From the sequence record PZ256263.1: a stretch of DNA of 64,000 nt. The stretch is one strand, 5' to 3'. Numbering within the stretch: position 1 is the stretch's first letter; each line of letters starts with the position of its first letter. Below are positions 1 to 64,000 of this stretch, in pieces. This DNA is from a phage. The position numbers were made by a program, and so were the translations under genes. The notes beneath the pieces are model-generated. The model ran no database searches. It worked only from the letters and a program-made list of their open reading frames with translations, and was not told where the DNA came from.

Positions 1-180
1 AAGTTCGGAATCTCTAGAGCTGTAATCCGAGTTAAGTGGTCTAAAGAAGAAGATCAGTTCCTTATCCGTAATGCTGGGTTCATGTCTATTCAGAGAATGG
101 CTGACATGCTCGGTAGAAGTTATGCTGCTGTACAGAACAGGGCATGTATGCACCTTAACATTAGCCTCAAACTTAAATAG
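1..180 (+). CDS. 5'-truncated ORF at window edge; C-terminal Myb/SANT-like helix-turn-helix domain
   Basis: Frame 1 is open from base 1 to TAG at 178-180; translation ...WSKEEDQFLIRNAGFMSIQRMADMLGRSYAAVQNRA matches the W-x-EED...LGRS...Q-x-R spacing of Myb/SANT DNA-binding repeats. Confidence 0.4.
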   Translation, partial: KFGISRAVIRVKWSKEEDQFLIRNAGFMSIQRMADMLGRSYAAVQNRACMHLNISLKLK

Positions 181-188
181 GAATCAAT

Positions 189-443
189 ATGAAAGTTAAT
201 GAGTTAAACAAAACTACCAAGACTGTGAAACTGCACACTCTGAAAAAGGGTGATACATTCCGTTTAGAGGAGAATGGTCCAATCCATATGGTTTGTACTG
301 CGGCATCTACTAACTGGGTAGAAGTTGCACGAGATCGAGTAGTGTGTGTCAGGCTGGAAGATGGTAGTCTGAGCGGTCCAGTTGAAGGTATCTCTGTTAT
401 TCCTGTTAAGGTTGAAGCTAACGTTATTAAGGACTCTAAATGA
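189..443 (+). CDS. small early protein, possible member of tandem paralog family A
   Basis: Track ORF 84 aa; weak shared pattern (GDTF...HMV...VRLEDGSLS) with the 440, 688 and 1624 ORFs; stop/start overlap with next gene. Confidence 0.5.
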   Translation: MKVNELNKTTKTVKLHTLKKGDTFRLEENGPIHMVCTAASTNWVEVARDRVVCVRLEDGSLSGPVEGISVIPVKVEANVIKDSK

Positions 444-685
444 AGATCATCCCAAAGAAAAAGGATAATACGGTACGGTTGGAAACGATCATTCCCGGAA
501 ACCCCTTCGTGGTTCAGCACGGAAGTGCCTCTCCTCAATATTATATGAGGGTTGAAAATGCTTCTGGTAATATCCGTATAGCCAGTGGCTGGGTTCCTGT
601 GGTAAACCTTTCCACAGGTGTACTATCTGTTAAAGGTCTTGATGATCAGGTAGAAATGATTCGTATGTCAGTGGTTCAGGAGTAG
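440..685 (+). CDS. small early protein, tandem paralog family A
   Basis: Track ORF 81 aa; shares YYMR...G...VNLSTGVLS motif with ORF 1624-1866 and ORF 688-936. Confidence 0.55.
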   Translation: MKIIPKKKDNTVRLETIIPGNPFVVQHGSASPQYYMRVENASGNIRIASGWVPVVNLSTGVLSVKGLDDQVEMIRMSVVQE

Positions 686-687
686 GT

Positions 688-936
688 ATGAGCATCATTA
701 ATATTAAGGTTAAGGGCAAGGAGGAAATAGTCCTCCGTGTTAGAGATCTAAATATGTCAGATGTGTTCACTCTCCAAGAGTGTCAGAATCAAAAGATTTA
801 TATGCTTACAGCTAAAAGCAGGGGCTGTCAACCTGCTGGAGCTGTTAACCTAGGCACTGGAGAACTACGTGTCATCTCTGGTGATATGGTTGTTGGTGAG
901 AAGTTTATTAAGGCTGAAATCATCTTAACTTCATAG
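688..936 (+). CDS. small early protein, tandem paralog family A
   Basis: Track ORF 82 aa; IYM...GAVNLGTGELRV motif shared with 440 and 1624 ORFs. Confidence 0.5.
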   Translation: MSIINIKVKGKEEIVLRVRDLNMSDVFTLQECQNQKIYMLTAKSRGCQPAGAVNLGTGELRVISGDMVVGEKFIKAEIILTS

Positions 937-944
937 GTGATCTA

Positions 945-1157
945 ATGACACAAGAAGAGAAAGATATACTCATCCAGAATGCGTATCTACTGTTTTCCTC
1001 TGAGGATGTTCTGTTCGATCAGCTTTCTAAATTGTGGAAAGTGTCCGAAGAAGAGACTAAAGAGAAGTTTTATTCTGGCATAACAGAAGATTACAAATCT
1101 TTTCTTGGTGAGGTGCTGAGAGATCGGCATGTGTATCTAAGTAATTACGCCTGTTAA
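945..1157 (+). CDS. hypothetical protein
   Basis: Track ORF 70 aa, co-directional and closely spaced with neighbours. Confidence 0.45.
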   Translation: MTQEEKDILIQNAYLLFSSEDVLFDQLSKLWKVSEEETKEKFYSGITEDYKSFLGEVLRDRHVYLSNYAC

Positions 1158-1390
1158 TAGGAAAACAAGTGATCACATTTAATGATTCTACAGAAGAAAT
1201 GACCAACATGAAAGGCTTCGGTCAACGACAGCCTGACGGTTCAATTATCTGGTTCGTAAATGGACAGAAAAAGGTAGCTAAATAAGCCCTCTTCTCTCCT
1301 CCTTTTAGTACTATGACGCCTCTCTGTGGGCGGCCCAATTTGCGTAGGGAATTCCCTCTACGCAGTCATGATTTTTAAGGAATTTCCCCT

Positions 1391-1624
1391 ATGTCTAAAG
1401 TAAGTGCAATTGATGCAATCCGTCAACCGTTCCAGTTCCAATCCAAATCAACCCAAACCTTCAGCGAGCCTAAGCAAATTCGCTTGGGTGGCACAGAGAA
1501 GACTGTGTTTGATCTGGCTAAAAACAAGAGCGTTACCGTAGTTGATGGTGGCACTCTGGTTAACGTTTCCCATCGTATCCGCACTGGCAAAACTGCCAAA
1601 GATCGTGCTAAGAAAGGTGAGTAA
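1391..1624 (+). CDS. hypothetical protein (possible distant member of paralog family A)
   Basis: Track ORF 77 aa; TGA/ATG overlap with next gene; SD-like AAGGAA upstream. Confidence 0.5.
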   Translation: MSKVSAIDAIRQPFQFQSKSTQTFSEPKQIRLGGTEKTVFDLAKNKSVTVVDGGTLVNVSHRIRTGKTAKDRAKKGE

Positions 1625-1866
1625 TGAAAATAGGGAAACCAGCTAAGGATGTTCTAGCGAAGATTGGTGATATCTCTATTGGGGAAGTTTTCTCAGCTGA
1701 GCACTTTTCAAGTTACTACATGAGAATCCCTGACACTAAAGTTGAGGGTTGCATCATCCCTGCCAACGCAGTTAACCTGAACACAGGACACCTGTCTGCA
1801 TTCAAACCTGATTCACAGGTTACTGAAATCAAAGATGCCTACCTCGCCTTTGGTGGGGATAAGTAG
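1624..1866 (+). CDS. small early protein, tandem paralog family A
   Basis: Track ORF 80 aa; SYYMRIPDTKVEGCIIPANAVNLNTGHLS closely parallels ORF 440-685. Confidence 0.55.
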   Translation: MKIGKPAKDVLAKIGDISIGEVFSAEHFSSYYMRIPDTKVEGCIIPANAVNLNTGHLSAFKPDSQVTEIKDAYLAFGGDK

Positions 1867-2097
1867 AGTAACATCTATAGCCTTCTTCTGAGGGCTATGT
1901 GAGTTATTCTGACTCAACTAACCTAATCTTAATATATTTCCCGTATGGGGCCGATGCTAGGGCGAGGAATGTTCCTCAAACATCCGTCGGATAGATATTT
2001 TAAGAGCAGGTTATCCACAGATATTGGGTAATATCTTTTTGGATTTAAAGCTTGGCTCTTTTCGGAGAGTCCTTTTTTAAATTCAATGAGAGGAAAT

Positions 2098-2250
2098 ATG
2101 TCTAAATTAGATTTAAAACTGCTAGCAGCAGCGATAGTGATTTGTGCACTAGCACTGGTAACGCAGAGAACATCTGGATTTATTCAGTGTTTCTTTTCTG
2201 GGCAATCCACTTATCAGTGGGTTATTGACGAGTGTAAACAACAGGAGTAA
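2098..2250 (+). CDS. small membrane/secreted protein (50 aa)
   Basis: ATG preceded by GAGAGGAAA; translation MSKLDLKLLAAAIVICALALVTQ... has an N-terminal hydrophobic segment; stop lies 2 nt before the next start; below the track size cutoff. Confidence 0.35.
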   Translation: MSKLDLKLLAAAIVICALALVTQRTSGFIQCFFSGQSTYQWVIDECKQQE

Positions 2251-2252
2251 GT

Positions 2253-2615
2253 ATGAATACACGTCCCATCAAGGGCAACGTTAATATTGAAACTCTGAAC
2301 AAGGTTGCATCAAACCTCGGTGGAATGTCCAACGATGAGCTTGAGCAAGAACTTGCTTGGATTGCAAGTGGTATCAAAGTTGCTAAAGGTAAGATTGCTC
2401 GTGAGCAAAGCAACATGAAAGCTCACAAGTATGTCATCCGTCATGCAAACATGTTACCAGAGCGGGTTGTACATCTTGCCCGTAAAAACTACGCAGAAGC
2501 AAAGAAAGCTCTGGAAGAAGCTACTTTCCAGAAGCATCAATTTATGAACAACTATAGAAACTTCCGAGATATTCTTTATATCCGTAAGTCGATTGAGTTG
2601 ATTAAAAACCAATAG
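2253..2615 (+). CDS. hypothetical protein
   Basis: Track ORF 120 aa; SD AGGAG upstream. Confidence 0.55.
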   Translation: MNTRPIKGNVNIETLNKVASNLGGMSNDELEQELAWIASGIKVAKGKIAREQSNMKAHKYVIRHANMLPERVVHLARKNYAEAKKALEEATFQKHQFMNNYRNFRDILYIRKSIELIKNQ

Positions 2616-2626
2616 AGGTTGGTATA

Positions 2627-3820
2627 ATGTTTCCAGTAACATTAGAAGATACTGAAGGTAATGTTTTAACGGTCAACCCTCCTTGTTATGGGTTCCTTCA
2701 GCTTCGCAACTATAACGGTGGCGTTGATGAAGATGATGACGAAGATGAATACTTCGACCCTAACATGTATGAGGCAACTCATGGGTGGAATATGCACGTT
2801 CGAGTGTGGCATGAAGAAGCTAACGTTCGTAGTGCTGATGGGGAAGAGTTCCTGTTGAGCCGAGAGATGGATATGTGTAAAATCAAGCATATCTGGAACT
2901 CCGGAACTCACATGAAGATGTTAGGTTTTAGACGTTGGCGTGATGAAAAACCTGTATCCGCAGCTTTAGGTTGGGGTGCTATTGATTACGAAGGCGAGCT
3001 TAAAAACAACATTGAACGTTGGAATGACAAAAACCCTGAACATCGAACCACACCTCGTGCTGTACTGGAAGCTATGGAAGCATTTGTGGACAAAGATCGT
3101 CCCTCCTGTTTACGCTGGCACGATAAAGGTTTTATGGGGGTAGCAACTGAAAATGTTCCTGCTGATCGTTGTCTATTCTATTTGATGTTAGATCGAACCT
3201 TCTATTGTGAAGATGAAGAGAGTCAAGTTGAAACCTTCCTCCACAAATGGTTGGTTGAAGGCTGGACAATCCTTCAGTCTTATGTTTACTCACGAATGGT
3301 TAGCACTTACACTAACCTCTTGGGTGAAACGAAAGCAACTCTGGTTGGTAATGATTGGGATGCTTGTATCTTCCCAGCGTCACTATTTACAGTCGGCATG
3401 GCTGATAAATACGCTGAAGCATTTCAAGTGCCTTGGCGTCAACAGTCGTATAGAGACGGGTGTGGTCACTTCCGTGATGAAGACTTTAAGTGGATTCATT
3501 ATGAGAACGATGAAACAGCAGAATTGCGAGTTAACAACTCAATGTTCTTGCCAGTGATGCACCCCGATCTAGTAAAAGATGGGTCAGAGATACTTAAAGG
3601 TGATAATCTTTTGGTTAACTTTACCCGTCGCGTGTCTAAAAATGAGAGAACAGCTAACAGGCTAATCTACGGCATTCGTGCCGAGGCTAAAGACCTGTTC
3701 AACATCTACAACATTATTCAGCGATTTAGTAGTGGAACTCTGGACCAAAGTTCGGAGTATTCAGTGATTCCATCCTCTGAGTGGGATGGTATTATGAGCG
3801 GATTATTTTTAGGAAAATAA
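2627..3820 (+). CDS. hypothetical protein, first gene of amidoligase/GATase cluster
   Basis: Track ORF 397 aa; tightly packed with downstream genes; no recognisable motif. Confidence 0.6.
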   Translation: MFPVTLEDTEGNVLTVNPPCYGFLQLRNYNGGVDEDDDEDEYFDPNMYEATHGWNMHVRVWHEEANVRSADGEEFLLSREMDMCKIKHIWNSGTHMKMLGFRRWRDEKPVSAALGWGAIDYEGELKNNIERWNDKNPEHRTTPRAVLEAMEAFVDKDRPSCLRWHDKGFMGVATENVPADRCLFYLMLDRTFYCEDEESQVETFLHKWLVEGWTILQSYVYSRMVSTYTNLLGETKATLVGNDWDACIFPASLFTVGMADKYAEAFQVPWRQQSYRDGCGHFRDEDFKWIHYENDETAELRVNNSMFLPVMHPDLVKDGSEILKGDNLLVNFTRRVSKNERTANRLIYGIRAEAKDLFNIYNIIQRFSSGTLDQSSEYSVIPSSEWDGIMSGLFLGK

Positions 3821-3830
3821 AAGGTTAGTT

Positions 3831-4802
3831 ATGTCAATCTCCACAACGATCGTACCTCAGAATCTTCAACAAGATTTAGGGGAACAGAAGTTCTTAGGTC
3901 GTGGGTGCTTCGGTATTCACAACTACATGCAAGGCCAGTGTGTAAATGACATTAATGGTGAAGTTATCACGGAAGAAGGGCGCTATCGTCGCTTCAACCG
4001 CGATATCAACTTGCAACTGGAGATGTTGAATTACTGGACTCACTCTTTTCATGGTCATGTTGCATCCGATATTGAAAAGAACTTGATTGAAACAGCGGAC
4101 ATTATGAACTCTATGTCTTGCTATCGTGATGTATTTACAATCACTTCAGCGAACAGTGTTGCTGTCAATCTTCGTGAGCATCCAGCAGATCAGATCTTCA
4201 CAGGACTTATGCTCTTCCGTAGCATTCTGGAAGGGCAGTATCGTGGAATGGATTTCCTAGCAGAAGGAATTGAAGACAGGGAAGAGTGGCTGAAGCGTAA
4301 ACGCATCGGAATCGCTCTAGTGTTAGCTGGGTTAGGTCGTGACTTCTTCGGTGGGTGGTCTCAACGAGGAATAGCCAATGGGAATAGCGAGAGCACCTCT
4401 ATTGTTATTAATAACAATATGTCAGCAGCAGCATTCCTTCCTTTGGTTGTAGACTCTGATGAATACACGAAACAAGTATGGGTTCAAAATCCCTTCGGTG
4501 TTGGTGACAATGAGAATGGTTATGTTCGTAACCATAACCCAGAGGCCTTACGAAGATTTGCTCGTGCTAAAGATCAAGACCCAACTGAGTATGCAACAAT
4601 GTCAGAGTGGTTAAGACTCTGGTCCATCTGTTATGGTCACAAACGTGAAGCAATAGACGACAAGTTGGGAAACATTACAGTACAAAACTTTACAGCCCGA
4701 CTGATTCAAAGAACTGGAGCAGATTCCGGTCTTACTCTTGAAGAAGTTGGTAACACAATCTCATCTCTCTTTTCTGAACTAGTGGAGTATTACAATGACT
4801 AA
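3831..4802 (+). CDS. hypothetical protein (cluster member)
   Basis: Track ORF 323 aa; overlaps next gene start by 8 nt. Confidence 0.6.
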   Translation: MSISTTIVPQNLQQDLGEQKFLGRGCFGIHNYMQGQCVNDINGEVITEEGRYRRFNRDINLQLEMLNYWTHSFHGHVASDIEKNLIETADIMNSMSCYRDVFTITSANSVAVNLREHPADQIFTGLMLFRSILEGQYRGMDFLAEGIEDREEWLKRKRIGIALVLAGLGRDFFGGWSQRGIANGNSESTSIVINNNMSAAAFLPLVVDSDEYTKQVWVQNPFGVGDNENGYVRNHNPEALRRFARAKDQDPTEYATMSEWLRLWSICYGHKREAIDDKLGNITVQNFTARLIQRTGADSGLTLEEVGNTISSLFSELVEYYND

Positions 4803-5601
4803 GCGCAAATTCCTCATCGGCTCTGACCCTGAAATGTTCGTTCGTACTAACAACGGTATCATCACCTCTGTGGCTGGTCTGTTAGGCTGTTCTAAGGACG
4901 ATAAGATCACTCTGGCTAAGGATGTTCGTCTTCAAGAGGACAACGTACTGGCTGAGTTTGATATTGACCCACAGAGCGGCTTTGAAGCGTTTAACGATAA
5001 CATGCAACGTGGTATCGATCTCACCAACAATGTCCTGAACAAACTGGACATGGAAACAGCTCCGGGTGTTAGCTCTCACATCTTCACTGAAGAAGAGATG
5101 AAGACTTTCAATGAATCAGCGTTCATCTTCGGATGTACTCCTGATTTCAACGCTTTCACTGGTCAGAAGAATCCATCCCCGACTTCTCAGAACAAGGGGC
5201 TTCGTACTGCCGGTGGTCACGTACATCTTGGCGTAGTTGGTGCTTTGGATATCACCCTGCAAACTCAGATGATGCTGGGTGTGCTGTGTGACTATTTCCT
5301 GTCCCTCCCAGCAGTTATTATGGATAAAGATACTCGCCGTAAAGAACTCTACGGTAAAGCGTCTGCAATCCGTTATAAAGACTATGGTATTGAATATCGT
5401 TCACTGTCTAACTTCTGGATTAGTGATCGTGAAAACCGTAAGTTTGTTTATGATCAGGTTGACAAAGTTGTTCAGCAGTGTGATATGTCCACTCTGATGG
5501 CATTGCACTCTCGCCTTCCGATTGAGAAGCTTCATGAAATCATTAACGGCAACAACGTTAAAGAAGCGGACCAGCAGATCAAACTCCTTCAGGTAGCATA
5601 A
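4795..5601 (+). CDS. amidoligase-like (carboxylate-amine ligase) enzyme, paralog 1
   Basis: Track ORF 268 aa; motif series GSDPE ... LAEFDIDP ... GGHVHLG ... YGIEYRS parallels the series in ORF 6225-7328. Confidence 0.55.
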   Translation: MTKRKFLIGSDPEMFVRTNNGIITSVAGLLGCSKDDKITLAKDVRLQEDNVLAEFDIDPQSGFEAFNDNMQRGIDLTNNVLNKLDMETAPGVSSHIFTEEEMKTFNESAFIFGCTPDFNAFTGQKNPSPTSQNKGLRTAGGHVHLGVVGALDITLQTQMMLGVLCDYFLSLPAVIMDKDTRRKELYGKASAIRYKDYGIEYRSLSNFWISDRENRKFVYDQVDKVVQQCDMSTLMALHSRLPIEKLHEIINGNNVKEADQQIKLLQVA

Positions 5602-5610
5602 GAGGTTATC

Positions 5611-6228
5611 GTGAGCTTAGTAGCTGATTTTTCTCATTACTATAATGGTACATGGATTGCTAAACGAGCAGGTAATATCAACCTTCCGTGTTTTGTGATT
5701 GGTGTTGAGCAGAGCGGTAACTTCCGCAGTGATGACTTCTCTCACGAAGCAGAACAGGCTCTGTACTTTGTTGTAGAGCAGTGGTACAAGAACGAGCAAG
5801 GGAATCTTCGAAACACTACGATGAACATTCCAGTGTTCGACCCAACCTTGATTCTTGAATCACCTGATGTTGGTTATCTGTTCCATAACGGTAACACTGT
5901 AAGCTGGACTCATATTAACCCTGTTCGTCAGAGAGCAAAGGGTTTAATGGGTAATAAGATTCGAAATGCTCCGGGTGTTGGTCGTGCTATCTCCGGGGAG
6001 ATGGTTTACAGTCTGTTCAATCCTGAATTCGAAGGATTGGTTACTCGTTATATTTACATCAACCCTACTGATGGTAAGGTGCATTATAAAGGTGCACTGG
6101 TAGGACAAGTAGATCTGGAAGCGCCTCGTGACTCTTACGGTCAGCAACCGATGCGACTTCTGGAACACTTTCATCACATTTCTGAAAACCTTAGCAATTA
6201 TAATATTACGTTGGTGGATTCGTTATGA
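5611..6228 (+). CDS. hypothetical protein (cluster member)
   Basis: Track ORF 205 aa starting at GTG with AAGAGG upstream; overlaps next gene by 4 nt. Confidence 0.55.
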   Translation: MSLVADFSHYYNGTWIAKRAGNINLPCFVIGVEQSGNFRSDDFSHEAEQALYFVVEQWYKNEQGNLRNTTMNIPVFDPTLILESPDVGYLFHNGNTVSWTHINPVRQRAKGLMGNKIRNAPGVGRAISGEMVYSLFNPEFEGLVTRYIYINPTDGKVHYKGALVGQVDLEAPRDSYGQQPMRLLEHFHHISENLSNYNITLVDSL

Positions 6229-7328
6229 CAACTGTAGCGCAAACTTTTGGATATCGAGAAGGTCGTTTAACTGAGGAGCATAGTTCAATTGCACTTCAGT
6301 GCGGTGTCGGTATTGAACTTGAACTCGAAGGTTCCGATCATATCGAAGCAGATATGTGGGATTGTACAGAGGATGGTTCCCTGCGTAATGGTTGTGAAAT
6401 GGTATGTTCACGACCTTACAACGGACAGGAGTTGTTAGACGCTATCAACAACCTGAGTGAAGCAGTAGCTGAATCGCACGCCGAGGGGACTTGGCGTTGC
6501 TCTACTCACGTTCATATGGATATGAGGGATGCTGATAGTAATATCCTCAAGAAAACCATTCTCGCTTGGACCTTCTATGAAAAGATGTTGTTCAAGTGTT
6601 CAGGCTATCATCGTTACCGTAGCAACTTCTGCCCTGCTTTCGCAGTGGTACAGGCACAGGTAATGAATGCCTCTGACGCATTTAACTACGACGACGAAGA
6701 GTTCTTCAACCGTCTGGTTCGTTCATGGGATAAGTACACATCCCTAAATCTTCTGCCACTTGCCCAATACGGTTCGATTGAGTTCCGTATCAGTGAGCCT
6801 AAGTGGAAACGTGGTCAACTTCTCAATCTGGTTAACCGCTTCTTGATGTTGAAGAAGCTGGCTTTAGATAACGCAGAGATGAGCAATGATCAGTTTATCG
6901 AGCATTTAAATACTGTACGATTTGCCCCAATGCTTCCTTATCTTCCTCTGGATTACAATCTGGATGAATCGGATTTGCATTCAGGGTATTGTATGGCCCG
7001 TGATGTTTTGTATTGTCGTTCTCATGGAGTAGAGCAATCTGGTCGTATTCGTTTACGTCGAACCAACTCTAACGGAGAAGTTCTTGTTGATTTACGTCTT
7101 ATCTCAGACTTCTACGGATTCCTTGGATATGTTCGAGGGAACGCTAACAACTTGTACCAAGAGATTCTGGTTATGCTTCGTACAACTGATCTATCTACTG
7201 TACGATCTGCACCGGAGCAACGTATCCGTGCTATTTTTGACTTGCTACGTGAGTCAGGCCACAGTGATAACAACATCACAGGGTACATTCCAGATCATCT
7301 GGAAAATCAGTTAGAGCAAGCGCTGTAA
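6225..7328 (+). CDS. amidoligase-like (carboxylate-amine ligase) enzyme, paralog 2
   Basis: Track ORF 367 aa; GIELELEG ... EDGSLRNGCEMVCSRP ... STHVHMD ... YGSIEFRISE, consistent with phage amidoligase family signature as I recall it. Confidence 0.6.
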   Translation: MTTVAQTFGYREGRLTEEHSSIALQCGVGIELELEGSDHIEADMWDCTEDGSLRNGCEMVCSRPYNGQELLDAINNLSEAVAESHAEGTWRCSTHVHMDMRDADSNILKKTILAWTFYEKMLFKCSGYHRYRSNFCPAFAVVQAQVMNASDAFNYDDEEFFNRLVRSWDKYTSLNLLPLAQYGSIEFRISEPKWKRGQLLNLVNRFLMLKKLALDNAEMSNDQFIEHLNTVRFAPMLPYLPLDYNLDESDLHSGYCMARDVLYCRSHGVEQSGRIRLRRTNSNGEVLVDLRLISDFYGFLGYVRGNANNLYQEILVMLRTTDLSTVRSAPEQRIRAIFDLLRESGHSDNNITGYIPDHLENQLEQAL

Positions 7329-7407
7329 TCAATGGGTGCCTCTGGTAAAGGGGCACAATTTAAAGGTTAATTAGATGAAAGGGTTTACCCTTCAGGTGGA
7401 TTAGAAA

Positions 7408-9438
7408 ATTTGTGGCATCGTATTAGCTGGCGGTAATCTGTCAAGCACTGATTTAGACGTATTCAACCAACTCTTTTATGCTGGAGTATTCCGAGGACAG
7501 CACTCCTCTGGTATCTTTGGTCAGCGTAAGAGCACTAAGGAAGTCTTCACTTATAAAGAGGCACTTCCTTCTTTCGCATTCATCCTTCAAGATGAGTACA
7601 AGAAACACACCACTGGTGAAACAGCTTACACTGTAGCACCTTCATGGATTGTTGGTCACAGCCGTCATGCAACGAAAGGTGCAGTTAACGCCAAGAACGC
7701 CCATCCTTTCCAACATGGTAACATCACTCTGGTTCATAACGGAACCTTGATGGACCAAGATCTGTTACCTGACAGCAAAAACTTCGAGGTAGACAGTGAG
7801 AACATCTGCCACTCTATTAACACTATTGGTGCAGCAGAGACTATTCAAAAGCTGGATGGTGCTTTCACCTTAATCTGGCATGATGCTTCTGATAACCGTC
7901 TTCATATCATCCGTAACGAAGAGCGTCCATTCCACCTCGCACGTTGTAACAGGGATTGGTTTGGTGCTTCTGAAGAAGACATGTTGATGTGGATTCTAAA
8001 GCGTTCTAAGTCTCACAAAAACCGAATTGATGAGCACTTTGAATGTAAAGTTGGTACAGAATATATCTTTGATATGTCAAACAACAGCATGACTCTAGTT
8101 GAAGAGGTCGCCCACGAGCTTCCGGTTTTTACGGTAATCAATCGTTGGGGCAATTACTACTCGAACAACTACAGCCAAAGCAGCTATCAAAGTTCCTCAA
8201 AAAGCAGTACAAGCAATCCTTACGACACGAAGCCGGGAGTGACAGCGGCAGACGTTCGTCGAAGAAACGCAGTGGTAAGTCAAAACAAAATCGCAAGCGA
8301 TCGAAACATTGACATTCGCCGCGACATGACTGTGGAAATCACACCACATGAGTTTGTTCCTTATGCAACTGCTGGTGCTGTTCCTTCTCGTGGTAAGATG
8401 ATCGGTTATATCTACGATGAGAAGTCTCAAGAGTATATCGAAGGTGATGTTCATAACGTAGACATTAAGGCTTATCAGGATGCCCTGAAAGACCCTAAAA
8501 TCGTTTACCGTGGGACAGTATCCTGCATCTCCGAAGTTAATGCTATGGTTCGTTTAGTGATCACAGCAGGTCGTTTTGTTGACCCATCTCTGGAGAAAAA
8601 GGAGCCTGAGTCTACTACTGCTGACTTCGATGATGATATCCCTTTTGACATGAATGATAGTTTCGTCAATAAGAATGGCGTTACTATCACTCGTAAATTC
8701 TGGGAAGCACACTCTCACGGGGATTGTGGTGGTTGTGACAAACATATTGATTGGAAGGATGCACCTAAAGCAGTCTTCGCATATCAATGCTACTGGCACC
8801 CTGAATGTCTGGAAGGTTTGACTAAACCTAAAGATGAAGAAGAGGAGGAAACTCCTATTGGTGTTTGTGAAATCTGCGGTGAAGTTAAAACAGAGAATGA
8901 GTTCGATGAAGAGCTTAGTCGTCTTCGTGGTGAAGATATCTGTAAAGTCTGCGCTGTAGATGTAAAGAAGAAAGTGTCTAATGCTACGATCAAAGATGGT
9001 TATGTCTGGATTAAAGCAACAGATACAACAAACGCCCGTCGTCCTGAATTTGCTTTACGTGTAACTGAAGATATGATTGGTCGTATGACTGTATTACCTT
9101 CCTCAGCGAAACAGACAGGCATCACTCTGGAGGATGTTGTTGATGCTTATGTTGAGAAACGTAGCAACAGTATTTTTGCAATCTCAACTAAGCCAAAAAA
9201 GGAGGAACCTGCTGAGAAAGCAGGTGTGTTTCCTGAATCACGAACAGCTCTCCGCAAAACTGTTGTCAGCTTCGACGGAAACCGAAGCACTGACTTCACC
9301 AAAGCCATGTGGTCAACCCTCGGATACTGCTCAGAGTGTTTTAAGCAGATTCCGTGGCGCGATGCTGAAAGTTGTACGCTTGGTTCTATGAATCAAGTTT
9401 ATTGTAATTCTCCTAAATGTTCATTGAATAGAGGTTAA
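7408..9438 (+). CDS. class II (Ntn-type) glutamine amidotransferase domain protein with Cys-rich C-terminal region; predicted ATT start
   Basis: Frame is open from the TAG at 7402-7404; translation begins (I)CGIVLAGG...FRGQHSSGIF and continues ...GHSRHATKG...NAHPF...LVHNG, the class II GATase pattern; no in-frame ATG/GTG/TTG before 7747; AGGTGGA at 7394-7400 sits 7 nt before ATT. Confidence 0.65.
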   Translation: MCGIVLAGGNLSSTDLDVFNQLFYAGVFRGQHSSGIFGQRKSTKEVFTYKEALPSFAFILQDEYKKHTTGETAYTVAPSWIVGHSRHATKGAVNAKNAHPFQHGNITLVHNGTLMDQDLLPDSKNFEVDSENICHSINTIGAAETIQKLDGAFTLIWHDASDNRLHIIRNEERPFHLARCNRDWFGASEEDMLMWILKRSKSHKNRIDEHFECKVGTEYIFDMSNNSMTLVEEVAHELPVFTVINRWGNYYSNNYSQSSYQSSSKSSTSNPYDTKPGVTAADVRRRNAVVSQNKIASDRNIDIRRDMTVEITPHEFVPYATAGAVPSRGKMIGYIYDEKSQEYIEGDVHNVDIKAYQDALKDPKIVYRGTVSCISEVNAMVRLVITAGRFVDPSLEKKEPESTTADFDDDIPFDMNDSFVNKNGVTITRKFWEAHSHGDCGGCDKHIDWKDAPKAVFAYQCYWHPECLEGLTKPKDEEEEETPIGVCEICGEVKTENEFDEELSRLRGEDICKVCAVDVKKKVSNATIKDGYVWIKATDTTNARRPEFALRVTEDMIGRMTVLPSSAKQTGITLEDVVDAYVEKRSNSIFAISTKPKKEEPAEKAGVFPESRTALRKTVVSFDGNRSTDFTKAMWSTLGYCSECFKQIPWRDAESCTLGSMNQVYCNSPKCSLNRG

Positions 9439-9440
9439 GT

Positions 9441-9674
9441 ATGGAAATTCGTAAGATGATGCTGGATAACGTTGTAACCACTCGACGTATCCCGATGACG
9501 AGCACAGGATGTGATAACCTTCGTGCAATCCAGAAGTGGATGCAAGCTGGTATTGGTCAAGTACTTGAGACACAGGTTGAGGTTCCTTTCCCAACGGTGA
9601 TCAATAACGTACTTGCTGATTATGTAAAAATCAAAGGCATTAAGGTAGAACCTCATGTCAAATCTGGTTCCTAA
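9441..9674 (+). CDS. hypothetical protein
   Basis: Track ORF 77 aa immediately after GATase stop. Confidence 0.5.
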   Translation: MEIRKMMLDNVVTTRRIPMTSTGCDNLRAIQKWMQAGIGQVLETQVEVPFPTVINNVLADYVKIKGIKVEPHVKSGS

Positions 9675-18935: not shown

Positions 18936-19211
18936 ATGTCTAAAGTAATTAAGTTTTATAGTGATCAGTGTGCTCCATGTAAAGCAATGGCTCCTACCTT
19001 TGAGAAGGTTGTTAAGGAGTTTGATGTAGAAGTGGAAGAGATTAACATCCTTGAAGGTGATGGTCGTGAACAAGCTGTTAAGTATGGTGTACGAAGTATC
19101 CCTGCTTTCGTTGTGCCTGACCGTAACAGTGGTGCACACTACAGCCTCTCCGGTATGCAGACTGAAGCAAACCTGAAAGCATTTTTGGACACAGCCCTGA
19201 GAAATAAGTAA
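18936..19211 (+). CDS. thioredoxin-like protein
   Basis: Track ORF 91 aa; CAPC active-site motif near the N-terminus. Confidence 0.7.
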   Translation: MSKVIKFYSDQCAPCKAMAPTFEKVVKEFDVEVEEINILEGDGREQAVKYGVRSIPAFVVPDRNSGAHYSLSGMQTEANLKAFLDTALRNK

Positions 19212-19226
19212 TAAGGATATTCACGG

Positions 19227-19883
19227 ATGAATGAACAACTACAAGCAACATTAATTGAAGCTATGGGAAGTGATCGTAGCGTAGTAAACGCAGCTCGAGT
19301 TTCCTTTGGCGTAACCCGTGAAGGTGATTTAAATGAACGTGATGAACGTCTCATCAACTTTCTCGCAAGAGAGAAGCATGTTACCCCATTCCGACACCCG
19401 CAAGTCAGTTTCCGATGCAAAGCACCTATTGCAATTGCGAGACAGTTGGGCAAGCATCAGGTTGGATTCTCGTGGAACGAAATGTCCCGGCGGTATAAAG
19501 ATGGAGCAGTTGAAGTCTTCATCCCTAAAGAGATTTTTGCGAGACCTTCGGACCTCCATGCAGGTTCAGGGGTTCAACTCATCGACGGAGAGCGAGCTGA
19601 AGCATTAATGCTGATTAACGATTCATATGAAGCTTCTCTAGCAGCATATGACAAGTTGATTGAATTTATTGCACCAGAGCAAGCTCGATTTGTTCTTCCT
19701 CAGGGGATGATCACTGAGTGGGTGTGGACCGGTTCTTTGTATGGCTGGTTTGAGTTGTGTCGTCAGCGACTCTCCTCTCACGCTCAATATGAAGTTCGAG
19801 TGTTTGCTAAATCTCTAGATGAAGAGATGGCTAAGCTCTACCCAATCTCGTGGGCAGCTCTGAAGAAAACTTTGGAGAGTTAA
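19227..19883 (+). CDS. thyX: flavin-dependent thymidylate synthase
   Basis: Track ORF 218 aa; NAARVSFG ... QLGKHQVGFSWNEMSRRY matches the ThyX signature, with KHQ where RHR is usual. Confidence 0.75.
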   Translation: MNEQLQATLIEAMGSDRSVVNAARVSFGVTREGDLNERDERLINFLAREKHVTPFRHPQVSFRCKAPIAIARQLGKHQVGFSWNEMSRRYKDGAVEVFIPKEIFARPSDLHAGSGVQLIDGERAEALMLINDSYEASLAAYDKLIEFIAPEQARFVLPQGMITEWVWTGSLYGWFELCRQRLSSHAQYEVRVFAKSLDEEMAKLYPISWAALKKTLES

Positions 19884-19899
19884 TATCAGAGGCTTTCTG

Positions 19900-20133
19900 A
19901 TGAAAATCAAACATATTACAGATATTCAGGAGGCATTTAGAATGCTTCCTCGAAGAGAGAAGGATAAGATTAAAAAGCTTATTCAAGTTTATGGTCATAC
20001 ATCTAAAGATGATGTAGACTATATGCCTTCTACTTTCGTAGAGTGTGGGATTGCTCGCGGTTTCACATTCGACCATAAAGTGTTTCAGCAATTCGTTGAC
20101 CACTGGAGAAAAGATGGAAAAGAAAGTCTGTAG
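19900..20133 (+). CDS. hypothetical protein
   Basis: Track ORF 77 aa. Confidence 0.45.
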   Translation: MKIKHITDIQEAFRMLPRREKDKIKKLIQVYGHTSKDDVDYMPSTFVECGIARGFTFDHKVFQQFVDHWRKDGKESL

Positions 20134-20299
20134 CTTCTGTAAGAAAGAGAAGCCTATCATCAATTTTAAGCCCAATCCTGTGACTGGTTTGTCTCATGTT
20201 ATGTGCCACTCCTGTAGGACATACCTTGAAATAAAACACACTATCAATAGGTTGCATTATTATCACCCAACAACATTCAAATTTAAGGTTGTGAAATGA
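20114..20299 (+). CDS. small Cys-rich zinc-ribbon-like protein
   Basis: Internal ATG (residue 24 of track ORF 20045) preceded by GGAGAA; MEKKVCSFCKKEK...MCHSCRTYLE has two CxxC pairs. Confidence 0.4.
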   Translation: MEKKVCSFCKKEKPIINFKPNPVTGLSHVMCHSCRTYLEIKHTINRLHYYHPTTFKFKVVK

Positions 20300-20499
20300 A
20301 AACTTTGTGGACTCTTGACTGCCAAGACGATGACGGAGAGCGTTGGACTTGGAAATATTTCCTAGGGAAACCGACACCTGATAACCCTGCTTTGGATTGT
20401 GCTTCATATGAAGACGCCAAGAAATTGGTAAACGGAGAGAAAGTTTGGTCTCCGGATAATGAAGTTATGTACTTTTTAACAGAACGGAAATTTTCATAA
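20296..20499 (+). CDS. hypothetical protein
   Basis: Track ORF 67 aa; overlapping stop/start on both sides. Confidence 0.45.
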   Translation: MKTLWTLDCQDDDGERWTWKYFLGKPTPDNPALDCASYEDAKKLVNGEKVWSPDNEVMYFLTERKFS

Positions 20500-20828
20500 T
20501 GATCGATGGTAATACATTTAGGACTTCAAATGGAAGTGAAATAAGTCCCGCTGAAGTAATCAATCGGCATAGAAGGCAATTGATCATCCATTCCTATTTG
20601 TATTACTGGTTGGATGACCCTATCTGGTCTGATGATAAATGGCAACAAGTTGCTAATGATTTGGTTGAGTTGCAAGCCTTATATCAAGAGCCTACCGGAG
20701 TCTTTGACAATGAGTTCAAAGATTGGGATGGTTCTACAGGAATGCATCTCCCACACAACGAGGCTGTTGCTTGTATGGCGACAGCTGTTTACAGGATTCA
20801 TAAAGATATGAACCATGAAGTGCTCTAA
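20499..20828 (+). CDS. stand-alone protein resembling domain Ia of NAD-dependent DNA ligase
   Basis: Track ORF 109 aa; RRQLIIHSYLYYWLDDPIWSDDKWQQVANDLVELQ resembles the LigA N-terminal Ia helix pair. Confidence 0.45.
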   Translation: MIDGNTFRTSNGSEISPAEVINRHRRQLIIHSYLYYWLDDPIWSDDKWQQVANDLVELQALYQEPTGVFDNEFKDWDGSTGMHLPHNEAVACMATAVYRIHKDMNHEVL

Positions 20829-21000
20829 ATGTGAAGGAACAAACCTTCATTTAAGTAATAAGGTTATCAGAGAGCTTGCCAAAGGCTCTCCAACCAAAGG
20901 GAAGAACAAACGATTTACTAACGTCAGGGTTTATACAGCAATCTGTAAAGACTGCTTAACTACTGAGTGTCATTACGAAGAAATTGGAGAGCGTAAATGA
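20815..21000 (+). CDS. small zinc-ribbon protein
   Basis: Track ORF 61 aa; CSKCEG ... CKDCLTTEC. Confidence 0.45.
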   Translation: MKCSKCEGTNLHLSNKVIRELAKGSPTKGKNKRFTNVRVYTAICKDCLTTECHYEEIGERK

Positions 21001-21734
21001 GTCGTCGTCAATCACGGAAAGAATCACGGAAAGACCTTCGTCGGGAAGCACTTGTCACTCGTAAGGGTAAGCGAGAGTTTGAAGAGGTGGTTTTAGCAAA
21101 GCCTGTAGTCCCTCAGAACCAGTTTCAGTCTGAGCTACTCAATGCTATTAAGACTAAACAAGTTGTGTTCACAGACGCTCCTGCGGGCTGTGGTAAGACC
21201 TTTGTAATCACTTCCACAGTTATTGATGCACTGAAGAGTGGTAAGATTCAGAAGATCATTCTGAGTCGTCCTTCAGTTGGTATGGGCAATTCTCTTGGGT
21301 TGCTTCCGGGAGGGATGCGTGAGAAGTTTGAACCTTACCTGATGCCTATCATTGATGTTATTACTCAGCGATATGGTAAGGGGTTCTATGAATGCCAGCT
21401 CGGTAACAGTAACATTGAGTTCGTACCTCTGGAATATCTCCGTGGTCGTTCTTTCAATGATGCTATTGTTATTGTTGATGAGTTCCAGAACACAACTAAA
21501 GATGAAGCCTTCTCAATCATGACTCGATTGGGAGAAACCTCTCAGCTGTTCTGCATGGGTGATACTAACCAGCATGATATGCGTGGTCGTGAGAGTGGTC
21601 TTACTTGGGCTACTAACTTTATTGATGAACATGATCTGTATGAGTTCGCTGAGATTGTAGACGGAGAATCAGATGACATTGTTCGTTCTGGTTTTTGTAA
21701 GGCGATTGTTAAAGCAATGGAAAAGAAAGCTTAA
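20997..21734 (+). CDS. phoH: PhoH-like ATPase
   Basis: Track ORF 245 aa; Walker A DAPAGCGKTF, Walker B IVIVDEFQN. Confidence 0.75.
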   Translation: MSRRQSRKESRKDLRREALVTRKGKREFEEVVLAKPVVPQNQFQSELLNAIKTKQVVFTDAPAGCGKTFVITSTVIDALKSGKIQKIILSRPSVGMGNSLGLLPGGMREKFEPYLMPIIDVITQRYGKGFYECQLGNSNIEFVPLEYLRGRSFNDAIVIVDEFQNTTKDEAFSIMTRLGETSQLFCMGDTNQHDMRGRESGLTWATNFIDEHDLYEFAEIVDGESDDIVRSGFCKAIVKAMEKKA

Positions 21735-21745
21735 ATAGTAACTTA

Positions 21746-21754
21746 TAATGTATA
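21746..21754 (+). promoter_or_regulatory. TAATGTATA motif, candidate phage-sigma-dependent promoter
   Basis: Exact TAATGTATA 12 nt after phoH stop, about 24 nt upstream of AAGGAG and the ATG at 21791; a second degenerate copy TAATGTACA follows. Confidence 0.5.
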
Positions 21755-21790
21755 CTCCTTAATGTACACTGATATATTAAGGAGTTTTAA

Positions 21791-22105
21791 ATGGCAGACC
21801 ATGTAGGAAAGAGAGATTATGCACAAGAAAGACGTACCGCAATTGCCCGTGGTGAGACAGGCGTTGGGAGCAAGAGCGGAGATGCTCAGCGCCACCGTGC
21901 ACGTCGCATCGTTGAAAAGCGCGATGGAAAAGCTGCTGTCAGAGGTAAAGATGTTGGACACAAACGAGCTGTCAAGTCTGGAGGCTCTAATGCGTCAAGC
22001 AACTTACGTGTTGAATCAGTCAGCTCAAACCGTTCAAACGGCGGCAAAAGTGGTGATCGAGCTGGAAAAGCAGCTGGAGCACGCAAAGGAGCTTTAAGCT
22101 CATAA
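21791..22105 (+). CDS. basic Gly/Arg/Lys/Ser-rich low-complexity protein
   Basis: Track ORF 104 aa with strong SD AAGGAG; first codon positions G-rich and third positions A/T-rich, favouring this frame over the overlapping ORF 21819-22097. Confidence 0.45.
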   Translation: MADHVGKRDYAQERRTAIARGETGVGSKSGDAQRHRARRIVEKRDGKAAVRGKDVGHKRAVKSGGSNASSNLRVESVSSNRSNGGKSGDRAGKAAGARKGALSS

Positions 22106-22115
22106 AGAGGTTATA

Positions 22116-22409
22116 GTGTCAGCAGAAACAAAAAGATGTACAATTCACACTTATTGTAAATTCTGTAAAGCAGAGGGTGTAAAAAGAGTTGCAACTTTAA
22201 TGACCAAGTATTCTCCAAGTAGAGGATACAGGGACCACTATAAGCACTACTCTTGTAGTGATCACTCCCATCTATTAGAAGATACAGACCCGAATAGAAC
22301 AAGGAGAGAGCATAACATCGATCTGAGAGCTACTCTCAAGGAAATGAAAAATAACTCTCGGAACAACCATTACACTGAAGCTGACTATCAAACTTGGCTT
22401 CGTCTCTAG
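22116..22409 (+). CDS. Cys/His-rich putative zinc-binding protein
   Basis: Track ORF 97 aa (GTG start, AAGAGG upstream); CTIHTYCKFCK ... HYSCSDHSH. Confidence 0.5.
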   Translation: MSAETKRCTIHTYCKFCKAEGVKRVATLMTKYSPSRGYRDHYKHYSCSDHSHLLEDTDPNRTRREHNIDLRATLKEMKNNSRNNHYTEADYQTWLRL

Positions 22410-22413
22410 AACA

Positions 22414-22446
22414 AAGGCTGCCTAATCAGGTGGCCTTTTCTTTTTT
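22414..22446 (+). terminator. rho-independent terminator
   Basis: 9-bp stem aaggctgcc/ggtggcctt with 6-nt loop followed by tttcttttttat, immediately after ORF 22116-22409. Confidence 0.65.
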
Positions 22447-22478
22447 ATAAACCAAATTAAACTTCTTAGGTAATAAAT

Positions 22479-22733
22479 ATGTCTATTGTAAAAATCGTAA
22501 ATATCATTGATGTAACTCGTACCGGTAAGACTATCAGTTGGAAATTCACCAATAAGCATAGAGGTTCAGAGAACATCATTCGTTATATGATTCAACAAAA
22601 CCCAAATACAGCTCGCACTAACGTACTCCTTCGAGGAGCTGATGGAAAATTTATTTCTTATAAGAATAAGAACGTAGAAAAATCTTTCCGTGTTGCAGTA
22701 GAAAACCTCATCCCATTCCCTAAAGGAGTTTAA
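22479..22733 (+). CDS. small protein, tandem paralog family C (1 of 2)
   Basis: Track ORF 84 aa; TARTNVLLRGADGKFISYKNKN...ENLIPFPKG. Confidence 0.55.
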   Translation: MSIVKIVNIIDVTRTGKTISWKFTNKHRGSENIIRYMIQQNPNTARTNVLLRGADGKFISYKNKNVEKSFRVAVENLIPFPKGV

Positions 22734-22734
22734 T

Positions 22735-23019
22735 ATGAATAAGTTAGCTATGGTTCAGATTCGAGACACATACCCTAATCGCCCAGAACAGAAACCACGT
22801 ACTTGGTCTTACCTACTAGCTGAGAGTAAGACTATTGACAACTTCTCTGTAGGGATTGATACTATCCCGACCAGTATCACTTTGCTTCCTCACAAAACAG
22901 CCAGAACTCATGTGATGTTACGAGACAGCAAAGGTAAATTTATCTCTTATCGTGATTCACGAATCAATAATGAGATTAAATCTGCTATGGAATTTTTGAT
23001 GCCATTCCCAAGAGGTTGA
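22735..23019 (+). CDS. small protein, tandem paralog family C (2 of 2)
   Basis: Track ORF 94 aa; TARTHVMLRDSKGKFISYRDSR...EFLMPFPRG. Confidence 0.55.
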   Translation: MNKLAMVQIRDTYPNRPEQKPRTWSYLLAESKTIDNFSVGIDTIPTSITLLPHKTARTHVMLRDSKGKFISYRDSRINNEIKSAMEFLMPFPRG

Positions 23020-23022
23020 GCG

Positions 23023-23181
23023 ATGAAAGAATACATTTATGTAGGACAGCGCTGGTTCGGTGATGAATGGGAAGGTGGATATAGCGTTGTGAAAGCTTTT
23101 AAGTCTGAGGAAGATGCCAAGGCATGGGTCTTAAAAGATGACGTTGGCGAGAGAACTTATATTGAAGTCGAGGTAGAGTAG
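23023..23181 (+). CDS. small hypothetical protein (52 aa)
   Basis: ATG 4 nt after upstream stop; MKEYIYVGQRWFGDEWEGGYSVVKAF...; stop 1 nt before next start. Confidence 0.35.
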   Translation: MKEYIYVGQRWFGDEWEGGYSVVKAFKSEEDAKAWVLKDDVGERTYIEVEVE

Positions 23182-23182
23182 G

Positions 23183-23605
23183 ATGCCATTACCAGCTAGA
23201 CATCAAAACCGTTTCCTAGTTCTCAAGTGGGATGATATCGAAATGAATCTCACTGAACACGAACTTGATTTGTTCCATGAACTACTGTCAGAGATTCGCT
23301 CTGGTATCCCTGATCGTCAGTATGTAGTTATCAGTGATAAGCACCCTCAAGAGTTTGAAGAAGCTTGGGGTATGAAGCTGGCTTATATTCAGAGAGCTAT
23401 TCGAGAAAGAGAAGAAGTCGCTAACCAAAGGGTTGTGGCTCATTTAGTACGAGAGCAACCTCGTGAAGCTAGGGCTAACCATGCACCACCCCCACCCCCT
23501 CCTTGGACAGTTGTCAACGGGACAGTTAGGGCTTACAGTGATGAAGCTACCATGTTAGATGTAGTAGAAGACAACCAAGCATTTACAGATTTACTTTACC
23601 AATAA
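23183..23605 (+). CDS. hypothetical protein with poly-Pro tract
   Basis: Track ORF 140 aa; HAPPPPPPWT. Confidence 0.5.
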   Translation: MPLPARHQNRFLVLKWDDIEMNLTEHELDLFHELLSEIRSGIPDRQYVVISDKHPQEFEEAWGMKLAYIQRAIREREEVANQRVVAHLVREQPREARANHAPPPPPPWTVVNGTVRAYSDEATMLDVVEDNQAFTDLLYQ

Positions 23606-23621
23606 TTTAAAGGAGTATAAA

Positions 23622-25466
23622 GTGAGCAACCCGGACGCTCTCCCATTTTTGACAGAGATGACTGTCGCTGATATAATCTCTAAGCAAGCAAAGCACGGAG
23701 TGAGTTTCAACCGAAGAAATGCTCGGTGGTATGTTCACCTCCTTAAAGAGATTATTGTTAATATTGACAAAGAACTGATTCCTCTCTTACCTAAGATGAG
23801 ATTAGATGGCTCAACTTATATGAAGCCGTTTAAGAAGTCTGGAGCTTTACAGAAGTGGCCTCAAGCCTATTGCGATAGAGTTGGCCTCAAGAGAGAAGAC
23901 ATTGGTGGAGCATTCACCTGTGTCGAGTACGTAGACTTTGACCCATCGAAAGATGCACGAGTTAAAGAAGCCCTTATGGATGAGGGTTTTCTTCCTCCAG
24001 AGTTTAACGTATCTAAAAAGCCTTGGAACACTTTCGAAATTAAGAAAGACATGCGAAAGTATGGAACATACCAAGCATGGTACACCGCTTGGATGCGAGG
24101 CAATGCTAAACAGAAACAGACAGCCGAGATGGTTGACGCTGATATTAAGAAGTTCTTAGAGAAACACTTTAGGTTCAAGACTAAGAACTACATGAAGGCT
24201 TATGTGTTTGGTTTGGGATTAAACCCTAACCGACGTAACCCTGTAACATTTGACGAGATTAAGAAAGCACTAGCTACCTCAAACAAGTGGCCTACAGCTC
24301 CTACAAACCTCGAGGAGACTCTTGAAGAAGGGTTAGGGGGTGAGCTAGGGAGTGTCGGAAGTTTGCTTAAGAGACGTGTTGTAGCGGCTCACAGGCTAGG
24401 TCTTATTAGTGGACTTATAGCAAAGGAGCGCGAAGATGGTAAACTTTCGGCAGAAGCTAACAGCTGCGCTACGCCGACTTTTCGATTCAAACATCGTATC
24501 GTGGTTAATATTCCCTCCCGTGGTTTGTTTGGTCATGAGTGTCGCAGTTTGTTTGAGTCTGACTATAACTCAGATGATGATCACTCTCGTCCTTTCGTTA
24601 TTACTAACGTTGTTCCTGATGGTTGTTATATACGAAAAGGTACTAACGTAATTTATGAAAAAGGTAAGCCGGGGAAGAAAGATAAGCCTGTAGGTGCTTA
24701 CAAATATTACATACCCGCTGGTAAAGAAGTATTCTTAGGGTATGATGGTTCTGGATTAGAGTTGCGTATGCTTGCACACTACCTCATTAAAGAGTGTAGA
24801 GATATGCTTGCTGAAGCAATAGAAGAAAACAATCCAGCTAAGAAAGCTCTGGCAGAACGTGGTTTAGCTTCTGCTATTATGTATCGTGATATTCTCCTTG
24901 AAGGTGATATCCACTCTCACAACCAGAAACTTGCTGGTCTTCCTACTCGTGACAACGCTAAGACATTTATCTACGCATTCAACTATGGTGCTGGTGATGC
25001 TAAGCTCGGTTCAATTGTAGGTGGTGGGGCTGACGAAGGTTCAGTGATGCGAGCACGTTTCTTGGCAGAGAACCCGTGTATTGCAATCCTCATTGATCGT
25101 ATGACAGAGAAAGCTGCTCAAGGATACTTGATTGGTGTTGATGGTCGTAAGATTACAATGAGACGGGATGCCACTGGTAAGGTTATGGTTCATAAAGCAC
25201 TTAACACCCTCCTGCAATGTGCTGGTGCTGTTGTTATGAAATATGCTATGATGTTCCTTAACAAGTGGATTGAGAGAGATGGGGTTCGTTGTGCTAAGGT
25301 AATTGATATGCACGATGAGGGCCAGTTCTCAGTGAACCGTAATGATGTACAGAAACTCAAAGAACACACCGAGCTTTGTGTTAAGAAGGCTGGTGAGTAT
25401 TTGAACATGGAATGTCCTCTGGCATCTGATTGTCAGATTGGACTTAACTGGATGCATACACACTAA
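23622..25466 (+). CDS. DNA polymerase, family A polymerase domain (T7 gp5-like), lacking the 3'-5' exonuclease motifs
   Basis: Track ORF 614 aa (GTG start, AGGAG upstream); motif A GYDGSGLELRMLAHY, motif B RDNAKTFIYAFNYGAGDAKLG, motif C HDEGQF, C-terminal GLNWMHTH. Confidence 0.9.
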   Translation: MSNPDALPFLTEMTVADIISKQAKHGVSFNRRNARWYVHLLKEIIVNIDKELIPLLPKMRLDGSTYMKPFKKSGALQKWPQAYCDRVGLKREDIGGAFTCVEYVDFDPSKDARVKEALMDEGFLPPEFNVSKKPWNTFEIKKDMRKYGTYQAWYTAWMRGNAKQKQTAEMVDADIKKFLEKHFRFKTKNYMKAYVFGLGLNPNRRNPVTFDEIKKALATSNKWPTAPTNLEETLEEGLGGELGSVGSLLKRRVVAAHRLGLISGLIAKEREDGKLSAEANSCATPTFRFKHRIVVNIPSRGLFGHECRSLFESDYNSDDDHSRPFVITNVVPDGCYIRKGTNVIYEKGKPGKKDKPVGAYKYYIPAGKEVFLGYDGSGLELRMLAHYLIKECRDMLAEAIEENNPAKKALAERGLASAIMYRDILLEGDIHSHNQKLAGLPTRDNAKTFIYAFNYGAGDAKLGSIVGGGADEGSVMRARFLAENPCIAILIDRMTEKAAQGYLIGVDGRKITMRRDATGKVMVHKALNTLLQCAGAVVMKYAMMFLNKWIERDGVRCAKVIDMHDEGQFSVNRNDVQKLKEHTELCVKKAGEYLNMECPLASDCQIGLNWMHTH

Positions 25467-25472
25467 AGGTGA

Positions 25473-25841
25473 GTGATGAGAGAAACCAATATCATCTACA
25501 GAACATTGAGATGTTTAGCTAAAGAGAGGGGGATGGAGGATTTCCTCCTCCAATATTATGAAATAGCTAAGACTGGAATTTATCCAAAATGGTTTAGTGA
25601 AGATCAAGGATTATGCTTCAACTTCCGCTGTTATAAGAGATATTATTATTTCACAAAGCATTTAGATATTGACGACATGAAGAATATGTTTAATCAAGAA
25701 GAGTTCTTTGACCCAACATATCCCTTCGGATGTGATCAATATTTTAGAGATAGAGACAACGGGGCACATCATAAGAATCCAAAACGACGGGCTTGGATTA
25801 AAAATACACTGAAAACTCTATATAGTATTGAGGTTGAGTGA
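25473..25841 (+). CDS. hypothetical protein
   Basis: Track ORF 122 aa. Confidence 0.5.
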   Translation: MMRETNIIYRTLRCLAKERGMEDFLLQYYEIAKTGIYPKWFSEDQGLCFNFRCYKRYYYFTKHLDIDDMKNMFNQEEFFDPTYPFGCDQYFRDRDNGAHHKNPKRRAWIKNTLKTLYSIEVE

Positions 25842-26032
25842 TGAGTATTAAGGGTTATTATGAATCTTGGGCCGTCTTCAGTGGTGGCTCCACTCTCGTA
25901 GCATTAAATGGTCAACTGTGTATCTTTGAGACAGAGAACTTAGCAATAACCAAAGCAGCAGAGCTAGTTCGAAAGTTTCCAAACAAGACATTCACAGTTA
26001 AAAGGATAGAAGTACCTGCATTGGTAGAGTGA
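25838..26032 (+). CDS. hypothetical protein
   Basis: Track ORF 64 aa. Confidence 0.45.
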   Translation: MMSIKGYYESWAVFSGGSTLVALNGQLCIFETENLAITKAAELVRKFPNKTFTVKRIEVPALVE

Positions 26033-26087
26033 ATAAATAAGACGAATGAACTATTCTTATTGATTGGTTCGTAACAAGGAGATTGAA

Positions 26088-26216
26088 GTGGAAGAGATGC
26101 CATCGGATTGGTGTTATCGTCAGAGCGCCATCTGTAATGAACAAGGTCGTCCTGATGAGGCTGAGTTCTATCTAGAGCTAGCCGAACTGTGGAAAGAGCG
26201 AGAGGAGAAAGAGTGA
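26088..26216 (+). CDS. small hypothetical protein (42 aa)
   Basis: GTG 7 nt after AAGGA; (V)EEMPSDWCYRQSAICNEQGRPDEAEFYLELAELWKEREEKE; stop overlaps next ATG. Confidence 0.3.
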   Translation: MEEMPSDWCYRQSAICNEQGRPDEAEFYLELAELWKEREEKE

Positions 26217-26383
26217 TGGAAGGTATTTACCGTAAACCACCTCCGAAATACAACATCCTTTATACTGATACAACAGGTGAGTTTAGAAGTGTGTTAGTTT
26301 ACACGGATGAAGAACGAAACCGAATGGTTGCTGCTATTGAAGCCAATGGTGGTACAATCATGCGAATTTATAACATAACATAA
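26216..26383 (+). CDS. small hypothetical protein (55 aa)
   Basis: Internal ATG of track ORF 26189 coupled to upstream stop (TGATG). Confidence 0.35.
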   Translation: MEGIYRKPPPKYNILYTDTTGEFRSVLVYTDEERNRMVAAIEANGGTIMRIYNIT

Positions 26384-26392
26384 GGAATATCA

Positions 26393-26569
26393 ATGACTGC
26401 TTCTGAATTAAAAGAAACCCTGTCCACTGAAGAAGGTAAAGCTTTCTTCTTATCTCAAGTACACTCTATGGGTAAAGATGCCCTTCGCCAAGCAGTCGTT
26501 GAGCTTACTGGTGTAGTGATTGACTTGAGTATCGAAAATGAAGCACTTGAAGCTAAAGTGACCGACTAA
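26393..26569 (+). CDS. small hypothetical protein (58 aa)
   Basis: ATG with AAGGAA upstream; MTASELKETLSTEEGKAFFLSQVH...; followed by terminator. Confidence 0.4.
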   Translation: MTASELKETLSTEEGKAFFLSQVHSMGKDALRQAVVELTGVVIDLSIENEALEAKVTD

Positions 26570-26575
26570 ATAAAG

Positions 26576-26599
26576 AGCTGCCTTAGGGCGGCTTTTCTT
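26576..26599 (+). terminator. rho-independent terminator
   Basis: 7-bp stem agctgcc/ggcggct (one G-U) with ttag loop followed by tttcttg. Confidence 0.5.
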
Positions 26600-26615
26600 G
26601 TCTAAAGGATTTGAC

Positions 26616-27008
26616 ATGAATATTGGTTTAGATTATGATGACACTTACACAGCAGATAGACGTCTGTGGAGAGATGTGATAGGCTTGATGAAAGAGTATG
26701 GACATGATGTAAGATTCGTGACTTTCCGTTTCTCAGAGCCTAATGGTTATGATAACGTGGGTATCTTATATGATGCAGAGACTCTGCAAATACCTGTCAT
26801 CTTTTGCAATGGCGTTCAGAAAGATGACGTGTGTCGTCAGTTAGGTTTCTTTGTAGATATCTGGATTGACGACTTCCCTGTTGGAATCCCTAAGAAAGAC
26901 CACCTAGATGGGATGCTGAAGGGCGTAAGACTTAATGACCTTAGAGCAGCACCCCCTGTAGAAATAGCCGCTCCTGTGTACTCTGAAGAGCCTCTGGTGA
27001 TTCGATGA
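26616..27008 (+). CDS. HAD-superfamily phosphatase-like protein (putative nucleotidase)
   Basis: Internal ATG of track ORF 26598 with AAAGGA upstream; N-terminal IGLDYDDT (DxDxT) and C-terminal VDIWIDD. Confidence 0.5.
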   Translation: MNIGLDYDDTYTADRRLWRDVIGLMKEYGHDVRFVTFRFSEPNGYDNVGILYDAETLQIPVIFCNGVQKDDVCRQLGFFVDIWIDDFPVGIPKKDHLDGMLKGVRLNDLRAAPPVEIAAPVYSEEPLVIR

Positions 27009-27181
27009 AGAAGATAATCCTTTGGGCTTTAGGTATAGCTCTATTCCTGTATCTGATTGATATCGGAGGAGATGCCAGTAGAGAAGACTGTGAAGTTAGG
27101 TTGTCTCAGGAATTTAAGTCAGAGACAAAGTGGGTTAACGGTCGATGCTATGTAAAAGATTGGGGAAGAACTTCTCGATGA
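27005..27181 (+). CDS. small secreted/membrane protein (58 aa)
   Basis: ATGA overlap with upstream stop; MKKIILWALGIALFLYLIDIGG... hydrophobic N-terminus; stop overlaps next ATG. Confidence 0.35.
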   Translation: MKKIILWALGIALFLYLIDIGGDASREDCEVRLSQEFKSETKWVNGRCYVKDWGRTSR

Positions 27182-27345
27182 AAAAGTATAGCGTATGGAT
27201 TAACGAGGAAGAAGAAGGTTTTGATGAGGCTGGAGGGTGGGTAAATATTCTAAACACTGACGACATAGAAGAGGCCGAGAAGTGCGCCCTAAACTACAAC
27301 TCTGGGTATTATGAAAGAAATTGGGAATATGAGGAAGAAGAATGA
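27178..27345 (+). CDS. small acidic protein
   Basis: Internal ATG of track ORF 27145; MKKYSVWINEEEEGFDEAGG...EYEEEE. Confidence 0.4.
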   Translation: MKKYSVWINEEEEGFDEAGGWVNILNTDDIEEAEKCALNYNSGYYERNWEYEEEE

Positions 27346-27563
27346 TTTGGGTTCACACTTATAGAATTGGAAAGAAAGGGCTTACTACTATTCACACATC
27401 TGAAGATAGTGCTAAAGCATCTCAGGCTGTACTGAAAGGAAAGATCACACCTTATGTAGTCGCTGAAGAAAAGAAGAATCCTCCAGTTCTAGAATATCTA
27501 GGAACAGGTAAAGCTTATACAGCACTGGATGTTATTAACAATAAACAAGGAGATGTGGTATAA
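27342..27563 (+). CDS. hypothetical protein
   Basis: Track ORF 73 aa. Confidence 0.45.
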   Translation: MIWVHTYRIGKKGLTTIHTSEDSAKASQAVLKGKITPYVVAEEKKNPPVLEYLGTGKAYTALDVINNKQGDVV

Positions 27564-27564
27564 A

Positions 27565-27780
27565 ATGGAATACATTGATAAATATTCAAGTGAAGATTCA
27601 AAAGACGCTGATGTTTTATTCATATTGAAAACAGACTGTCTAGAACACGGACAGCTTATTAACTTTATGGAATTGGCAAAGCTTAAAGAAGAGATTGATC
27701 AACTGTACAGTGATGAGCAATCCAGATTACTTTCTCTGTCTCTACTAGGTGATCTAACTTGTGATGGATGTACAATTTAA
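27565..27780 (+). CDS. hypothetical protein
   Basis: Internal ATG of track ORF 27529 placed after the upstream stop; C-terminal CDGC. Confidence 0.4.
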   Translation: MEYIDKYSSEDSKDADVLFILKTDCLEHGQLINFMELAKLKEEIDQLYSDEQSRLLSLSLLGDLTCDGCTI

Positions 27781-27789
27781 GAGGTCTTT

Positions 27790-28293
27790 ATGGCTGAAGT
27801 TTATTTTGCAGGAGATGGTCACTTAGGCCATCGCAACATCTGTAGTTTTCGTAAGCAATTTAAAAACATCGAAGAACATGACAAAGCAATTCTGGCTGCT
27901 TTTGACCACGTAACCAAACGTGATAAAATCTTCTTTACTGGTGATTGGGTATTTGAAAAGTATGCCCTTGATATTATCTCTGAAGTGAAAGGAGAGAAGC
28001 ATCTGGTCTTAGGGAACCATGATAGGTTAGAACTTCTCCCTGATATGATGAAAGTCTTTCGTAGAATCTCTGGTGATTATAAGTATAAGGAGTTTTGGAT
28101 AACTCATATTCCTATTCACACTGATGAGATGAGAGGGAAGTTTAATATTTATGCTCATACACATAACCATGTAATTGATGATTGGAGGTATTTCTGTACA
28201 TCAATGGAGCAAATTAACTATAAAGCTGTTTCTCTGCAAGAGATTAGGAAGATTTTTGATGAAAGAAGAAAAGAACAAGATCTCATTATTTAA
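27790..28293 (+). CDS. metallophosphoesterase (calcineurin-like)
   Basis: Track ORF 167 aa; GDGHLGH ... FFTGDWV ... VLGNHD motif series. Confidence 0.65.
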   Translation: MAEVYFAGDGHLGHRNICSFRKQFKNIEEHDKAILAAFDHVTKRDKIFFTGDWVFEKYALDIISEVKGEKHLVLGNHDRLELLPDMMKVFRRISGDYKYKEFWITHIPIHTDEMRGKFNIYAHTHNHVIDDWRYFCTSMEQINYKAVSLQEIRKIFDERRKEQDLII

Positions 28294-28423
28294 AGAACCT
28301 GTAGTTTATAAAGACTCTATCAGAGATCAATATAATGAGATGTTAAAGAAACAAGCTGATTCTAATCTTCGTTATCAGAGGATAGTAGAACAATCTAACT
28401 TTAAAGGTTTACTTGAATGGTAA
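28175..28423 (+). CDS. hypothetical small protein (start uncertain, likely internal ATG near 28259)
   Basis: Track ORF 82 aa overlapping the phosphoesterase 3' end in another frame. Confidence 0.3.
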   Translation: MMIGGISVHQWSKLTIKLFLCKRLGRFLMKEEKNKISLFKEPVVYKDSIRDQYNEMLKKQADSNLRYQRIVEQSNFKGLLEW

Positions 28424-28524
28424 CTTATATCCTTTACTTCTTAGCTTTCTTAGGAATAGTCTTTTTATCTATTATTCTTGAATTTGGTTTAAGTAAGTTA
28501 GTTAATTATTTAGGTAGTAAGTAA
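28417..28524 (+). CDS. possible 35-aa hydrophobic peptide
   Basis: ATG overlapping upstream stop; MVTYILYFLAFLGIVFLSIILEFGLSK...; AT-rich context makes chance hydrophobic ORFs likely. Confidence 0.2.
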   Translation: MVTYILYFLAFLGIVFLSIILEFGLSKLVNYLGSK

Positions 28525-28542
28525 TTAATATTCTTTTAAATA

Positions 28543-28607
28543 GAGAATCAAAGTCCCTAGGAGTCCCCACAACCTAAATCAAGGATTCCTTAATTCTCTA
28601 TTTTTAT
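28543..28607. repeat. perfect 11-bp inverted repeat (aaatagagaat / attctctattt) flanking a 43-nt spacer
   Basis: Read directly; spacer contains the palindrome aaggattcctt and direct repeat agtccc; T-run follows on + strand. Confidence 0.6.
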
Positions 28608-28701
28608 CTCGCAGGTGGCTCCTGCCCTTCGGTACTTGCAAGGGATTCTATGAATTGCCCAATGTACAAGCCTGCAAGAGTTATTCTCTAACTCTACCTT
28701 A

Positions 28702-28710
28702 TATACATTA
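28702..28710 (-). promoter_or_regulatory. TAATGTATA motif on the minus strand, antisense orientation in a + strand noncoding region
   Basis: Plus strand reads tatacatta; no minus-strand ATG in the next 180 nt downstream. Confidence 0.35.
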
Positions 28711-28762
28711 CCGTTAGTGAGTATCTACTACCAATAAAATGATACTTATCTTACAAAAGTTA

Positions 28763-28771
28763 TAATGTATA
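28763..28771 (+). promoter_or_regulatory. TAATGTATA motif, candidate phage-sigma-dependent promoter for the SSB-like gene
   Basis: Exact motif about 46 nt upstream of AAGGA and the ATG at 28831. Confidence 0.5.
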
Positions 28772-28830
28772 TTATACATAACCGCTCAAAGAGAGCAACA
28801 ATCTATCAAATTAAATAAGGAAATTAAAAT

Positions 28831-29577
28831 ATGTCTATGATTCCAACTATCGCAACTTCTTCCCGTAAATCCAACTACGACATCATCCCTGATGGTGAGT
28901 ATGAAGCACGTATTGTTCGTGTAGTAGGTTTGGGTGTTCACAATCGTGACCCTTGGGTTGACCCGAAGACCAAAGCAGTAACTCCTAAGAATCCAGCTTT
29001 CCGTATGGATTTGGCTTTCGAGCTGATTGGTGTTGATGCTACTGGTAAAGATTCCGATGGTAAGGCATTAGAACCACGTCCTGCTTGCCAGTTCAAGAGT
29101 TATGATGTAAACCCACGAGCTAAGAACTCTGGTATTCTTGATCTCTGCAAGATGATTGACCCAAGCATTCAAGCACTGAAAGGTGATCTGTCTTGGTTTA
29201 AGGATGTGCTGTTAGGTCAGCCTGTTAACATTCTGGTTAACTCTTACACTAACAAAGCTGGTGAAGTTAAAAACTCCATCAAGACCATTTCTCCAATCCC
29301 AACCAAATATCGTGCAGCAGTTGGTGAAGCTCGTAGCCCTCTGGTATTCTTCGAACCGTATGCTGAAACCGATGAGAACGTAGCATCCTATCAACTGATG
29401 TTCCCGTTCCAGCGCAACCTGCTTACTCAAGCTAATGACGCTAAGAACATGCCTCTGGCTGGTCGTGAAATTACTCGTGCTTCTGAAACAGAGCAGAAAG
29501 AAGCTACCCCTTCAATCCCTACGATTGATAAAGAGCCTGCTTCTACTTACGAAGACGACAACGATAGCCCATTCTAA
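28831..29577 (+). CDS. single-stranded DNA-binding protein-like
   Basis: Track ORF 248 aa; acidic C-terminal tail ending YEDDNDSPF (terminal aromatic as in SSB/T7 gp2.5 tails); own promoter motif and terminator. Confidence 0.5.
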   Translation: MSMIPTIATSSRKSNYDIIPDGEYEARIVRVVGLGVHNRDPWVDPKTKAVTPKNPAFRMDLAFELIGVDATGKDSDGKALEPRPACQFKSYDVNPRAKNSGILDLCKMIDPSIQALKGDLSWFKDVLLGQPVNILVNSYTNKAGEVKNSIKTISPIPTKYRAAVGEARSPLVFFEPYAETDENVASYQLMFPFQRNLLTQANDAKNMPLAGREITRASETEQKEATPSIPTIDKEPASTYEDDNDSPF

Positions 29578-29598
29578 TAACTCTCCTTGTTATAGCTT

Positions 29599-29621
29599 AG
29601 CCACCTCCGGGTGGCTTTTTT
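29599..29621 (+). terminator. rho-independent terminator
   Basis: 7-bp stem agccacc/ggtggct with tccg loop followed by tttttt, 20 nt after SSB-like stop. Confidence 0.7.
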
Positions 29622-29634
29622 CGTTGGAGACAAC

Positions 29635-29985
29635 ATGCAAAACACATTAAGTGATAACTTAGGGTTTATCGTTTTCTCGGCTCTTGTATTCTTTGGTGGT
29701 ATGAAGTTTAACGAGTACCAAACAGACAGCAGTAATCTGGACAAAGAGAAGCACCAGCAAGAGTTAGAGATTGAAAGAAGTAGAGCAGCTGATGAAGTTG
29801 CTCAGAGGGTTCTTACCGGTTTATCTAACTGGAAGAAGAACACGGAAACCGTTTATAAAGAGATGCATTATGAGAAAACTAAACCAGTTTTTTATAATGT
29901 CTGCGCTAGTGATGAGTATGTCAGCTTGTTCAATGAGCGACAACAGCAGGCAATCAATGCCCTTACCAACAAACCTAAAAGCTGA
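29635..29985 (+). CDS. i-spanin-like (Rz-like) protein
   Basis: Internal ATG of track ORF 29611 with GGAGA upstream; N-terminal TM LGFIVFSALVFFGG then charged helical region. Confidence 0.5.
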   Translation: MQNTLSDNLGFIVFSALVFFGGMKFNEYQTDSSNLDKEKHQQELEIERSRAADEVAQRVLTGLSNWKKNTETVYKEMHYEKTKPVFYNVCASDEYVSLFNERQQQAINALTNKPKS

Positions 29986-30129
29986 ATGTAGGGTTGACCT
30001 GCCTCTTTTAGAAAGTGCTCAAGGAAAAGCACTAGCCACTACGTTGGAGTGGTATCAGGACCAGTACACAGAATGTGCTGCCAATCACAATGGATTGCTA
30101 GAAGCTCTGAAAGAGCGTGGAATAGAATA

Positions 30130-30130
<1 letters not shown>
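29870..30130 (+). CDS. o-spanin-like (Rz1-like) lipoprotein, +1 frame overlapping i-spanin 3' end
   Basis: Internal ATG of track ORF 29771; MRKLNQFFIMSALVMSMSAC signal with lipobox-like MSAC; Pro-containing mature part. Confidence 0.45.
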
Positions 30131-31616
<1,486 letters not shown>

Positions 31617-31626
<10 letters not shown>

Positions 31627-32228
31627 ATGGTGAGTCTAAACCTTTAGTAGTAATTCTTAATGGACCTCCGGGTTGTGGGAAAGATACAATAGCTAGTGCT
31701 TGGGTTAATGCACATTCATACCATCACAATCATTTAACCAAATCCTTCAAGGAGCCGATGTATAGAGTGGCTGCTGCTGCACTAGGAATGCCTCTAGAAA
31801 ACTTCCTAGCACGCTATGAAGATCGTGAATGGAAAGAAAAATCTAGACCAGAGTGGGGAGGGAAGTCTGTAAGAGATTTGATGATTTCTACAAGTGAAGA
31901 CTTCTTAAAACCTATGTTTGGCAACAATCATATGGGGAACCTCGCTGTAAAGAGCATCAAACAAGAGGAGTTAGGTCAGGATGACATTATTGTTTTTACT
32001 GACGGAGGTTTTGATGCAGAGGTACGAGAACTAGAAAAGAATTTCCATGTCCAAGTTGTCCAAGTGCTTAGAGATGGTTGCTCTTTTAATGGAGACTCTC
32101 GTTCATACATTGAAGGGGAGCAGAGAAAAACATATCTGCTGTTTAACGACTCAACTATTGAATCAGCAGTGTTAGATCTAGATTGGATTATCGCTCAAGC
32201 TCAGGATGATATTTATGGAAGAAGTTAA
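31617..32228 (+). CDS. P-loop kinase, deoxynucleoside monophosphate kinase-like
   Basis: Track ORF 203 aa; Walker A LNGPPGCGKDT; GKSVRDLMISTSEDF resembles T4 dNMP kinase segment. Confidence 0.5.
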
Positions 32229-33033
32229 GCTCCCTGAAGTAGCTATAGTGGACGCTGACGTTCTTCGATATGAAGTAGGTGCTCTTACTCAAGAGCATCC
32301 CTTTCTTGACACAGGACGTGTTCCCGTTGATTACAATTTCATGATTGAACGACTTCAGTACAAGATAGATACTATCATTGCTCGCTCAGGTTGCAGTAAG
32401 GTTGTGTTCTACTTCAGCGAAGGTGGTAACTTCCGCTTCGATGTTGCTAAGCAGCAAGACTACAAAGCAAATAGACCTCCCGGAGAAAGACCTTTTCACT
32501 GGCAAAATGTTGGTGATTATATTAAAGGTAAATATGAATACATAGATGTATTTGGGAGAGAGGCTGATGATGCATTAGCTGAAAGGCAACGTAGGGATAA
32601 GAACACTATCATCTGTACTAGAGACAAAGATTTGTTAATAACTCCCGGATGGCATTACCGTTGGGCTTGTGGAGAAAGACAAAAAGAGGTTCCCCCTCAC
32701 TATGTATCTGATTTAGTTTCATGGCAAAACTTCTTCTATCAGATGTTGATTGGAGATGGTACAGATAATATCCCCGGATGTGGAGAACGTAAAGAAGTTA
32801 TGTGGGGCGGTAAGCTCCAGCTTCGACGTCAAGGAATAGGGAAGAAAGCAGCAGCTAAACTATTGGCTGGTGTTACAGATAAGTGGACCATGTATCATAT
32901 AGTACGAATGGAATATTATAAGAAGTTCGATACTGAAGATGAAGAGAAAATGCTTGAGAATGCTCGGCTGCTCTTTGTTGGTCAGACTCCGGAAGACCTG
33001 TTCGACTGGACATGGTTAGATAAATCTTGGTAA
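32206..33033 (+). CDS. 5'-3' exonuclease / flap endonuclease
   Basis: Track ORF 275 aa; IGDGTDNIPGCG followed by GIGKKAA, the FEN-family motif. Confidence 0.7.
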   Translation: MIFMEEVKLPEVAIVDADVLRYEVGALTQEHPFLDTGRVPVDYNFMIERLQYKIDTIIARSGCSKVVFYFSEGGNFRFDVAKQQDYKANRPPGERPFHWQNVGDYIKGKYEYIDVFGREADDALAERQRRDKNTIICTRDKDLLITPGWHYRWACGERQKEVPPHYVSDLVSWQNFFYQMLIGDGTDNIPGCGERKEVMWGGKLQLRRQGIGKKAAAKLLAGVTDKWTMYHIVRMEYYKKFDTEDEEKMLENARLLFVGQTPEDLFDWTWLDKSW

Positions 33034-33046
33034 TAAGGATATTATA

Positions 33047-33226
33047 ATGGGTAAATTTGATTATCGTTCATATGATGAAAACTCCTCCAATCGTGAATCT
33101 CGTAAAGATCAAAAGATTAAACATCAACTGTTTGATCAGCGAACTGGTCGTATTCCTCGTGAGGGCAAAGTGAGCCATCGTGTAAACAAACGAGTTTGGG
33201 AAGAAGCTGATTATGGCGAAGTCTGA
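33047..33226 (+). CDS. small hypothetical protein (59 aa)
   Basis: ATG with AAGGA upstream; overlaps next start. Confidence 0.35.
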   Translation: MGKFDYRSYDENSSNRESRKDQKIKHQLFDQRTGRIPREGKVSHRVNKRVWEEADYGEV

Positions 33227-33614
33227 GAAGACTCGCTGTAGTGGAATGTGGACTGAAGCTCGTTATAACTCTTTCATCAAGTCAGGGATTCGTTCTCTGA
33301 CTAGAAAGTGGAAGCCCATGTTTGATGCACTAGCAGACGCCAAGACAGAGCAGAAGATTAATCCAAAGACAGGAAGACTGGCAATGCACTTTAAGTGTGC
33401 CATGTGTGGTAATGACCACCCTGTAAAGGATATGGCTATTGACCATATAGAGCCTATAGTCCCTCTTGACCATGAAGCAACTTGGGATGAAATTATCTCT
33501 CGTGCTCTATGTGAGAAAGAAGGTTTTCAGGTTCTATGTAAAGACCCTTGTCATAAGATTAAAACAAAAGAAGAGAATGATGCAAGAAAACAATTCAAAA
33601 AAGGAAATGAGTGA
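33213..33614 (+). CDS. HNH endonuclease
   Basis: Track ORF 133 aa; CAMCGNDHPVKDMAIDHIEP ... CEKEGFQVLCKDPCHKIK. Confidence 0.55.
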   Translation: MAKSEKTRCSGMWTEARYNSFIKSGIRSLTRKWKPMFDALADAKTEQKINPKTGRLAMHFKCAMCGNDHPVKDMAIDHIEPIVPLDHEATWDEIISRALCEKEGFQVLCKDPCHKIKTKEENDARKQFKKGNE

Positions 33615-33834
33615 TGATCAAAAATCTACGCAACAAGTACTTCGCTTTCGCTATCGCAATTGGAGAGGCGAGATTGCTGACCGGTCCGTTATTCCACTCC
33701 GAACCTCCGTTGCTAGCTCCCGTTTTCATAACGGTGGCAAACCTTGTTGGATTATGACAGCGATTGATGTAGAGAAAGATGAGATTAGAGAGTTCAAGCT
33801 CTCAGATATTATTCAATATTATGATTTGATCTAG
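33607..33834 (+). CDS. small hypothetical protein (75 aa)
   Basis: Internal ATG of track ORF 33466, 8-nt overlap with HNH stop. Confidence 0.4.
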   Translation: MSDDQKSTQQVLRFRYRNWRGEIADRSVIPLRTSVASSRFHNGGKPCWIMTAIDVEKDEIREFKLSDIIQYYDLI

Positions 33835-33842
33835 GAGGGAAT

Positions 33843-33968
33843 ATGGTCTATGATCAAGATATTCTAGACGAATTGCTTAAAATGGCAAATCGCCTTACAG
33901 AGATTATCGAAGAAATAAAAGTCAGAGAAGAGTCTTACTTAGCAGCCGAGGAAAATTGGGATGTATGA
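33843..33968 (+). CDS. possible small protein (41 aa)
   Basis: ATG after GGAGGGA; below track cutoff. Confidence 0.25.
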   Translation: MVYDQDILDELLKMANRLTEIIEEIKVREESYLAAEENWDV

Positions 33969-33970
33969 GG

Positions 33971-34087
33971 ATGAATTTGATGGATTTTGAAAAGATAAAA
34001 CAGATCAAAATTGATATGATGAAAAAGTTCAAAGCGGCTTATGATAAAGCTGTTAAAGAAGGAACTATCACTTACAAGAAAATCTAG
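33971..34087 (+). CDS. possible small protein (38 aa)
   Basis: ATG 3 nt after upstream stop; weak SD. Confidence 0.2.
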   Translation: MNLMDFEKIKQIKIDMMKKFKAAYDKAVKEGTITYKKI

Positions 34088-34095
34088 AAACAAAT

Positions 34096-34130
34096 AAAGC
34101 CCTCTTGGATTTCTCCTTGAGGGCTTTTCT
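34096..34130. terminator. bidirectional terminator between the convergent + and - modules
   Basis: 8-bp stem aagccctc/gagggctt flanked by T-rich runs on both strands. Confidence 0.6.
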
Positions 34131-34134
34131 TTTA

Positions 34135-37100
34135 TCACTCCTTAGGTCGAACTCTTACACGGAGTCTCGATTGACGCTTACTGCGTTCAAGCTTCTCTGA
34201 CAATGAGCCACGTTTAATCTTCGGCTTCCCTTCGTCATTAAACTTCTCCAAGAACTGCAAGTACTCAGTACGATTAGTTGTCTTGTAAGAAGGAATCTTA
34301 ATATCAGGGTTCTCTTCAATCACACGTCTAATCTTCGCTACATCATCCCTACCAAGCAACTTACTCTTAGCCTGTTCAGCTGTAGAACCAAAGATCTTCT
34401 CCAGTGCTCTGGATTTGTTACCACCTGCGGAAGAAGCACCAAGTTTAGCAATGGCAGAGTAATCATCAGCACTAAACCAAGCTACTGGATTATCACCATA
34501 CTTCTTCTTGTTTTCAGCAGCAGTCTGCAATGCACGTACAAATCGACGGTTGTTACCAGCCTTATCTGCACCATGAACCCTGTCTAAAACTTCAGCCACA
34601 CTAGCCAACTCATCCAAGCTCTTCCCACTCAAGAAAGCTTTCTCTACTTTATCAGCAAATACCTCTTCCTGTTGTTTAATGCTTTCCAAGATATCAGAAT
34701 TTGCTTGAGATCTTTCATCATCAGGCAGAGCAGAACGAATCTTCTCCATCTCCAACTCTTCCTCTTGCAGTTTCTTAATATCAGAGTCAACCTTCTGAGC
34801 CTCCTCAACAGCCTTCCTAGTATCCGCATCCAAGTTATCAAGCTTACCTTCAGTATCTCCAGTAACCTTAACAATCTCTTTCTCGATAGGAGTCATTGAT
34901 TCGTACTTCTTAGCAAACTTCTCAACATCAGCTTCGATACGAGAACGAGCATTCTGATGTTCAGTAGGAGTCATAGGCTTCTCAAGAAGTGCATAACGGT
35001 TATCCATATAGGAACCAGCAAATGCTTCAGCATCCTCTCTAGATATGCCCTTATCTTCCATAGTACGCATCAGGCGGCGATGAATGTCATCACGTTGACG
35101 TTGTACTGCCATAAGGTCATTCTCACGCTCTTGAGCTGCTTTAAGCTCTTCACTGCGCTTAACTCTCTTGTCCACATCAAACTTACGGTTCATCTCTTCC
35201 GCTTGCTCATACATCTTGTTCAACTTGGCCTGACGAGCATCTTCCTCTGCATCAGTTAAACGACGCTGACGATCAAGGTAATCTGACTCGGCGTTGTGGA
35301 TACGTTCAATATAACTACGGAACTTCTCTGGAGGAACTGGAGAGTTCTTGTCATGGTGAGCAGCCAACTGTTTCAATGTACGAGATTCCTGAGCCTCACG
35401 AACAGGTTTAGGTAAACCTTCCATCATCTTCTCAATCTCACTCTTCTGAGCTGCAATAGCCTCTAGAGTTTTACGTTCATTCTCAACAGCAGCCTTAGCA
35501 TCTGAACGAGCCTGAGCCTTTTTCCTGAGGGTAGCAAGACGTTCTTCACGAGCCTGTAAGTGCTTAGCAGCAGCTTCGTACTGAGAGTTCTTGTTAGCTT
35601 TGTTGAAGGCATTCACTTCTCTGTTGTAGGTGTTGATAAACCCATCCCAAATATCCTTCATCTGACCAACTTCCAAAGCCTCTTCCCTACCAGCCTTCTC
35701 TGAAGATTTAAACTTCCCATCTACAAAGTCATTCATCAGCTTACGCATAGCATCTTTCTGAGCAGGACGTAAAGGTTCTGAATCAATCAAAGTATCAATC
35801 TCAGACTGAAGCTCTTTCTTCTGGTCAACCAGTTTAGGAGCATCCTTCTTATCGAAAGCTTTGTTTTCTTCTAGAGCTTGTTGATACAGTCTATCAAACT
35901 CATCCTCACGCTGCTTCTGATACAACCTTTCAGCACGACGTTTCAGACTATCTAAGTTAGTTACGTTCCCACCTAAACCTTTCTCTTCAGCACGTAATGC
36001 CTTAGTAGCAATATCTTCTGGCAGACCACGTTCCTTAACCCATTCAGCAAAATTAGTTCGTACAGTGTTGTTCTTAGCAGTAGCAATACCTTGCTGAGAA
36101 GCCAGCTGGTTACGAGCCATTTCTTCATGACGTTCAGTGTTGATAGCATTATCTTCCTGACGAATACGACGCATCAATTCCTTAGGATCACCCTTATAAG
36201 CCAAGAAGTTTTCAGCAGTAGCCTTAGCCTTAGCAGCCTTAGAGTACAGAGAACGAGCAAAACGTTCTGCACGATCTTTAGTAGCCTGACGAGCAGCACT
36301 AGACATAGCAGCTAAACGTTCTACACCACTTGCCGGTTTAACGTCCTGTACAGCTTCCTTAGGAGCTTTAGGAGCACGGGCAGGTAATGGCTCAGCTTTG
36401 ACTGTTGGTTCCTCTACGGTAGGTTCTGGAGCCTGTGCGGCCTCTTCTTGAGCACGTTGCTGTTCCATTGCACGACGCTCCTCTAAAGGGTTACGAGCAG
36501 GGAGAGGTTCAGCCTGTGGAGCTTGTTCGACCGGAGCTTCTTGAGCAGCTGCTGCCTCTTCTTCAGCGCGACGCTGTTCAGCCTGACGGATAGCACGTCT
36601 TTGCGCAACTAAATCACGAGCTGTGAGAGAAGTTTCTTGAGGAGCAGAAGAAGGAAGATTTTCTTCCGTCACAGTACTAGAAGAAGGCTCCCGAACCGGT
36701 TCGGTTTCCACGTCATTTTGCGTCTTAAATTTAATGTCATCAACAACTGGTTCTTCTTCCATCTTAGCACGAGCTTCATCAGCAGTAGACTTAGCACGAG
36801 CAACTTCCAAATCACCACGAGCCAGAGAGCGGATAGCTTCACTGTTAGACTCTTGTTGCTTAACACGTTGAGAACGGGCACGCTGAGAAGAGAAGCGATT
36901 CAGAGCATACTTAGCAGCACCGAGAGTGTTCATTACCAGGCTAGGTGAAGAAGCCTCACGGAATCCATCATCAGTCAGGGAAGTCCAACCACGATCTTGG
37001 TTACTCATAAACTTAGCCGTATTGTTCAGAGTGTAAGCATCTTGGATAGGATTAAAACCTTCAGGCATACCTTTCAGTTTCTTCAACCCACCAATAGCTT

Positions 37101-38556
37101 TCTTCATCTCTGGAGAAACATTATCAGCCATCTTCTGTAGTTCAGCAGCTTTCTCTACAAAGTTATTAAAGTCTTCACCATCACGAGCTTTGAATCGATT
37201 TGCTTCATTGTAGAAAGTCTTGTAAGCATCAATGAAATCACGGTCGGCTTGTGTACGGTTCTTAATATCAATTGGACTACCAGTAAAATCACCAGAAGCT
37301 CGGAGAGAAGTTAATTCACGGTCTAGGTTATCTAGAACATCTGTAAGAGCTTTCGTGTTGTCTTTGGTGTAGTCAGCCATTGCATCCTTCATAGCAACAG
37401 CCTGCTTCTGGTTGTGCTCATTATCAGCAAATGCTTTACCACGAGTCTTAGCAGGAGAAGCTAAAGGATTAAGGCCCGGAATGTTGGAATGTTCTTTCTG
37501 AACAGAAGCAGCTTTCTCAGCACGAGCTTGGTCAGTATTAAGAATACGCTGAGCAGCAGGAGAATCCACAGCAACAGCATCTGTAATACGGAATCCATTC
37601 TCATCCAGAAGATTCAGAGCAGAAGCAGCGTTAGCAGTTTCAGCTTTAGAGTAAGCTTCTTTCAGTTCATCAATGTTCTTAGCACTACGAATTAGTTCAT
37701 CATCAGCAGCAATATCAGTCTTCGCATACTCTGGAGTATTCTTGAAGACAGCAGAATCCGGACGGCTAATCAATCCATGAACCCCACCAACTGCACCACC
37801 GAATGCAGCACCCATAGCACCTTCTTCGATAGCACCTTCTAATACATTAGCAAAGGTTGTGTCATCTCCGTGCTTATTCTGAGCTTCAGCAGCACCTACA
37901 AGAGCACCACCTTTAGCACCAGCCACTGCGTTACTAGCAACGTTCTGACCAATACGTCCAAGTGTGGACTCAGCTGTACCAACAGCACCCGGAAGGATTC
38001 TCTGAGCCGCATAGTTAGCACCACCAACTAAGGCTGCATCTAGAATAGACTTATCTTCTCCCTCTTCAGGGGTTTGGTCTGCATATGCGCGACCTGTCTC
38101 ACGACCTGCTATGATAGCAGCAGCAGCCAATGGGTTAGCAACTGTCAAACCGATATCACCAGCAACGCCAGCATACTGACCGACAGTTTTACCAATCCCA
38201 TCCTCAATCTTATCCATACGTTCTTTCAGAAGGTTCTGAGAGTTCTCTTGGATACGCTTACCATAACTAGTCTGTGCTCCAGCTAGATTCTCACCAATCT
38301 CAACTAAACCACCAATACCTTTAGCAGCACTAGCTGCAATGTTTGCACCACCGGATTGAAGAGCATTTGACACACCTTGAGCAAACTCACCTATAGCACC
38401 ACGTTCTTCTTGTTGTGGTTGTGCTACTGGTTGTTCCTCAGGAATAGAGCCACCTGCTGCCTTATATTGTTCTCTCATTTGAGCTTGTTGCTCCGGAGAG
38501 GCATTCAGATACGCAGGAGCTTTGGAAGCTTCTTCCCACGGTTTAATGTTAGCCAT
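34135..38556 (-). CDS. very large internal virion/ejection protein (about 1473 aa)
   Basis: Track ORF 34135-38601; start moved to ATG at 38556 (MANIKPW) with GGAGA upstream because the track ATG lies inside the promoter motif; coiled-coil and Gly-rich segments. Confidence 0.7.
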   Translation of the reverse strand: MANIKPWEEASKAPAYLNASPEQQAQMREQYKAAGGSIPEEQPVAQPQQEERGAIGEFAQGVSNALQSGGANIAASAAKGIGGLVEIGENLAGAQTSYGKRIQENSQNLLKERMDKIEDGIGKTVGQYAGVAGDIGLTVANPLAAAAIIAGRETGRAYADQTPEEGEDKSILDAALVGGANYAAQRILPGAVGTAESTLGRIGQNVASNAVAGAKGGALVGAAEAQNKHGDDTTFANVLEGAIEEGAMGAAFGGAVGGVHGLISRPDSAVFKNTPEYAKTDIAADDELIRSAKNIDELKEAYSKAETANAASALNLLDENGFRITDAVAVDSPAAQRILNTDQARAEKAASVQKEHSNIPGLNPLASPAKTRGKAFADNEHNQKQAVAMKDAMADYTKDNTKALTDVLDNLDRELTSLRASGDFTGSPIDIKNRTQADRDFIDAYKTFYNEANRFKARDGEDFNNFVEKAAELQKMADNVSPEMKKAIGGLKKLKGMPEGFNPIQDAYTLNNTAKFMSNQDRGWTSLTDDGFREASSPSLVMNTLGAAKYALNRFSSQRARSQRVKQQESNSEAIRSLARGDLEVARAKSTADEARAKMEEEPVVDDIKFKTQNDVETEPVREPSSSTVTEENLPSSAPQETSLTARDLVAQRRAIRQAEQRRAEEEAAAAQEAPVEQAPQAEPLPARNPLEERRAMEQQRAQEEAAQAPEPTVEEPTVKAEPLPARAPKAPKEAVQDVKPASGVERLAAMSSAARQATKDRAERFARSLYSKAAKAKATAENFLAYKGDPKELMRRIRQEDNAINTERHEEMARNQLASQQGIATAKNNTVRTNFAEWVKERGLPEDIATKALRAEEKGLGGNVTNLDSLKRRAERLYQKQREDEFDRLYQQALEENKAFDKKDAPKLVDQKKELQSEIDTLIDSEPLRPAQKDAMRKLMNDFVDGKFKSSEKAGREEALEVGQMKDIWDGFINTYNREVNAFNKANKNSQYEAAAKHLQAREERLATLRKKAQARSDAKAAVENERKTLEAIAAQKSEIEKMMEGLPKPVREAQESRTLKQLAAHHDKNSPVPPEKFRSYIERIHNAESDYLDRQRRLTDAEEDARQAKLNKMYEQAEEMNRKFDVDKRVKRSEELKAAQERENDLMAVQRQRDDIHRRLMRTMEDKGISREDAEAFAGSYMDNRYALLEKPMTPTEHQNARSRIEADVEKFAKKYESMTPIEKEIVKVTGDTEGKLDNLDADTRKAVEEAQKVDSDIKKLQEEELEMEKIRSALPDDERSQANSDILESIKQQEEVFADKVEKAFLSGKSLDELASVAEVLDRVHGADKAGNNRRFVRALQTAAENKKKYGDNPVAWFSADDYSAIAKLGASSAGGNKSRALEKIFGSTAEQAKSKLLGRDDVAKIRRVIEENPDIKIPSYKTTNRTEYLQFLEKFNDEGKPKIKRGSLSEKLERSKRQSRLRVRVRPKE

Positions 38557-38594
38557 AACGTCTCCTTTTATAAATAAAAATGTCCTACCCCCTA

Positions 38595-38603
38595 TATACA
38601 TTA
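38595..38603 (-). promoter_or_regulatory. TAATGTATA motif, candidate promoter for the large ejection-protein gene
   Basis: Minus strand reads ctaTAATGTATAtag, about 28 nt upstream of AGGAG and ATG 38556. Confidence 0.5.
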
Positions 38604-38623
38604 TAGAAGGCAGGACTTAGGTC

Positions 38624-40279
38624 TTATTGCGTGAACCAGCTAGTGTCTTCGACAGCTGATAAAGCACCGTTCAGTTTAGGATTGGTTGCTGCACCACCAA
38701 CTGCTTCTTCTGCTTGTTCAGAGAAAACACCTAGAGGGTCATAGAAACCACCAGAAGGGATTGCACGGTTAACCAATGCAGTAGCTCTCTTCTTATCCAT
38801 ACCAGAACCGATGTACGCTTCGATAGTAGCTCTCTTAGCATCAGCAACACCTTTCATTGCAGAGGTGTGACCAACGTTAGCTTGCTTACGAGCATAAGCA
38901 AGAGCAGAATCAGTAGGACGCCATCCAGATTTCAGTGCAAACTTGTTGCCAACACGAACGAAGATTGATGGGTCTTCTGCAAAGTGCCCCAAGTCTTCTT
39001 CGGTAAGAGAACGAGTAGCACCGATTTCAGCTCTTGCGGAGTTCATGATAGCTTGCATGTAAGCAGAACGAGCTGTCTGATAGTCTTTATCTTTAACCGC
39101 TTTGTCAGCCAAATCCAAATCTTTGTTGGACTGGTTAAACAGACCACCTTTCTCTGCCCACTGCTTAGCAACTGTACCTTCAGCTGTGTTCTGAGCAAGA
39201 CGAACTTCTTTAGGGTTAAAGTTAAAACTCTGAGCAGCTTGTTCAGCACGTTCAGCCTTAACTTTATCACGATAACCAATCAACTCTTTCTGACGTTCAA
39301 AGTTCATGTTAGCTCTTTCTTCAGCGGCACGACGAGTTTCATCAGCACGCTCACGCATAGTTTGCTCTTGAATCTGTTGACGTCTATCCCATTCAGCATT
39401 TTGTCGTTCTTCACGAGCAGCATACAGCGCTTCTTTCTGAGCAGGGTCTACAGCTCTCATCTTCAGTAGAGAAGGGTCTCCGTTAGCAATAGCAGCTGCG
39501 ATCGAGTCTTGAGAGAAGCCTTGTTCAATCAGAGCATCACGGTTAGCTTCCAGTTGCTTCTTAGTCTCATCTTGATTAGCCATTCCCTGACCAATCTGGA
39601 AAGCTTCAATAGGAGATTTACCTGACATAATGGAAAGACCTACACCCATCAAACCTGTGTAGAAACTAGAGTTCTGATAGAATGGTTCTTTCTGTAGCTT
39701 GTTCCAAGCTTCCGAAGGGTCTTTAGCTTTCGCAACTTGCAAGATATCATTGTTAACACGTTCCTGATCTTTAGCACGAGTAGCAGCAGCCATTCCATCA
39801 CCAGTATCTTGTCCTTGAGCAAGAGTATTAATCACACCTTGTGCCTGTTCCACCTGAGAAGGAGTAAACTCCATAGGACCAGCTTCTAACGGTTTAGTAG
39901 GAGGTGTTACCGGAAGAGGGTCACTAGGCATAAGCCCAGCATCCTGTAAACCTTGATCAGTGGATAGGTTAGGGTTAGACGCTACAGGGGCCGGTGCTCC
40001 AATATCAATACCCTGAAGACTGGTAGGAGTCCCTTGATTCTGCTGTTCCATAAGACGTTGCTGGAATCCCGGATTAACCATAGCATTCTGATCTTCTTCT
40101 GCCTGAGAGACAAGACCCGCAAGAGATGAAGGTACAGCAGGACGTTGATACATAGAAATATCTGCTGTCTGAGTTGGTCTAGCCATATAAGGAGAGGCCG
40201 AAGCCGCTCCCGGATTAACACCATAGAAAGTATTTCTCGGGTCACGACTTCTGACCTGAGCGTAAGTTGTCTGTTGCAT
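38624..40279 (-). CDS. internal virion protein
   Basis: Track ORF 551 aa; position in the ejection block. Confidence 0.6.
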   Translation of the reverse strand: MQQTTYAQVRSRDPRNTFYGVNPGAASASPYMARPTQTADISMYQRPAVPSSLAGLVSQAEEDQNAMVNPGFQQRLMEQQNQGTPTSLQGIDIGAPAPVASNPNLSTDQGLQDAGLMPSDPLPVTPPTKPLEAGPMEFTPSQVEQAQGVINTLAQGQDTGDGMAAATRAKDQERVNNDILQVAKAKDPSEAWNKLQKEPFYQNSSFYTGLMGVGLSIMSGKSPIEAFQIGQGMANQDETKKQLEANRDALIEQGFSQDSIAAAIANGDPSLLKMRAVDPAQKEALYAAREERQNAEWDRRQQIQEQTMRERADETRRAAEERANMNFERQKELIGYRDKVKAERAEQAAQSFNFNPKEVRLAQNTAEGTVAKQWAEKGGLFNQSNKDLDLADKAVKDKDYQTARSAYMQAIMNSARAEIGATRSLTEEDLGHFAEDPSIFVRVGNKFALKSGWRPTDSALAYARKQANVGHTSAMKGVADAKRATIEAYIGSGMDKKRATALVNRAIPSGGFYDPLGVFSEQAEEAVGGAATNPKLNGALSAVEDTSWFTQ

Positions 40280-40292
40280 ATTTATCTCCTAA

Positions 40293-41261
40293 TTAAGTAC
40301 TAGCCAACCCACCGATTACACCCCCAGCTAATGCACCCCAAGGCCCAAAGGAAGAGCCAGCTGCTGCACCACTCATAGTTCCACCAAGGAAACCACCTTT
40401 GCCACCAGATGTTTTAGTAGTTGTAGTTTGTCCGAGAGCACCGTTAAGTACACCTGCTGCACCGAGTTGGTTATTGATATCTTGCCATCCCCAATTAGCT
40501 GCGTTCTGAGCATTCTGGTAGGCATTATCATATTCATTCTGTTGTTGCTGTTGTTGCTGCAACCCTGCATTCCATTGATTCATTATTTGCTGTTGAGACA
40601 AATTAGCACCCTGCTGACCTAGGTTAGAAAGGTTAGAACCAATATTAGAAAGACCAGAGAGAGCAGCTGCCTGATTCTGTCTATTACCAGAGAGGATGCT
40701 TTCAGCTTGGCTAATAGCCGAGTTATAGGCACTATTGGTAATATCTGTTGCTTGGCCTTGCATCTGATTCAGAGCATCACCTTGGGCAAAAGACTTAGCC
40801 ATACGAGCACCTGAACCTTGTTGACCAGCATACTGTTGAGCTAACTGAGGAAGAGCATTACGTGCCAAGTTCTGTTGAACCTGTTCATTATTAGCTGTAA
40901 TGGCTGCTTGCACAGCGTCATCATCATACAGTTGACCAGCGAGAGCACCAATCTGTTCTCCAGTAATCCCACCTTGTCCAGAGAGGCTCTGATAGCCTTT
41001 ATAGGCATTATCCAGATACCCTAACCCTTGACCTGCTGCATCCATGTATTGCTGTGAGAGAGTGCCTAAAGCGCCAGATTGTGCTAGGTTATTAAGTGCC
41101 TCTGTCTGATTATTATTAAACCCTACATTGTCACGATAAACATAATCCCCTGAACTAGTATTACCAATCTGTTGGTTAAGCTGGTCAATATACTGTTGAA
41201 TGTATTCAGGGCGAATCATTTGGGAAGTAGTTTTACTACCCCCGCCTCCGAAAAGTCCCAT
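40293..41261 (-). CDS. Gln/Asn/Gly-rich virion protein with C-terminal glycine-zipper segment, paralog 1
   Basis: Track ORF 322 aa; QQQQQQ run, NWGWQDINNQLGAAG, C-terminal GGFLGGTMSGAAAGSSFGPWGALAGGVIGGLAST. Confidence 0.6.
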   Translation of the reverse strand: MGLFGGGGSKTTSQMIRPEYIQQYIDQLNQQIGNTSSGDYVYRDNVGFNNNQTEALNNLAQSGALGTLSQQYMDAAGQGLGYLDNAYKGYQSLSGQGGITGEQIGALAGQLYDDDAVQAAITANNEQVQQNLARNALPQLAQQYAGQQGSGARMAKSFAQGDALNQMQGQATDITNSAYNSAISQAESILSGNRQNQAAALSGLSNIGSNLSNLGQQGANLSQQQIMNQWNAGLQQQQQQQNEYDNAYQNAQNAANWGWQDINNQLGAAGVLNGALGQTTTTKTSGGKGGFLGGTMSGAAAGSSFGPWGALAGGVIGGLAST

Positions 41262-41273
41262 ATCAAATCTCCT

Positions 41274-42326
41274 TTAGTTTGCTCCAAATGCCCCTAAGAC
41301 ACCACCTAAGATATTACTACCTGCTGTGGATAACCAGTTAGACTGACCTTTCTGTTGAGAAAGGTTAGAACCTCCAATCATAGGACCAGCCATTCCAGAT
41401 TGCCCACCTGAGTTGTTATAGGAACTCCAAGCATTCTGAGTCTGTTGGTTAGGAGAGAAAGCACCCATACGACCTGCAATACCTAATCCAGTGATACCAG
41501 CACCTAGGAGCTGTTGTCCAGTATTAACCCCCGGAGCAGCATTCTTAATCGTGTACCCAGCCATTGGGCTTACACTATTTAATACATTAAGTTGGTTGTT
41601 AAGCTGATTCCACCCATACTGTTGAGAGCCAATAGCGTTCTGCCAATTAATATCAGCTTGAGCTTGGGCTTGTTGCTGTTGTAGATTACCAGCCATGAGT
41701 TGATTCTGGATAGCTTGTTGAGTTGCCTGAACACCTTGAGCACCAAGATTGAGATTCTGTCCAGCCAATCCTGACTGAGCACCAAGTAAGCCCCTCTGGA
41801 AGTTTTGGTCTTGTTGAAGAGCACTGATTCCCATATTCTTGCCACTGATAGTACGAGCTAAGTTTGTATTAGCACTGTTCAGAGCAGCACCTTGAGCAGC
41901 AGCTCTACGGAGAGAACCTGAATCAGAACCATTTCCGAGGGATACATTGGAAGCTGCTTTGCTAGTAGCTTGTGCAAGGGCTGAGTTATTCAAACCTTTA
42001 CTAAAGTTATTAACCCCTTCAGCTGTTACTCCACCACCATTGACAATATTCTGATACTGCTGTGCAAGAGAGTTTAATTGGTCCAACCCTTGCTGTGTAC
42101 GAGGCGTGTACATATCAGCCAATTGCTTCTGAGTAGTAGAAGCTGCTAAGTTGTTCAGAGCACCCTGTTGGTTGCCATTAAACCCAGCCAGTTGTTGGGA
42201 GATGAATCCCGGATCGTTGTTCTGCATATTCTGAGCATTAGCAACAATCTGCTTCAGCAGGGCATCAACCTGAGAGGAAGGGGCCACTGTGGTTTTGCTA
42301 GAAGCTGATTTTCCAAATAAAGACAT
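41274..42326 (-). CDS. Gln/Asn/Gly-rich virion protein with C-terminal glycine-zipper segment, paralog 2
   Basis: Track ORF 350 aa; LQQQQAQAQADINWQNAIGSQQYGWNQLNNQL parallels the 40293 ORF. Confidence 0.6.
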   Translation of the reverse strand: MSLFGKSASSKTTVAPSSQVDALLKQIVANAQNMQNNDPGFISQQLAGFNGNQQGALNNLAASTTQKQLADMYTPRTQQGLDQLNSLAQQYQNIVNGGGVTAEGVNNFSKGLNNSALAQATSKAASNVSLGNGSDSGSLRRAAAQGAALNSANTNLARTISGKNMGISALQQDQNFQRGLLGAQSGLAGQNLNLGAQGVQATQQAIQNQLMAGNLQQQQAQAQADINWQNAIGSQQYGWNQLNNQLNVLNSVSPMAGYTIKNAAPGVNTGQQLLGAGITGLGIAGRMGAFSPNQQTQNAWSSYNNSGGQSGMAGPMIGGSNLSQQKGQSNWLSTAGSNILGGVLGAFGAN

Positions 42327-42345
42327 AAGTCCTCCTTAAAGATTA

Positions 42346-43128
42346 TTACTTTACACCAATGCTAGCCAGACGTCTGAGCACTGCTTGTGTTTGTGGACTG
42401 TACTGAGAACCTGCTGCATGTGGTGCACTTGCCCTCTGAACTGTTTGAGAAGTGGGAGGTTTACCAGCAAGCATAGCAGCTACCCCTAATACTGCATTAC
42501 CAAAGTTCTGTTGAGGTTTCTGATTTTCGCCTTCCTGCACTTCATCAGAGTAAAACTCTACTGGATTTCCACCTAAAGCACCTGTCTTAGAAGCAGCAAT
42601 CTCTGCCTGAGTTGGAGCTTGTGCGGCCTTCTCTCTATCTAACAAGTCAGGACTAAACTGATTGACTGGTTGAACAGCTTGCAAAGCTCCAACAGGGTTA
42701 GCAATCTGAGAAGCTGCATCACCATAGAAAGGAAGAAAGTGTTTGTTGTTCATTGAGTCAAGGGCTTGAGGTGTAAATCCCTTTTTACCAGCGAACATTT
42801 GCTTAGCACCACCGATACCTTCTGAGTAACCAACCATTGCTTTCTTAACATCACCATTAAAAGCCTTTAAGTTATCTCTAATATAACGAGCACCCATATC
42901 AATATTCTTTGCTGGGTCAAGTCTGTCTTCTAGTTTGTAACCGTAATCTTTAGCCAACCCTTTACTAATCTGCATTAAACCTACAGGACCAGTTCCAGAA
43001 GCCACTGTAGGACGACCACTAGACTCTCTTTGGATTACAGCATGAATCAAAGCAGCAGGAATCCCATACTTCTTTGAAGCCTGTTGAACCATTGGGTCTA
43101 GTTCTTCAATACCCATTCTAATTGACAT
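42346..43128 (-). CDS. lytic transglycosylase (SLT domain) virion protein
   Basis: Track ORF 260 aa; ESSGRPTVASGTGPVGLMQISKGLAKDYG matches the SLT catalytic motif. Confidence 0.8.
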   Translation of the reverse strand: MSIRMGIEELDPMVQQASKKYGIPAALIHAVIQRESSGRPTVASGTGPVGLMQISKGLAKDYGYKLEDRLDPAKNIDMGARYIRDNLKAFNGDVKKAMVGYSEGIGGAKQMFAGKKGFTPQALDSMNNKHFLPFYGDAASQIANPVGALQAVQPVNQFSPDLLDREKAAQAPTQAEIAASKTGALGGNPVEFYSDEVQEGENQKPQQNFGNAVLGVAAMLAGKPPTSQTVQRASAPHAAGSQYSPQTQAVLRRLASIGVK

Positions 43129-43137
43129 AATAACTCC

Positions 43138-44172
43138 TTATTGTATACTCCTGAATATTTTCCTAGCATCTAATATCGGAATGCTTAATCCGAGAGCACC
43201 ACCCCCTCCTAAATCATATTGACTACTCCAAGAGTAAATCATCCTTCCGAAACCTGTACCGAAAGAAGAGCCATTCATCATGTGAGATCTTGTGTGTTGA
43301 AAATACCAACCACTAGCCTTACCTCTTATTGCTCCAGCACCATAAGATAGAGGTATCATTGGATAGGCCAAAGATGTGTTACCACCACTCATAGGCATAA
43401 ATCCCTCAACATTAAAAGGGGTTCTATATGTAGAAAAAACACACTGAGACCCATTTGGAGAAAAGATATTTAAACCTCCATTGTGGGTTGGTACTCCCGA
43501 ACCATCACAGAAGACGGCAATCCTAACACCACCAATGTACCCTGTTTGGTTTGTGTTACCATTATCATGAGATCTGTTCTGGTACACATAAACAACCCTA
43601 TTAGATGGGTTGTATAGTAGCCCTGCTCCGCCGTTACTCCAATTCGCGTAGACAGTTGCTCGGCTCATGTCAAAACCACCAATATCTGGTATTTGAAGAG
43701 AACCGTTTATATCACCCTCCCAAGCCCAAATACATTGACCAACAACTCCAGAATCAGAGATTGAGAAATAGTCAGCAGAGTTGGAGAATGTGATTCCATA
43801 GTTCCTGTTAGCTCTAGGCCATATTTGATACACATTAAAAGCCATATCAAATACCCAACCATTTACGTTATAGTCCATAGTAACTCTGAAGGTTGAGTTA
43901 TTAATAACAGATATATCCGTTAGCCAATATACATCAGACGTTACATTAGGAGGTATATATCTCTCCCAAACAACAGACCCTGTTGGAACTACAACTATCT
44001 GACCACTACCATCCCAACCACTTATAGGCAAATCACAGGTATTTCCGCTAAAAGAGAAATTCCCACTGACTCTATTTCTGAGTTGAGGGAATGTGCTACC
44101 ACTATCAATATAAATATCAGCAGGGGCCGCTGGACCCGGACCAACCGGGCGTGTCCATATTCCATATGCCAT
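43138..44172 (-). CDS. virion structural protein
   Basis: Track ORF 344 aa; stop/start adjacency with flanking structural genes. Confidence 0.55.
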   Translation of the reverse strand: MAYGIWTRPVGPGPAAPADIYIDSGSTFPQLRNRVSGNFSFSGNTCDLPISGWDGSGQIVVVPTGSVVWERYIPPNVTSDVYWLTDISVINNSTFRVTMDYNVNGWVFDMAFNVYQIWPRANRNYGITFSNSADYFSISDSGVVGQCIWAWEGDINGSLQIPDIGGFDMSRATVYANWSNGGAGLLYNPSNRVVYVYQNRSHDNGNTNQTGYIGGVRIAVFCDGSGVPTHNGGLNIFSPNGSQCVFSTYRTPFNVEGFMPMSGGNTSLAYPMIPLSYGAGAIRGKASGWYFQHTRSHMMNGSSFGTGFGRMIYSWSSQYDLGGGGALGLSIPILDARKIFRSIQ

Positions 44173-44173
44173 G

Positions 44174-45142
44174 TTACCAACTCCCTATTCTTATGCGAAG
44201 AGTTCCACTCCCATCATAAAAATCTATTCTATTACCATTCATCCACAACTGAGAACCACCTGTACCACCCATAACAAAATCACCACCAACAGTAAGTCTC
44301 CAGTTAGAACCCCACATAGAACCAGCAGTGATTTTATCCGCTGATAAGTTCTGAATCTGAGCATTGGAGATGGATACGTTATCAATCTGTGCCCATTGGA
44401 TTCTAGCGTTAGCTATCTGAGCTGTTGTGATATTGACGTTCTTTATATCAGCAAACTCCATCCTAGCCCTACCACCCTCAAACACAAAAGGTGTGTTACC
44501 AGAGCTGCCATCACCAACAATAAACTTGTTAGCTGTTACTTGGAATTGACTGTTTGTTCCATTGTTAGTTAACTTGACCCCAGCATACCTTCCGTTGACT
44601 GTAGAGTTAACACCCCACGTAGCTTCATACTCAGAGAGTTTCATATACTGAGAGAGGCTTCCGTTGATATTTTGTAGTTCTGTCTGAACAAGAGCAATCT
44701 CTTGACCTTGATCATTAACAATACCTTCTACTGTCTGAATCTTAGTTGTGTTGCCTTCGATGCTAGTCTTAAAACCAGATACAGTGCTTTCTAGTTTTAC
44801 AGGAGGTTGAACAGAGTTATCCCAAATGTCCTCAGTGGACAGATTCCCCATCTGGGTTTGGATATCTGCAATAGCTGTTTCTATCTCTGTAGTAATTCTA
44901 TTCTCAAGCTCATCAAATTGAAGATTCATTGCATTAAGAGCTTTAATACGAACATCAATCTCTTCGTGAATTTCATCTATAGCTTGGAACATTTGGTTAG
45001 TAGCTGTGCTAACTTTTTGTAATTCATCATACACTGCTACGTTATATGTTTCTGTGTCCTGTACATTATTGAGAAACCCAACGTTGTACGGGAGTGTGGT
45101 GTTGTTGCGACCAGTGTTCTTACGAAAACCACCTGCACCCAT
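44174..45142 (-). CDS. tail fibre / host-recognition-like protein
   Basis: Start moved to internal ATG (residue 23 of track ORF) because a terminator hairpin and GGAGGAA lie upstream; C-terminal repeats NVNITTAQIANARIQWAQIDNVSISNAQIQ. Confidence 0.55.
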   Translation of the reverse strand: MGAGGFRKNTGRNNTTLPYNVGFLNNVQDTETYNVAVYDELQKVSTATNQMFQAIDEIHEEIDVRIKALNAMNLQFDELENRITTEIETAIADIQTQMGNLSTEDIWDNSVQPPVKLESTVSGFKTSIEGNTTKIQTVEGIVNDQGQEIALVQTELQNINGSLSQYMKLSEYEATWGVNSTVNGRYAGVKLTNNGTNSQFQVTANKFIVGDGSSGNTPFVFEGGRARMEFADIKNVNITTAQIANARIQWAQIDNVSISNAQIQNLSADKITAGSMWGSNWRLTVGGDFVMGGTGGSQLWMNGNRIDFYDGSGTLRIRIGSW

Positions 45143-45150
45143 AAGTTCCT

Positions 45151-45180
45151 CCAAAACAATAAAAGGGGCACGAAGCCCCT
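45151..45180 (-). terminator. stem-loop terminator after the large Ig-domain tail protein gene
   Basis: Minus RNA aggggc-uucgu-gccccu followed by uuuuauuguuuu, 5 nt after the stop at 45186. Confidence 0.55.
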
Positions 45181-45185
45181 TGTTG

Positions 45186-48100
45186 TTATCTCCGCCCGCC
45201 AACAGCAAACTCTATCGTTAAACCATTGATAGCAGCATTACTGTTAACATCATTATCTATAACATTATAGAAAAGGTATGGATGGTTCAGTCTCACCGAG
45301 ACATGCCTGTCAACACCGATCGTATATGTTTTAGATGTGTGTGGGTGTCCATATTCATTTGAGAATTGACTACCACCAGCTTCAAATATGTAAGTACCTG
45401 AACCAGTTGTCTGAGGTCGGAACCTGTTAATATGCTTCTGATTCCACTCATTCGTCACATTATCAAAATCTATACCAGTCCTCTCCAACCTCATTTCCAG
45501 AGGTTTCTCTATAACAACATCGTTTAGCCTGTCATAGAAATAATCAAGAGCGCCTACATCCACCTGATAGAATCCCTTCAAGAATGAACCTACTATCGTA
45601 ACCCTCTGTCTAAAGTTTGTTGCATCCTTTCTCCAAACGAGTTCTTTAATAGATGGGTCATCCCAAGTGATTTCTTGGAAGTCAGACCAGATTGGACCTC
45701 TTTCTAAAACAGGAGGATCAACCAGACCAATACACTGAGCATATGGGATAGTACGGAAAGACCAAGTATCAAACTCATAATTCCATACAGCAGCTTTAGT
45801 ACAAGCGAAGCTTTCTTTTGGCTCCCCCGGACCTACATACAGAACCCAAACTTCTTTCTTATCCTGATGCAAGTGTACTCGAGTTGCTAGAGGGTTAACC
45901 AGACACACCTCGTTAATCAGCATGTTTTTGACACGGTTAGATGCAATTGACTTCTTGGTTGCACCATTATGTAAGATCACATCGTTCTGAGTAACTACGA
46001 AGTGACTACCTTCTACTTCAACCACACACTCAGGAGCAAGGATACCAGAGTCGTTAAAGAGTTTCTTGAACATTAGAGGTTGGTACGTGTTATTAGTCGG
46101 AGAACCAATATACGTTTCAAACTCTGTATAAACAAACAAGTAGTCTTTAAGAGGTAGGATATCAATCAAGCTACCATTAGAATCTGCTAAGTCGATGTAA
46201 CCAGCATACCCATTCTCTAGAGCCTGAGTCTGCCCTACGATGTTAGAAGCTAAGTCCGAAGACACAACTCGATCATAGGCAAAGTCATCCCACAGTGTAG
46301 GAGCCTTGTTCTCGTTGGCAAAGTTAGACCAACGAAGACGAAGAGGGTAGTTAGTGGTAACACCAGAAGCATTAGCCTCTCTCATATTCAGAGCAAAAAG
46401 ACGGTTGTTAAAAGATCTTACTCTCTCACATTTCCAGTTAAACTTCTTGACTGAAGGGTTTCCATCATTATCAACAACTGTTTGCTCACCCCACCCCGGA
46501 AGGTCTACAAAGTATTCTGATTCGAATTCTTTTACCTGAGGAGTTTCATAGTGAGTTGTAGCAACTGCACAGTTAGAGATAACAGCGTGATACCAAGGGT
46601 AGTCATCAAAAGCATCGTAATCCTTCTGAGTCATCTGACTGACAGTACATGTTACGTTAATCTCTCCTTTACGAAGAGCAACCAGTTTGATAGATTTACC
46701 AGTAACTGAGGTTGTAGAAACATAACCAGTTTTATCAACAGACCACTGATAAGAGTACTCACCTTCTGGAGAAGCTGTGGCTGTAATGACAATCTCTTCA
46801 CCAACATCAAGAGAAGCGCTGACAATATCTAAGGTTACAGATGACAGAGGGGTTGCCAGTAAAGAAGCTCTTGCAAAACCTTCAATGTCATTCACGTTAG
46901 AGTAATCGTAGAAGTTATTACCTTCGTACATCCCTGACGTATCAATACCAGATGTAGGCTCAGCAAAATAAACCGTCTCTTCACTTTCAGGAGGAGTTAC
47001 TACTTCTTCCTCTTGAGTTTCTACTGACTCTGACACAGGAGCGGCAAATGCCATAGCACTTGTTCTCATTGTCCTTCCAGCTAAATCCACACGTACAGTA
47101 CAGACAGCAACTCTGCTACCTTCTTCAGTGGTAGCTGTAATCTCAGTAAAACCAGCAAGTAGAGCGTTGATCGTCCCTTGTGTGCCAGTCCCTGATACTG
47201 TTGCAATATTTGGATTAGAAGAGGTCCAAGTAATATTTTGATTAGGGGCGTTAGCAGGAGAAAGGGTAGCAGTTAAGATATACTGAGAACCTCTACTCAC
47301 AGTAACATCTGACTGGCTTAAAGAAATGCTATCAATCTGAGGGATAGAAACAACCTCACAAGAAGCAGTCTTAGTTCCGTTATCAGCAGTGATTGTTACG
47401 TTACCTTCTCCATTCGCTGTAATGACGGCAGTTAAAGAGTTGGCATTAGGGGTTACGGATACGATAGAAGCGTTATTGCTGGACCAAGTTACAGGAGTTT
47501 TGCCAGTAACAGCCGTGAGAGTAGTAGTCCCTCCTTTACGAATTGTAACAGTGTCTTGACTCAAGAAGATGCCTGAATCACCATCAATGATATTAACAGC
47601 AATCTGAGCCACTACGGATTCATTGGCAGTAGAGATAGTTACTACAAGATTACCCTCTTTCTCAAAAGATGTTAGAGTAGCAAGTTTAGAGTCACTAGGG
47701 TCTACCGTAACACTTCCATAGGCCGAGTTACTAACCTCCCAAATAAGATCAGTATTGTTAGCATCAGCAGGGAGAAGAGAAACCTCTAGATTCTTGGTCT
47801 GATTGAAGTTCATTGAGATAGTTGATTCTTTAGGAACGATCTGAGAAACAACTGGATAAATCTTAATTGAGGCAGAAGCCTTCTTAGTGACTGTAGCAAC
47901 CTTACGGCTAATATCAGTCAAGCTTTCATCTGTCAGTTTATATAACTTCTTATCCGTACCTACAACAAGAAAGCTATTACCTGCGCTATAATAATCGAAA
48001 GGCATAGAAACGAAAGACAGAGGGGTTAAATCCTTATCTTCATCTACATAAGAAAGAGGGGCATTGCCCCCCGTCTTAAATACTCTCTGCTCAACAAATC

Positions 48101-48203
48101 GAGCATTTATAGCATTAGTGAAAGCATTAGGAGCTAAGTCTGTCGGAGCCTGATCAGCGATAACGCCTACAGCACCTAGTGACTTTATTGGATACAGCGC
48201 CAT
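45186..48203 (-). CDS. large tail protein with multiple bacterial Ig-like (BIG2-type) domains
   Basis: Track ORF 1005 aa; repeated Thr/Ser/Val-rich modules (VTISTANESVVAQIAV, VTITADNGTKTASCEVV, TEITATTEEGSRVAVCTV). Confidence 0.7.
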   Translation of the reverse strand: MALYPIKSLGAVGVIADQAPTDLAPNAFTNAINARFVEQRVFKTGGNAPLSYVDEDKDLTPLSFVSMPFDYYSAGNSFLVVGTDKKLYKLTDESLTDISRKVATVTKKASASIKIYPVVSQIVPKESTISMNFNQTKNLEVSLLPADANNTDLIWEVSNSAYGSVTVDPSDSKLATLTSFEKEGNLVVTISTANESVVAQIAVNIIDGDSGIFLSQDTVTIRKGGTTTLTAVTGKTPVTWSSNNASIVSVTPNANSLTAVITANGEGNVTITADNGTKTASCEVVSIPQIDSISLSQSDVTVSRGSQYILTATLSPANAPNQNITWTSSNPNIATVSGTGTQGTINALLAGFTEITATTEEGSRVAVCTVRVDLAGRTMRTSAMAFAAPVSESVETQEEEVVTPPESEETVYFAEPTSGIDTSGMYEGNNFYDYSNVNDIEGFARASLLATPLSSVTLDIVSASLDVGEEIVITATASPEGEYSYQWSVDKTGYVSTTSVTGKSIKLVALRKGEINVTCTVSQMTQKDYDAFDDYPWYHAVISNCAVATTHYETPQVKEFESEYFVDLPGWGEQTVVDNDGNPSVKKFNWKCERVRSFNNRLFALNMREANASGVTTNYPLRLRWSNFANENKAPTLWDDFAYDRVVSSDLASNIVGQTQALENGYAGYIDLADSNGSLIDILPLKDYLFVYTEFETYIGSPTNNTYQPLMFKKLFNDSGILAPECVVEVEGSHFVVTQNDVILHNGATKKSIASNRVKNMLINEVCLVNPLATRVHLHQDKKEVWVLYVGPGEPKESFACTKAAVWNYEFDTWSFRTIPYAQCIGLVDPPVLERGPIWSDFQEITWDDPSIKELVWRKDATNFRQRVTIVGSFLKGFYQVDVGALDYFYDRLNDVVIEKPLEMRLERTGIDFDNVTNEWNQKHINRFRPQTTGSGTYIFEAGGSQFSNEYGHPHTSKTYTIGVDRHVSVRLNHPYLFYNVIDNDVNSNAAINGLTIEFAVGGRR

Positions 48204-48212
48204 AATTCCTCC

Positions 48213-49016
48213 TTAGCTAATACGTCTCCAAATGTGAGCTGCTCTGAATGGTGGCAAAGTGTTAATAGGTTGACGAGAGATATCATCACGACCAAGACTT
48301 ACACTACCAGAGATTGTATGAGTGTGAGTATCATTATCAGTTCTCTGACTATATCCACCACCCGGACTATACCAGTTTGGCGAGCTGTTATGACCACTAG
48401 CATCTCCACGACCAAATACCATATTGTGACTGTGAGTATTACTGGATAGAGAGAAGCTGGAGCCATTAACTGTCATCAAAGGTACGTTCTCAGTTCGAAT
48501 AGTATTGAAGACACGACCACCAGTACCACCTGCTTGGAACTCAACTCTTTGAGCGTTAGGAACAGAACCATCAGGGTTTACTACACCAGTACCCATGATA
48601 ACACCAGTCACTTTAGCCCAAGAGCCAAACCCTAAGGAGATTGAATCACCGGGGTTAATGTCTTCTTCAGTGATGTAATAAGAACCGATTCGATAGAGCT
48701 TATTCTCCATCCAGTTCTTCATGAACGCTTCCATCTGGCCTTTAGTAACAACATCCTTGTCACCAGTTCCCGGAGTAACATTCTTGATCATAAGACCACC
48801 AACATCCATTGCATCACCAGTAAACTTGAGCTTCTCTGACATGATCTTAAAGGTGTCAGAATCTATATCAACTGGCTCTGTAACATTGGGGAATGTGTTC
48901 TGTAACGTTTGTTTAATGAGGCGGATTTGAGCCGCCCCTTCGTAGATGTAATCCCTGTCTCTAGGATAGAGTGGGTTTAAGTCGGTAATAACTACCGCAT
49001 TAGTTTCGATAGCCAA
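48213..49016 (-). CDS. tail fibre-like protein
   Basis: Track ORF 267 aa; IKNVTPGTGDKDVVTKGQM resembles the fibre N-terminal DAVN-type motif; Gly/Ser-rich C-terminus. Confidence 0.55.
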   Translation of the reverse strand: MAIETNAVVITDLNPLYPRDRDYIYEGAAQIRLIKQTLQNTFPNVTEPVDIDSDTFKIMSEKLKFTGDAMDVGGLMIKNVTPGTGDKDVVTKGQMEAFMKNWMENKLYRIGSYYITEEDINPGDSISLGFGSWAKVTGVIMGTGVVNPDGSVPNAQRVEFQAGGTGGRVFNTIRTENVPLMTVNGSSFSLSSNTHSHNMVFGRGDASGHNSSPNWYSPGGGYSQRTDNDTHTHTISGSVSLGRDDISRQPINTLPPFRAAHIWRRIS

Positions 49017-49028
49017 AAGGCACCTCCA

Positions 49029-49520
49029 TTAATATTTACCTTCGGTGTAAAGATTAGCTTCTGCAACTCTTCTATTATGAAGACCCTGACTTCTCTGCTT
49101 CTCTCCCTTGACCGTTATTTTATCCCAACGAAGAAATTCGGAATAAACATCCCCCTTAACATCTCCATTGATTACCTTCCTTAACTTAGATGTGCTCAAA
49201 GCCCCACTGCCAACATTGAAGTTGAAAGAAGTGAGTGCATCAAACTCATGAACTAGTAAAGGAACCTTTATGTTCTTCTGAGTAGCACGAACAGAGTCTT
49301 GTGTGTCTCTATCTAGCAGAGCTAGACAATCCTCTATAGAATACGTTAATCCTTGTCTAACCGGATAACCATTCATATCGCGCGTAGCCCCTACACATAT
49401 AGTCCAGATACCTGCGGAATCTTTATAAGCCTTTGTTCTCATACCCTCATGCTTCATGATGAATTCCATTCCAGCTGGGCTTAAGTTTAGTTGTACAGGT
49501 GGCAATGCGACGTTATCCAT
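49029..49520 (-). CDS. endolysin, GH24 lysozyme (T4 e-like)
   Basis: Track ORF 163 aa; MKHEGMRTKAYKDSAGIWTICVGAT matches the catalytic EG...Y.D..G..TIG.G motif. Confidence 0.85.
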   Translation of the reverse strand: MDNVALPPVQLNLSPAGMEFIMKHEGMRTKAYKDSAGIWTICVGATRDMNGYPVRQGLTYSIEDCLALLDRDTQDSVRATQKNIKVPLLVHEFDALTSFNFNVGSGALSTSKLRKVINGDVKGDVYSEFLRWDKITVKGEKQRSQGLHNRRVAEANLYTEGKY

Positions 49521-49549
49521 TTCTAACCTCCTTTTGTAGTCCCTTTAAA

Positions 49550-49768
49550 TTAAGGTAGTATCTTTCTCAGAGCGTTAGATTCAGCATCAGGGCAAATAAC
49601 AACTAAGTTATTTTGAATTGTTCTCTGCTTGCATTGAGAGCTAAGCTTCTCTACTGGAGCAGGGACAGTTACTAATGGATGAACTGCGCCTACAGGAACT
49701 GCGGTGGATACCACAACACCTGCGCCTAAACATATTAAACCATATGCAGCTTGTTTCATCATTTTCAT
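49550..49768 (-). CDS. small secreted/membrane protein immediately upstream of endolysin
   Basis: Track ORF 72 aa; N-terminal hydrophobic segment; GGAGA upstream. Confidence 0.45.
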   Translation of the reverse strand: MKMMKQAAYGLICLGAGVVVSTAVPVGAVHPLVTVPAPVEKLSSQCKQRTIQNNLVVICPDAESNALRKILP

Positions 49769-49840
49769 TTGAGTGTCTCCTATATATTAACCTCTTGGGA
49801 TATATTAGTTTCATTACTTACTAAGGGTACTCACTACTAA

Positions 49841-49856
49841 AGCCCCCGAAGGGGCT
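49841..49856 (-). promoter_or_regulatory. intercistronic stem-loop with UUCG tetraloop
   Basis: Minus RNA agcccc-uucg-ggggcu, 5 nt after stop of the 49861 gene; no U-run. Confidence 0.4.
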
Positions 49857-49860
49857 TATA

Positions 49861-52059
49861 TTACCTCTCTGCTAGTTTTGCTTCTAGAACTTCAATACGC
49901 TTCAGAAGGTCTTGAACAACCTGCATAGTATCAAGGAGCATAGGAGCTGAGTCTAGCTCTTTCTGTTCTTGCTCTACACCATCATTGTCGTGGAACCTAC
50001 GAGTCTTAACATAAAGAGGTTCTACCTTTTCTGCTTGCTGTGCAATAATACCACGACGAGTTCTTCCTTGCTCATCATTGTTATACACAAATGATTTGAA
50101 ATCCAAACCTTTAATAGCTTTGATAGCTTTCTCAGGGGAAATATCTTGGATATCATGTTTTAATCTTTCATCTGACACGGGATTCAGAGCAAGAGTGTAT
50201 GTTCCAGTAGAGCCGGGTTGCCAAGTATAATATAAAATCTCATTCCTGTTTGGTCGAAGTGTTAGACGGCAACCGTATTTGTTGTCTTCATCACCTGCAA
50301 CGTGCCAGCAAGAATCGGCAAAAGTTCCGGCGTCGTTGTGAATCATGCCAACATGAGTGGTGGTCTTGTATCCCCCACTAGATGATTGAGAAGCACTTAG
50401 TATGGAATTGAAGGAGAAGTTAGACCCTAGCCCTTGGTTGTCCATGGAGAATGTTCCTTTCCTAGCTCCTGTTTCACTCCAAGACATCAAAGTGCCAAAT
50501 CTAGAAACATACCTATCAGAATTCAGTGTACCAGAATCGTCGAAAGCTAACTGCTTGGTAACTCCTTTAGTTTTATTGTAGACGTCAATGATTCCATAGT
50601 AAGCTCCGTTGATGTAGGCATCAGTTTTGAGAGTAGTAGAAGCTTCTACTTCTGAACCGATTTTATACTCAGAGACAACTGACCCACTAGAAACTTTCGT
50701 TCCATTGGAAGGTCGTGTGGTGTCACTATTAATAACAGACCAAGAAGTATTAGCAGCAACAAATCCACCATGAGCACGAATAGTCCAAACCCCCACAAAG
50801 TTTCTCGGTATAATGTTGTCAGAGATACTATAACGACCATAAACTGGGTTGGACCGGCTTGCGTCGAAGACTAGAGTATTATTACGTCCATCAACTGCAC
50901 CGGACCCCGGAGGTATAGTGTCCCCTCCACCAGCCGGATACAAACTGTTATCCGTATAGAATGAATCTTGCACAGACGTCCCGAATATCCCTGCATAAGT
51001 CCCGGCTGATACACCAGCGACCTTACCTTTGATATTGGGTGCAGCAGAATCATAGATAACACCATTGTTAGATGATGTACCACCATCACCGCGACCAAAT
51101 AACTCCTTAATAGAACCAACCTGAACCCCGTTGCGGTCTGGAACGCGGAAAGTAGTAGAACCGTCACCAGTAGAGTACTGTCCACGTTTTTGGGCATCAC
51201 TAAGCCATTCAGAATCTGAGATAGGGGATAACAGCTGTGCATAAGCCCAGAGATCTGGGTACTCTGAACGATTAAGAAGCTGACCGTCTGACGTTACCTC
51301 AAAAGCTGGAATAAAAGCTCGACTGTCACGTAAATGGAAATCACCAATACCAAAGTTAGAGATACCGCTCATCGTAGGACCACCAGAGCCACCACCACTG
51401 TTTCGAAGCTGTCTCAAAGTAACCGCATCATAATCACCAACTGCATCAGGGACAGTTACTGGTTGAGTGAAAGTAACTTTCTGTGTGAGCTGTTTGATAT
51501 CAGAGTTAATCCCTGTACGAGTAACACCTACCGTACGACCTTTAGAGTCTTTAACATAAGAACCAATTGCAGCAAAAGGCAAATCCTCAATCTCAGGACG
51601 GTAACGTTTAGAATAAACTGGATACTTAGTTTCTACCCCAGAGTCATTCTGGTCAACAACCTGAAGACGACCAGCAGAATGAATCTCTACACCTTGAACT
51701 GAAGAGGCATAACTACCAATCTTGATTGAGTTATCAGTAGTAACTTTCATCATATCAACTGATTCTACACCATTAGCTCCAGTAGAACGGAATGGGGTAT
51801 CATTAACAACCCAAGGGTCTTCTCGGAACAGCGCACCAGACATAATAGGTTGAATCGAATCCAGCACAAAATCTTTAGATGCACCCTCTGTTTTAGTTTG
51901 ATAGGTAGCAGCTGCGTCGGTTTTCTGTAAATATTTTCCGGTGAGGTTAATAGCTCCAGCCTGTCCATCTACAGTAGAAACCCCAACAACAGCCGCGTCT
52001 CTGGTTACAACCACATGAGGCATCATTATACCAGATTTGGGCATTAATTCTCTAGACAT
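49861..52059 (-). CDS. tail fibre/tailspike with C-terminal intramolecular chaperone (peptidase S74-like) domain
   Basis: Track ORF 732 aa; C-terminal SDERLKHDIQDISPEKAIKAIKGLDFKSFVYN matches the auto-cleaving chaperone motif. Confidence 0.75.
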   Translation of the reverse strand: MSRELMPKSGIMMPHVVVTRDAAVVGVSTVDGQAGAINLTGKYLQKTDAAATYQTKTEGASKDFVLDSIQPIMSGALFREDPWVVNDTPFRSTGANGVESVDMMKVTTDNSIKIGSYASSVQGVEIHSAGRLQVVDQNDSGVETKYPVYSKRYRPEIEDLPFAAIGSYVKDSKGRTVGVTRTGINSDIKQLTQKVTFTQPVTVPDAVGDYDAVTLRQLRNSGGGSGGPTMSGISNFGIGDFHLRDSRAFIPAFEVTSDGQLLNRSEYPDLWAYAQLLSPISDSEWLSDAQKRGQYSTGDGSTTFRVPDRNGVQVGSIKELFGRGDGGTSSNNGVIYDSAAPNIKGKVAGVSAGTYAGIFGTSVQDSFYTDNSLYPAGGGDTIPPGSGAVDGRNNTLVFDASRSNPVYGRYSISDNIIPRNFVGVWTIRAHGGFVAANTSWSVINSDTTRPSNGTKVSSGSVVSEYKIGSEVEASTTLKTDAYINGAYYGIIDVYNKTKGVTKQLAFDDSGTLNSDRYVSRFGTLMSWSETGARKGTFSMDNQGLGSNFSFNSILSASQSSSGGYKTTTHVGMIHNDAGTFADSCWHVAGDEDNKYGCRLTLRPNRNEILYYTWQPGSTGTYTLALNPVSDERLKHDIQDISPEKAIKAIKGLDFKSFVYNNDEQGRTRRGIIAQQAEKVEPLYVKTRRFHDNDGVEQEQKELDSAPMLLDTMQVVQDLLKRIEVLEAKLAER

Positions 52060-52073
52060 TTAAATCTCCTTAA

Positions 52074-52090
52074 AGCTCCCCGAAGGGAGC
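52074..52090 (-). promoter_or_regulatory. intercistronic stem-loop with UUCG tetraloop
   Basis: Minus RNA gcuccc-uucg-gggagc between the two tail fibre genes, just upstream of GGAGA. Confidence 0.4.
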
Positions 52091-52099
52091 ATTGTTAAA

Positions 52100-54376
52100 T
52101 TACTCAGAAGGCATTTCAACACGAACTGAAATAAAAGCATCACTCGGGATATCAATAGGATCACCGTCAGAAAAACCTTCTATCTCATTTCTAGCAAAAA
52201 CCGGAGAGGTTGGATGGGTTCTGTGATAGGTTTTAACTAAAATAGAACCATCTTCTTTAATCTCATAGTCCAGCCAAACCCTAGGTTGTTTGTTGCGGTC
52301 AGTAGGGATTTCAAAGCCGCCGTCAATGCCTCCCCATTTTGCATCTGCGTTTAAGCCAAGGCAACCGGTAATCAAGTACTCACCAACACCTTGCCGAATG
52401 ACATTAACCCCCTCAGATTCCTCGTTCGTCTCATATCGACCGTCGGAGTAAATATGAACTACCGGAGATGCCGCTTTGATAAATCCGTTTACATCAACAG
52501 TGGTGTTTTTGTTTGTAAGACAATGGACATATTTTATTGTTCCGTCTGCAATCTTTATTGCGTAAGATATGCGACCGTATTGTGAGGCTTCGCCACCAGA
52601 CCCTGCATATGACACACCGTGGGCAATCCAGAAGTTAGTATCCTCTGGCTGCATATACCAGTAGCAGTTAAACAAGTCTAAAGTAAACAGGCCGTTCCCG
52701 GAGGCATGTTGGACACGATCCCCAGTACCACCTACGCCTGAATTTGCTGGGGTGTTACTTAGCGCTCCAATATTGAACCTTGCACCAGCAGCATCTCCAG
52801 CCCCTGTCCCACCATTAGCAATAGGTACATTATCCAGAGTAGAAACACTTCCCAACCCTAGATTAGAACGAGCACTAGCAGCGTCTTTAGCTCCAGTGCC
52901 TCCTTGTGTGACAGACAGTGCTGTAGTGAGTCCCGTGAGGGATGTTATATCAGAGTTTGTACCAGAAGCGGCAGCACCTAAAATTGATCTGGAGATGTTC
53001 ACATTACCAGTAATCTCATCAGGAGCTTGGTTATTTACAGTAACAACATAAGGTTTCTGAGCCTGTACAGACCCATTGTACTGAGAGTCTTTATCAGAAT
53101 CTGGTGCTCTTATTGCCTCCCCTCCAGTCCAATCAGGAAGTCGAATGTTGATAAAATTAGTAGAATCTGCATCGGTAATACCATCTGCCAATTTACCCCA
53201 AGAGAAGTATTGTTTAGCCCCTGCTTGCCATTCAGTTTCAGAAACAACAGGAAGTTGTCCACTGACAAGGGATGGGCCTAAATCTGAAGCAGACTCTTTA
53301 GACACTAGACGACCATCGGCTGGAAGAACGCCCGGATAGGAGATATTCTTTGTTGGGTCATAAGGGAACATTACCATCTCACCAAGATATAGAGAAGGGT
53401 TTCCTGTTGGAATGGTAATGTCAATATTACCACTGGAGTCTGGAGAACGGGAATTAACAGTAAGAATTCTACCTTCAGTTTTAACAGGAGTTAATGTTTT
53501 GTTAGCAGCAACAGTATAAAATTCATACTTAGTAGCTTCCCAAACTAAGACCTTCTCACCAACTTGGCGATACTGAGCGTCAGCATCAGCTTCTGCTTTA
53601 GATTGATATGTCTTGGTGGTTTTATCAAACTTGTCATTAATCTCTTGACGACTGTACTGAGCAACGTTCAGAACATTCCCTAAACCTACCGTCTCTTTGT
53701 TAAGTGTTAGAGCAACCTCTCCATCAAGAGCTGGACCGCCGTTAATAGAGACAGAACGAACAGATGGGATTAAATTAGCAATGTTATCTAGAGTAGTTTT
53801 GTGGACGGTATTGTCATCTTTGTCAACATAGAAACCTAAATCACCTAGCTCTGGAACACCTGTAGGTGCTGTATCCAAATCCTTAACAGAACCATCTTTT
53901 CCGGGATCACCTTCTGGAATACCTAAAGAGATTACACCAGTGTTAGGATTAAAAGAGCCAGTAGCCGGAGTTCCCGGAGGGAGAGTTGTTACATCAACAG
54001 ACATTCCTAACAGAACATCAAGCTGATTCTGGACTTCAATAAGTTTTTGGTTAATGAGAGCAACGGCATTATTAGCATCCGATACTGCTGCGTTGGTTTG
54101 GGCAATCAGAGTCATCAAACGAGCATCTTGATCCTTAAAATCCTGCTTAAGATCTTCAATATCCTGCTTCATCAGAACACCCTGTTGATATAGACGTTCT
54201 ACTTCAGCGATTAAATCATCAATTGTACCAAACTTAGATTCTGCTAGCAGTGCCCAATATTTGGAGTCAGCTGCATATTCTGCTGCTTGCTTGTAAGCTC
54301 CGATAGAGCCTTCAGTAGCACCAAACTGCCCAACGTTATTCACTGCATCAGGTGCTTGGTTATTATAAACGATCAT
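52100..54376 (-). CDS. tail fibre protein with GGTGA-type repeats
   Basis: Track ORF 758 aa; QGGTGAKDAASARSNLGLG and ANGGTGAGDAAGARFNIGAL repeats. Confidence 0.7.
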   Translation of the reverse strand: MIVYNNQAPDAVNNVGQFGATEGSIGAYKQAAEYAADSKYWALLAESKFGTIDDLIAEVERLYQQGVLMKQDIEDLKQDFKDQDARLMTLIAQTNAAVSDANNAVALINQKLIEVQNQLDVLLGMSVDVTTLPPGTPATGSFNPNTGVISLGIPEGDPGKDGSVKDLDTAPTGVPELGDLGFYVDKDDNTVHKTTLDNIANLIPSVRSVSINGGPALDGEVALTLNKETVGLGNVLNVAQYSRQEINDKFDKTTKTYQSKAEADADAQYRQVGEKVLVWEATKYEFYTVAANKTLTPVKTEGRILTVNSRSPDSSGNIDITIPTGNPSLYLGEMVMFPYDPTKNISYPGVLPADGRLVSKESASDLGPSLVSGQLPVVSETEWQAGAKQYFSWGKLADGITDADSTNFINIRLPDWTGGEAIRAPDSDKDSQYNGSVQAQKPYVVTVNNQAPDEITGNVNISRSILGAAASGTNSDITSLTGLTTALSVTQGGTGAKDAASARSNLGLGSVSTLDNVPIANGGTGAGDAAGARFNIGALSNTPANSGVGGTGDRVQHASGNGLFTLDLFNCYWYMQPEDTNFWIAHGVSYAGSGGEASQYGRISYAIKIADGTIKYVHCLTNKNTTVDVNGFIKAASPVVHIYSDGRYETNEESEGVNVIRQGVGEYLITGCLGLNADAKWGGIDGGFEIPTDRNKQPRVWLDYEIKEDGSILVKTYHRTHPTSPVFARNEIEGFSDGDPIDIPSDAFISVRVEMPSE

Positions 54377-54385
54377 ATTATCTCC

Positions 54386-55138
54386 TTATACACGAGAAGT
54401 ACGAATACCATAAATATCAGGCAAGCTGCTCTGAAGTCGAGTCATGTTATTCGGAATTGCGATAGGTGAACCTGAGTACTCTTGTTTCTTATTCTGTTCT
54501 ACCATTTCATCAAGGATAGCTTTTCCTAATGCTGACCATTTCTGAACACCATTATCATCTTGAACAAAGAGACAAGCATGACGTAGGGTGAAATACAGAA
54601 GAAGTTCTGGTGCTATAGTAAGAATAGTACTAGTATCTGTATCTTCATGGAATTCCGGTGGGTCTGCATAATAGCTAAGAATCACTGAGTTTTCTGCTGG
54701 AATCAAAGGGCTTCCATCATCAGGGTAGTACGGAGTATCTGCTTCGATGCTAGGGTAGAAAATGAAACGACTACCGAAACGAGCAAAGTTGACAGGTTGG
54801 TTATTCCAGTGAGATGGGTTAATTGTTCCATGCTGTCTACGATAGCTAATCTCTTCAGGAGAGGTTACTTGGAAGATTGTGCCATCTTTGGCTCTCATCA
54901 TCCATTGAGCTTCTAAGTAATCAGGAGGAATGTAAGCTACTCCATCTTTAATATCTAAATATACTTCTTTTTCCAGAGGAGGAATACGTAAGTTACGATA
55001 AATCTCTTTCTCTGCAAAGTTAATAAAGTTTGGAATTTGATTAACAAATTCGTCATCGTCCCTATCTGCCCAGAGGGCCACGGCCTTCTTTAGCCACCCA
55101 TAGGTATTGATGGGGTATTGAACATCTGGCATTGCCAT
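54386..55138 (-). CDS. virion protein (putative head-tail adaptor or tail tubular protein)
   Basis: Track ORF 250 aa; first gene after the capsid terminator, with own promoter motif and GGAGG. Confidence 0.5.
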   Translation of the reverse strand: MAMPDVQYPINTYGWLKKAVALWADRDDDEFVNQIPNFINFAEKEIYRNLRIPPLEKEVYLDIKDGVAYIPPDYLEAQWMMRAKDGTIFQVTSPEEISYRRQHGTINPSHWNNQPVNFARFGSRFIFYPSIEADTPYYPDDGSPLIPAENSVILSYYADPPEFHEDTDTSTILTIAPELLLYFTLRHACLFVQDDNGVQKWSALGKAILDEMVEQNKKQEYSGSPIAIPNNMTRLQSSLPDIYGIRTSRV

Positions 55139-55171
55139 AGGTTGTCCTCCTTGTTATATGTAGACAAAGAA

Positions 55172-55180
55172 TATACATTA
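55172..55180 (-). promoter_or_regulatory. TAATGTATA motif, candidate promoter downstream of the capsid terminator
   Basis: Minus strand reads gtgtgTAATGTATAtt, about 20 nt upstream of AGGAGG and ATG 55138. Confidence 0.5.
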
Positions 55181-55200
55181 CACACTGGCTTGTATAGGTC

Positions 55201-55233
55201 TTAAAACGAAAAAACCCCGCCCGAAGGCAGGGT
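55201..55233 (-). terminator. rho-independent terminator after the capsid/Ig-like coding region
   Basis: Minus RNA stem acccugcc/ggcggggu with UUCG loop followed by uuuuuucguuuu, a few nt after the Ig-frame stop. Confidence 0.65.
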
Positions 55234-55239
55234 CTAGTT

Positions 55240-55752
55240 TTAAGCAGGTGTTACACCAGTAAAAGTGCATGTTGCATTGATGGATGGGTCAGCTGTCAAA
55301 CTTGCTTGAACAGTAACTTCGCCACTTGCAGCAGCATCTAAGGTTAACGCACCAGCGGCGCTTACTGTACCAGCTTCTGTAGGGGTTACAACAAACGTGT
55401 AATCCGCAGCAGTAGAATTAGTTACAGTAAACATGGTAGTGAAGTTAGTGGAAGAACCACCAGTTTTACCCGTAATTGGACCCTTAGCTACAATAGTAGG
55501 AGCAGGAGCAACAATTTCAGAAATGGTTGCTGTACCAGAAACACCTTCTAAAGTTGCAGTAATGGATACATCAGTGGATTGAGACGCACTCGGAGCAGTA
55601 TACAAACCAGACTGAGTGATAGAACCACCTCCTGTCACTGACCAAGTAAAGCCAGTTGTTTCGGTAGAACCATCACTTTTCTCCGCGCTTGCAGTGAACT
55701 GCCGAGTAGCCCCTGTCTCTAGACTTGCTAAAGACGCAGGGCTAACAGTCAC
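55240..55752 (-). CDS. Ig-like (BIG2-type) domain, probably a -1 frameshift extension of the major capsid protein
   Basis: Track ORF 170 aa begins at GTG with no SD; its frame stays open 30 codons upstream into the capsid gene 3' end; Thr/Ser/Ala-rich with BIG2-like VSPASLASLETGATRQFTA. Confidence 0.6.
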   Translation of the reverse strand: MTVSPASLASLETGATRQFTASAEKSDGSTETTGFTWSVTGGGSITQSGLYTAPSASQSTDVSITATLEGVSGTATISEIVAPAPTIVAKGPITGKTGGSSTNFTTMFTVTNSTAADYTFVVTPTEAGTVSAAGALTLDAAASGEVTVQASLTADPSINATCTFTGVTPA

Positions 55753-55763
55753 ACTGTCTACTG

Positions 55764-56822
55764 TTACGCCGCCACCTTTCCCGCGGCAGTGAACAGAACG
55801 CCGGAAGCGTACGGGTTGCGGTGACGCAGACCAACTTCCATTTCAATCATCCACTTCTCGTAAGAACCGTCTTTAGCCAGTTCAGTGCGTTTCGGAGCAC
55901 GCAGAACCATCTGAGTCCAGTCAGCGCTACGGAAGAAGTAAACTGCATCGGTAGGCATCCAACGGTTAACGATGATTTTGTAGCTCTGGCCCAGCGGGTC
56001 AGTGATGCTGTTAACTTCGTAGATGAACTGCTTGGTGTTCTCAAAGATACGCTTACGTGAACCCTGAGTATTTTCTTGCAGACCAGCGAAGATCTTAGCA
56101 TGAGCCGGGTTAATCATGATGATATCTGCTTCAGAACCAGCGGTATACAGTTGCAGAGTCATATCAAAGATATCAGCTTCGTCGAAACCAATGTTAGTGG
56201 TCGGGTTAGAAGCGTTCTGTGCAACTTTAACAGTTACTGCACCAGTATCCGGGTCAGCAGGACCATTCTTGGTCTTGTCAACAACGCCACCAGCCAGACC
56301 ACCGTGAGCACACAGGAACTGGAATGCACCAGTCTTACGAGCTGCATGGGTGTCATTCAGACCAACAACAGCAGGATCAGTTGCAGAGTTAGTCAGGTAC
56401 TGGTCAGCCAGAACGTCGGTACGAGCCTGACCGGACAGAAGGATTTTCTCGAGGTCACGCTTGATCTCTTTACCTTTCTTCTCCAGCTGATACATCAGTT
56501 CACGACCACGACCGTAGTTAGCGGTGGTGTTAGCAGTATCAGAAACACGAACAACCTTACGCAGAATCTGAGTAACGTTAGATTTGATAACAGTCGGTTT
56601 CATTTCGCCGTCTTCAGCACGAGAGCCTTCGACGTGTGCGTTATTACCGTCAACGCTTGCCAGTGCATCGGTCTGCCAGCTAAAGATAGTCTGGTTAATA
56701 GACTCTTTACCGGTCATAGATACGAACGGGGTATCCTGAGGGGACAGAACAGAAATCCAGTTAGCAAAAGAAAGTTTTTTACCATTCTGGTCATACGATA
56801 CAAATAAAGTTGGATTAGCCAT
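55764..56822 (-). CDS. major capsid protein
   Basis: Track ORF 352 aa; directly downstream of scaffold-like gene; strong terminator after it. Confidence 0.7.
   Translation of the reverse strand: MANPTLFVSYDQNGKKLSFANWISVLSPQDTPFVSMTGKESINQTIFSWQTDALASVDGNNAHVEGSRAEDGEMKPTVIKSNVTQILRKVVRVSDTANTTANYGRGRELMYQLEKKGKEIKRDLEKILLSGQARTDVLADQYLTNSATDPAVVGLNDTHAARKTGAFQFLCAHGGLAGGVVDKTKNGPADPDTGAVTVKVAQNASNPTTNIGFDEADIFDMTLQLYTAGSEADIIMINPAHAKIFAGLQENTQGSRKRIFENTKQFIYEVNSITDPLGQSYKIIVNRWMPTDAVYFFRSADWTQMVLRAPKRTELAKDGSYEKWMIEMEVGLRHRNPYASGVLFTAAGKVAA
55776..55782 (-). other. candidate -1 ribosomal frameshift heptamer G GGA AAG
   Basis: X XXY YYZ heptamer in capsid frame (...GCG GGA AAG GTG GCG GCG TAA), 3 codons before the stop; -1 frame continues GGG AAA GGT GGC ... 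into the Ig-like ORF. Confidence 0.5.
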
Positions 56823-56863
56823 GTTATGTTAGCTCCTATACTATTAATAATTTAATTTGTCGA

Positions 56864-57940
56864 TTAATCTACGAGGAATTTGAATGCGTCTTCGTGACTA
56901 ACGCGACCCTCTGCGAATGCCTTGGCAACCTTAGCGTTGTCGGGCTTATTGGAAGTGCGAGACTTTGCAGCATCAGACTTCACAACCTTGCGTGGAGCAC
57001 CGGGACGTTTAATCTTAGCCATCACCTGTTGCTTACCTTTATCAAATTGGTATGCTTTATGGAGAGCTAGGAAAATAGACGGACGGTTTTCCTTCAATAC
57101 TTCTTCTTCAGTAGCACCTAAGTCAATTGCGTATTGCATTAAGTTTTGATATAAGTTTTCATCCCAATTTGGAATCTCACGTTTCAGAATATTAACACAT
57201 TCAATACTCTTGGCTTGGAAAGCTTCCTGCTCTTTAGCTGCTGCTTCCTGCTTAATACGGACCTGAGCCTGTTCAAGCTGTTGACGACGAGCTGTGTACT
57301 TCTCTAGGAAACGTTTGTTTTCAACATATGCTTGAGGATCTTCTACTGCAAGCTTGTCCCAATCAAAACCGTTATAATCTTCAATTACTCGGTCTGCTTC
57401 TAAAGACGCTAGTTCTAATACATCCTTCAAACCTACTACACGTTCCTCGAATGCTTCCATATGACGCTGAAGAGTTGATTCTCGTTCTGTCATATCAGCA
57501 CCAGTAAGATAGCCATTAGAAAGTTCTTCAATAGTCATCTCACGTCCATCAGGAAGGGTGATAACGGTTTCGTAGTCTACATCAAAGACTTCACCTTCAC
57601 CGTCAGCAGAATCATCTTCATACTCTGCATCGCTTGAATCTTCTTCCTCTTGTTCTTCTGCTTCAGAGGATTCGTCTTCATCTTCTTCGACTTCGCCTTC
57701 CTCTTCACGATCTTCCCAACCATCTTCATCTTCGAACTTAAGCTCATCGCTTTCACCGAGAAGGTCGGTATCAAAGTCGAAATCGTCACCGTCTTTTTCC
57801 GGGAACTCATCGTCAATGTCCACTTCTGGTTCTTGTTCAGATTCTAATCGACCGAGTTCTTCTTTGAAAGAACCTTTCAGGTCATCCAGTTGGAGGAAAG
57901 ATTTAAAATCGTTCGGGTCAATATAATTATCTTGTGGCAT
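56864..57940 (-). CDS. scaffolding protein
   Basis: Track ORF 358 aa; long acidic tracts (EDEDGWEDREEEGEVEEDEDESSEAEEQEEED); between portal and capsid genes. Confidence 0.65.
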   Translation of the reverse strand: MPQDNYIDPNDFKSFLQLDDLKGSFKEELGRLESEQEPEVDIDDEFPEKDGDDFDFDTDLLGESDELKFEDEDGWEDREEEGEVEEDEDESSEAEEQEEEDSSDAEYEDDSADGEGEVFDVDYETVITLPDGREMTIEELSNGYLTGADMTERESTLQRHMEAFEERVVGLKDVLELASLEADRVIEDYNGFDWDKLAVEDPQAYVENKRFLEKYTARRQQLEQAQVRIKQEAAAKEQEAFQAKSIECVNILKREIPNWDENLYQNLMQYAIDLGATEEEVLKENRPSIFLALHKAYQFDKGKQQVMAKIKRPGAPRKVVKSDAAKSRTSNKPDNAKVAKAFAEGRVSHEDAFKFLVD

Positions 57941-58176
57941 TATGAAACATCTCCTGCACTATTGATAGCAGCTTTTATGACCTCTTTTAAGCTACCAACC
58001 ATTTTATACTTTTGATAACAATCTTCGCGTTTCTTATTCTCATGAGGTTCTGTTTGAACTATCTCTGTCATGAGTCTTTCTTTCAATGCCTCTAATGCTG
58101 CGTCAAGACTGCCGTTAAGGTTGAGAGCCGCCAAAGCGGCGGCGTGCTCTTTATTAAATTGATGTCTAATGTTCAT
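57940..58176 (-). CDS. small hypothetical virion-module protein
   Basis: Track ORF 78 aa between portal and scaffold genes. Confidence 0.45.
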   Translation of the reverse strand: MNIRHQFNKEHAAALAALNLNGSLDAALEALKERLMTEIVQTEPHENKKREDCYQKYKMVGSLKEVIKAAINSAGDVS

Positions 58177-58185
58177 TCGACGTCC

Positions 58186-60429
58186 TTAGTTTTTACTTCC
58201 AAGACGTTTGCCTGGAATCCGTGAATCTTTGAGAGAAGCTTGTTGCTCTTTCTTAGTTACATTAGCTTCTTTCTTTTGGAGTTCCAAAGTTTTGTCCTGA
58301 ACACGAGCTTGCTGAACAATCTTCTCTTGGTCTACCTGATGAGACATAACCATCTGCAACTCTTTCAGTACAGATTCATACTGACGGACCTGCTGTTGCA
58401 TAAGAGCTAACTTGTGCTTAGCTTGTTCCAGAGTAGCATTGTTATCTTCTTTACGGTTTTCCAGAGTCATTGCATCTGCTGCATTTTCTTGCTTGAACTG
58501 CAACTCTTCCTGACGCAGACTTAATTCATCCGCAGCTTTCTGCTGTTCGAATGTAGTACGTTCACGTTGGTCGAATGCATCAGCAATCATCTTCTGAGAA
58601 GAAGCCTGTACGTTCTCAACCTGTGCTTTAGTCATCTCGAGCTGGAGGATTTCCATCGGAGAAGGTTCTGGAGGCTGATACTGTTCCAGAGGCAGAAGGT
58701 ATTTATGTGTGTCCTTAATGCCCATCAACTCAAAGATCTGTGCAGTCATGTAACGATCTTGCTCCAAACCAAAGAGAGGCGCTAACTGTGCATCTGCTGC
58801 AATCAGCTGTTTCAAGCTAATCAGTTTCTGTGCACGTTCTGCTTTCTCATTAGGAGAGATAGCTACAACAACTTGAAGATTGTGACGAGCTGGCAGTTGT
58901 TTTGGATTTACCTGAATCATACCACGAGGGGTTTGTACCTCGATAGGAACTTCACCATTTTCTCTGATAAGGTTGTAAATACCACGCATCAATTCAACCA
59001 TACCGTTGTGAGCAATGTTACGACATACCATACGGAGGCGGTTCTGTGCAGCATTCATCATCAAGCCTACAGTTGCATAAGCGTTATCATTCTTAAACAC
59101 ATCAGGGTTGATACCCATGCCTAGTTTGGTTACACCTGTACGTGTCTCTTTAAGCTCCTCAGACATGCCTAGGAGGCCGTCAATACCTTGAGGTAGGTTA
59201 TGGTATGGGAACAGGTCAATAGCGTCCTGACGTTCCATTTCAACCACTCCACCGGGACGGTTATCAAGCAGAGAGCGACGGTCGTATGCACCAACAAGAG
59301 CTTTGTATCGACCATAGTTAGCATTGTTGACGTTATCAATATAACCACGAACTAACGCGGTACGTAAATCTTGAATATCTTTCGTAATGTCATAGACCGA
59401 TTGACCATAGAAGGAACCCGGAATCGGATACGGGCAGAAGGTTACAAACGGAATATGAGTTACTTCTTCAGTGTGAAGGATATGCTCACCAGCTTGGATA
59501 ACCTGATAGAGTTTAGACTCTTTATTCTTATCTAGAACACCAGTACGAATGTAGTGCTCGTAAACCCAAACCATAGAAGCGATATCTTCGGTATCTGTAC
59601 CAATATCAGCATCAATATCTTGACGCCAGTCAGTACGAGACCAAGCAACTGTAGATTGAGTAGTATCCATCGTGTCTGTCCAGTCGTTGAATGCTTCAAT
59701 CTCGTCTTTAGGGAAGCCCATAGCAACCAGATCTTCTTTAGAACGACGAACACGATGACAGAAGTATTGTGCATCTGCAAAAGAGGTAGCATGTTCATCA
59801 ACAAAGATTTGCTCTGAAGGAACATATTCAACTTTCACACGTTTAACAGTTTGTTCATAAGTAACTTTAACATCGACTGTACCATCTTCATTTTCTTCAG
59901 TGAAGATTTCCAGATTCTTGAGTCCACCAGCTTCTAATCCCTGAACATATGCAGCCAATGCTTCCGGTGGTACACCTTCAGCTTCTTCAGTTTGAGTAGA
60001 AGTTTGTTCATCCCAATAATACTTGATAAAAGAGTTACGAGTAACTAGACATTCTTGTGCAGCAGAAGAGATAATATTATATCCCGGATTATCACGCAGA
60101 AGAATTTGGTTAACTAATTTAGTTGCTACGTCAGCAGCATCAGAATCCTGTTGGTTGTCAGCTACGAAAGTAACCGCTTCATCACCAGAACAGAATACGT
60201 TAATAATATCTTGCAATGTACCGTTAACGGATTCCCAAACAGTACGATCTACCCAACTAGAGCTGCCAGCAGTTACTGGTGCAGGTAAGTTACCATAGAA
60301 ATATTCCCAAGCTTCACGAGCATAGCCCTTAACAGCCATGTCCACGTAACCTTGAGCGTAATTAAAACGACGTTGAAGGTCAACACGTAACTCGTCCAAC
60401 ACCTCTTCACTATATTTTTGCTTAGCCAT
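58186..60429 (-). CDS. portal protein
   Basis: Track ORF 747 aa immediately downstream of terminase large subunit; coiled-coil-rich C-terminus. Confidence 0.65.
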   Translation of the reverse strand: MAKQKYSEEVLDELRVDLQRRFNYAQGYVDMAVKGYAREAWEYFYGNLPAPVTAGSSSWVDRTVWESVNGTLQDIINVFCSGDEAVTFVADNQQDSDAADVATKLVNQILLRDNPGYNIISSAAQECLVTRNSFIKYYWDEQTSTQTEEAEGVPPEALAAYVQGLEAGGLKNLEIFTEENEDGTVDVKVTYEQTVKRVKVEYVPSEQIFVDEHATSFADAQYFCHRVRRSKEDLVAMGFPKDEIEAFNDWTDTMDTTQSTVAWSRTDWRQDIDADIGTDTEDIASMVWVYEHYIRTGVLDKNKESKLYQVIQAGEHILHTEEVTHIPFVTFCPYPIPGSFYGQSVYDITKDIQDLRTALVRGYIDNVNNANYGRYKALVGAYDRRSLLDNRPGGVVEMERQDAIDLFPYHNLPQGIDGLLGMSEELKETRTGVTKLGMGINPDVFKNDNAYATVGLMMNAAQNRLRMVCRNIAHNGMVELMRGIYNLIRENGEVPIEVQTPRGMIQVNPKQLPARHNLQVVVAISPNEKAERAQKLISLKQLIAADAQLAPLFGLEQDRYMTAQIFELMGIKDTHKYLLPLEQYQPPEPSPMEILQLEMTKAQVENVQASSQKMIADAFDQRERTTFEQQKAADELSLRQEELQFKQENAADAMTLENRKEDNNATLEQAKHKLALMQQQVRQYESVLKELQMVMSHQVDQEKIVQQARVQDKTLELQKKEANVTKKEQQASLKDSRIPGKRLGSKN

Positions 60430-60454
60430 CTATTCTCTCCCTCGGTTGATAGCT

Positions 60455-60484
60455 TAAATAAAAGAAGGGAGGACAAACCTCCCC
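60455..60484 (-). terminator. stem-loop with U-rich tail between terminase and portal genes
   Basis: Minus RNA gggagg-uuugu-ccuccc followed by cuucuuuuauuu. Confidence 0.4.
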
Positions 60485-60490
60485 CTTACT

Positions 60491-62032
60491 TTAGTAACTC
60501 TGATTCCATCTGCTTACGTTTGCCTCATACAGAGAAGCACTTCCGTAGCTAACGTCATGTTTAGAACGACCACGATGTGTAACAGAGCACGCTGAATAGC
60601 GCATTGCATCCATTAAGTCATCATGTTCTTTAATAATCTTACCAACCTTACGGTGATATCTAGCTTTCTCTTCGAATAGCTTAGCGTTAGCGGCTGTGTT
60701 AAAGATTTTAAAGCGTCCACTCATCATTCTTTCTCGGATATCTGTGATTCCCGGTTCTACAAAGAAGTTCTTTTTACCATCCATTCCAATTTTGTTGTAG
60801 AAGGTCTCACTCTGTACGTTAACTCCTGCATTCTTATAGAATTGAGCAACAGATGATCCACTACCTTTCTCAATATTGTCCGCATCGTGCGGTAGGATGA
60901 CAGGAATCCACTGACCACGACCATTAATAGCTGGAGCATGATACACTGGAGTAAAGCCACCTTCTTTATATGAGTCGTAAACATAGATAGTATCCGTGTT
61001 TGCATCGTAAGCTGTCCAAACAGCAGCAGTTGGGTGATCAATACCAATATCAATTGCACAGACACGTTTCCACGTATCAGGAATTTCGAATGGTTCACAT
61101 TTAATTGTGTCATCCGATACATCATAAATCAAACCACTTCCTAACAATGGCATACCTTTCGAACGCATTTCTAATTGCCACGCTGGAATACCTTCAGTCA
61201 TATCTTTTATATCTTGGTCAGTGATATGTCCACCTAGGTCTGCATGAGCATCCCACCAAGAAGCATTCTGGAAATATAGAGAACCTGTGTTCTCATCCCC
61301 TTCACCTTTCATAAATTTATCTACCAGTTCAGTTAAACCGTTCTCTGGTGTAGCTGTAATTGTAACTAGACCTTTAGTTGTGAGTGTACGTGTGACGCAC
61401 TGTGCGAATATAGCCATAGACTCGTATGGATCTTCTTCGTCTAACCAAATGTAGTCAACTGTTGCACCCATCAATGTGTGTTCACCCTGTTGGGTTGAAC
61501 GGAATTCTAATGTACTTAAACCGTCAAACTCTCCTCTTTCGTTTTGATGTTTGATTTGTACGATTTGAAGTTTGTTACCATCTCGTTCTATCGTGTCAAT
61601 GACGATAGCATCACGAGGAATGACACCTGTCCCCAATAAGTTTGTATCCTTTCCGATAGGTGTACCAAACAATTCCTTTTGCAATACTTTCCTTGTGGAA
61701 TCCCCTGTAATACCAACTGCCCATGCTAAGATAGGTCTTTTAAATTTATATCCTGTCCACCAAGTTGGGTAGCGACCTGTGACATGACAAGCAAACTCGT
61801 ATGCCTCGCTATAAGATTTACCAACACGGTTCGCTGCACACAAGAATCTAAAGCGATGCTTCAATCCTGCTGCATAAAATTTCTTTTGGAAGTCATACGC
61901 CTTGAAAGACAAAATCTTATTATACTTCCTCCATTGGTCACGCTCTTTCAACATATTCAATAGTGCTTTCTTTTCCTCTACACTAAGATTGTTACCAGTT
62001 AGAGCTTCATAAATTTGTTTATCTAATGACAT
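60491..62032 (-). CDS. terminase large subunit
   Basis: Track ORF 513 aa; deviant Walker A CAANRVGKS, Walker B YIWLDEE, C-terminal nuclease-like region. Confidence 0.85.
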   Translation of the reverse strand: MSLDKQIYEALTGNNLSVEEKKALLNMLKERDQWRKYNKILSFKAYDFQKKFYAAGLKHRFRFLCAANRVGKSYSEAYEFACHVTGRYPTWWTGYKFKRPILAWAVGITGDSTRKVLQKELFGTPIGKDTNLLGTGVIPRDAIVIDTIERDGNKLQIVQIKHQNERGEFDGLSTLEFRSTQQGEHTLMGATVDYIWLDEEDPYESMAIFAQCVTRTLTTKGLVTITATPENGLTELVDKFMKGEGDENTGSLYFQNASWWDAHADLGGHITDQDIKDMTEGIPAWQLEMRSKGMPLLGSGLIYDVSDDTIKCEPFEIPDTWKRVCAIDIGIDHPTAAVWTAYDANTDTIYVYDSYKEGGFTPVYHAPAINGRGQWIPVILPHDADNIEKGSGSSVAQFYKNAGVNVQSETFYNKIGMDGKKNFFVEPGITDIRERMMSGRFKIFNTAANAKLFEEKARYHRKVGKIIKEHDDLMDAMRYSACSVTHRGRSKHDVSYGSASLYEANVSRWNQSY

Positions 62033-62101
62033 ACTTCCTCCAGTTTAAAAATAGAAAAGGGAAAGTCCCTTCGTCAAAGAACCTCCCCTTCTTTCCTTTA
62101 C

Positions 62102-62575
62102 TTAACTCTCGTCCGCTTCCTCCCCCTTTTCAGCGTTCTCAGAGTTGTCTTCTTCTGGAGGCATAACGTCGATACCAAGTGCTCCAGTCAAGAAGTCCTT
62201 GATTTGTGCATTCAGTGATTCTTCGTTGATTACATTCTCTTCCTCAATCTTAACTTCAACAGAGGCCGCCTTAGGATATACCAGATCTGCAACTTTTGAT
62301 GCAGCCTTGAATCTAAGATCGGGTGGAATATTAGGATCTTCGTAAATTTGAATTAACACTTCATCAGGAGACAAATGACTTGCAGCAACACGGTCCAACA
62401 TTAATTGTGTCAGTTTACCTCTACTACCTCTGGGTCGTCCGAATTTATTTCCCTTTTGAAACTTCCCATTGCTTGGGTTCATACCACGGCCTTCAAGTTC
62501 TTCCGTTACTCCGGGTAATCTTCCTGTAATCTCAGCTACCTGTGCAGGCGTGAGTTCTCCGTTTTCTCCAAACAT
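62102..62575 (-). CDS. putative terminase small subunit
   Basis: Track ORF 157 aa directly upstream of terminase large; basic GRPRGSRGK segment, acidic C-terminus. Confidence 0.5.
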   Translation of the reverse strand: MFGENGELTPAQVAEITGRLPGVTEELEGRGMNPSNGKFQKGNKFGRPRGSRGKLTQLMLDRVAASHLSPDEVLIQIYEDPNIPPDLRFKAASKVADLVYPKAASVEVKIEEENVINEESLNAQIKDFLTGALGIDVMPPEEDNSENAEKGEEADES

Positions 62576-62600
62576 TTTATACTCCTTCTACATTATCAAC

Positions 62601-62626
62601 AACACAAAAAGCCTCCCAACGGAGGC
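62601..62626 (-). terminator. rho-independent terminator upstream of the terminase genes
   Basis: Minus RNA gccucc-guug-ggaggc followed by uuuuuguguu. Confidence 0.5.
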
Positions 62627-62631
62627 AAATA

Positions 62632-63264
62632 TTACTTACAATCACCAACGGACAGGTTAAACATCTTACCTAGAGCAATCGTCTCACCTTCCCACGGAAG
62701 TTCTGCACCCTTCTCTTCCTCTAAAAGAATAGAGCCGTCGACCAAAAATTTTTCGTAGTCTCGCAGTGCGTCGTCTACTAGCTCACTCTTGTGAATCCAC
62801 GTAATTGTTTCTGTACCATCCTCTTCGATTCTAACATCACGATGCCATTCATCTTTGGAGGTAATATAATCATGGAGCATTTCGTATTCAGCTTCTTCAA
62901 TCATCTCAATCATTGCACGAGCATAGTCAGGGAGGTGATCATGTTTAGTAGATTCGTATTCAACTACTTCCAGAGTAGAAGGCTTAGCCCGTGCAACTTC
63001 TTCAAGTACTTTTGAGCGATCTTTGTAGTAGTTCTCATATTTATCACCAATAGTACCGACTTGAAGTCCACGGTATTGTTCTACTAAACTCATCATATCT
63101 TTCTTCTCCGTAATAGTTGGTTTAAGAATACTTCCACTATATAAATCTTGTACAGCCAATCCTGAAACATTTCCCATAGTTTCTAAATGCTGTAAGCTAC
63201 AACCAGAACGACATAGCTGTGAATTGTAATCGTTAAGGTCCATCGCTTGGATTAAATTATTCAT
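62632..63264 (-). CDS. hypothetical protein
   Basis: Track ORF 62632-63339; start moved to ATG at 63264 with GGGAGA upstream. Confidence 0.5.
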   Translation of the reverse strand: MNNLIQAMDLNDYNSQLCRSGCSLQHLETMGNVSGLAVQDLYSGSILKPTITEKKDMMSLVEQYRGLQVGTIGDKYENYYKDRSKVLEEVARAKPSTLEVVEYESTKHDHLPDYARAMIEMIEEAEYEMLHDYITSKDEWHRDVRIEEDGTETITWIHKSELVDDALRDYEKFLVDGSILLEEEKGAELPWEGETIALGKMFNLSVGDCK

Positions 63265-63511
63265 TTGTATCTCCCTTGCTGTAATCTTTGTATGTTTCTT
63301 TTCTGTAAGTGCGGAATGCTCTGAAGAAGAGCCAACCAAAACTACTTACATCAATAGTAATATCGAAATCTGTTTCATCATCTAAGTCAACAAGTCGACC
63401 TAAGCACGTATCTTCCATCCCTTCTTCAGAGTCACTGTTGACCACGAAAGCGTATGTCTCCGTTCTGAACCGAGGCACCATCTCTGATAAAAAGTCTAAT
63501 ACTAAATTCAT
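63257..63511 (-). CDS. hypothetical acidic protein
   Basis: Track ORF 63257-63547; start moved to ATG at 63511 with GAGGAGAAG upstream. Confidence 0.45.
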   Translation of the reverse strand: MNLVLDFLSEMVPRFRTETYAFVVNSDSEEGMEDTCLGRLVDLDDETDFDITIDVSSFGWLFFRAFRTYRKETYKDYSKGDTNE

Positions 63512-63668
63512 AATTCTTCTCCTCTGAATAAGATTCAATCTACCCATTCACCGTTGCCACCTTTTTGGTAGAACCATGCATTGCGGGATACTGAGTACAC
63601 TATGTCCTTATAAATCAAGGAGTGTAGTTCTTTTAAAAACCTCATATTCTATCCTCTGAATAAAAGTA

Positions 63669-63784
63669 TAAAGGGCTAGGCATATCTAACCCGTAAAGGC
63701 CTCCTCATACCAACAACCCGTGATCGCTGAAGTAAAGGGCATGTCATAAAGGGGACTTCATAAAGGCCATGTCACGTTAAGGCC
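63669..63784. repeat. cluster of about six direct repeats of TAAAGG(G/C)(G/C), including two TCATAAAGG copies 14 bp apart
   Basis: Read directly at about 63669, 63694, 63733, 63747, 63761 and 63777 in the gap upstream of the leftward module. Confidence 0.5.
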
Positions 63785-63983
63785 TATCCATCCATGTGCT
63801 GTGCTTAAGCTTACCACATTCACTACATCTCCAAGTGGATTTATAAAGGGTGTGAACTCTTTCATCCCCGTAAGCTTTGCGTATCCGATAGTACTCATGA
63901 TTACATTTGAATTGCTTAATGATTAACTTAATTTTCCACATAAGTTCTCTTTCAACCTTATATATAAGAGTTTTAAATTTCAA
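63777..63983 (-). CDS. small Cys/His-rich zinc-finger-like protein
   Basis: Track ORF 68 aa; CNHEY ... CSECGKLKH. Confidence 0.4.
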   Translation of the reverse strand: MKFKTLIYKVERELMWKIKLIIKQFKCNHEYYRIRKAYGDERVHTLYKSTWRCSECGKLKHSTWMDRP

Positions 63984-64000
63984 TTTGACCGAGTGGGGCT

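Follow-up and report, generated by a model that had tools for sequence, protein, structure and literature searches.

Two small open reading frames lie side by side just after a terminator in the stretch shown above, and the locus raises the questions of whether they are copies of one gene, whether they form a transcription unit of their own, and what their products do for the phage. The window, that is, the whole 64-kb stretch that was analyzed, comes from a Kuravirus (a phiEco32-like E. coli phage); it is ∼95% identical to kuraviruses, including SkaterBoy_Bas90, over 4 kb, and its gene order matches those of phiEco32, SU10-like phages, and WFI101126 gene by gene.

An ancient tandem duplication in a family confined to one phage group

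The original prediction named the two frames a tandem paralog pair, to be checked by alignment and by their distribution in related phages. The coordinates it gave are exact, and the motifs that it quoted are present:

22479..22733, + strand: paralog A (copy 1), 84 aa, pI 10.6
22608..22727, + strand: conserved core of A, codons 44 to 83, with TARTNVLLRGADGKFISY, helix 2, and the PFPKG tail
22735..23019, + strand: paralog B (copy 2), 94 aa, pI 10.0, with its conserved core at 22897-23016

The two genes, both on the + strand, are separated by 1 nt. A carries TARTNVLLRGADGKFISY...PFPKGV and B carries TARTHVMLRDSKGKFISY...PFPRG, and alignment by BLASTP found significant similarity over a 40-residue C-terminal core (20/40 residues identical [50%], 30/40 positive, 0 gaps, E = 2e-14). 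When either protein was searched against the window by tblastn, the other copy was recovered at E = 4e-11 to 7e-11, and no third copy was found in the 64 kb (nothing else scored better than E = 0.4). The phrog_6814 profile HMM matches A at E = 3.9e-38 (residues 1-84 on profile positions 1-86) and B at E = 7.9e-37 (residues 1-94 on positions 1-85). AlphaFold (AF2) models of both proteins, with pLDDT values of 88 for A and 83 for B, are small and compact and have a beta-beta-alpha-beta-alpha topology in common, the secondary-structure order being strand, strand, helix, strand(s), and helix in each. Since both copies match the profile end to end and have the same fold order, their homology is full-length and not just C-terminal. 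At the DNA level, A and B can be aligned over one 18-nt stretch only, which indicates that the duplication is old. We conclude that A and B are anciently diverged tandem copies of one single-domain protein family.

A is the ortholog of phiEco32 gene 57 (phi32_57) and of SU10_054, and B is that of phiEco32 gene 56 (phi32_56) and of SU10_053. A protein of phage SR02 is 100% identical to A; phi32_57 is ∼64% identical to A, and phi32_56 is ∼94% identical to B. The orthologs are annotated as "hypothetical" in 99 phage records, and our literature search found no paper naming phi32_56, phi32_57, SU10_053, SU10_054, or phrog_6814.

Of 50,697 phage records, 99 contain the family, and these are Escherichia or Shigella phages in every case. 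All 30 of 30 diverse relatives match phrog_6814, with no other family matched consistently. An exhaustive profile search of 1.84 billion (1.84e9) protein representatives returned 29 matches, 27 of them true members, which are single-domain proteins of 79-103 aa; PHROG 6814 itself is annotated as of unknown function. Two large candidate members were rejected as spurious because they match the short hairpin motif only, repeatedly: P0112, through its repeat TEVFARGxDGKLIH, and the kinesin-like P0113, through GKEFISYRDSK. A degenerate DNA pattern detected 15 metagenome stretches, among which the long contigs are kuravirus-sized (68-90 kb), and gave 0 matches in 185,579 species genomes searched for cellular or prophage homologs. 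PHROG 6814 is confined to lytic podophages of the Gordonclarkvirinae type, and at each locus examined it lies between the gene-58 module and the DNA polymerase gene; the order of gene 58, hairpin, family gene(s), gene 54-like gene, and DNA polymerase gene is kept in three genera and also in divergent contigs long enough to show it. Each phage has one or two copies, with at least one in every relative examined, and phages without B are also without gene 55.

Searches beyond the family returned little. There was no match to A or B in Pfam at E ≤ 1 except noise and none in NCBIfam; among the antiphage defense profiles of PADLOC, the only match was to AbiEi (E = 0.031, 12 bits), which is noise; and the best hit of a PDB sequence-profile search (E = 0.06) was to a GH18 fragment. 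The A and B models have no significant fold relative in the PDB by Foldseek (best E values of 0.13 and 0.79), and ribosomal proteins, blasticidin deaminase, Dmd, protein L, and monobodies were rejected as fold relatives for their low Foldseek probability. No AbrB/MazE swapped-hairpin or other known small DNA-binding fold was found with Pfam, the PDB profile search, or Foldseek. In BFVD, the A model matched only predicted structures of family members (TM 0.77-0.79) and, weakly, small uncharacterized phage proteins. By sequence and by fold, PHROG 6814 is without a relative of known function; it is an ordinary orphan family with a modestly interesting evolution.

The terminator and the middle operon

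In the original prediction, the pair lay directly downstream of a terminator and formed its own short unit. As with the paralogy, the terminator upstream is borne out; the separate two-gene unit is not. The features that bear on this are as follows:

21746..21768, + strand: equivalent of the middle promoter P58, a gp36-holoenzyme element in the position before gene 58
21791..22105, + strand: gene 58 homolog, 104 aa, basic and G/S/R-rich, first gene of the P58 operon
22116..22409, + strand: accessory gene of the SU10_055 type, 97 aa, lying after gene 58 and before the terminator
22413..22448, + strand: intrinsic-terminator structure; GC-rich stem of 11 pairs, loop of 4 nt, U-tract UUUUCUUUUUU
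23023-23181, + strand: gene 55, a tightly packed downstream cistron of the same array
23183-23605, + strand: gene 54, likewise tightly packed downstream in the same array
23622-25466, + strand: gene for a family A DNA polymerase, gp53, a downstream cistron; the polymerase is exonuclease-less

The 11-pair stem (5 GC pairs) spans 22413-22438 and is followed by TCTTTTTTAT. It folds with a dG of -15.7 kcal/mol (z = -3.6), which none of 200 shuffled sequences equaled. All 18 of 18 related loci have the hairpin and its U-tract ahead of the first gene of the family; the hairpin sequence is constant within Kuravirus and differs across lineages. In a stem alignment of 15 sequences, every one of the 134 cells is paired (100%), 6 of the 9 pairs show compensatory changes, and the covariation score is 0.42 versus 0.23 in shuffles (0/500 as high) and ≤0.12 with the partners slid. 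The hairpin is annotated as a terminator in NC_070991, and Rfam gave only subthreshold Phe_leader matches, which reflect the terminator hairpin. Judged from its folding and covariation, the element before A is a genuine, evolutionarily conserved intrinsic-terminator structure, apparently inside an operon.

On the promoter side of the hairpin, gene 58 is the conserved upstream neighbor of the family. An overlapping gene in its +1 frame was considered and rejected; that frame is open in 11 of 12 loci, broken in the remaining one (L032), and far less conserved than frame 0, and its openness is probably a by-product of low hydrophobic-codon content. In other phages, an HNH endonuclease gene lies upstream of the hairpin, either downstream of gene 58 (Bas89) or ahead of it (Bas86). 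The SU10_055-type accessory gene is absent from phiEco32, and gp55 of SU10 has been called unique (PMC4281155).

The gp36-dependent promoters of phiEco32 have the consensus tAATGTAtA and were mapped only before genes 6, 13, 26, 40, 58, and 68 (PMC8948821). In the window, P58 is the only promoter signal found upstream of the pair, with an exact element, TAATGTATA, at 21746-21754 and a near-copy, TAATGTACA, at 21760-21768. On the + strand of 21700-25500, the AATGTA core occurs only at 21747 and 21761, both in P58, and the next exact TAATGTATA on this strand is at 28763.

Could A and B nevertheless be an independent transcription unit, started from an unrecognized promoter just after the terminator? 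A canonical terminator usually marks the end of a unit, and within Kuravirus the spacer that follows the hairpin, TATAAACCAAATTAAACTTCTTAGGTAATAAAT, is well conserved. Yet the 30 nt that separate the U-tract from the ATG of A contain no sigma70-like site (22440-22480) and no match to TAATGTATA with ≤1 mismatch; the nearest gp36-type match, TAATAAATA at 22471, has 2 mismatches, is without the GT core, and abuts the ATG of A. Outside that genus, in Suseptimavirus, Nieuwekanaalvirus, and still more distant relatives, the hairpin is kept, but the spacer is shorter or has another sequence, and the experimental promoter maps of phiEco32 show no promoter here (PMC8948821). Moreover, the genes after B follow closely, with gaps of 3 nt before gene 55, 1 nt before gene 54, 16 nt before the polymerase gene, and 6 nt before the gene after that, and no terminator-like site was found on the + strand in 22448-25500, which rules out a short unit. 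We consider an independent unit quite improbable. With no promoter after the terminator and gapless genes downstream, the pair instead reads as the promoter-distal continuation of a long middle operon: by their sequence signals, A and B are the first cistrons distal to the terminator within the P58 operon, and they are presumably transcribed as such.

Because no promoters were found downstream of the hairpin, we infer read-through of the terminator. Transcripts that pass the hairpin would then supply A and B during the DNA replication phase, in smaller amounts than the product of gene 58. The last codons of A, in which AAAGGAG doubles as the Shine-Dalgarno sequence of B, suggest that translation of B is coupled to that of A. 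As for what could carry RNA polymerase across the hairpin, the N terminus of gp79 occupies the RNA exit channel (PMC12276001), and one possibility is that gp79 is the antiterminator for this site; no nut-like or put-like element was identified. The conserved terminator might be a temporal gate opened by gp79-modified RNA polymerase.

Divergence within A and conservation of B

One segment of A stands apart in its rate of change:

22512..22607, + strand: hypervariable, putatively recombining N-terminal segment of A, codons 12 to 43 (beta-turn, strand 2, helix 1)

Column entropy in A is 1.48 bits in codons 12-43 versus 0.37 in the C-terminal part. Compared with phiEco32 and NJ01, the N-terminal part has a dN of 0.37-0.46, and neighboring genes have a dN of ≤0.08; within Kuravirus, its dN is 0.37-0.51 and its dN/dS is 0.45-0.78, with phoH, gp58, gp55, gp54, and pol at ≤0.12. 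Divergence of this half is >10 times faster than that of the neighboring genes. B, on the other hand, is under strong purifying selection (dN/dS, 0.05-0.07). Independently, the SU10 study found no middle gene less conserved than CDS54 (66% identity to phiEco32; PMC4281155).

The allele of A in one relative (L037) is chimeric; over 150 nt at the 5' end it looks like copy 1 of Suseptimavirus, and over 90 nt at the 3' end it is Nieuwekanaalvirus-like, as are its flanks. This structure indicates that the N-terminal half of A is swapped by recombination between genera, with the apparent exchange point at the conserved core. Since dS is also raised in the variable segment and dN/dS stays <1, the fast divergence of A could come from old alleles kept by recombination or from relaxed constraint, rather than from positive selection.

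What the proteins may do

The C-terminal half of the family is invariant (T-A-R-T-N-V..L-R...G-K-F-I-S-Y, a helix, and P-F-P), and the invariant polar residues are concentrated there. These residues, the compact models, and the absence of any catalytic-family match suggest that A and B are small noncatalytic binding modules. Our best explanation, which we hold tentatively, is that these old tandem duplicates, read through as cistrons of the P58 operon, modulate a host target during the replication phase, in takeover or counterdefense. The conserved C-terminal half would hold an invariant partner, with adjustment left to the surface formed by the N-terminal hairpin and helix. The fast N-terminal part of A, the chimeric allele, the copy number of one or two, and the divergence of CDS54 in SU10 give the family the flavor of an arms race; the strong purifying selection apparent in B speaks against that reading. 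Furthermore, every relative examined has at least one copy, always at one site in the replication module; this resembles a core gene more than it does the usual accessory gene for counterdefense, and it counts against a host target.

The same constancy would suit replisome accessory factors. A and B might be subfunctionalized adaptors, e.g., processivity or recruitment factors, whose C-terminal half binds the family A DNA polymerase or the gene 54 protein. The family is always one to three genes upstream of the polymerase gene in the same packed array, no lineage member examined is without a copy, the core motif is as extremely conserved as expected with a conserved phage partner, and the joint absence of B and gene 55 hints at a functional module. 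Position does not discriminate between the readings, however, because T7-like phages also intersperse small host-directed genes (gp2, gp5.5, gp5.7, and gp5.9) among their replication genes. In Bruynoghevirus, the gene-58 homolog adjoins the DNA polymerase gene with no phrog_6814 member nearby, and a hypervariable, recombining N-terminal half would be unusual for a replisome subunit. We regard a replisome role as rather unlikely, and host-target modulation as the preferred reading.

That reading has a more elaborate form, to which we give a low probability: PHROG 6814 would be a new-fold, two-part host-interaction family, found in Gordonclarkvirinae only, with an invariant effector half and a swappable N-terminal specificity half. 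The TARTNV/GKFISY/PFP half would lock onto a conserved cellular target, and the N-terminal half, diversified by tandem duplication and intergenus recombination, would track or evade variable host factors. Phages of this group have unusually broad resistance to defense systems (BASEL data, PMC11990801), to which such a family could contribute.

A role as nucleic acid-binding regulators, e.g., autoregulators that bind the RNA of the upstream hairpin, or DNA, and control read-through or translation of the distal operon, is improbable. Both A and B are strongly basic, R46, R52, K57, T, N, S, and Y are among the invariant residues, and a conserved RNA hairpin lies immediately upstream in all relatives. 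But basic charge does not run through the family: pI spans 4.6 to 10.6, and 14 of the 25 representatives are acidic or close to neutral (pI 4.6-6.9), which argues against generic nucleic acid binding. Nor do protein and hairpin change together, since the hairpin sequence varies across lineages under an invariant protein motif and is constant within Kuravirus, where the variable half of A changes; known nucleic acid-binding folds and families gave no match. Least probable of all is that A and B are partners or inhibitors of the gene-58 protein, like immunity proteins of a nuclease: gene 58 is their invariant upstream neighbor, has an HNH-like motif (DVxH...SGGSN...NLR...N; some homologs are annotated as HNH endonucleases), and A and B (∼85 aa) are similar in size to immunity proteins, but gp58 is almost invariant among kuraviruses (dN ∼0) and does not covary with the strongly variable half of A, only 99 of the 254 phage records with gp58 homologs have the family, and the terminator between the genes is the opposite of the tight coupling usual for toxin/immunity pairs.

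As it stands, the pair matters little, the genes being already deposited as hypothetical proteins in ∼100 phage genomes and gathered in one PHROG. What we add is a clearer description of an uncharacterized Gordonclarkvirinae gene present in every relative examined. The fold is compact and has no solved relative, one polar motif is invariant, one half is hypervariable and apparently exchanged by recombination, and a strongly conserved intraoperon terminator stands just upstream of the whole DNA polymerase block. Gordonclarkvirinae are of interest for phage therapy for their broad host range and resistance to defense systems. Should A and B prove host directed, they would be a new scaffold for small inhibitors, equipped by nature with a specificity cassette; a terminator under regulation would mean one more step in the transcription program of phiEco32. 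BASEL phages, e.g., SkaterBoy (Bas90), a phage that infects K-12 with restored O antigen, make both the host-target and the terminator questions experimentally tractable.

Among known systems, the T7-like class II (DNA metabolism-phase) proteins gp2, gp5.5, gp5.7, and gp5.9 act by binding a host protein and not by catalysis. Like them, A and B are small, single-domain proteins encoded among replication genes and assigned to the middle phase, which is an analogy only; unlike them, A and B belong to a family in a different phage lineage and have no sequence or fold similarity to these proteins. To our knowledge, none of these T7 genes has a tandem duplicate with a variable half that recombines. 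The best functionally suggestive fold match for the A model is the T4/RB69 antitoxin Dmd (PDB 5i8j and 5hy3), a small beta-beta-alpha-beta phage protein that neutralizes host toxins; this match falls short of significance (Foldseek E = 1.2-1.6, probability 0.10-0.23, TM 0.30-0.44), and Dmd is not among the matches listed for the B model. Dmd has no sequence similarity to A or B and no counterpart of their C-terminal helix and PFP tail. The pairs phiEco32 gp57/gp56 and SU10_054/SU10_053 correspond to A and B in family, position, and order, with no difference. Finally, the hairpin before A resembles the intraoperon terminators (attenuators) of phages, in which the same GC-rich hairpin and U-tract stand between promoter-proximal genes and promoterless distal ones.

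A tandem pair in the replication module

The phage belongs to the genus Kuravirus, subfamily Gordonclarkvirinae. The 20 best of 109 matching phiEco32-group records are 93 to 96% identical to the 4-kb stretch around the two genes under study (A and B), and the close Escherichia phages in the comparison include SkaterBoy_Bas90, MN03, FS2B, SU10, ES17, and WFI101126. Gene order is as in phiEco32, beginning with PhoH (gene 60), and a hairpin separates the SU10_055-type extra gene from A.

Genes downstream of the PhoH gene, in order
21791-22105, plus strand: gene 58 homologue, 104 aa
22116-22409, plus strand: SU10_055-type extra gene, 97 aa, Cys/His rich, GTG start
22479-22733, plus strand: A, 84 aa (phi32_57, SU10_054)
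22735-23019, plus strand: B, 94 aa (phi32_56, SU10_053)
23023-23181, plus strand: gene 55
23183-23605, plus strand: gene 54
23622-25466, plus strand: DNA polymerase gene, family A, without exonuclease domains, GTG start

The four phiEco32 and SU10 counterparts of A and B are all annotated "hypothetical protein." The original prediction described A and B as tandem paralogs; their positions, 1 nt apart, and the quoted motifs, TART.V.LR...GKFISY and PFP[KR]G, were recovered, and the alignment upheld the paralogy. The ungapped BLASTP alignment of the last 40 residues has 50% identical and 75% positive positions (E = 2e-14), and each protein retrieves the other from the whole window at ~5e-11. Since no further match in the window is better than E = 0.4, there is no third copy, and the copies number exactly two. 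Both match the profile of one phage protein family (PHROG 6814, here "the family") end to end (E = 3.9e-38 for A and 7.9e-37 for B); the homology is full length. AlphaFold2 models are confident (pLDDT 88 for A and 83 for B) and depict compact single-domain folds with a common order of strand, strand, helix, strand(s), helix, and C-terminal tail. Their DNA sequences can still be aligned over just 18 nt, which marks the duplication as ancient.

A check of related phages, as had been proposed, found the family at a fixed place across Kuravirus, Suseptimavirus, and Nieuwekanaalvirus. With the A+B profile as query, a word-indexed search across 5.8 billion proteins yielded 87 clusters, comprising A-type (81 to 85 aa) and B-type (91 to 94 aa) proteins; the long contigs on record for them are all kuravirus sized (about 68 to 80 kb). 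Exhaustive HMMER searching of 1.84 billion representatives gave 29 proteins, among which 27 are true members (79 to 103 aa) of the same architecture and two were dropped as spurious repeat matches. A degenerate nucleotide pattern built on the core motif picked out 15 metagenome stretches (the long contigs among them are kuravirus sized, 68 to 90 kb); the 185,579 species genomes had no match. In a curated phage collection, the family is present in 99 of 50,697 records, all from Escherichia or Shigella phages.

The order gene 58 homologue (104 to 122 aa), hairpin, family gene(s), gene 54-like gene, DNA polymerase gene is kept in Kuravirus, Suseptimavirus (ECBP2, Bas86), Nieuwekanaalvirus (KBNP1711, EP335, Bas89), two IMG/VR contigs (82 and 90 kb), and several Logan contigs. 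Most loci have two family copies; single copies are found in EP335, Bas89, and the related loci L037/L038, L016, and L032-L034, and a tandem pair is also present in a very divergent phage (L035/L036). In a neighbor-joining tree, indicative only because it has <100 columns, all A-type copies fall together, including the EP335 and L037 singletons, and the singletons of distant phages look B-like. Thus, we conclude that A and B are ancient tandem duplicates of a lineage-restricted gene that holds a fixed place in the replication module.

Some related loci deserve separate mention. Phages without B also lack gene 55. In Salmonella phage SeKF_80 (a 7-11-like Moazamivirus; locus L040, 4120-4389), a syntenic 89-aa ORF ending in ...LFRTNVSVRDTKTGRFVKWGNLI lies between the gene 58 homologue and the DNA polymerase gene; it matches the family core hairpin weakly (13 bits), has neither the helix nor the PFP tail, and may be a remote relative. 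On one metagenome contig (L019, 1461-1790), the B-type gene encodes 109 aa and has an aberrant C terminus, …SFNAIPKRLSDERIHLRRTALVR; the PFP tail seems to have been lost to a frameshift, which may be natural or an artifact of assembly.

Terminator and transcription

The terminator predicted directly upstream of the pair stood up to comparison. The terminator scan placed an 11-pair stem at 22413-22438, with TCTTTTTTAT after it; as RNA, the hairpin folds at -15.7 kcal/mol (z = -3.6), and the WFI101126 record annotates the same element as a terminator. We took the 85 nt 5' of the first family gene from 18 loci; at one extreme are near-identical kuraviruses and at the other contigs with proteins just 30 to 40% identical. 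In all 18, a GC-rich hairpin leads into a U-rich tract, and the stem sequence often differs. An alignment of 15 sequences shows pairing in all 134 cells (100%) of the 9-pair core; both sides have changed in six of these nine pairs, and the covariation score is 0.42 versus 0.23 for shuffled alignments (0 of 500 as high) and ≤0.12 with slid partners. This pattern in the alignment indicates that the hairpin structure is under selection. Rfam returned nothing for the hairpin beyond sub-threshold leader/terminator look-alikes.

The idea that A and B form a short unit of their own was not borne out: no promoter signal separates the terminator from A, and no boundary follows B. The spacer from the end of the U tract (~22448) to the ATG of A (22479) contains neither a sigma70-like site nor a phiEco32-type promoter element. 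The gp36 holoenzyme reads one element, tAATGTAtA (PMC8948821; see also PMC12276001), and gp36-dependent promoters of phiEco32 were mapped solely before genes 6, 13, 26, 40, 58, and 68 (PMC8948821). An exact TAATGTATA is found at 21746-21754, with a near-copy at 21760; since it lies just 5' of gene 58, we identify it as P58, the gp36-dependent middle promoter of that gene. The AATGTA core occurs nowhere else on the plus strand of 21700-25500, and the next exact plus-strand copy of TAATGTATA is at 28763. From A downstream, the intergenic gaps are 1, 3, 1, 16, and 6 nt, the Shine-Dalgarno sequence of B (AAAGGAG) is formed by the last codons of A, and the plus strand 3' of B has no terminator-like site.

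Judged by these signals, A and B lack a promoter of their own. They would come first among the promoter-distal cistrons of a long middle operon to which the DNA polymerase gene also belongs, and sequence signals and the published promoter map suggest that they are reached in the middle phase by attenuated read-through of the internal terminator from P58. Because gp79 occupies the RNA exit channel of RNA polymerase (PMC12276001), it could, as a speculative extension of this operon model, render the middle-phase enzyme resistant to termination.

Other signals were seen nearby. A perfect sigma70 consensus (23649-23677; TTGACA, 17 nt, TATAAT, upstream TG) is located within the annotated DNA polymerase ORF, 27 nt from its GTG start (23622). 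Two exact TAATGTATA copies, 28702-28710 (minus) and 28763-28771 (plus), face apart with 52 nt between them in the gap 5' of the gene at 28831 (phi32_40 homologue) and look like divergent gp36-type promoters. The SU10_055-type gene is an indel located 3' of gene 58 and 5' of the terminator, and phiEco32 lacks it; Bas89 and Bas86 instead have HNH homing-endonuclease genes beside gene 58, 5' of the hairpin. This region looks like an insertion hotspot that spares the hairpin and the start of A every time.

Constant and variable halves

Across members at ~35% mean identity, (near-)invariant residues are D11, I38, T44, A45, R46, T47, V49, L51, G56, F58, S60, Y61, A73, L77, P79, F80, and P81; N48 and R52 occur in most members, and position 57 is K or R. 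This pattern marks the C-terminal half as the constant part. Mean column entropy among A-type proteins (n = 38) is 1.48 bits for residues 1 to 43 and 0.37 for residues 44 to 84; among B-type proteins (n = 51), it is 0.52 in the N-terminal half versus 0.24 in the C-terminal half. In pairwise Nei-Gojobori comparisons of the window with phiEco32 or NJ01, the N-terminal part of A has a dN of 0.37 to 0.46 and a dN/dS of 0.45 to 0.55, and phoH, gp58, B, gp55, gp54, and pol have dN ≤0.08 and dN/dS ≤0.12. The SU10 paper independently names CDS54 the least conserved middle gene (66% identity to phiEco32). The variable segment has an elevated dS as well, and its dN/dS stays <1; the divergence may therefore reflect relaxed constraint or old alleles that recombination has maintained, and positive selection is not shown.

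Recombination is directly visible in the L037 allele, whose sequence reads as a chimera between genera. Over the first 150 nt, it matches Suseptimavirus copy 1 at 73 to 97% identity and EP335 at just 40 to 70%; over the last 90 nt, identity to EP335 rises to 93 to 97%, and both flanking genes are EP335-like (92 to 93%); the breakpoint is within the conserved TARTNV...GKFISY region. Copy A thus combines a constant C-terminal half with a variable, recombining N-terminal half.

The neighbors have peculiarities of their own. The gene 58 product (gp58) is G/S/R rich with an HNH-like motif, DV[GD]H..x5..SGGSNxxxNLRxxSxxxNRSxGGKSG, and has no Pfam match at E ≤ 1; many homologues are encoded beside a DNA polymerase gene, and some carry an HNH endonuclease annotation. 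Its dS between kuraviruses (0.03 to 0.08) is severalfold below that of its neighbors (0.13 to 0.69), which suggests nucleotide-level constraint or recent homogenization. A 92-aa ORF with a helical-looking product lies wholly within gene 58 in the +1 frame (21819-22097). Of 12 related loci, 11 keep this frame open and L032 has it broken; its conservation (36 to 96%) is well below that of frame 0 (66 to 100%), and it is probably a by-product of scarce hydrophobic codons in gene 58. In the gene 54 protein, the N-terminal region and extreme C terminus (DNQAFTDLLYQ/R) are conserved across genera, and the middle and length vary (about 113 to 140 aa among the isolates compared).

Possible functions

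Pfam, NCBIfam, and PADLOC gave no family match above noise for A or B, a PDB profile search gave noise only, and BFVD gave family members and otherwise weak matches to small uncharacterized phage proteins. Foldseek against the PDB reached E = 0.13 for A and 0.79 for B. A Dmd-like fold for A was rejected (weak matches, probability ≤0.23, and no Dmd among the matches listed for B). Generic electrostatic nucleic-acid binding was likewise rejected as a family trait because pI, 10.6 for A and 10.0 for B, ranges from 4.6 to 10.6 across members.

We infer that A and B are noncatalytic binding proteins in which the invariant polar cluster would contact an invariant partner and the N-terminal surface would be the adjustable part of the module. 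Our preferred guess, a tentative one, is a host-directed role in takeover or counter-defense, which fits the fast evolution, recombination, and copy-number change, as well as the broad defense resistance reported for Gordonclarkvirinae (PMC11990801). Nearly as likely, A and B may be replisome accessory proteins, a role favored by their constant location next to the polymerase gene and by how strongly B is conserved; an obligate polymerase partnership is somewhat disfavored by the distribution of gp58 homologues, found in 254 phage records (Bruynoghevirus, which are Pseudomonas phages, Aeromonas, Proteus, Moazamivirus, and others), only 99 of which have the family. The same counts argue against an obligate partnership with gp58, as does its near-invariance against the varying N-terminal half of A.

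We have high confidence in the descriptive parts of this analysis. The genes and their grouping were already public as uncharacterized, and an orphan tandem pair of small genes in a phage middle region is ordinary. What is new is modest but real: proteins for which Foldseek found no fold relative in the PDB, a covarying terminator inside an operon, and constant and variable halves with a documented intergeneric chimera.

What the first reader, a model, noticed from the sequence alone, without database searches (positions are those of the whole stretch)
26616..28293. Two small phosphoesterases (HAD-like and metallophosphoesterase) in a block of tiny genes
A 130-aa HAD-like protein (DxDxT and DxxxDD motifs) and a 167-aa calcineurin-like metallophosphoesterase (GDxH, GD, GNHD) flank six or more tiny ORFs. 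They could be nucleotidases feeding dNTP synthesis alongside ThyX and dCTP deaminase, or hydrolases of signalling nucleotides.
Basis: partly seen in the sequence, partly recalled or inferred. Interest (0 to 1): 0.35.

Follow-up and report, generated by a model that had tools for sequence, protein, structure and literature searches.

The report
Two small phosphatase-type genes in a coliphage
A phiEco32/SU10-like E. coli phage carries two real but functionally untested phosphate-cleaving enzymes: a common phage metallophosphoesterase, and an unusually small HAD-type phosphatase from a large, mostly viral family that standard databases leave unnamed.

Summary
The window is a Kuravirus (phiEco32/SU10-like coliphage). 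ORF 26616-27008 encodes a 130-aa protein with all four HAD catalytic motifs. ORF 27790-28293 encodes a 167-aa metallophosphoesterase (MPE) with all five metal-site motifs. Both are under strong purifying selection. Only four tiny ORFs lie between them, not six or more.

The MPE is ordinary. It passes the Pfam Metallophos cut-off, matches phrog_547, and its model matches the uncharacterised Aquifex protein AQ_1665 (1xm7). Homologues occur in about 1,300 phage records. The common label "Ser/Thr protein phosphatase" is not supported.

The HAD-like protein has no Pfam, NCBIfam or PDB sequence hit. It belongs to a large family (about 1,900 clusters at 50% identity) of roughly 95-residue, cap-less, acidic mini-HADs. 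The family is mostly viral and is annotated "hypothetical". Its nearest solved relative is the uncharacterised 2obb (hhalign 93%). It is not a member of the T5 Dmp or T4 Pnkp phosphatase families.

The two enzymes are not an obligate pair: the MPE lies within 6 kb of the mini-HAD in 7 of 80 viral loci. Both sit in the middle (replication and nucleotide-metabolism) gene block. Substrates are unknown. My best guess is nucleotide or nucleic-acid phosphate turnover, possibly a Dmp-like dNMPase role. Interest is modest.

The parts
26573..26596 (+). G+C-rich hairpin followed by a U-run, between the preceding tiny gene and the HAD-like gene. It may be an intrinsic terminator, attenuator or stability element.
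   Evidence: The RNA fold gives a 10-bp stem, -16.7 kcal/mol, z = -2.9, and 0 of 200 shuffles fold as well. The simple terminator scan did not list it.
26616..27008 (+). Mini-HAD phosphatase-like protein, 130 aa (phrog_4919; SU10 gp045). Motif I is D6-x-D8-x-T10, motif II is T36 (followed by R38), motif III is K69, and motif IV is D85-D86.
27005..27181 (+). Tiny ORF, 58 aa, with a hydrophobic N-terminus (phrog_14089).
   Evidence: dN/dS 0.04-0.06.
27178..27345 (+). Tiny ORF, 55 aa, acidic (phrog_10314). The start is taken at the internal ATG that matches SU10 gp043.
27342..27563 (+). Tiny ORF, 73 aa (phrog_36005). It varies among Kuraviruses.
27565..27780 (+). Tiny ORF, 71 aa (phrog_11811).
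27790..28293 (+). AQ_1665-type metallophosphoesterase, 167 aa (PF00149; phrog_547; SU10 gp040).
28259..28423 (+). 54-aa ORF (phrog_14248) that overlaps the MPE stop in the +1 frame. In other lineages it is fused to the MPE as a C-terminal tail.
   Evidence: The fused 203-206-aa homologues P0042 and P0044 end in ...FKGLLEW. The sequence shows its own AGGAAG Shine-Dalgarno element and ATG. It matches a PHROG. dN/dS is 0-0.2.
28417..28524 (+). 35-aa hydrophobic ORF (phrog_24970). It is the last gene before the intergenic promoter region.
28763..28773 (+). Match to the phage sigma-factor promoter motif tAATGTATAtA. It marks the start of the next middle transcription unit. A second match on the same strand lies upstream at 17265-17275.
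   Evidence: Motif search: 5 matches against 1.26 expected. The motif and the middle-gene assignment (SU10 CDS 25-68) come from PMC4281155.

Best explanation
The region is part of the middle-gene block (replication and nucleotide metabolism) of a Kuravirus. It encodes two unrelated phosphohydrolases whose catalytic residues are all conserved. They are independent accessory genes, not a two-component system.

(1) The 130-aa protein is a minimal, cap-less HAD-type enzyme. Its inferred mechanism is that of a Mg2+-dependent phosphomonoesterase. Asp6 would form the aspartyl-phosphate intermediate and Asp8 would act as the general acid/base. Thr36, Arg38 and Lys69 would hold the phosphate, and Asp85/Asp86 would hold the metal. 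Because it has no cap and no flap, I expect the active site to be completed by dimerisation. Because the family is strongly acidic, I expect a small phosphomonoester substrate rather than a polynucleotide. The most likely substrate is a (deoxy)nucleoside monophosphate. That would make it a functional analogue, not a homologue, of T5 Dmp.

(2) The 167-aa protein is an AQ_1665-type binuclear metallophosphoesterase. It most likely acts as a phosphodiesterase or nuclease on nucleic-acid ends or nucleotide diesters. It is not a protein phosphatase.

Shown here: gene reality, superfamily membership, conservation of the catalytic residues, distribution, and the lack of obligate linkage. Inferred: metal use, oligomeric state, and all substrates. 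My confidence in the enzyme classes is about 0.9, in their independence about 0.7, and in each named substrate class about 0.35.
For: Phage identity and gene block. The window is 94.9% identical to Escherichia phage EK5 and about 94.7% to SU10. SU10 CDS 25-68 are the middle genes (PMC4281155). Promoter-motif matches bracket the block. The genome context includes dCTP deaminase, ThyX, PhoH, DNA polymerase, dNMP kinase and a 5'-3' exonuclease.

HAD-like protein. The four motifs are invariant or nearly so. In the AF2 model (pLDDT 84.8) each motif sits at the C-terminal end of a strand, or at a helix N-terminus, as in HAD enzymes. hhalign to 2obb gives 93% probability and E = 3.4e-7 over 97 columns. 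HAD structures appear among the Foldseek hits with probability 0.93-1.0, although the E-values are weak. BFVD matches include proteins named 'HAD-like domain'. Asp at position +2 from the nucleophile marks phosphatases and mutases (established HAD knowledge). The median pI of the family is 4.9. Natural tandem duplicates exist, for example P0086, and 6 of the top 150 representatives have two matched stretches. Neighbours in other phages are PhoH, FEN, DNA polymerase and dNMP kinase. T5 Dmp is itself a HAD with a D-x-D-G-T / T-A-R / K / I-D-D pattern and is a proven dNMPase. This phage encodes the dNMP kinase that such an enzyme would counterbalance.

MPE. It passes the Pfam threshold. All metal ligands are conserved. 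The AF2 model has pLDDT 96.6. The best structural match is 1xm7 (E = 1e-10, TM 0.75), followed by the Mre11/SbcD nucleases and LpxH. There is a weak NCBIfam hit to the nuclease PdeM. The family pI is neutral to basic.

Independence. The MPE is within 6 kb of the mini-HAD in 7 of 80 viral loci. T5-like phages carry this MPE but not the mini-HAD.
Against: No enzymatic data exist for either family, or for their nearest solved relatives. 2obb and 1xm7 are both structural-genomics entries of unknown function, and no literature was found on them.

No Pfam, NCBIfam or PDB sequence model recognises the mini-HAD. Foldseek against the PDB gave no hit at E <= 0.001. The model lacks the flap hairpin and the fifth strand of canonical HADs, so it might not be catalytically self-sufficient.

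Nucleotide-specific HADs such as NT5C and Dmp use a cap, and this protein has none. hhalign to the Dmp family gives only 2% probability.

The MPE is adjacent to the mini-HAD in four non-Kuravirus viral loci, in varying order: L012, L025 and the near-identical L041/L042. That is more than random placement would give, so some functional coupling cannot be excluded.
Confidence: 0.45

Rival explanations
1. Counter-defence hydrolases. The MPE would degrade a cyclic or linear nucleotide immune signal, such as cNMPs, cyclic oligonucleotides or ADP-ribose derivatives. The mini-HAD would remove a phosphate from a signal or its precursor. Both would sit in a block of small accessory genes upstream of a DarG-like macrodomain.
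For: The block is made of small, variable accessory ORFs. A DarG-like macrodomain lies 1.8 kb downstream (NCBIfam 1e-41, PADLOC DarG 8e-45). The mini-HAD family is overwhelmingly viral: at least 525 IMG/VR loci against 36 loci in 185,579 species genomes, and two of the five examined lie next to phage or mobile-element genes. The MPE superfamily includes class III cyclic-nucleotide phosphodiesterases (established knowledge). T5 Dmp shows that a phage HAD can act as an anti-defence factor by depleting dAMP.
Against: Neither protein matches a PADLOC model meaningfully. The MPE's structural neighbours are nucleases and LpxH, not cNMP phosphodiesterases. Both genes are conserved core middle genes across Kuraviruses under strong purifying selection, rather than patchy, fast-evolving genes. 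A monoesterase cannot open a cyclic diester signal.
Confidence: 0.2
2. Nucleic-acid end healing. The cap-less HAD would be a polynucleotide 3'-phosphatase like the T4 Pnkp phosphatase domain. The MPE would be a 2',3'-cyclic phosphodiesterase like the MPE module of bacterial Pnkp. Together with the phage's CCA-adding-like nucleotidyltransferase they would repair tRNAs cut by host nucleases.
For: Cap-less HADs typically act on macromolecules (established HAD knowledge). The motif II segment G-H-x-V-x-x-V-T-x-R aligns locally with the T4 Pnkp segment G-Y-Q-I-V-V-V-S-G-R. One GenBank record labels an rV5-like homologue 'Polynucleotide kinase' (H90). Rare fusions join the mini-HAD to an RNA polymerase alpha-CTD-like helix-hairpin-helix domain (P0201) and to a P-loop module (P0123). 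The phage encodes a nucleotidyltransferase that RefSeq notes as CCA-adding-like.
Against: hhalign to a 40-sequence Pnkp phosphatase profile gives only 31% probability locally and 4% globally. The family is strongly acidic, with pI 4.6 here and a median of 4.9, which does not suit polynucleotide binding. No RNA ligase or polynucleotide kinase was found in the window, and there are no tRNA genes. The nucleotidyltransferase has no Pfam or PDB sequence support. It lies about 10 kb from the mini-HAD, in the early block.
Confidence: 0.1
3. The database label is correct: the MPE is a Ser/Thr (or Tyr) protein phosphatase like lambda PP/NinI. The cap-less HAD would also be a phosphoprotein phosphatase. 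Both would reset host phosphorylation.
For: Many GenBank records call the homologue 'putative serine/threonine protein phosphatase' or 'NinI-like'. Some cap-less HADs, such as the CTD phosphatases and MDP-1, act on proteins (established knowledge).
Against: The PPP signature is GDxHG / GDxVDRG / GNHE, and it is absent. The protein reads GDGHLGH, GDWVF and GNHD. A PDB sequence search at E <= 1 found no lambda PP or other PPP enzyme, only 1xm7. Foldseek returned no PPP phosphatase in its top 50 hits. The label appears to be inherited from the Pfam name 'Calcineurin-like phosphoesterase'.
Confidence: 0.07
4. The mini-HAD is not an enzyme. It would be a small acidic binding protein, for example a decoy or DNA mimic that happens to retain a HAD-like scaffold.
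For: The domain is very small (core about 95 aa) and lacks the flap, the cap and the fifth strand. It is strongly acidic. No catalytic-family profile recognises it.
Against: The only invariant residues across 88 highly divergent members are the HAD catalytic ones (D6, D8, K69, D85) plus R38. That is the signature of a conserved active site, not of a binding surface.
Confidence: 0.05

Closest known systems
PDB 2obb, 'hypothetical protein' of 142 aa. From memory, not verified here: Bacteroides thetaiotaomicron BT0820, classified as HAD-like in SCOP.
   Same: It is the only solved structure with a meaningful sequence-profile match. The HMM search gives E = 0.025 over nearly the full length, and hhalign gives 93% probability and E = 3.4e-7. 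It shares the D-x-D-G-T, S-x-R and h-h-I-D-D motifs and is also a small single-domain protein.
   Different: 2obb has about 14 extra residues after motif I, in the flap region. It is cellular, and its function is also unknown, so it gives no substrate information. No literature on it was found.
Phage T5 Dmp, deoxynucleoside-5'-monophosphatase (Pfam PF26880)
   Same: It is a phage-encoded HAD with the same motif grammar: D22-x-D24-G-T, T-A-R, K, I-D-D. It is encoded by a phage that also carries a dNMP kinase and this same MPE subfamily. It has proven dNMPase activity and an anti-Kongming role (10.1101/2024.12.20.629578).
   Different: Dmp is 244 aa, with an insertion of about 55 residues between motifs I and II that is absent here. 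hhalign between the two family profiles gives 2% probability. Pfam gave no PF26880 hit for the window protein. It is a functional analogy only.
T4 polynucleotide kinase-phosphatase, C-terminal HAD domain (1ltq; Pfam HAD_PNKP)
   Same: It is a phage HAD without a large cap. The motif II S-G-R aligns with the T-x-R here.
   Different: There is no significant profile similarity (31% local, 4% global). The T4 domain is fused to a kinase and acts on polynucleotides. The window protein stands alone and is very acidic.
Aquifex aeolicus AQ_1665 (PDB 1xm7) and the phage 'phosphoesterase' family phrog_547
   Same: It is the best sequence match (E = 0.0018) and the best structural match (E = 1e-10, TM 0.75) to the 167-aa MPE. 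It has the same D-x-H-x-x-H-x-N start and the same GNHD motif. Homologues occur in 1,329 phage records, including T5-like, Acinetobacter T4-like, Staphylococcus and Listeria myophages.
   Different: Nothing differs at the family level, and I treat the window protein as a member. The family itself has no known substrate. The window version lacks the roughly 40-aa C-terminal tail that is fused to the MPE in some Kuravirus relatives; here that tail is a separate overlapping ORF.
PUA-Calcineurin-CE-HAD anti-phage system of E. coli ECOR28 (bioRxiv 10.64898/2026.01.15.699771)
   Same: It is a characterised case in which a HAD and a calcineurin-like MPE cooperate on nucleotides: dATP to dADP by the HAD, then dADP to dAMP by the MPE.
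   Different: It is a host defence system, not a phage system. Its HAD is a C1-capped enzyme with motif II at T122 and motif III at K180. Its MPE is the Calcineurin-CE clade fused to a PUA domain. Neither window protein meaningfully matches any PADLOC defence model. Here the two genes are not consistently linked.
Cluster A mycobacteriophage MPE (A10ZJ24 gp48 / Bxb1 gp47; PMC12287305)
   Same: It is an experimentally studied phage MPE that is expressed early, has phosphodiesterase activity, and is reported to damage host DNA.
   Different: It belongs to a different MPE subfamily. hhalign of the window family against Bxb1 gp47 gives 2.7% probability, and only the GHTH motif aligns.

Membership tests
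HAD superfamily (phosphatase branch) | Motif I, D-x-D-x-[TV], at the C-terminal end of strand 1, with Asp at nucleophile+2 | tested here: met
   The sequence reads L-D6-Y-D8-D-T10. D6 and D8 are invariant and T10 is at least 90% conserved in 88 sequences. They follow predicted strand 2-5.
HAD superfamily (phosphatase branch) | Motif II (Ser/Thr at the end of strand 2), motif III (Lys before strand 4) and motif IV (DD or GDxxxD at the end of strand 4) | tested here: met
   T36 is at least 90% conserved and ends strand 31-36. K69 is invariant and starts helix 69-75. D85 is invariant and D86 at least 90% conserved, and both follow strand 82-84.
HAD superfamily (phosphatase branch) | Rossmannoid fold with a squiggle and a beta-hairpin flap after strand 1, and a five-stranded sheet | tested here: inconclusive
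   The AF2 model is an alpha/beta fold with four strands and one helical turn at residues 11-13. It has no hairpin and no fifth strand. Foldseek against the PDB lists HAD structures (3e81, 4hgo, 2zos, 2voy_I, 4pnh) with probability 0.47-1.0, but the best E-value is 0.018 and universal-stress-protein folds are mixed in.
HAD superfamily (phosphatase branch) | Significant match to a curated HAD-clan profile | tested here: not met
   The window protein has no Pfam or NCBIfam hit at E <= 1. Among 88 family members only sub-threshold hits appear: Hydrolase_3 in three at 0.015, NT5C in two at 0.088. The one indirect link is hhalign at 93% to 2obb, whose own Pfam hits are HAD-clan families below threshold.
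HAD superfamily (phosphatase branch) | Mg2+-dependent phosphoryl transfer through an aspartyl-phosphate intermediate | not testable with these tools
   This needs enzyme assays and D6N/D8N mutants.
T5 Dmp deoxynucleotidase family (PF26880) | Profile match, and the capped architecture of about 240 aa | tested here: not met
   The window protein has no PF26880 hit, whereas every T5 Dmp homologue carries one. hhalign of A3 against A4 gives 2% probability. There is no insertion between motifs I and II.
T4 Pnkp-type polynucleotide 3'-phosphatase (HAD_PNKP) | Profile match to the Pnkp phosphatase domain | tested here: not met
   hhalign gives 0.3% probability against the single sequence. Against a 40-sequence profile it gives 31% locally over 23 columns and 4% globally.
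Metallophosphoesterase superfamily (PF00149) | Pfam score above the gathering cut-off, and the five motifs DxH / GD / GNH[DE] / H / GHxH | tested here: met
   The score is 25.1 bits against 21.5. D9-x-H11, G51-D52, G75-N76-H77-D78, H106 and H123-x-H125 are invariant or at least 90% conserved. In the window protein the glycine of the last motif is alanine.
AQ_1665-like MPE subfamily (1xm7; phrog_547) | The closest sequence and fold match is to this clade rather than to others | tested here: met
   phrog_547 matches at 1.7e-52. 1xm7 is the only PDB sequence hit below E = 0.01. It is also the only Foldseek hit below E = 0.001 (1.1e-10, TM 0.75).
PPP-type Ser/Thr protein phosphatase (lambda PP / NinI) | GDxHG, GDxVDRG and GNHE signatures, and similarity to PPP enzymes | tested here: not met
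   The motifs read GDGHLGH, GDWVF (no DRG) and GNHD. No PPP enzyme appears in the PDB sequence search at E <= 1 or in the top 50 Foldseek hits.
Ligase-associated nuclease PdeM (TIGR04123) | NCBIfam score above the curated cut-off | tested here: not met
   The score is 20.3 bits against a cut-off of 150.
Cluster A mycobacteriophage MPE (Bxb1 gp47 class) | Profile similarity | tested here: not met
   hhalign gives 2.7% probability over 15 columns.
Two-gene HAD + MPE system | Conserved co-occurrence or adjacency of the two genes across lineages | tested here: not met
   The MPE is within +/-6 kb of the mini-HAD in 7 of 80 IMG/VR loci. Three of those are Kuraviruses and two are near-duplicates of each other. 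Distant Kuravirus-like contigs L006-L008 have the mini-HAD and the dNMP kinase but no nearby MPE.

The most novel reading that the evidence does not exclude
The mini-HAD defines a virus-specific family of the smallest known HAD phosphatases, with a core of about 95 residues that has no cap and no flap and is active as a dimer. Its job would be to strip phosphate from dNMPs or another nucleotide precursor. That would let phages encoding a dNMP kinase avoid triggering nucleotide-sensing host immunity of the Kongming type (dITP signalling) or of the kind sensed by PUA-Cal-HAD. It would be an independently evolved counterpart of T5 Dmp. The AQ_1665-type MPE would sometimes be recruited beside it to supply or clear the diester or diphosphate step.
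Probability: 0.15. Interest if true: 0.55.

Novelty: new member of a known kind. Interest (0 to 1): 0.27.

Why it matters
The MPE result mainly corrects an annotation. The widespread label 'Ser/Thr protein phosphatase' on about 1,300 phage genes has no support.

The mini-HAD matters somewhat more. About 1,900 sequence clusters, almost all viral, share an intact HAD active site on a scaffold of about 95 residues. No Pfam or NCBIfam model covers them, and GenBank records almost always call them 'hypothetical'. If the family is active, it would set a lower size limit for the HAD fold. It would also add a second phage solution, independent of T5 Dmp, for manipulating nucleotide monophosphate pools. 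Recent work links that process to immune triggering and evasion. A family profile built from alignment A3 would immediately annotate hundreds of phage genes.

Tried and rejected
1. Pfam, NCBIfam and PDB sequence or profile searches with the HAD-like protein and with its 30-sequence profile gave nothing significant. Only the 88-sequence profile reached 2obb.

2. A Pfam scan of 88 family members found no family above threshold. The scattered hits were fused domains or noise.

3. Foldseek of the HAD model against the PDB gave no hit at E <= 0.001, so it could not settle the fold by itself.

4. I tested membership of the T4 Pnkp phosphatase family and rejected it.

5. I tested membership of the T5 Dmp family and rejected it. 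The IMG/VR scan for Dmp returned only relatives at 90% identity or more, so it was useless for a profile.

6. I tested an obligate HAD-MPE pairing and rejected it.

7. I looked for any conserved gene neighbour of the mini-HAD. No family occurred in more than 13 of 80 loci.

8. I tested relatedness of the MPE to the studied mycobacteriophage MPE and rejected it.

9. The PADLOC scan gave no meaningful hit for either enzyme.

10. The tRNA-repair idea is weak. There are no tRNA genes, and the CCA-like nucleotidyltransferase has no PDB or Pfam support.

11. Literature searches for 2obb/BT0820, 1xm7/aq_1665, and Kuravirus or phiEco32 phosphatases found nothing informative.

12. The genome-contig scan with alignment A3 failed for lack of a conserved stretch, so I repeated it with A1. 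Both locus scans depend on short peptide patterns, so their counts are lower bounds.

13. The sigma-70 promoter scan found 15 sites against 19.5 expected and was not informative.


Full report
**What the window is.** The 4.3 kb around the finding is 94.9% identical to Escherichia phage EK5. It is 92-95% identical to dozens of other Kuravirus genomes (phiEco32/SU10-like C3 podophages), and 99 phage records match. The EK5 and SU10 annotations give the same gene order:
- DNA polymerase
- five small genes
- a 393-nt 'hypothetical protein' (SU10 gp045)
- four small genes
- a 504-nt 'phosphoesterase / putative Ser/Thr protein phosphatase' (SU10 gp040)
- two small genes
- a 248-aa protein
- the Rz/Rz1 spanins
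- a macrodomain protein
- the phage sigma factor
- a SLOG-domain protein
- dNMP kinase
- a 5'-3' exonuclease

Upstream on the same strand lie a primase-helicase, a 3'-5' exonuclease, dCTP deaminase, ThyX and PhoH. According to the SU10 paper, CDS 25-68 are the middle genes, transcribed from promoters that carry the motif tAATGTATAtA (PMC4281155). That motif occurs on the + strand at 17265 and at 28763 (5 matches in the window against 1.26 expected). The HAD-like gene, the tiny ORFs and the MPE therefore lie inside the middle block, together with the replication and nucleotide-metabolism genes.

**Checking the observation.** The 130-aa ORF starts at the ATG at 26616, which is preceded by AAAGGA six bases upstream. 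The longer TTG-initiated ORF listed mechanically is not needed. The 167-aa ORF is 27790-28293.

Between the two enzymes there are four ORFs, not six or more. Each matches a PHROG of unknown function at E = 1e-35 to 1e-40. The wider run of small genes (25473-28524) contains eleven.

All of these are real genes. Pairwise dN/dS against EK5, SU10 and three IMG/VR Kuraviruses is 0.04-0.18 for the HAD-like gene and 0.03-0.08 for the MPE. It is 0.02-0.07 for three of the four intervening ORFs. The tiny ORFs vary between Kuravirus genomes, while the two enzymes are constant.

**The metallophosphoesterase.** Pfam Metallophos scores 25.1 bits against a cut-off of 21.5, and phrog_547 'phosphoesterase' matches at 1.7e-52. 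In 33 homologues down to 29% identity the metal-binding residues are invariant or nearly so: D9, H11, D52, N76, H77, H106, H123 and H125.

The AlphaFold model is very confident (pLDDT 96.6). Its only strong structural match is 1xm7, the Aquifex protein AQ_1665 of unknown function (E = 1.1e-10, TM 0.75). The next matches, at E of about 1e-3 to 1e-2, are the Mre11/SbcD nucleases, LpxH and PptH. 1xm7 is also the only PDB sequence hit below E = 0.01.

tblastn finds this subfamily in 1,329 phage records, including T5-like phages, Acinetobacter T4-like phages and the Staphylococcus and Listeria myophages. It is a very common phage gene.

The frequent label 'Ser/Thr protein phosphatase' is not supported. 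The PPP signatures (GDxHG, GDxVDRG, GNHE) are replaced by GDGHLGH, GDWVF and GNHD. No PPP enzyme appears in the sequence or fold searches.

It is also unrelated, beyond the superfamily level, to three other candidates:
- the experimentally studied cluster A mycobacteriophage MPE (hhalign 2.7%)
- the ligase-associated nuclease PdeM (20 bits against a cut-off of 150)
- any PADLOC defence model

No literature on AQ_1665 was found.

**The HAD-like protein.** Standard resources fail here. There was no Pfam or NCBIfam hit at E <= 1. There was no PDB hit with the single sequence or the 30-sequence profile. The only family matches are two PHROGs of unknown function. Four further lines of evidence support it.

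- *Conservation.* A search of 5.8 billion proteins found 39 relatives. A profile search of 1.84 billion cluster representatives found 1,929 at E <= 1e-3 and 1,435 at E <= 1e-10. Most are 90-140 aa, with a conserved core of about 95 residues. In an 88-sequence alignment with 13% mean column identity, the invariant positions are D6, D8, R38, K69 and D85. T10, V35, T36, W83, I84, D86 and P88 are at least 90% conserved. This is the HAD motif set: I (DxDxT), II (T), III (K) and IV (DD).
- *Predicted topology.* In the AlphaFold model (pLDDT 84.8, above 90 for residues 1-90) D6/D8 follow strand 2-5 and T36 ends strand 31-36. K69 begins helix 69-75, and D85/D86 follow strand 82-84. That is the canonical HAD placement.
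- *Nearest solved relative.* The 88-sequence profile reaches 2obb, a 142-aa 'hypothetical protein' (E = 0.025, nearly full length). hhalign gives 93% probability and E = 3.4e-7 over 97 columns, with motifs I, II and IV in register.
- *Fold searches.* Foldseek against the PDB is weak (best E = 0.018). Even so, it lists HAD structures at probability 0.93-1.0: KDN-9-P phosphatase, mannosyl-3-phosphoglycerate phosphatase and the CopA P-domain. Against viral models it finds uncharacterised phage proteins, several already named 'HAD-like domain', and some fused to XkdF-like domains.

I therefore accept the HAD superfamily assignment. The caveats are that the model has one helical turn (the squiggle) but no flap hairpin, no cap, and only four strands.

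**What the mini-HAD is not.** It is not a member of the T4 Pnkp phosphatase family. hhalign against a 40-sequence profile that I built gives 31% probability locally, over the motif II segment only, and 4% globally. It is not a member of the T5 Dmp family either. There is no PF26880 hit, and profile-profile comparison gives 2% probability. NT5C and other HAD-clan Pfam models give only sub-threshold hits in a few members.

**Distribution and context.**
- The family is mostly viral. A peptide-pattern scan found at least 525 confirmed loci in IMG/VR but only 36 in one genome each of 185,579 bacterial and archaeal species.
- I examined five of those 36. One lies beside terminase and portal genes, and one lies beside a D5-type primase.
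- In GenBank phages it occurs in 324 records: Kuravirus, rV5-like Vequintavirinae, the Klebsiella, Proteus and Erwinia phages of about 145 kb, Campylobacter phages and others. It is almost always called 'hypothetical protein'.
- In 80 viral loci with 6 kb of flank on each side, the MPE is present in only seven. Three of those are Kuraviruses and two are near-duplicates of each other. In the non-Kuravirus cases the gene order varies.
- No neighbour family occurs in more than 13 loci. The most frequent real genes are PhoH (13), an actin-like protein (12), a FEN-type exonuclease (11), DNA polymerase (9) and dNMP kinase (6).

The two enzymes are therefore not an obligate pair. The adjacency rate is still higher than random placement would give, so occasional coupling cannot be ruled out.

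**Clues to substrate.**
- Asp at nucleophile+2 marks phosphatases and mutases (established HAD knowledge).
- The absence of a cap usually means either a macromolecular substrate or an active site closed by oligomerisation. Natural tandem duplicates, each half with intact motifs, favour a dimer: P0086, and 6 of the top 150 representatives.
- The family is strongly acidic (pI 4.6 here, median 4.9, 85% below 6). That argues against polynucleotide binding and in favour of a small-molecule substrate. The MPE family is neutral to basic (median pI 7.2).
- Rare fusions to an RNA polymerase alpha-CTD-like domain and to a P-loop module point loosely towards nucleic-acid or nucleotide biology.
- The one characterised phage HAD with the same motif grammar (DxDGT / TAR / K / IDD) is T5 Dmp. 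It is a dNMP phosphatase that depletes dAMP and so blocks the Kongming system, which is triggered by phage dNMP kinases. Dmp homologues co-occur with such kinases (10.1101/2024.12.20.629578).
- This phage has such a kinase 4.6 kb downstream. The rV5-like and KNP2-like phages that carry the mini-HAD have one as well.
- T5-like phages carry Dmp plus this same MPE subfamily but not the mini-HAD, so the two toolkits are parallel.
- A host defence system, PUA-Cal-HAD, shows that a HAD and a calcineurin-like MPE can act in sequence on dATP. Its HAD is capped and its MPE belongs to another clade (10.64898/2026.01.15.699771).

**Conclusion.** The sequence observation is right, apart from the ORF count. 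Both proteins retain all catalytic residues. The MPE is a routine member of a very common but uncharacterised phage family, and it is mislabelled in many records. The HAD-like protein belongs to a large, virus-dominated, unannotated family of minimal HADs. That family is the more interesting half, but it remains a new member of a known superfamily.

My best functional guess is nucleotide or nucleic-acid phosphate turnover in the middle phase of infection. The mini-HAD would act as a small-molecule phosphatase, most likely a dNMPase, and the MPE as a diesterase or nuclease. I give each substrate call roughly a one-in-three chance. The counter-defence, end-healing and protein-phosphatase readings remain open and are ranked in the report sections. 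Only enzymology and phage genetics can decide among them.

Noticed in passing
window 28259-28423 versus 27790-28293: A 54-aa ORF overlaps the MPE stop codon by 35 nt in the +1 frame. In other Kuravirus lineages (P0042, P0044, locus L005) it is fused to the MPE as a C-terminal tail ending ...FKGLLEW. In the window it has its own AGGAAG Shine-Dalgarno element and ATG, and it is under purifying selection. A gene fission or fusion is likely, and I did not exclude programmed frameshifting.
   Followed up: partly
window 26573-26596 (+): A strong hairpin (10-bp stem, -16.7 kcal/mol, z = -2.9) followed by a U-run sits immediately upstream of the HAD-like gene, inside the middle operon. It may be a terminator, attenuator or RNA-stability element. 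The simple terminator scan missed it.
   Followed up: partly
window 28700-28710 (-) and 28763-28773 (+): The 300-bp intergenic gap after the MPE block holds two copies of the phage sigma-factor promoter motif TAATGTATATA on opposite strands. The minus-strand copy is an exact match and would point antisense into the MPE block.
   Followed up: no
window 30049-30570 (+) (probable true start near 30130): The macrodomain protein gives a strong match to the antitoxin DarG, a DNA ADP-ribosyl glycohydrolase (NCBIfam 1e-41, PADLOC DarG 8e-45). It is plausibly an anti-DarT counter-defence gene. It sits next to the phage sigma factor and a YAcAr/SLOG-domain protein (31234-31626).
   Followed up: partly
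window 31617-32228 (+): The dNMP kinase is 203 aa here and in IMG/VR locus L003. It lacks the N-terminal extension of about 94 aa present in the EK5 and SU10 orthologues (297 aa). The kinase domain is intact.
   Followed up: partly
window 14711-16081 (+): This 456-aa protein (phrog_12715 'nucleotidyltransferase') is noted in RefSeq as containing a class II CCA-adding enzyme nucleotidyltransferase domain, and it was detected in SU10 proteomics. It has no Pfam hit at E <= 0.001 and no PDB sequence hit. The window contains no tRNA genes.
   Followed up: partly
window 2627-11084 (+): An early-gene cluster holds a COOH-NH2 ligase, an amidoligase, a glutamine amidotransferase and an ATP-grasp ('ribosomal protein S6 glutaminyl transferase') homologue. 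Two large proteins of unknown function lie with them (397 and 323 aa; phrog_13063 and phrog_13102). This is the known phiEco32-type peptide or amide-ligase module, whose product is unknown.
   Followed up: no
window 25838-26032 (+): A 64-aa ORF in the tiny-gene block belongs to the Pfam family T4_Y13H (PF25744, E = 4e-25). It is therefore shared with T4-like phages.
   Followed up: no
window 29611-30130 (+): There is an overlapping spanin pair. The Rz-like i-spanin is at 29611-29985. An o-spanin lipoprotein ORF in another frame starts inside it and runs about 145 nt past its stop, to 30130. SU10 carries an HNH homing endonuclease just upstream of the pair (gp036), and the window lacks it.
   Followed up: no
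proteins P0086, P0201, P0123 (mini-HAD family members from elsewhere): The family includes natural tandem duplicates with both active sites intact. It also includes a fusion to an RNA polymerase alpha-CTD-like domain and a fusion to a short P-loop module. BFVD models additionally show the domain fused to XkdF-like prohead-protease-type proteins.
   Followed up: partly

Follow-up and report, generated by a model that had tools for sequence, protein, structure and literature searches.

What does a phage keep in the spacer between its genes 41 and 40, which lacks a convincing ORF and carries two copies of a phage promoter motif facing in opposite directions? We examined this question in a 64,000-nucleotide stretch of phage DNA (PZ256263.1), referred to here as the window. 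The 2 kb around the locus are 95 to 97% identical to Kuravirus genomes (phiEco32, SU10, NJ01, 172-1, and SR02), and the source phage is a Kuravirus, a phiEco32-like podophage infecting E. coli.

Gene layout and promoter motifs of the gap

The gap is bounded by the following genes, of which gene 40 is listed for context.

28417-28524: phi32_41 (gene 41), a 35-aa hydrophobic ORF annotated as such in relatives
28831-29577, plus strand: gene 40 (phi32_40), 248 aa, an OB-fold protein and probable SSB

A first-pass annotation of the sequence had described 400 bp of noncoding DNA at this place. Because 28417-28524 codes for the 35-aa gene 41, the noncoding gap really spans 28525-28830 (306 nt). Downstream of gene 40 lie genes for an Rz-like spanin and a macro-domain protein, followed by the gene for the phage sigma factor, gp36. 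The neighborhood includes genes with an anti-defense flavor (macro domain, phosphoesterase). Structure modeling suggests that gp40 is plausibly the phage SSB: an AF2 model built with a 28-sequence alignment reached a pLDDT of 81 (a single-sequence model, at 37, was unusable), and the protein has an acidic C terminus ending in an invariant PF.

Searches for known features in and around the gap were negative. With Rfam 15, nothing in the window reached the gathering thresholds, and the region 28300-28900 gave two matches at chance level (E = 1.9 and 3). No tRNA or tmRNA genes were found with ARAGORN, and the gap contains no ORF of ≥30 aa, its ORFs being ≤22 aa in length.

The gp36 sigma factor of phiEco32 recognizes promoters defined by the element tAATGTAtA at approximately -15 to -7, with start sites 6 to 8 nt downstream of this element (PMC8948821). 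Six gp36 promoters have been published, upstream of genes 6, 13, 26, 40, 58, and 68 (PMC8948821 and Table S3; PMC4331800; the SU10 paper), and all six map in the window, at 62587(-), 55172(-), 38595(-), 28763(+), 21746(+), and 17265(+). Perfect copies of TAATGTATA occur five times in the 64 kb (0.69 expected), a count reached in 0 of 100 shuffles; one-mismatch versions of the 9-mer are no more frequent in the window than expected by chance. Two of the perfect copies lie in the gap, at the sites where they had first been noticed. The forward copy, which had been proposed to drive the SSB-like gene, is indeed the published middle promoter P40. The reverse copy is the only perfect copy in the window outside the published list of six, and we treat it as a candidate seventh gp36 promoter, P40r, divergent from P40.

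28763-28771, plus strand: P40, published middle promoter, TAATGTATA; predicted +1 near 28778
28702-28710, minus strand: -10-like 9-mer of P40r, TAATGTATA (-15 to -7), a perfect match to the gp36 consensus
28722-28732, minus strand: -35-like box of P40r, GGTAGTAGATA (-37 to -27), the same as the P68 box
28695, minus strand: predicted +1 (A) of P40r, placed by analogy with P68

We aligned the seven gp36 sites (the six published ones and the reverse one). P40r and P68 both carry a 14-nt block, ATTGGTAGTAGATA, followed by 11 nt and then (T/A)AATGTATATA. The box GGTAGTAGATA is found only at P68 and P40r in the 64 kb, even when one mismatch is allowed, and the P68 of the window is identical to phiEco32's own. 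In a cryo-EM structure of the open complex on P68 (2025), AATG occupies -14 to -11; R187 of gp36 contacts -37G, Y186 contacts the T opposite -34A, and mutation abolishes transcription (PMC12276001). Counting back from the 9-mer of P40r, the GGTA of its box falls at -37 to -34 and, as a sequence match only, supplies both -37G and -34A, next to a -10 element that is a perfect TAATGTATA. In sequence, P40r thus carries the two elements by which a validated promoter is recognized, and the distance between them is the same as there. The AATG position in P68 likewise places the predicted +1 of P40r 7 nt after the 9-mer. P40 and P40r are divergent and lie ∼83 bp apart. The earlier observation that no minus-strand ATG exists for about 180 nt past the reverse motif proved conservative, the first one being at 28286, about 415 nt away.

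To follow P40r across relatives, we compared 41 loci, comprising isolates from three genera together with IMG/VR, metagenome, and Logan contigs. The P40r architecture was present at the same place in these relatives, as 23 promoter haplotypes among the 41 loci (Kuravirus, Suseptimavirus, Nieuwekanaalvirus, and uncultured relatives). All 23 haplotypes retain GGTAGT. The 9-mer is a perfect TAATGTATA in 20 of the 21 Kuravirus-type haplotypes; a more distant clade has TAATGAATA instead. In one metagenomic copy the 9-mer is TAATATATA, a change to the contacted -11G that counts against P40r. The spacer between box and 9-mer has a fixed length of 11 nt (10 nt in the distant clade) and at least eight different sequences. 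Two fixed blocks held at a constant distance by freely varying sequence are a classic sign of a functioning promoter. As for the yield of the scans, IMG/VR gave only 5 near-identical copies, a pattern scan of metagenomes yielded 12 chance matches besides 7 true copies, and a scan of GTDB genomes gave 2 matches, both due to chance.

Hairpins, variable module, and invariant core of the predicted RNA

Read on the minus strand from the predicted +1, the gap can be divided into a 5'-terminal hairpin, a variable module, and an invariant core.

28677-28695, minus strand: H1, 5'-terminal hairpin AGAGUU-AGAGAAU-AACUCU, 6 bp; its first base is the predicted +1
28633-28676, minus strand: middle module, here of type A, flanked by invariant UUGCA and UGCRA
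28535-28632, minus strand: invariant 3' core of the predicted RNA, ∼95 nt, with 93 to 99% identity in relatives
28611-28625, minus strand: small hairpin within the core, GCAGG-AGCCA-CCUGC; the stem is invariant and the sole variation (C/A) is in the loop
28538-28603, minus strand: H5, long hairpin of 66 nt, invariant; its base is the 11-bp inverted repeat
28601-28609, plus strand: T-run TTTTTATCT, directly after H5; it is the AGAUAAAAA linker on the minus strand

H1 starts at the predicted +1 in every lineage. Its sequence is only 42 to 58% identical to the window in most relatives and is still paired in each lineage: we found eight sequence variants among the 41 loci (including AGAGUU/AACUCU, AUAGCU/AGCUAU, AUAGUU/AACUAU, AUAGA/UCUAU, and ACAUC/GAUGU), all of which fold on the minus strand. 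Both partners are changed in two of the six pairs, and one pair is G-C in some variants and G.U in others. Because a G.U pair is needed, the two commonest variants, which account for 20 loci, form the hairpin on the minus strand only, the plus strand giving 0 kcal/mol. H1 is the one place where these comparisons clearly reveal RNA-level, strand-specific selection.

After H1 come an invariant UUGCA, the middle module, and the core. The middle module exists in at least four unrelated versions of 30 to 75 nt; type B occurs in ECBP2, MN05, and EcM-vB1, and types C and D occur in metagenomic relatives. In type B, a 13-bp stem that includes three G.U pairs forms on the plus strand only, and substitutions in ECBP2 preserve this stem by wobble on that strand. 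A 15-codon ORF in the type B module was rejected as a gene, as it has no ribosome-binding site and the changes between MN05 and ECBP2 are mostly nonsynonymous.

The core behaves differently from its surroundings. In 16 of the 16 phages compared, it is 93 to 99% identical to the window, whereas the flank to its left drops to 37 to 50% identity in many of them. In the diverged subset of these phages, gene 40 is 62 to 71% identical to the window at third codon positions and 92 to 96% identical at second positions. The core is therefore under purifying selection at the nucleotide level and is more conserved than the second codon positions of gene 40 in diverged phages. Gene contents upstream of the element vary among lineages, and the element itself is constant. 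The core contains 1- and 2-nt indels between lineages, which exclude coding; together with the shortness of the ORFs, these frameshifting indels led us to reject a small protein-coding gene. A covariance model of the element finds a single copy in the window, at 28529-28695 (-), with 204 bits (the next match has E = 0.35), and it also detects the element in contigs whose gp40 is only 70 to 72% identical, where the core is kept nearly unchanged.

The base of H5 is the 11-bp perfect inverted repeat of the first-pass annotation. The repeat is real and its placement was not: at 28543-28553 and 28597-28607, where the arms had been put, the letters read GAGAATCAAAG and TCTATTTTTAT and are not complementary, and the actual arms are 28538-28548 and 28593-28603. 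The spacer holds palindromes as described (CCTAGG and AAGGA-T-TCCTT) and measures 44 nt rather than 43 nt. A perfect inverted repeat of 11 bp whose arms lie ≤60 nt apart turned up in 72 of 5,000 mononucleotide shuffles of the region (1.4%). The repeat by itself is thus only mildly unusual, and it is its conservation that gives it significance. The check proposed at the outset, covariance across relatives, showed that H1 covaries and that the inverted repeat lies in the conserved core. Further stem candidates had been suggested at 28610-28690, and we found stems within 28610-28695.

On the minus strand, the stem of H5 has 15 to 16 continuous pairs by way of two invariant G.U pairs; on the plus strand, the same two positions are A.C mismatches. 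Beyond the base of H5, the sequence is no longer conserved. Read on the plus strand, the run TTTTTATCT (T5) is invariant in all relatives and renders H5 terminator-like in sequence for transcripts arriving from gene 41. H5 departs from the terminator norm in its AU-rich base and 44-nt interior, and a consensus scan for intrinsic terminators on the plus strand of 27500-30000 called only 29599-29616 and not H5. Weak or atypical plus-strand termination at H5 is possible. The minus strand has no U-run after H5 (it reads UUUAAAAGAAU here and UUAAAAUCAAAA in other lineages) and so lacks a canonical intrinsic terminator. A classical Hfq-type sRNA needs a hairpin followed by a U-run.

The strand on which the core acts is less clear than that of H1. 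The small hairpin competes with a closing helix, UUGCA/UGCGA (UUGCA/UGCRA across relatives). In this helix, a change from U.G to U-A in L060 and L062 fits wobble pairing on the minus strand, as does a one-sided change from A-U to G.U in XT18; in one folding model, substitutions in StefiG and L039 allow plus-strand wobble pairing. The wobble evidence outside H1 is thus mixed between strands. The consensus fold is -38.9 kcal/mol on the minus strand (SCI, 0.87) and -29.2 kcal/mol on the plus strand (SCI, 0.77), and the single-sequence minimum free energy favors the minus strand by about 3.5 to 10.5 kcal/mol in 8 of the 8 phages tested. In contrast, the shuffle z-score is -3.7 for the plus strand and -2.8 for the minus strand, making the plus strand the more unusual folder. 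Because the core is almost invariant, covariation backs H1 only and does not assign a strand to the core. Constraint on both strands is possible for the core and would partly account for its invariance.

We also examined possible targets, mimicry, and the distribution of the element. It has no similarity to any of 5,426 E. coli genomes, and host mimicry was therefore rejected. There is no complementary stretch of ≥13 nt elsewhere in the 64-kb window, only two 12-mers at chance level. A role as a CsrA sponge was rejected, the four GGA motifs in the core not differing significantly from the roughly estimated two expected, and the prophage sRNA svsR, described in a paper mentioning Kuraviruses, is unrelated to the element. 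Upstream of the gene 40 homologue, the element is not found in 7-11, Privateer, GAP52, or LAh_9, where the gaps are 50 to 100 nt, nor in the uncultured relatives L057, L058, and L064 (gp40 64 to 69% identical). It is missing from Grimontviridae and sister lineages despite the presence of a gene 40 homologue there. DNA polymerase or exonuclease genes lie near the gene 40 homologue in the element-less loci inspected; in two of the three uncultured relatives, a DNA polymerase A gene is about 1.5 kb upstream. These absences indicate that the element is confined to one clade, centered on Gordonclarkvirinae.

Candidate explanations for the element

We propose, with moderate confidence, that the gap contains a so far unannotated gene for a middle-phase noncoding RNA, transcribed from a gp36 promoter of its own, P40r, divergent from P40. 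The first-pass annotation had suggested that the reverse motif would produce a structured noncoding minus-strand RNA, and this suggestion gains from the P68-type -35 box and spacing, the 41 loci, and the covarying hairpin at the predicted +1. The 5' end of such an RNA is well supported by the sequence comparisons; we infer transcription from P40r itself, as well as the exact ends, stability, and function of the RNA. During the middle phase, the core RNA polymerase of E. coli, equipped with gp36 and helped by gp79 as at P68, would bind GGTAGTAGATA-N11-TAATGTATA on the minus strand, and transcription would begin at A28695. H1 would then stand at the very first base of the transcript, where such 5' hairpins typically protect from 5'-end-dependent decay. 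The RNA would continue through the phage-variable middle module into the ∼95-nt invariant 3' domain, made up of the small hairpin, an A-rich linker, and the long hairpin. As no conservation is seen past the base of the long hairpin, a mature RNA of ∼160 nt (28695 to about 28535) is probable, with this hairpin defining the 3' end by blocking exonucleases or by terminating weakly. Through its invariant 3' domain, the RNA probably contacts a conserved partner, which could be a protein or another RNA, encoded by the phage or by E. coli. An RNA acting purely in cis as antisense would have no need of an invariant sequence. A more specific version, which we offer only tentatively and think rather unlikely as it stands, is that the 3' domain is a new phage effector RNA that binds a conserved E. 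coli factor and neutralizes or redirects it, or else the RNA part of an RNA-primed origin. An RNA-binding regulator, a ribonuclease, and a defense protein can be suggested as targets of such an effector.

Two other explanations start from the genes upstream. The element could instead act on the plus strand, as a cis element of the upstream mRNA in which H5 and TTTTTATCT terminate, pause, or are cleaved (RNase III-type) at the end of the gene 58-41 operon; it would insulate the P40-driven operon running from gene 40 to the sigma gene, and P40r would be secondary or inactive. This is unlikely in our view, even though it would account for several observations: the invariant T5 run directly after H5, the better plus-strand z-score (-3.7), the 13-bp stem of the type B module with its G.U pairs only on that strand, the position of H5 in several lineages, where it starts right at the upstream gene's stop codon or just past it, and the transcription-unit boundary expected just upstream of P40. 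The consensus terminator scan was negative, however, with an AU-rich stem and 44-nt interior; the published terminator lists of SU10 and the annotation of WFI101126 show no terminator here, and a terminator does not need 95 invariant nucleotides. This explanation also leaves without a reason the minus-strand-only pairing of H1 in 20 loci and the full P68-type promoter at a fixed distance from H1. It is compatible with our main explanation, as the element may function on both strands. Alternatively, P40r could fire against the upstream operon and act by cis-antisense or transcription interference, through double-stranded RNA for RNase III or polymerase collision, resulting in less read-through into gene 40 and the sigma gene once gp36 has been made. 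The orientation of P40r, opposed to all neighboring genes, and its membership in the same middle class as P68 are in line with this, and the antisense promoter P001 of LUZ19 offers a precedent (PMC10914365). Such interference would not explain the 93 to 99% identity of the core, since pairing in cis is perfect whatever the sequence; nor would it explain why conservation stops abruptly at the base of H5, or why the upstream genes differ among lineages and the element does not. We regard it as improbable.

Proximity to the SSB-like gene had also raised the idea of a replication origin, for which we found no specific support beyond that proximity. According to this explanation, the element would be the phage origin or part of it, transcription from P40r and, divergently, from P40 would melt the duplex or provide a primer, and the invariant core would carry sites for phage replication proteins. 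A phage-specific promoter with no gene behind it, a divergent promoter pair about 83 bp apart, AT-rich DNA (23 to 25% GC) on both flanks of the element, two AGTCCC repeats within the invariant core at a distance of about one helical turn, a probable SSB gene as neighbor, and the lack of any description of an origin for these phages in the literature searched would all suit an origin. We nevertheless consider it quite unlikely. The GC skew has no inflection at 28.6 kb and flips sign only at about 34 kb, the point at which the genes change orientation; in phages of this kind, skew tracks transcription, which makes this a weak argument. In the gap, the most GC-rich part (42 to 53%) would be the ∼100 nt that P40r transcribes first, and DNA of 23 to 25% GC begins only at about 28560 and below. 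Moreover, the constraint on H1 is of the RNA type, with G.U pairs tolerated, and the element is not kept upstream of the gene 40 homologue in the element-less relatives named above. To our knowledge, long invariant sequences are not required at the promoter-primed origins of T7 and T4, and we count this against an origin as well. That the locus has no function, being a chance inverted repeat beside a chance promoter-like motif or else a short unannotated protein gene, is highly improbable. The frequency of the inverted repeat alone in shuffles (1.4%) and the chance-level number of one-mismatch 9-mers would agree with it, but the core outdoes the second codon positions of the neighboring gene in diverged phages, the pairing of box and 9-mer is found only at P68 and P40r, and H1 has compensatory changes. 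For a short gene, the lack of any ORF of ≥30 aa and the 1- and 2-nt indels in the core argue against it.

Significance and comparison with known systems

phiEco32 is a model for the takeover of host transcription, by means of gp36 and gp79, and its gp36 promoter set is treated as six. If real, a seventh, reverse promoter of the P68 type would extend this map and suggest that the GGTAGT box defines a promoter subclass. Nucleotide constraint stronger than that on the probable SSB gene, across several genera and outside any RNA family, is the signature of a functional noncoding RNA, and few of these have been characterized in strictly lytic phages. Should the effector or origin RNA prove true, phiEco32-like phages would gain their first defined functional noncoding RNA. 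Kuraviruses are components of therapy cocktails and chassis for engineering, so genome design would need to consider a spacer annotated as empty if it encodes an RNA that is essential or directed at the host.

P40r is most readily compared with P68. Both have the same GGTAGTAGATA box 11 nt before a (T/A)AATGTATA element followed by TA, the same implied contacts at -37G and -34A, and the same implied +1 (an A, 7 nt past the 9-mer). P68 is validated, lies in the sense orientation, and drives a protein gene; P40r, in contrast, is predicted, is antisense to its neighbors, and has no ORF behind it.

The OOP RNA of lambda and RNAs C and D of T4 are short, stable phage RNAs bounded by hairpins. The RNA predicted here resembles them as a small intergenic noncoding RNA with its own promoter and with structure at both ends. 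It differs in having no sequence or Rfam similarity and no canonical 3' terminator, and, unlike OOP, the P40r element has no conserved overlapping target gene.

At oriF and oriG of T4, a middle promoter is combined with an unwinding element and an R-loop supplies the primer, and the primary origin of T7 consists of phi1.1A/B and an AT-rich region. These origins share with our locus a phage-specific, middle-type promoter without a gene, with replication genes and AT-rich DNA nearby. In contrast to them, the part predicted to be transcribed here is structured, relatively GC-rich, and invariant, and the AT-rich DNA lies about 160 nt downstream; the hairpin covariation is of the RNA type, and the element is missing in relatives that carry gene 40.

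Antisense transcription from phage promoters has been mapped in Pseudomonas phages, in which ONT-cappable-seq identified 20 phage antisense RNAs; among the examples is P001 of LUZ19, a phage-specific antisense promoter proposed to block transcription into early genes (PMC10914365). These RNAs are similar to the one predicted here in that a promoter for the phage machinery acts against the flow of genes in the middle or late phase and yields a noncoding product. They are mostly long and overlap coding genes, with no deep conservation reported in the passages considered, whereas the predicted P40r RNA would be intergenic and would combine a ∼95-nt invariant domain with a covarying 5' hairpin.

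Sequence variation at the gp36 promoters

In an alignment of the gp36 (phage sigma factor) sites of the window, the late promoters P26 and P13 had TAAGACCTA in common at positions -38 to -30. In place of this sequence, P68 and the candidate reverse promoter (P40r, divergent from P40) carried GGTAGTAGATA at -37 to -27, and the A at -34 was common to P26, P13, P68, and the reverse promoter (4/4). These sequences hint at two -35 subclasses of gp36 promoters, late versus middle.

Promoter features in the window
38604-38650, minus strand: region upstream of P26
55181-55230, minus strand: region upstream of P13
28739-28766, plus strand: sigma-70-like promoter over P40
28773-28784, reverse-oriented: near-copy 3' of the P40 9-mer (counterpart at 28702-28713)

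A sigma-70-like promoter (ATGATA-16-TATAAT) overlaps P40 in the window phage and also in SR02 and MN05. Its TATAAT is supplied in the window phage by TTATAATGTATA; most relatives have GCGTAATGTATA and lack the TATAAT.

Just 3' of the P40 9-mer lies a reverse-oriented second near-copy, TTATGTATA, owing to which TAATGTATATTATACATAA is an imperfect palindrome. The TATACATTACCG of the reverse promoter recurs beside P40 as TATACATAACCG, and the -14 position, a contacted one, is a T in the near-copy. The near-copy looks like an old duplication. The reverse promoter of one uncultured copy (L035, metagenome contig ERZ1034915 NODE-75) contains TAATATATA, which alters -11G, a position contacted by gp36; this copy is either a naturally occurring down-mutant or the result of an error in sequencing.

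Conserved and exchanged segments around P40

Segments compared among relatives
28779-28830, window: P40 leader
28633-28676, window: middle module of the predicted RNA (matching part in L010, L015, L055, and L062, loci of relatives)
734-877, L007 (EcM-vB1): ~150-bp insertion (same insertion in L031 and L020, loci of other relatives)

The P40 leader, ACCGCTCAAAGAGAGCAACAATCT, was nearly invariant in all relatives. A small GCUC/GAGC hairpin is possible a few bases past the predicted start, and the leader could represent another conserved feature at the RNA level, in addition to the predicted minus-strand RNA.

For the middle module of this predicted RNA, at least four unrelated versions occur, and the version present reassorted independently of the type of the 5' hairpin, H1. 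For instance, MN05 combines the H1 of the window with a middle module of the ECBP2 type. The middle module is therefore a hot spot of recombination, with flanks that stay fixed. In some Kuraviruses, a ~150-bp insertion with a 47-amino-acid ORF separates the reverse promoter from P40, moving the two apart and leaving the sequence of both unaltered.

Gene 40 and its neighbors

Genes in this region
28417-28524, window: gene 41
28831-29577, window: gp40 gene
3097-3510, L001 (SU10): HNH homing-endonuclease gene (also in the relative L002)
3282-3707, L057 (a relative): HNH homing-endonuclease gene
2270-2692, L062: HNH homing-endonuclease gene

The HNH homing-endonuclease gene lies immediately 3' of gene 40 in several relatives and is missing from the window. 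Gene 41, found in some lineages and missing from others, encodes a highly hydrophobic 35-amino-acid peptide, MVTYILYFLAFLGIVFLSIILEFGLSKLVNYLGSK, which is probably a small membrane protein.

For gp40, no Pfam family was found, and the PHROG families to which it belongs have no known function. Its structure model is an OB-fold, with the plasmid SSB-like protein PrgE and baculovirus LEF-3 as the nearest structures. Based on this model and on the sequence, gp40 is probably the phage SSB. Its acidic tail is kept and ends in an invariant PF, which resembles the tips of bacterial SSB.

Follow-up and report, generated by a model that had tools for sequence, protein, structure and literature searches.

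A probable overlapped spanin gene pair located apart from the endolysin gene in a phiEco32-like phage

Introduction

For the two-component spanins of the overlapped class, Summer 2007 is reportedly a source to be named beside Kongari 2018. According to the standard model of spanin action, the complex is restrained by the peptidoglycan and subsequently brings about membrane fusion (PMC6139136). The spanin genes of phage T4 (pseT.3/pseT.2) do not lie near the holin gene t or the endolysin gene e, and they complement lambda Rz-am Rz1-am (PMC6139136).

The closest described counterparts of the locus studied here are recorded in SpaninDB, in which the pair of phage PhiEco32 is labelled "ovl", with coordinates 35417-35768 for the i-spanin and 35272-35533 for the o-spanin, and an overlap of 116 nt (Kongari et al. 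2018, PMC6139136). The phiEco32 proteins were assigned to the JH2 (i-spanin) and NJ01 (o-spanin) families, where BLASTCLUST joins sequences into a family if they share ≥40% identity across ≥40% of their length (PMC6139136). The SpaninDB tables also give the spanin sequences of NJ01, KBNP1711, and ECBP2, which are nearly identical to those reported below, and the curators shifted the o-spanin start upstream with the remark "they got wrong start" (PMC6139136).

Here, we describe the corresponding pair in a 64-kb stretch of phage DNA, which was analyzed as a whole and is referred to as the window. The pair itself is already known, both from SpaninDB (2018) and from the GenBank annotations of two phages: the record of Paul lists gp036 as "Rz-like spanin" and gp035 as "o-spanin", and an o-spanin is annotated in ShigP1. 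Our search of the published literature turned up no experimental work on this spanin sequence family.

Results

Relatives of the window and of the two proteins

A 2.9-kb stretch around the gene pair displays 95-97% DNA identity to ~70 phiEco32-like podophages of E. coli and Shigella. The window thus belongs to a phiEco32-like podophage (Kuravirus, Gordonclarkvirinae; ~97% nucleotide identity), whose relatives include ev_rybdy3, SGF2, phiEco32, SU10, and Paul, and the order of phiEco32 genes 40 to 34 is matched in the window. At the protein level, the i-spanin is 99% identical to phi32_39, 100% identical to Paul gp036, and 94% identical to an NJ01-like sequence, and the o-spanin is 100% identical to the extended ORF of phiEco32, 98.8% identical to Paul gp035, and 96.5% identical to the NJ01-like sequence. 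The values obtained against phiEco32 (99% and 100%) place the two proteins in the JH2 and NJ01 families, respectively. Substitutions are accordingly few, such as S49N in the i-spanin relative to phiEco32 and M22T in the o-spanin relative to Paul.

More distant members were also recovered. A scan of IMG/VR with an i-spanin protein pattern returned 6 loci, and a tblastn search of the GenBank phage collection yielded 195 hits, each of them covering at least 80% of the 86-aa o-spanin query. The distinct relatives used in the comparisons below include a KBNP1711-like sequence, ECBP2, an 88-kb IMG/VR contig (L008), the Proteus phage RS10pmA, the Salmonella phages 9NA and Solent (Sashavirus), and the Erwinia phage M7.

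The i-spanin gene and its product

The i-spanin gene occupies positions 29635..29985 on the + strand, with an ATG at 29635 and a TGA at 29983-29985, and encodes 116 aa. We read a Shine-Dalgarno (SD) sequence, GGAGA, at 29626..29630 (+), and SpaninDB marks GGAG(A) for NJ01 and KBNP1711. The assignment is based on PHROG 1152 ("Rz-like spanin"), which matched residues 3-116 with an E value of 2.7e-37, and on the identity to phi32_39 and Paul gp036 given above.

Hydropathy analysis (Kyte-Doolittle, 15-residue sliding window) identified a single hydrophobic segment in this protein, at about residues 8-24 (maximum 2.23), and the annotation of Paul gp036 contains a TMD at 8-23 (TMpred). The 90 aa beyond this segment form a domain in which E, K, and Q abound, and the sole Cys of the protein is at position 90. 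An AF2 single-sequence model, which is of low confidence (pLDDT 56), places helices at residues 3-25, 36-76, and 79-111. In addition, W66, N69, E80, N88, C90, N100, and E101 showed no variation in 8 relatives. The N-terminal tail, MQNTLSDN, carries a net negative charge, as is also remarked in SpaninDB for NJ01, and therefore the positive-inside rule alone gives no support for an N-in topology. The tails of the distant homologues from 9NA, Solent, RS10pmA, and M7 contain K or R.

The o-spanin gene and its product

The o-spanin gene lies in the +1 frame at 29870..30130 (+), from an ATG at 29870 to a TAA at 30128-30130, and encodes 86 aa; it was assigned by PHROG 2425 and by identity to the phiEco32 and Paul proteins. 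An SD-like AAAGAG at 29857..29862 (+), located 7 nt 5' of the ATG and marked as an SD in SpaninDB, is kept in all Kuravirus and Suseptimavirus relatives.

The first 19 residues (29870-29926, +) have the features of a signal peptide that ends in the lipobox MSA-C, with Cys20 encoded at 29927-29929. The N-terminus reads MRKLNQFFIMSALVMSMSA, followed by CSMSD after the predicted cleavage site, and combines the basic residues R2 and K3, an uncharged hydrophobic region, the M-S-A-C motif, and a Ser at +2. The residue at lipobox position -3 is Met, where the strict consensus is [LVI]. This N-terminus matches a PROSITE PS51257-style lipoprotein rule, and its +2 residue is Ser rather than Asp, the latter being excluded for outer-membrane sorting. 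Over its six frames, the window contains 586 ORF variants that start with Met and reach 50 aa or more; the same rule was matched only at the o-spanin locus and at a second one (4795/4834), and the product of the latter is a cytoplasmic-looking protein. Paul gp035, the lipobox of which is identical, has a LipoP SpII value of 18.03 with cleavage between residues 19 and 20.

The mature o-spanin would comprise 67 aa, including Cys40, Cys69, and 3 Pro. Its AlphaFold single-sequence model suggests a C-terminal helix, again with low confidence (pLDDT 56 and 61 for the two spanin models). The match to PHROG 2425, a family that bears no function label, extends over residues 6-84 (E 3.7e-26), and a weak match was obtained to PHROG 456, "Rz-like spanin" (E 0.0093). 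A Pfam scan of both spanins at E ≤0.01 matched no family, nor did an NCBIfam scan. Since neither collection offers a matching spanin model and only PHROGs recognises the proteins, we rejected the two proteins as members of the lambda Rz/Rz1 sequence families; the link to lambda is architectural and not sequence-based.

The start codon, the SD, the hydrophobic region, and the lipobox Cys of the o-spanin were found in every one of the 8 distinct relatives, the identity falling as low as 33%. Residues C20, Y66, C69, A70, and N74-G75-L76 were free of variation in the 8 relatives. With respect to the cysteines predicted to be periplasmic, C90 of the i-spanin and C69 of the o-spanin are invariant, and C40 of the o-spanin is present in 7 of the 8.

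Other starts for the o-spanin were considered and rejected. A TTG-start ORF (29771-30130, 119 aa) would bury the signal peptide, and its extension contains stops in ECBP2, the KBNP1711-like sequence, and L008. An ATG at 29897 (MSALVMSMSAC) would leave the product without a basic N-terminal region, and the conserved start with its SD is the one at 29870.

An earlier, sequence-only reading of this DNA had proposed an i-spanin with an N-terminal TM and a charged helical domain at 29635-29985, as well as a +1-frame ORF at 29870-30130 with a signal peptide and an MSAC lipobox. Both proposals are borne out, the one by its coordinates, its hydropathy, the E/K/Q-rich 90-aa domain, and PHROG 1152, and the other by the lipoprotein rule, the LipoP SpII result for Paul, and the conserved Cys. 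The TM and lipoprotein-signal predictions that it had suggested as checks thus gave one segment at about residues 8-24 and a match to the PS51257-style rule. Its "Pro-containing body" needs correction, given that an o-spanin with 3 Pro in 67 residues is not proline-rich.

Constraint on two frames in the overlap

The two genes share 116 nt (29870..29985, +), a dual-coding overlap that specifies residues 79-116 of the i-spanin and residues 1-38 of the o-spanin. Their starts are offset by 235 nt, i.e., by a +1 frame, and the o-spanin gene ends 145 nt beyond the i-spanin stop.

We calculated pairwise diversity by codon position for nine aligned relatives, a small sample in which several members are close to each other. 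Upstream of the overlap (29635-29869), diversity peaked at position 3 of the i-spanin frame (0.216 vs 0.05-0.06 at the other positions). Downstream of it (29986-30127), the maximum was at position 3 of the o-spanin frame (0.267 vs 0.02-0.125), and the minimum was at position 2 (0.020). Total diversity within the overlap was 0.056, which is about half of that in the flanking single-coding parts (0.109 and 0.138), as is expected where both frames are constrained. The switch of frame at the i-spanin stop is clear despite the small sample, and both ORFs stand above chance.

Neighbouring genes and transcription signals

Upstream of the spanins, the nearest promoter element of the gp36 (phage sigma) type, TAATGTATA, is located at 28763..28771 (+), ~60 nt 5' of a gene-40 homologue, and reproduces the published consensus tAATGTAtA exactly. 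In phiEco32, gene 40 is one of six genes downstream of mapped gp36-dependent promoters (PMC8948821), and by homology the element in the window would be active as a promoter. The gene-40 homologue itself (28831..29577, +) encodes 248 aa of unknown function, matches PHROG 6599 (E 1.2e-118), and is syntenic with phi32_40. In the divergent contig L008, 476 nt separate the corresponding gene from the spanin pair on its 3' side, and this interval holds two small ORFs.

Between gene 40 and the SD of the i-spanin gene, a terminator scan identified an intrinsic terminator at 29599..29621 (+), in which the hairpin AGCCACC-TCCG-GGTGGCT precedes a T run. It is annotated as a terminator in Paul, and the hairpin is kept in the phiEco32, Paul, NJ01-like, KBNP1711-like, and ECBP2 sequences. 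Since the gp36-type element precedes gene 40 and the terminator stands in between, the spanin genes are probably transcribed by read-through.

The spanin genes belong to the leftward middle-gene block, in which they are upstream of the macro-domain and sigma-factor genes, and the o-spanin stop shares the sequence TAATG with the start of the macro-domain gene. In secondary descriptions of phiEco32, this block is of the middle class, and the spanin genes would be expressed accordingly. The absence of linkage to the holin and endolysin genes, the location behind a terminator, and the membership in a middle-gene block are features of the locus that count against a spanin.

The endolysin, the putative holin, and the dispersal of the lysis genes

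The endolysin gene (49029..49520, - strand) encodes a GH24, T4-lysozyme-type enzyme of 163 aa (PF00959, E 3.7e-32; PHROG 7, endolysin, E 4e-46), the equivalent of phi32_17. Its lysozyme domain covers residues 23-154, and the protein has no additional C-terminal cationic or amphipathic domain. Hydropathy analysis found neither a hydrophobic window nor an SAR segment at its N-terminus, and an endolysin lacking a hydrophobic N-terminus is of the soluble type rather than the SAR type. A combination of SAR endolysin and pinholin was ruled out on the same ground.

Directly 5' of the endolysin gene is a putative holin gene (49550..49768, -), which takes its label from annotation: its 72-aa product matches PHROG 11161, "holin" (E 2.8e-50), is identical to phi32_16 (gp16), which is listed as a holin in phiEco32, and contains a single hydrophobic segment near residues 7-29. 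The neighbours on either side of the two genes encode a tail fibre (49861-52059) and a tail protein (48213-49016). The ORF at 18748-18927 was also considered as a holin and is not supported, its two hydrophobic segments being accompanied by an unlabelled PHROG and no lysis context.

The spanins and the endolysin are encoded 19.9 kb apart and on opposite strands. The dispersal of the lysis genes is real, and it is already known. The sequence-only reading had anticipated this dispersal and had placed a GH24 endolysin among tail genes on the other strand, and on both points our analysis (PF00959 and the two tail genes as neighbours) agrees with it. It had, however, stated that no holin was obvious next to either the spanins or the endolysin, which is contradicted by the PHROG 11161 match adjoining the latter. 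Of the two holin candidates that it had offered, 49550-49768 is supported by our analysis and 18748-18927 is not.

Discussion

We conclude that the pair is very probably a two-component spanin of the overlapped type, acting at the last step of lysis of a Gram-negative host. The ORFs, their signal features, their conservation, the dual-coding constraint, the homology, and the synteny were all observed in this analysis. From these observations we infer how the proteins would be oriented in the membrane and lipidated, that they would form a complex and fuse membranes, and when they would be expressed, as follows. The N-terminal TM of the 116-aa i-spanin would serve as its anchor in the inner membrane, with its mostly helical 90-aa domain extending into the periplasm. 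The 86-aa o-spanin would be exported, cut by signal peptidase II before Cys20, and anchored in the outer membrane as a lipoprotein. The two subunits' periplasmic domains would then bind each other through their C-terminal parts, and the complex would probably be stabilised by disulfides via C90 of the i-spanin and C40 and C69 of the o-spanin. Such a complex would cross the periplasm and be held back by the mesh of peptidoglycan. At a late stage of infection, the putative holin would give the soluble GH24 endolysin access to the wall, and after wall degradation the spanin complexes would fuse the inner and outer membranes, which would lead to virion release. Given that a spanin is inert until the wall is gone, co-regulation with the holin and endolysin would be unnecessary, and both unlinked genes and earlier expression could be tolerated, for which T4 pseT.3/pseT.2 provides a precedent.

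The location of the pair could also be read in terms of envelope proteins that serve a non-lytic function, e.g., a receptor-blocking or superinfection-excluding lipoprotein made from the middle phase, such as T5 Llp and the Cor proteins, in which case the TM protein might be a partner of the lipoprotein or an unrelated neighbour. Such a role would suit two genes that stand 19.9 kb from the holin and endolysin genes, on the other strand, in a middle-gene block beside the sigma-factor and macro-domain genes; that follow a gp36-type promoter element located before the gene-40 homologue; and of which one belongs to PHROG 2425, a family with no function label. We nevertheless consider it very unlikely. 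Homologous overlapped pairs occur directly after the endolysin (and holin) genes in 9NA, Solent, and RS10pmA, a gene context that links the family to lysis, and T4 demonstrates that spanins may be functional though unlinked. Furthermore, shared DNA, a predicted type II protein together with a lipoprotein, conserved periplasmic Cys, and C-terminal motifs constitute the signature of a spanin, and the window offers no other spanin candidate, the remaining match to the lipoprotein rule looking cytoplasmic.

Two further readings bear on the integrity of the pair. If the +1-frame product did not begin at 29870, the real protein might be a cytoplasmic one of 57 aa from the internal ATG at 29957, lacking a signal peptide, or the frame might be noncoding. 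We regard this as highly improbable, given that the 29870 ATG, AAAGAG, the signal regions, and Cys20 are kept down to 33% identity despite wide nucleotide divergence, whereas Met29 (29957) is not conserved, being replaced by Val in ECBP2 and by other residues in the 9NA group. The coverage of at least 80% of the 86 aa in all 195 tblastn hits, the halved diversity of the overlap, and the upstream start chosen by the SpaninDB curators argue in the same direction, against the records of phiEco32 (phi32_38), ECBP2 (ECBP2_0033), ev_rybdy3 (ev_rybdy3_00108), and others that call only the 174-nt version, and against the tendency of gene callers to disfavour long overlaps. It is also extremely improbable that the pair is a decaying remnant and that the outer membrane is disrupted by another agent, for instance a peptide of the disruptin type or a cationic tail on the endolysin. 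Neither frame is broken, and purifying selection acts on both in the sampled Gordonclarkvirinae (Kuravirus, Suseptimavirus, and the unclassified contig L008), and the endolysin lacks an extra C-terminal cationic or amphipathic domain; to be set against this are the separation from the lysis genes, the position downstream of a terminator, and the less common Met at lipobox -3.

With the pair taken as a spanin, its placement might itself be functional and not an accident. The complex could accumulate from the middle phase, long before the holin triggers, with the terminator setting its dose, or it could have a second role before lysis, for which envelope tethering or the exclusion of superinfecting phage would, if this were true, be candidates. 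We think it unlikely that the placement is functional in this sense. The idea draws on the middle-class block of phiEco32, the intrinsic terminator, and the TAATG overlap with the macro-domain gene.

The analysis is of little discovery value, and its practical value is for annotation. Many GenBank/RefSeq records, including the phiEco32 reference, carry a 57-aa internal-start fragment, named "hypothetical protein", in place of the o-spanin. As a result of these fragment calls and of the unlabelled PHROG, automated pipelines keep missing half of the spanin, and this in a phage group that is used for therapy.

Comparison with known spanin systems

Homologues of both subunits, with 30-40% identity and a likewise overlapped arrangement, are present in 9NA, Solent, RS10pmA, and M7. 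They have in common with the pair of the window the lipobox Cys, the C-A-x-x-x-N-G-L motif, and the N-x-C...F/Y-N-E motif of the i-spanin. In 9NA, Solent, and RS10pmA, the pair ends a contiguous lysis cassette, after an endolysin or peptidase gene, whereas the Kuravirus pair is detached. In Solent, a holin/antiholin gene stands between the endolysin gene and the pair, and the latter is annotated as i-spanin/o-spanin.

Lambda Rz/Rz1 resembles the present pair in functional class, in the topology predicted for the latter (an anchor in the inner membrane and a lipoprotein in the outer one), in its periplasmic cysteines, and in the +1 frame of the o-spanin. However, Rz1 is wholly embedded in Rz, whereas the o-spanin gene of the window passes the i-spanin stop. 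Moreover, Rz1 is rich in proline, which makes up 10 of its 40 residues, and is unstructured (PMC6139136), unlike the o-spanin described here, for which a C-terminal helix is predicted. The sequence-only reading had spoken of the "classic Rz/Rz1 overlap": the overlap stands, but the embedded lambda pair is the wrong comparison for overlapped genes, which are instead organized in the manner of P2 LysB/LysC (PMC6139136).

Compared with T4 PseT.3/PseT.2, the pair of the window is likewise unlinked to the holin and endolysin genes, and both o-spanins have two periplasmic Cys and a C-terminal helix (predicted in the case of the window). In contrast, the two T4 genes stand separately, Cys is absent from the T4 i-spanin, and SpaninDB places the T4 pair in another architecture class.

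In phage P2, lysB and lysC are located in the lysis cassette together with the holin and endolysin genes, unlike the detached pair of the window. In this prototype of the overlapped class, the +1-frame o-spanin gene likewise begins within the 3' portion of the i-spanin gene and continues beyond the i-spanin stop, and the products, a type II inner-membrane protein and an outer-membrane lipoprotein, are of the types predicted for the pair of the window (PMC6139136). The P2 spanins belong to separate i- and o-spanin families in SpaninDB and are set apart by that classification.

Finally, the phiEco32 gp39/gp38, NJ01, KBNP1711, ECBP2, and Paul pairs are essentially the same genes as those of the window, with both proteins 99-100% identical. 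They share with it the 116-nt overlap, the +1 frame, the SDs, the terminator, and the neighbours (gene 40, the macro-domain gene, and the gene for sigma gp36), and their architecture does not differ in any respect from that of the pair described here.

o-Spanin annotation in public records

Our analysis shows that the o-spanin annotation gap is still present after the SpaninDB correction of 2018 (PMC6139136). In the RefSeq/GenBank records of phiEco32 (phi32_38), ECBP2 (ECBP2_0033), and ev_rybdy3, the o-spanin, which spans 29870-30130 (+) in the window, is represented only by a 57-aa piece beginning at an internal Met, which lacks the signal peptide and is named "hypothetical protein." According to the RefSeq/GenBank calls, this piece corresponds to 29957-30130 (+) in the window and, in three loci from relatives, to L001 3658-3831, L010 688-861, and L002 3657-3830. 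PHROG 2425, the family that contains the o-spanin protein, is likewise labeled "unknown function."

In the published spanin table (PMC6139136, Additional file 5, Table S4), the "Frame" of phiEco32 is listed as 2, but its start-to-start distance is 235 nt, which equals +1. Gifsy-1 (- strand) and Gifsy-2 (+ strand) both have 223 nt start-to-start, yet they are assigned to frames 2 and 1, respectively (Table S4). The "Frame" value appears to flip with strand, and the number of -1-frame o-spanins counted in that study (116) may therefore be affected.

Signals surrounding the spanin genes

At the downstream end of the pair, the o-spanin TAA stop shares bases with the ATG start codon of the next gene, which encodes the macro-domain (Appr-1-p processing) protein (TAATG, 30128-30132, +). 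This overlap suggests that translation of the macro-domain gene is coupled to that of the spanin pair. Upstream of the i-spanin, a minimum-free-energy fold of the 70 nt preceding its start places a CUCUCC stretch and the GGAGA Shine-Dalgarno in a 5-bp outer stem enclosing the terminator hairpin (29597-29634, +). Erwinia phage M7 (locus L014, at about 340-375) also carries, immediately 5' of the i-spanin, a GC-rich hairpin with a T run after it. These predicted structures could conceivably serve in spanin dose control.

The divergent 88-kb contig IMGVR_UViG_3300013023_000001 (L008), whose i-spanin and o-spanin are 48% and 56% identical to those of the window, still has its overlapped spanin genes preceded by the gene-40 homologue (249-1978). 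Two additional small ORFs lie in between, one of which (1064-1291) encodes a long, Ser-rich, low-complexity C-terminal tail.

The promoter element TAATGTATA at 28763-28771 (+) and TTATGTATA at 28773-28781 (-) form two halves of an imperfect palindrome, and a further exact copy of the element is present at 28702-28710 on the minus strand. This arrangement (28702-28781) is possibly a divergent promoter or operator, and possibly due to chance. A strong sigma-70-like match (TGGACA-18-TATAAT, 11/12) was found at 30542-30571 (+), within the 3'-terminal part of the macro-domain gene and shortly before the gene for the phage sigma factor, which starts at 30590; host RNAP could drive sigma-factor expression from this predicted promoter. 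A gp36-type element, TAATGTTTA, with one mismatch, occurs at 30518-30526.

Holin candidates

The sequence-only reading had proposed 18748-18927 (+) as an alternative holin candidate. This ORF is located in the early/middle block. Its 59-aa product (PHROG 9296, unknown function) indeed contains a pair of hydrophobic segments, at about residues 1-20 and 35-59, and we found no other support for this candidacy. The putative holin (49550-49768, -) begins with MKMMK (49754-49768, -), identically to phiEco32 gp16. In lambda S, a Met1-Lys2-Met3 dual-start motif yields the holin S105 and the antiholin S107. The MKMMK start resembles that motif, and by analogy this single gene may encode a holin/antiholin pair.
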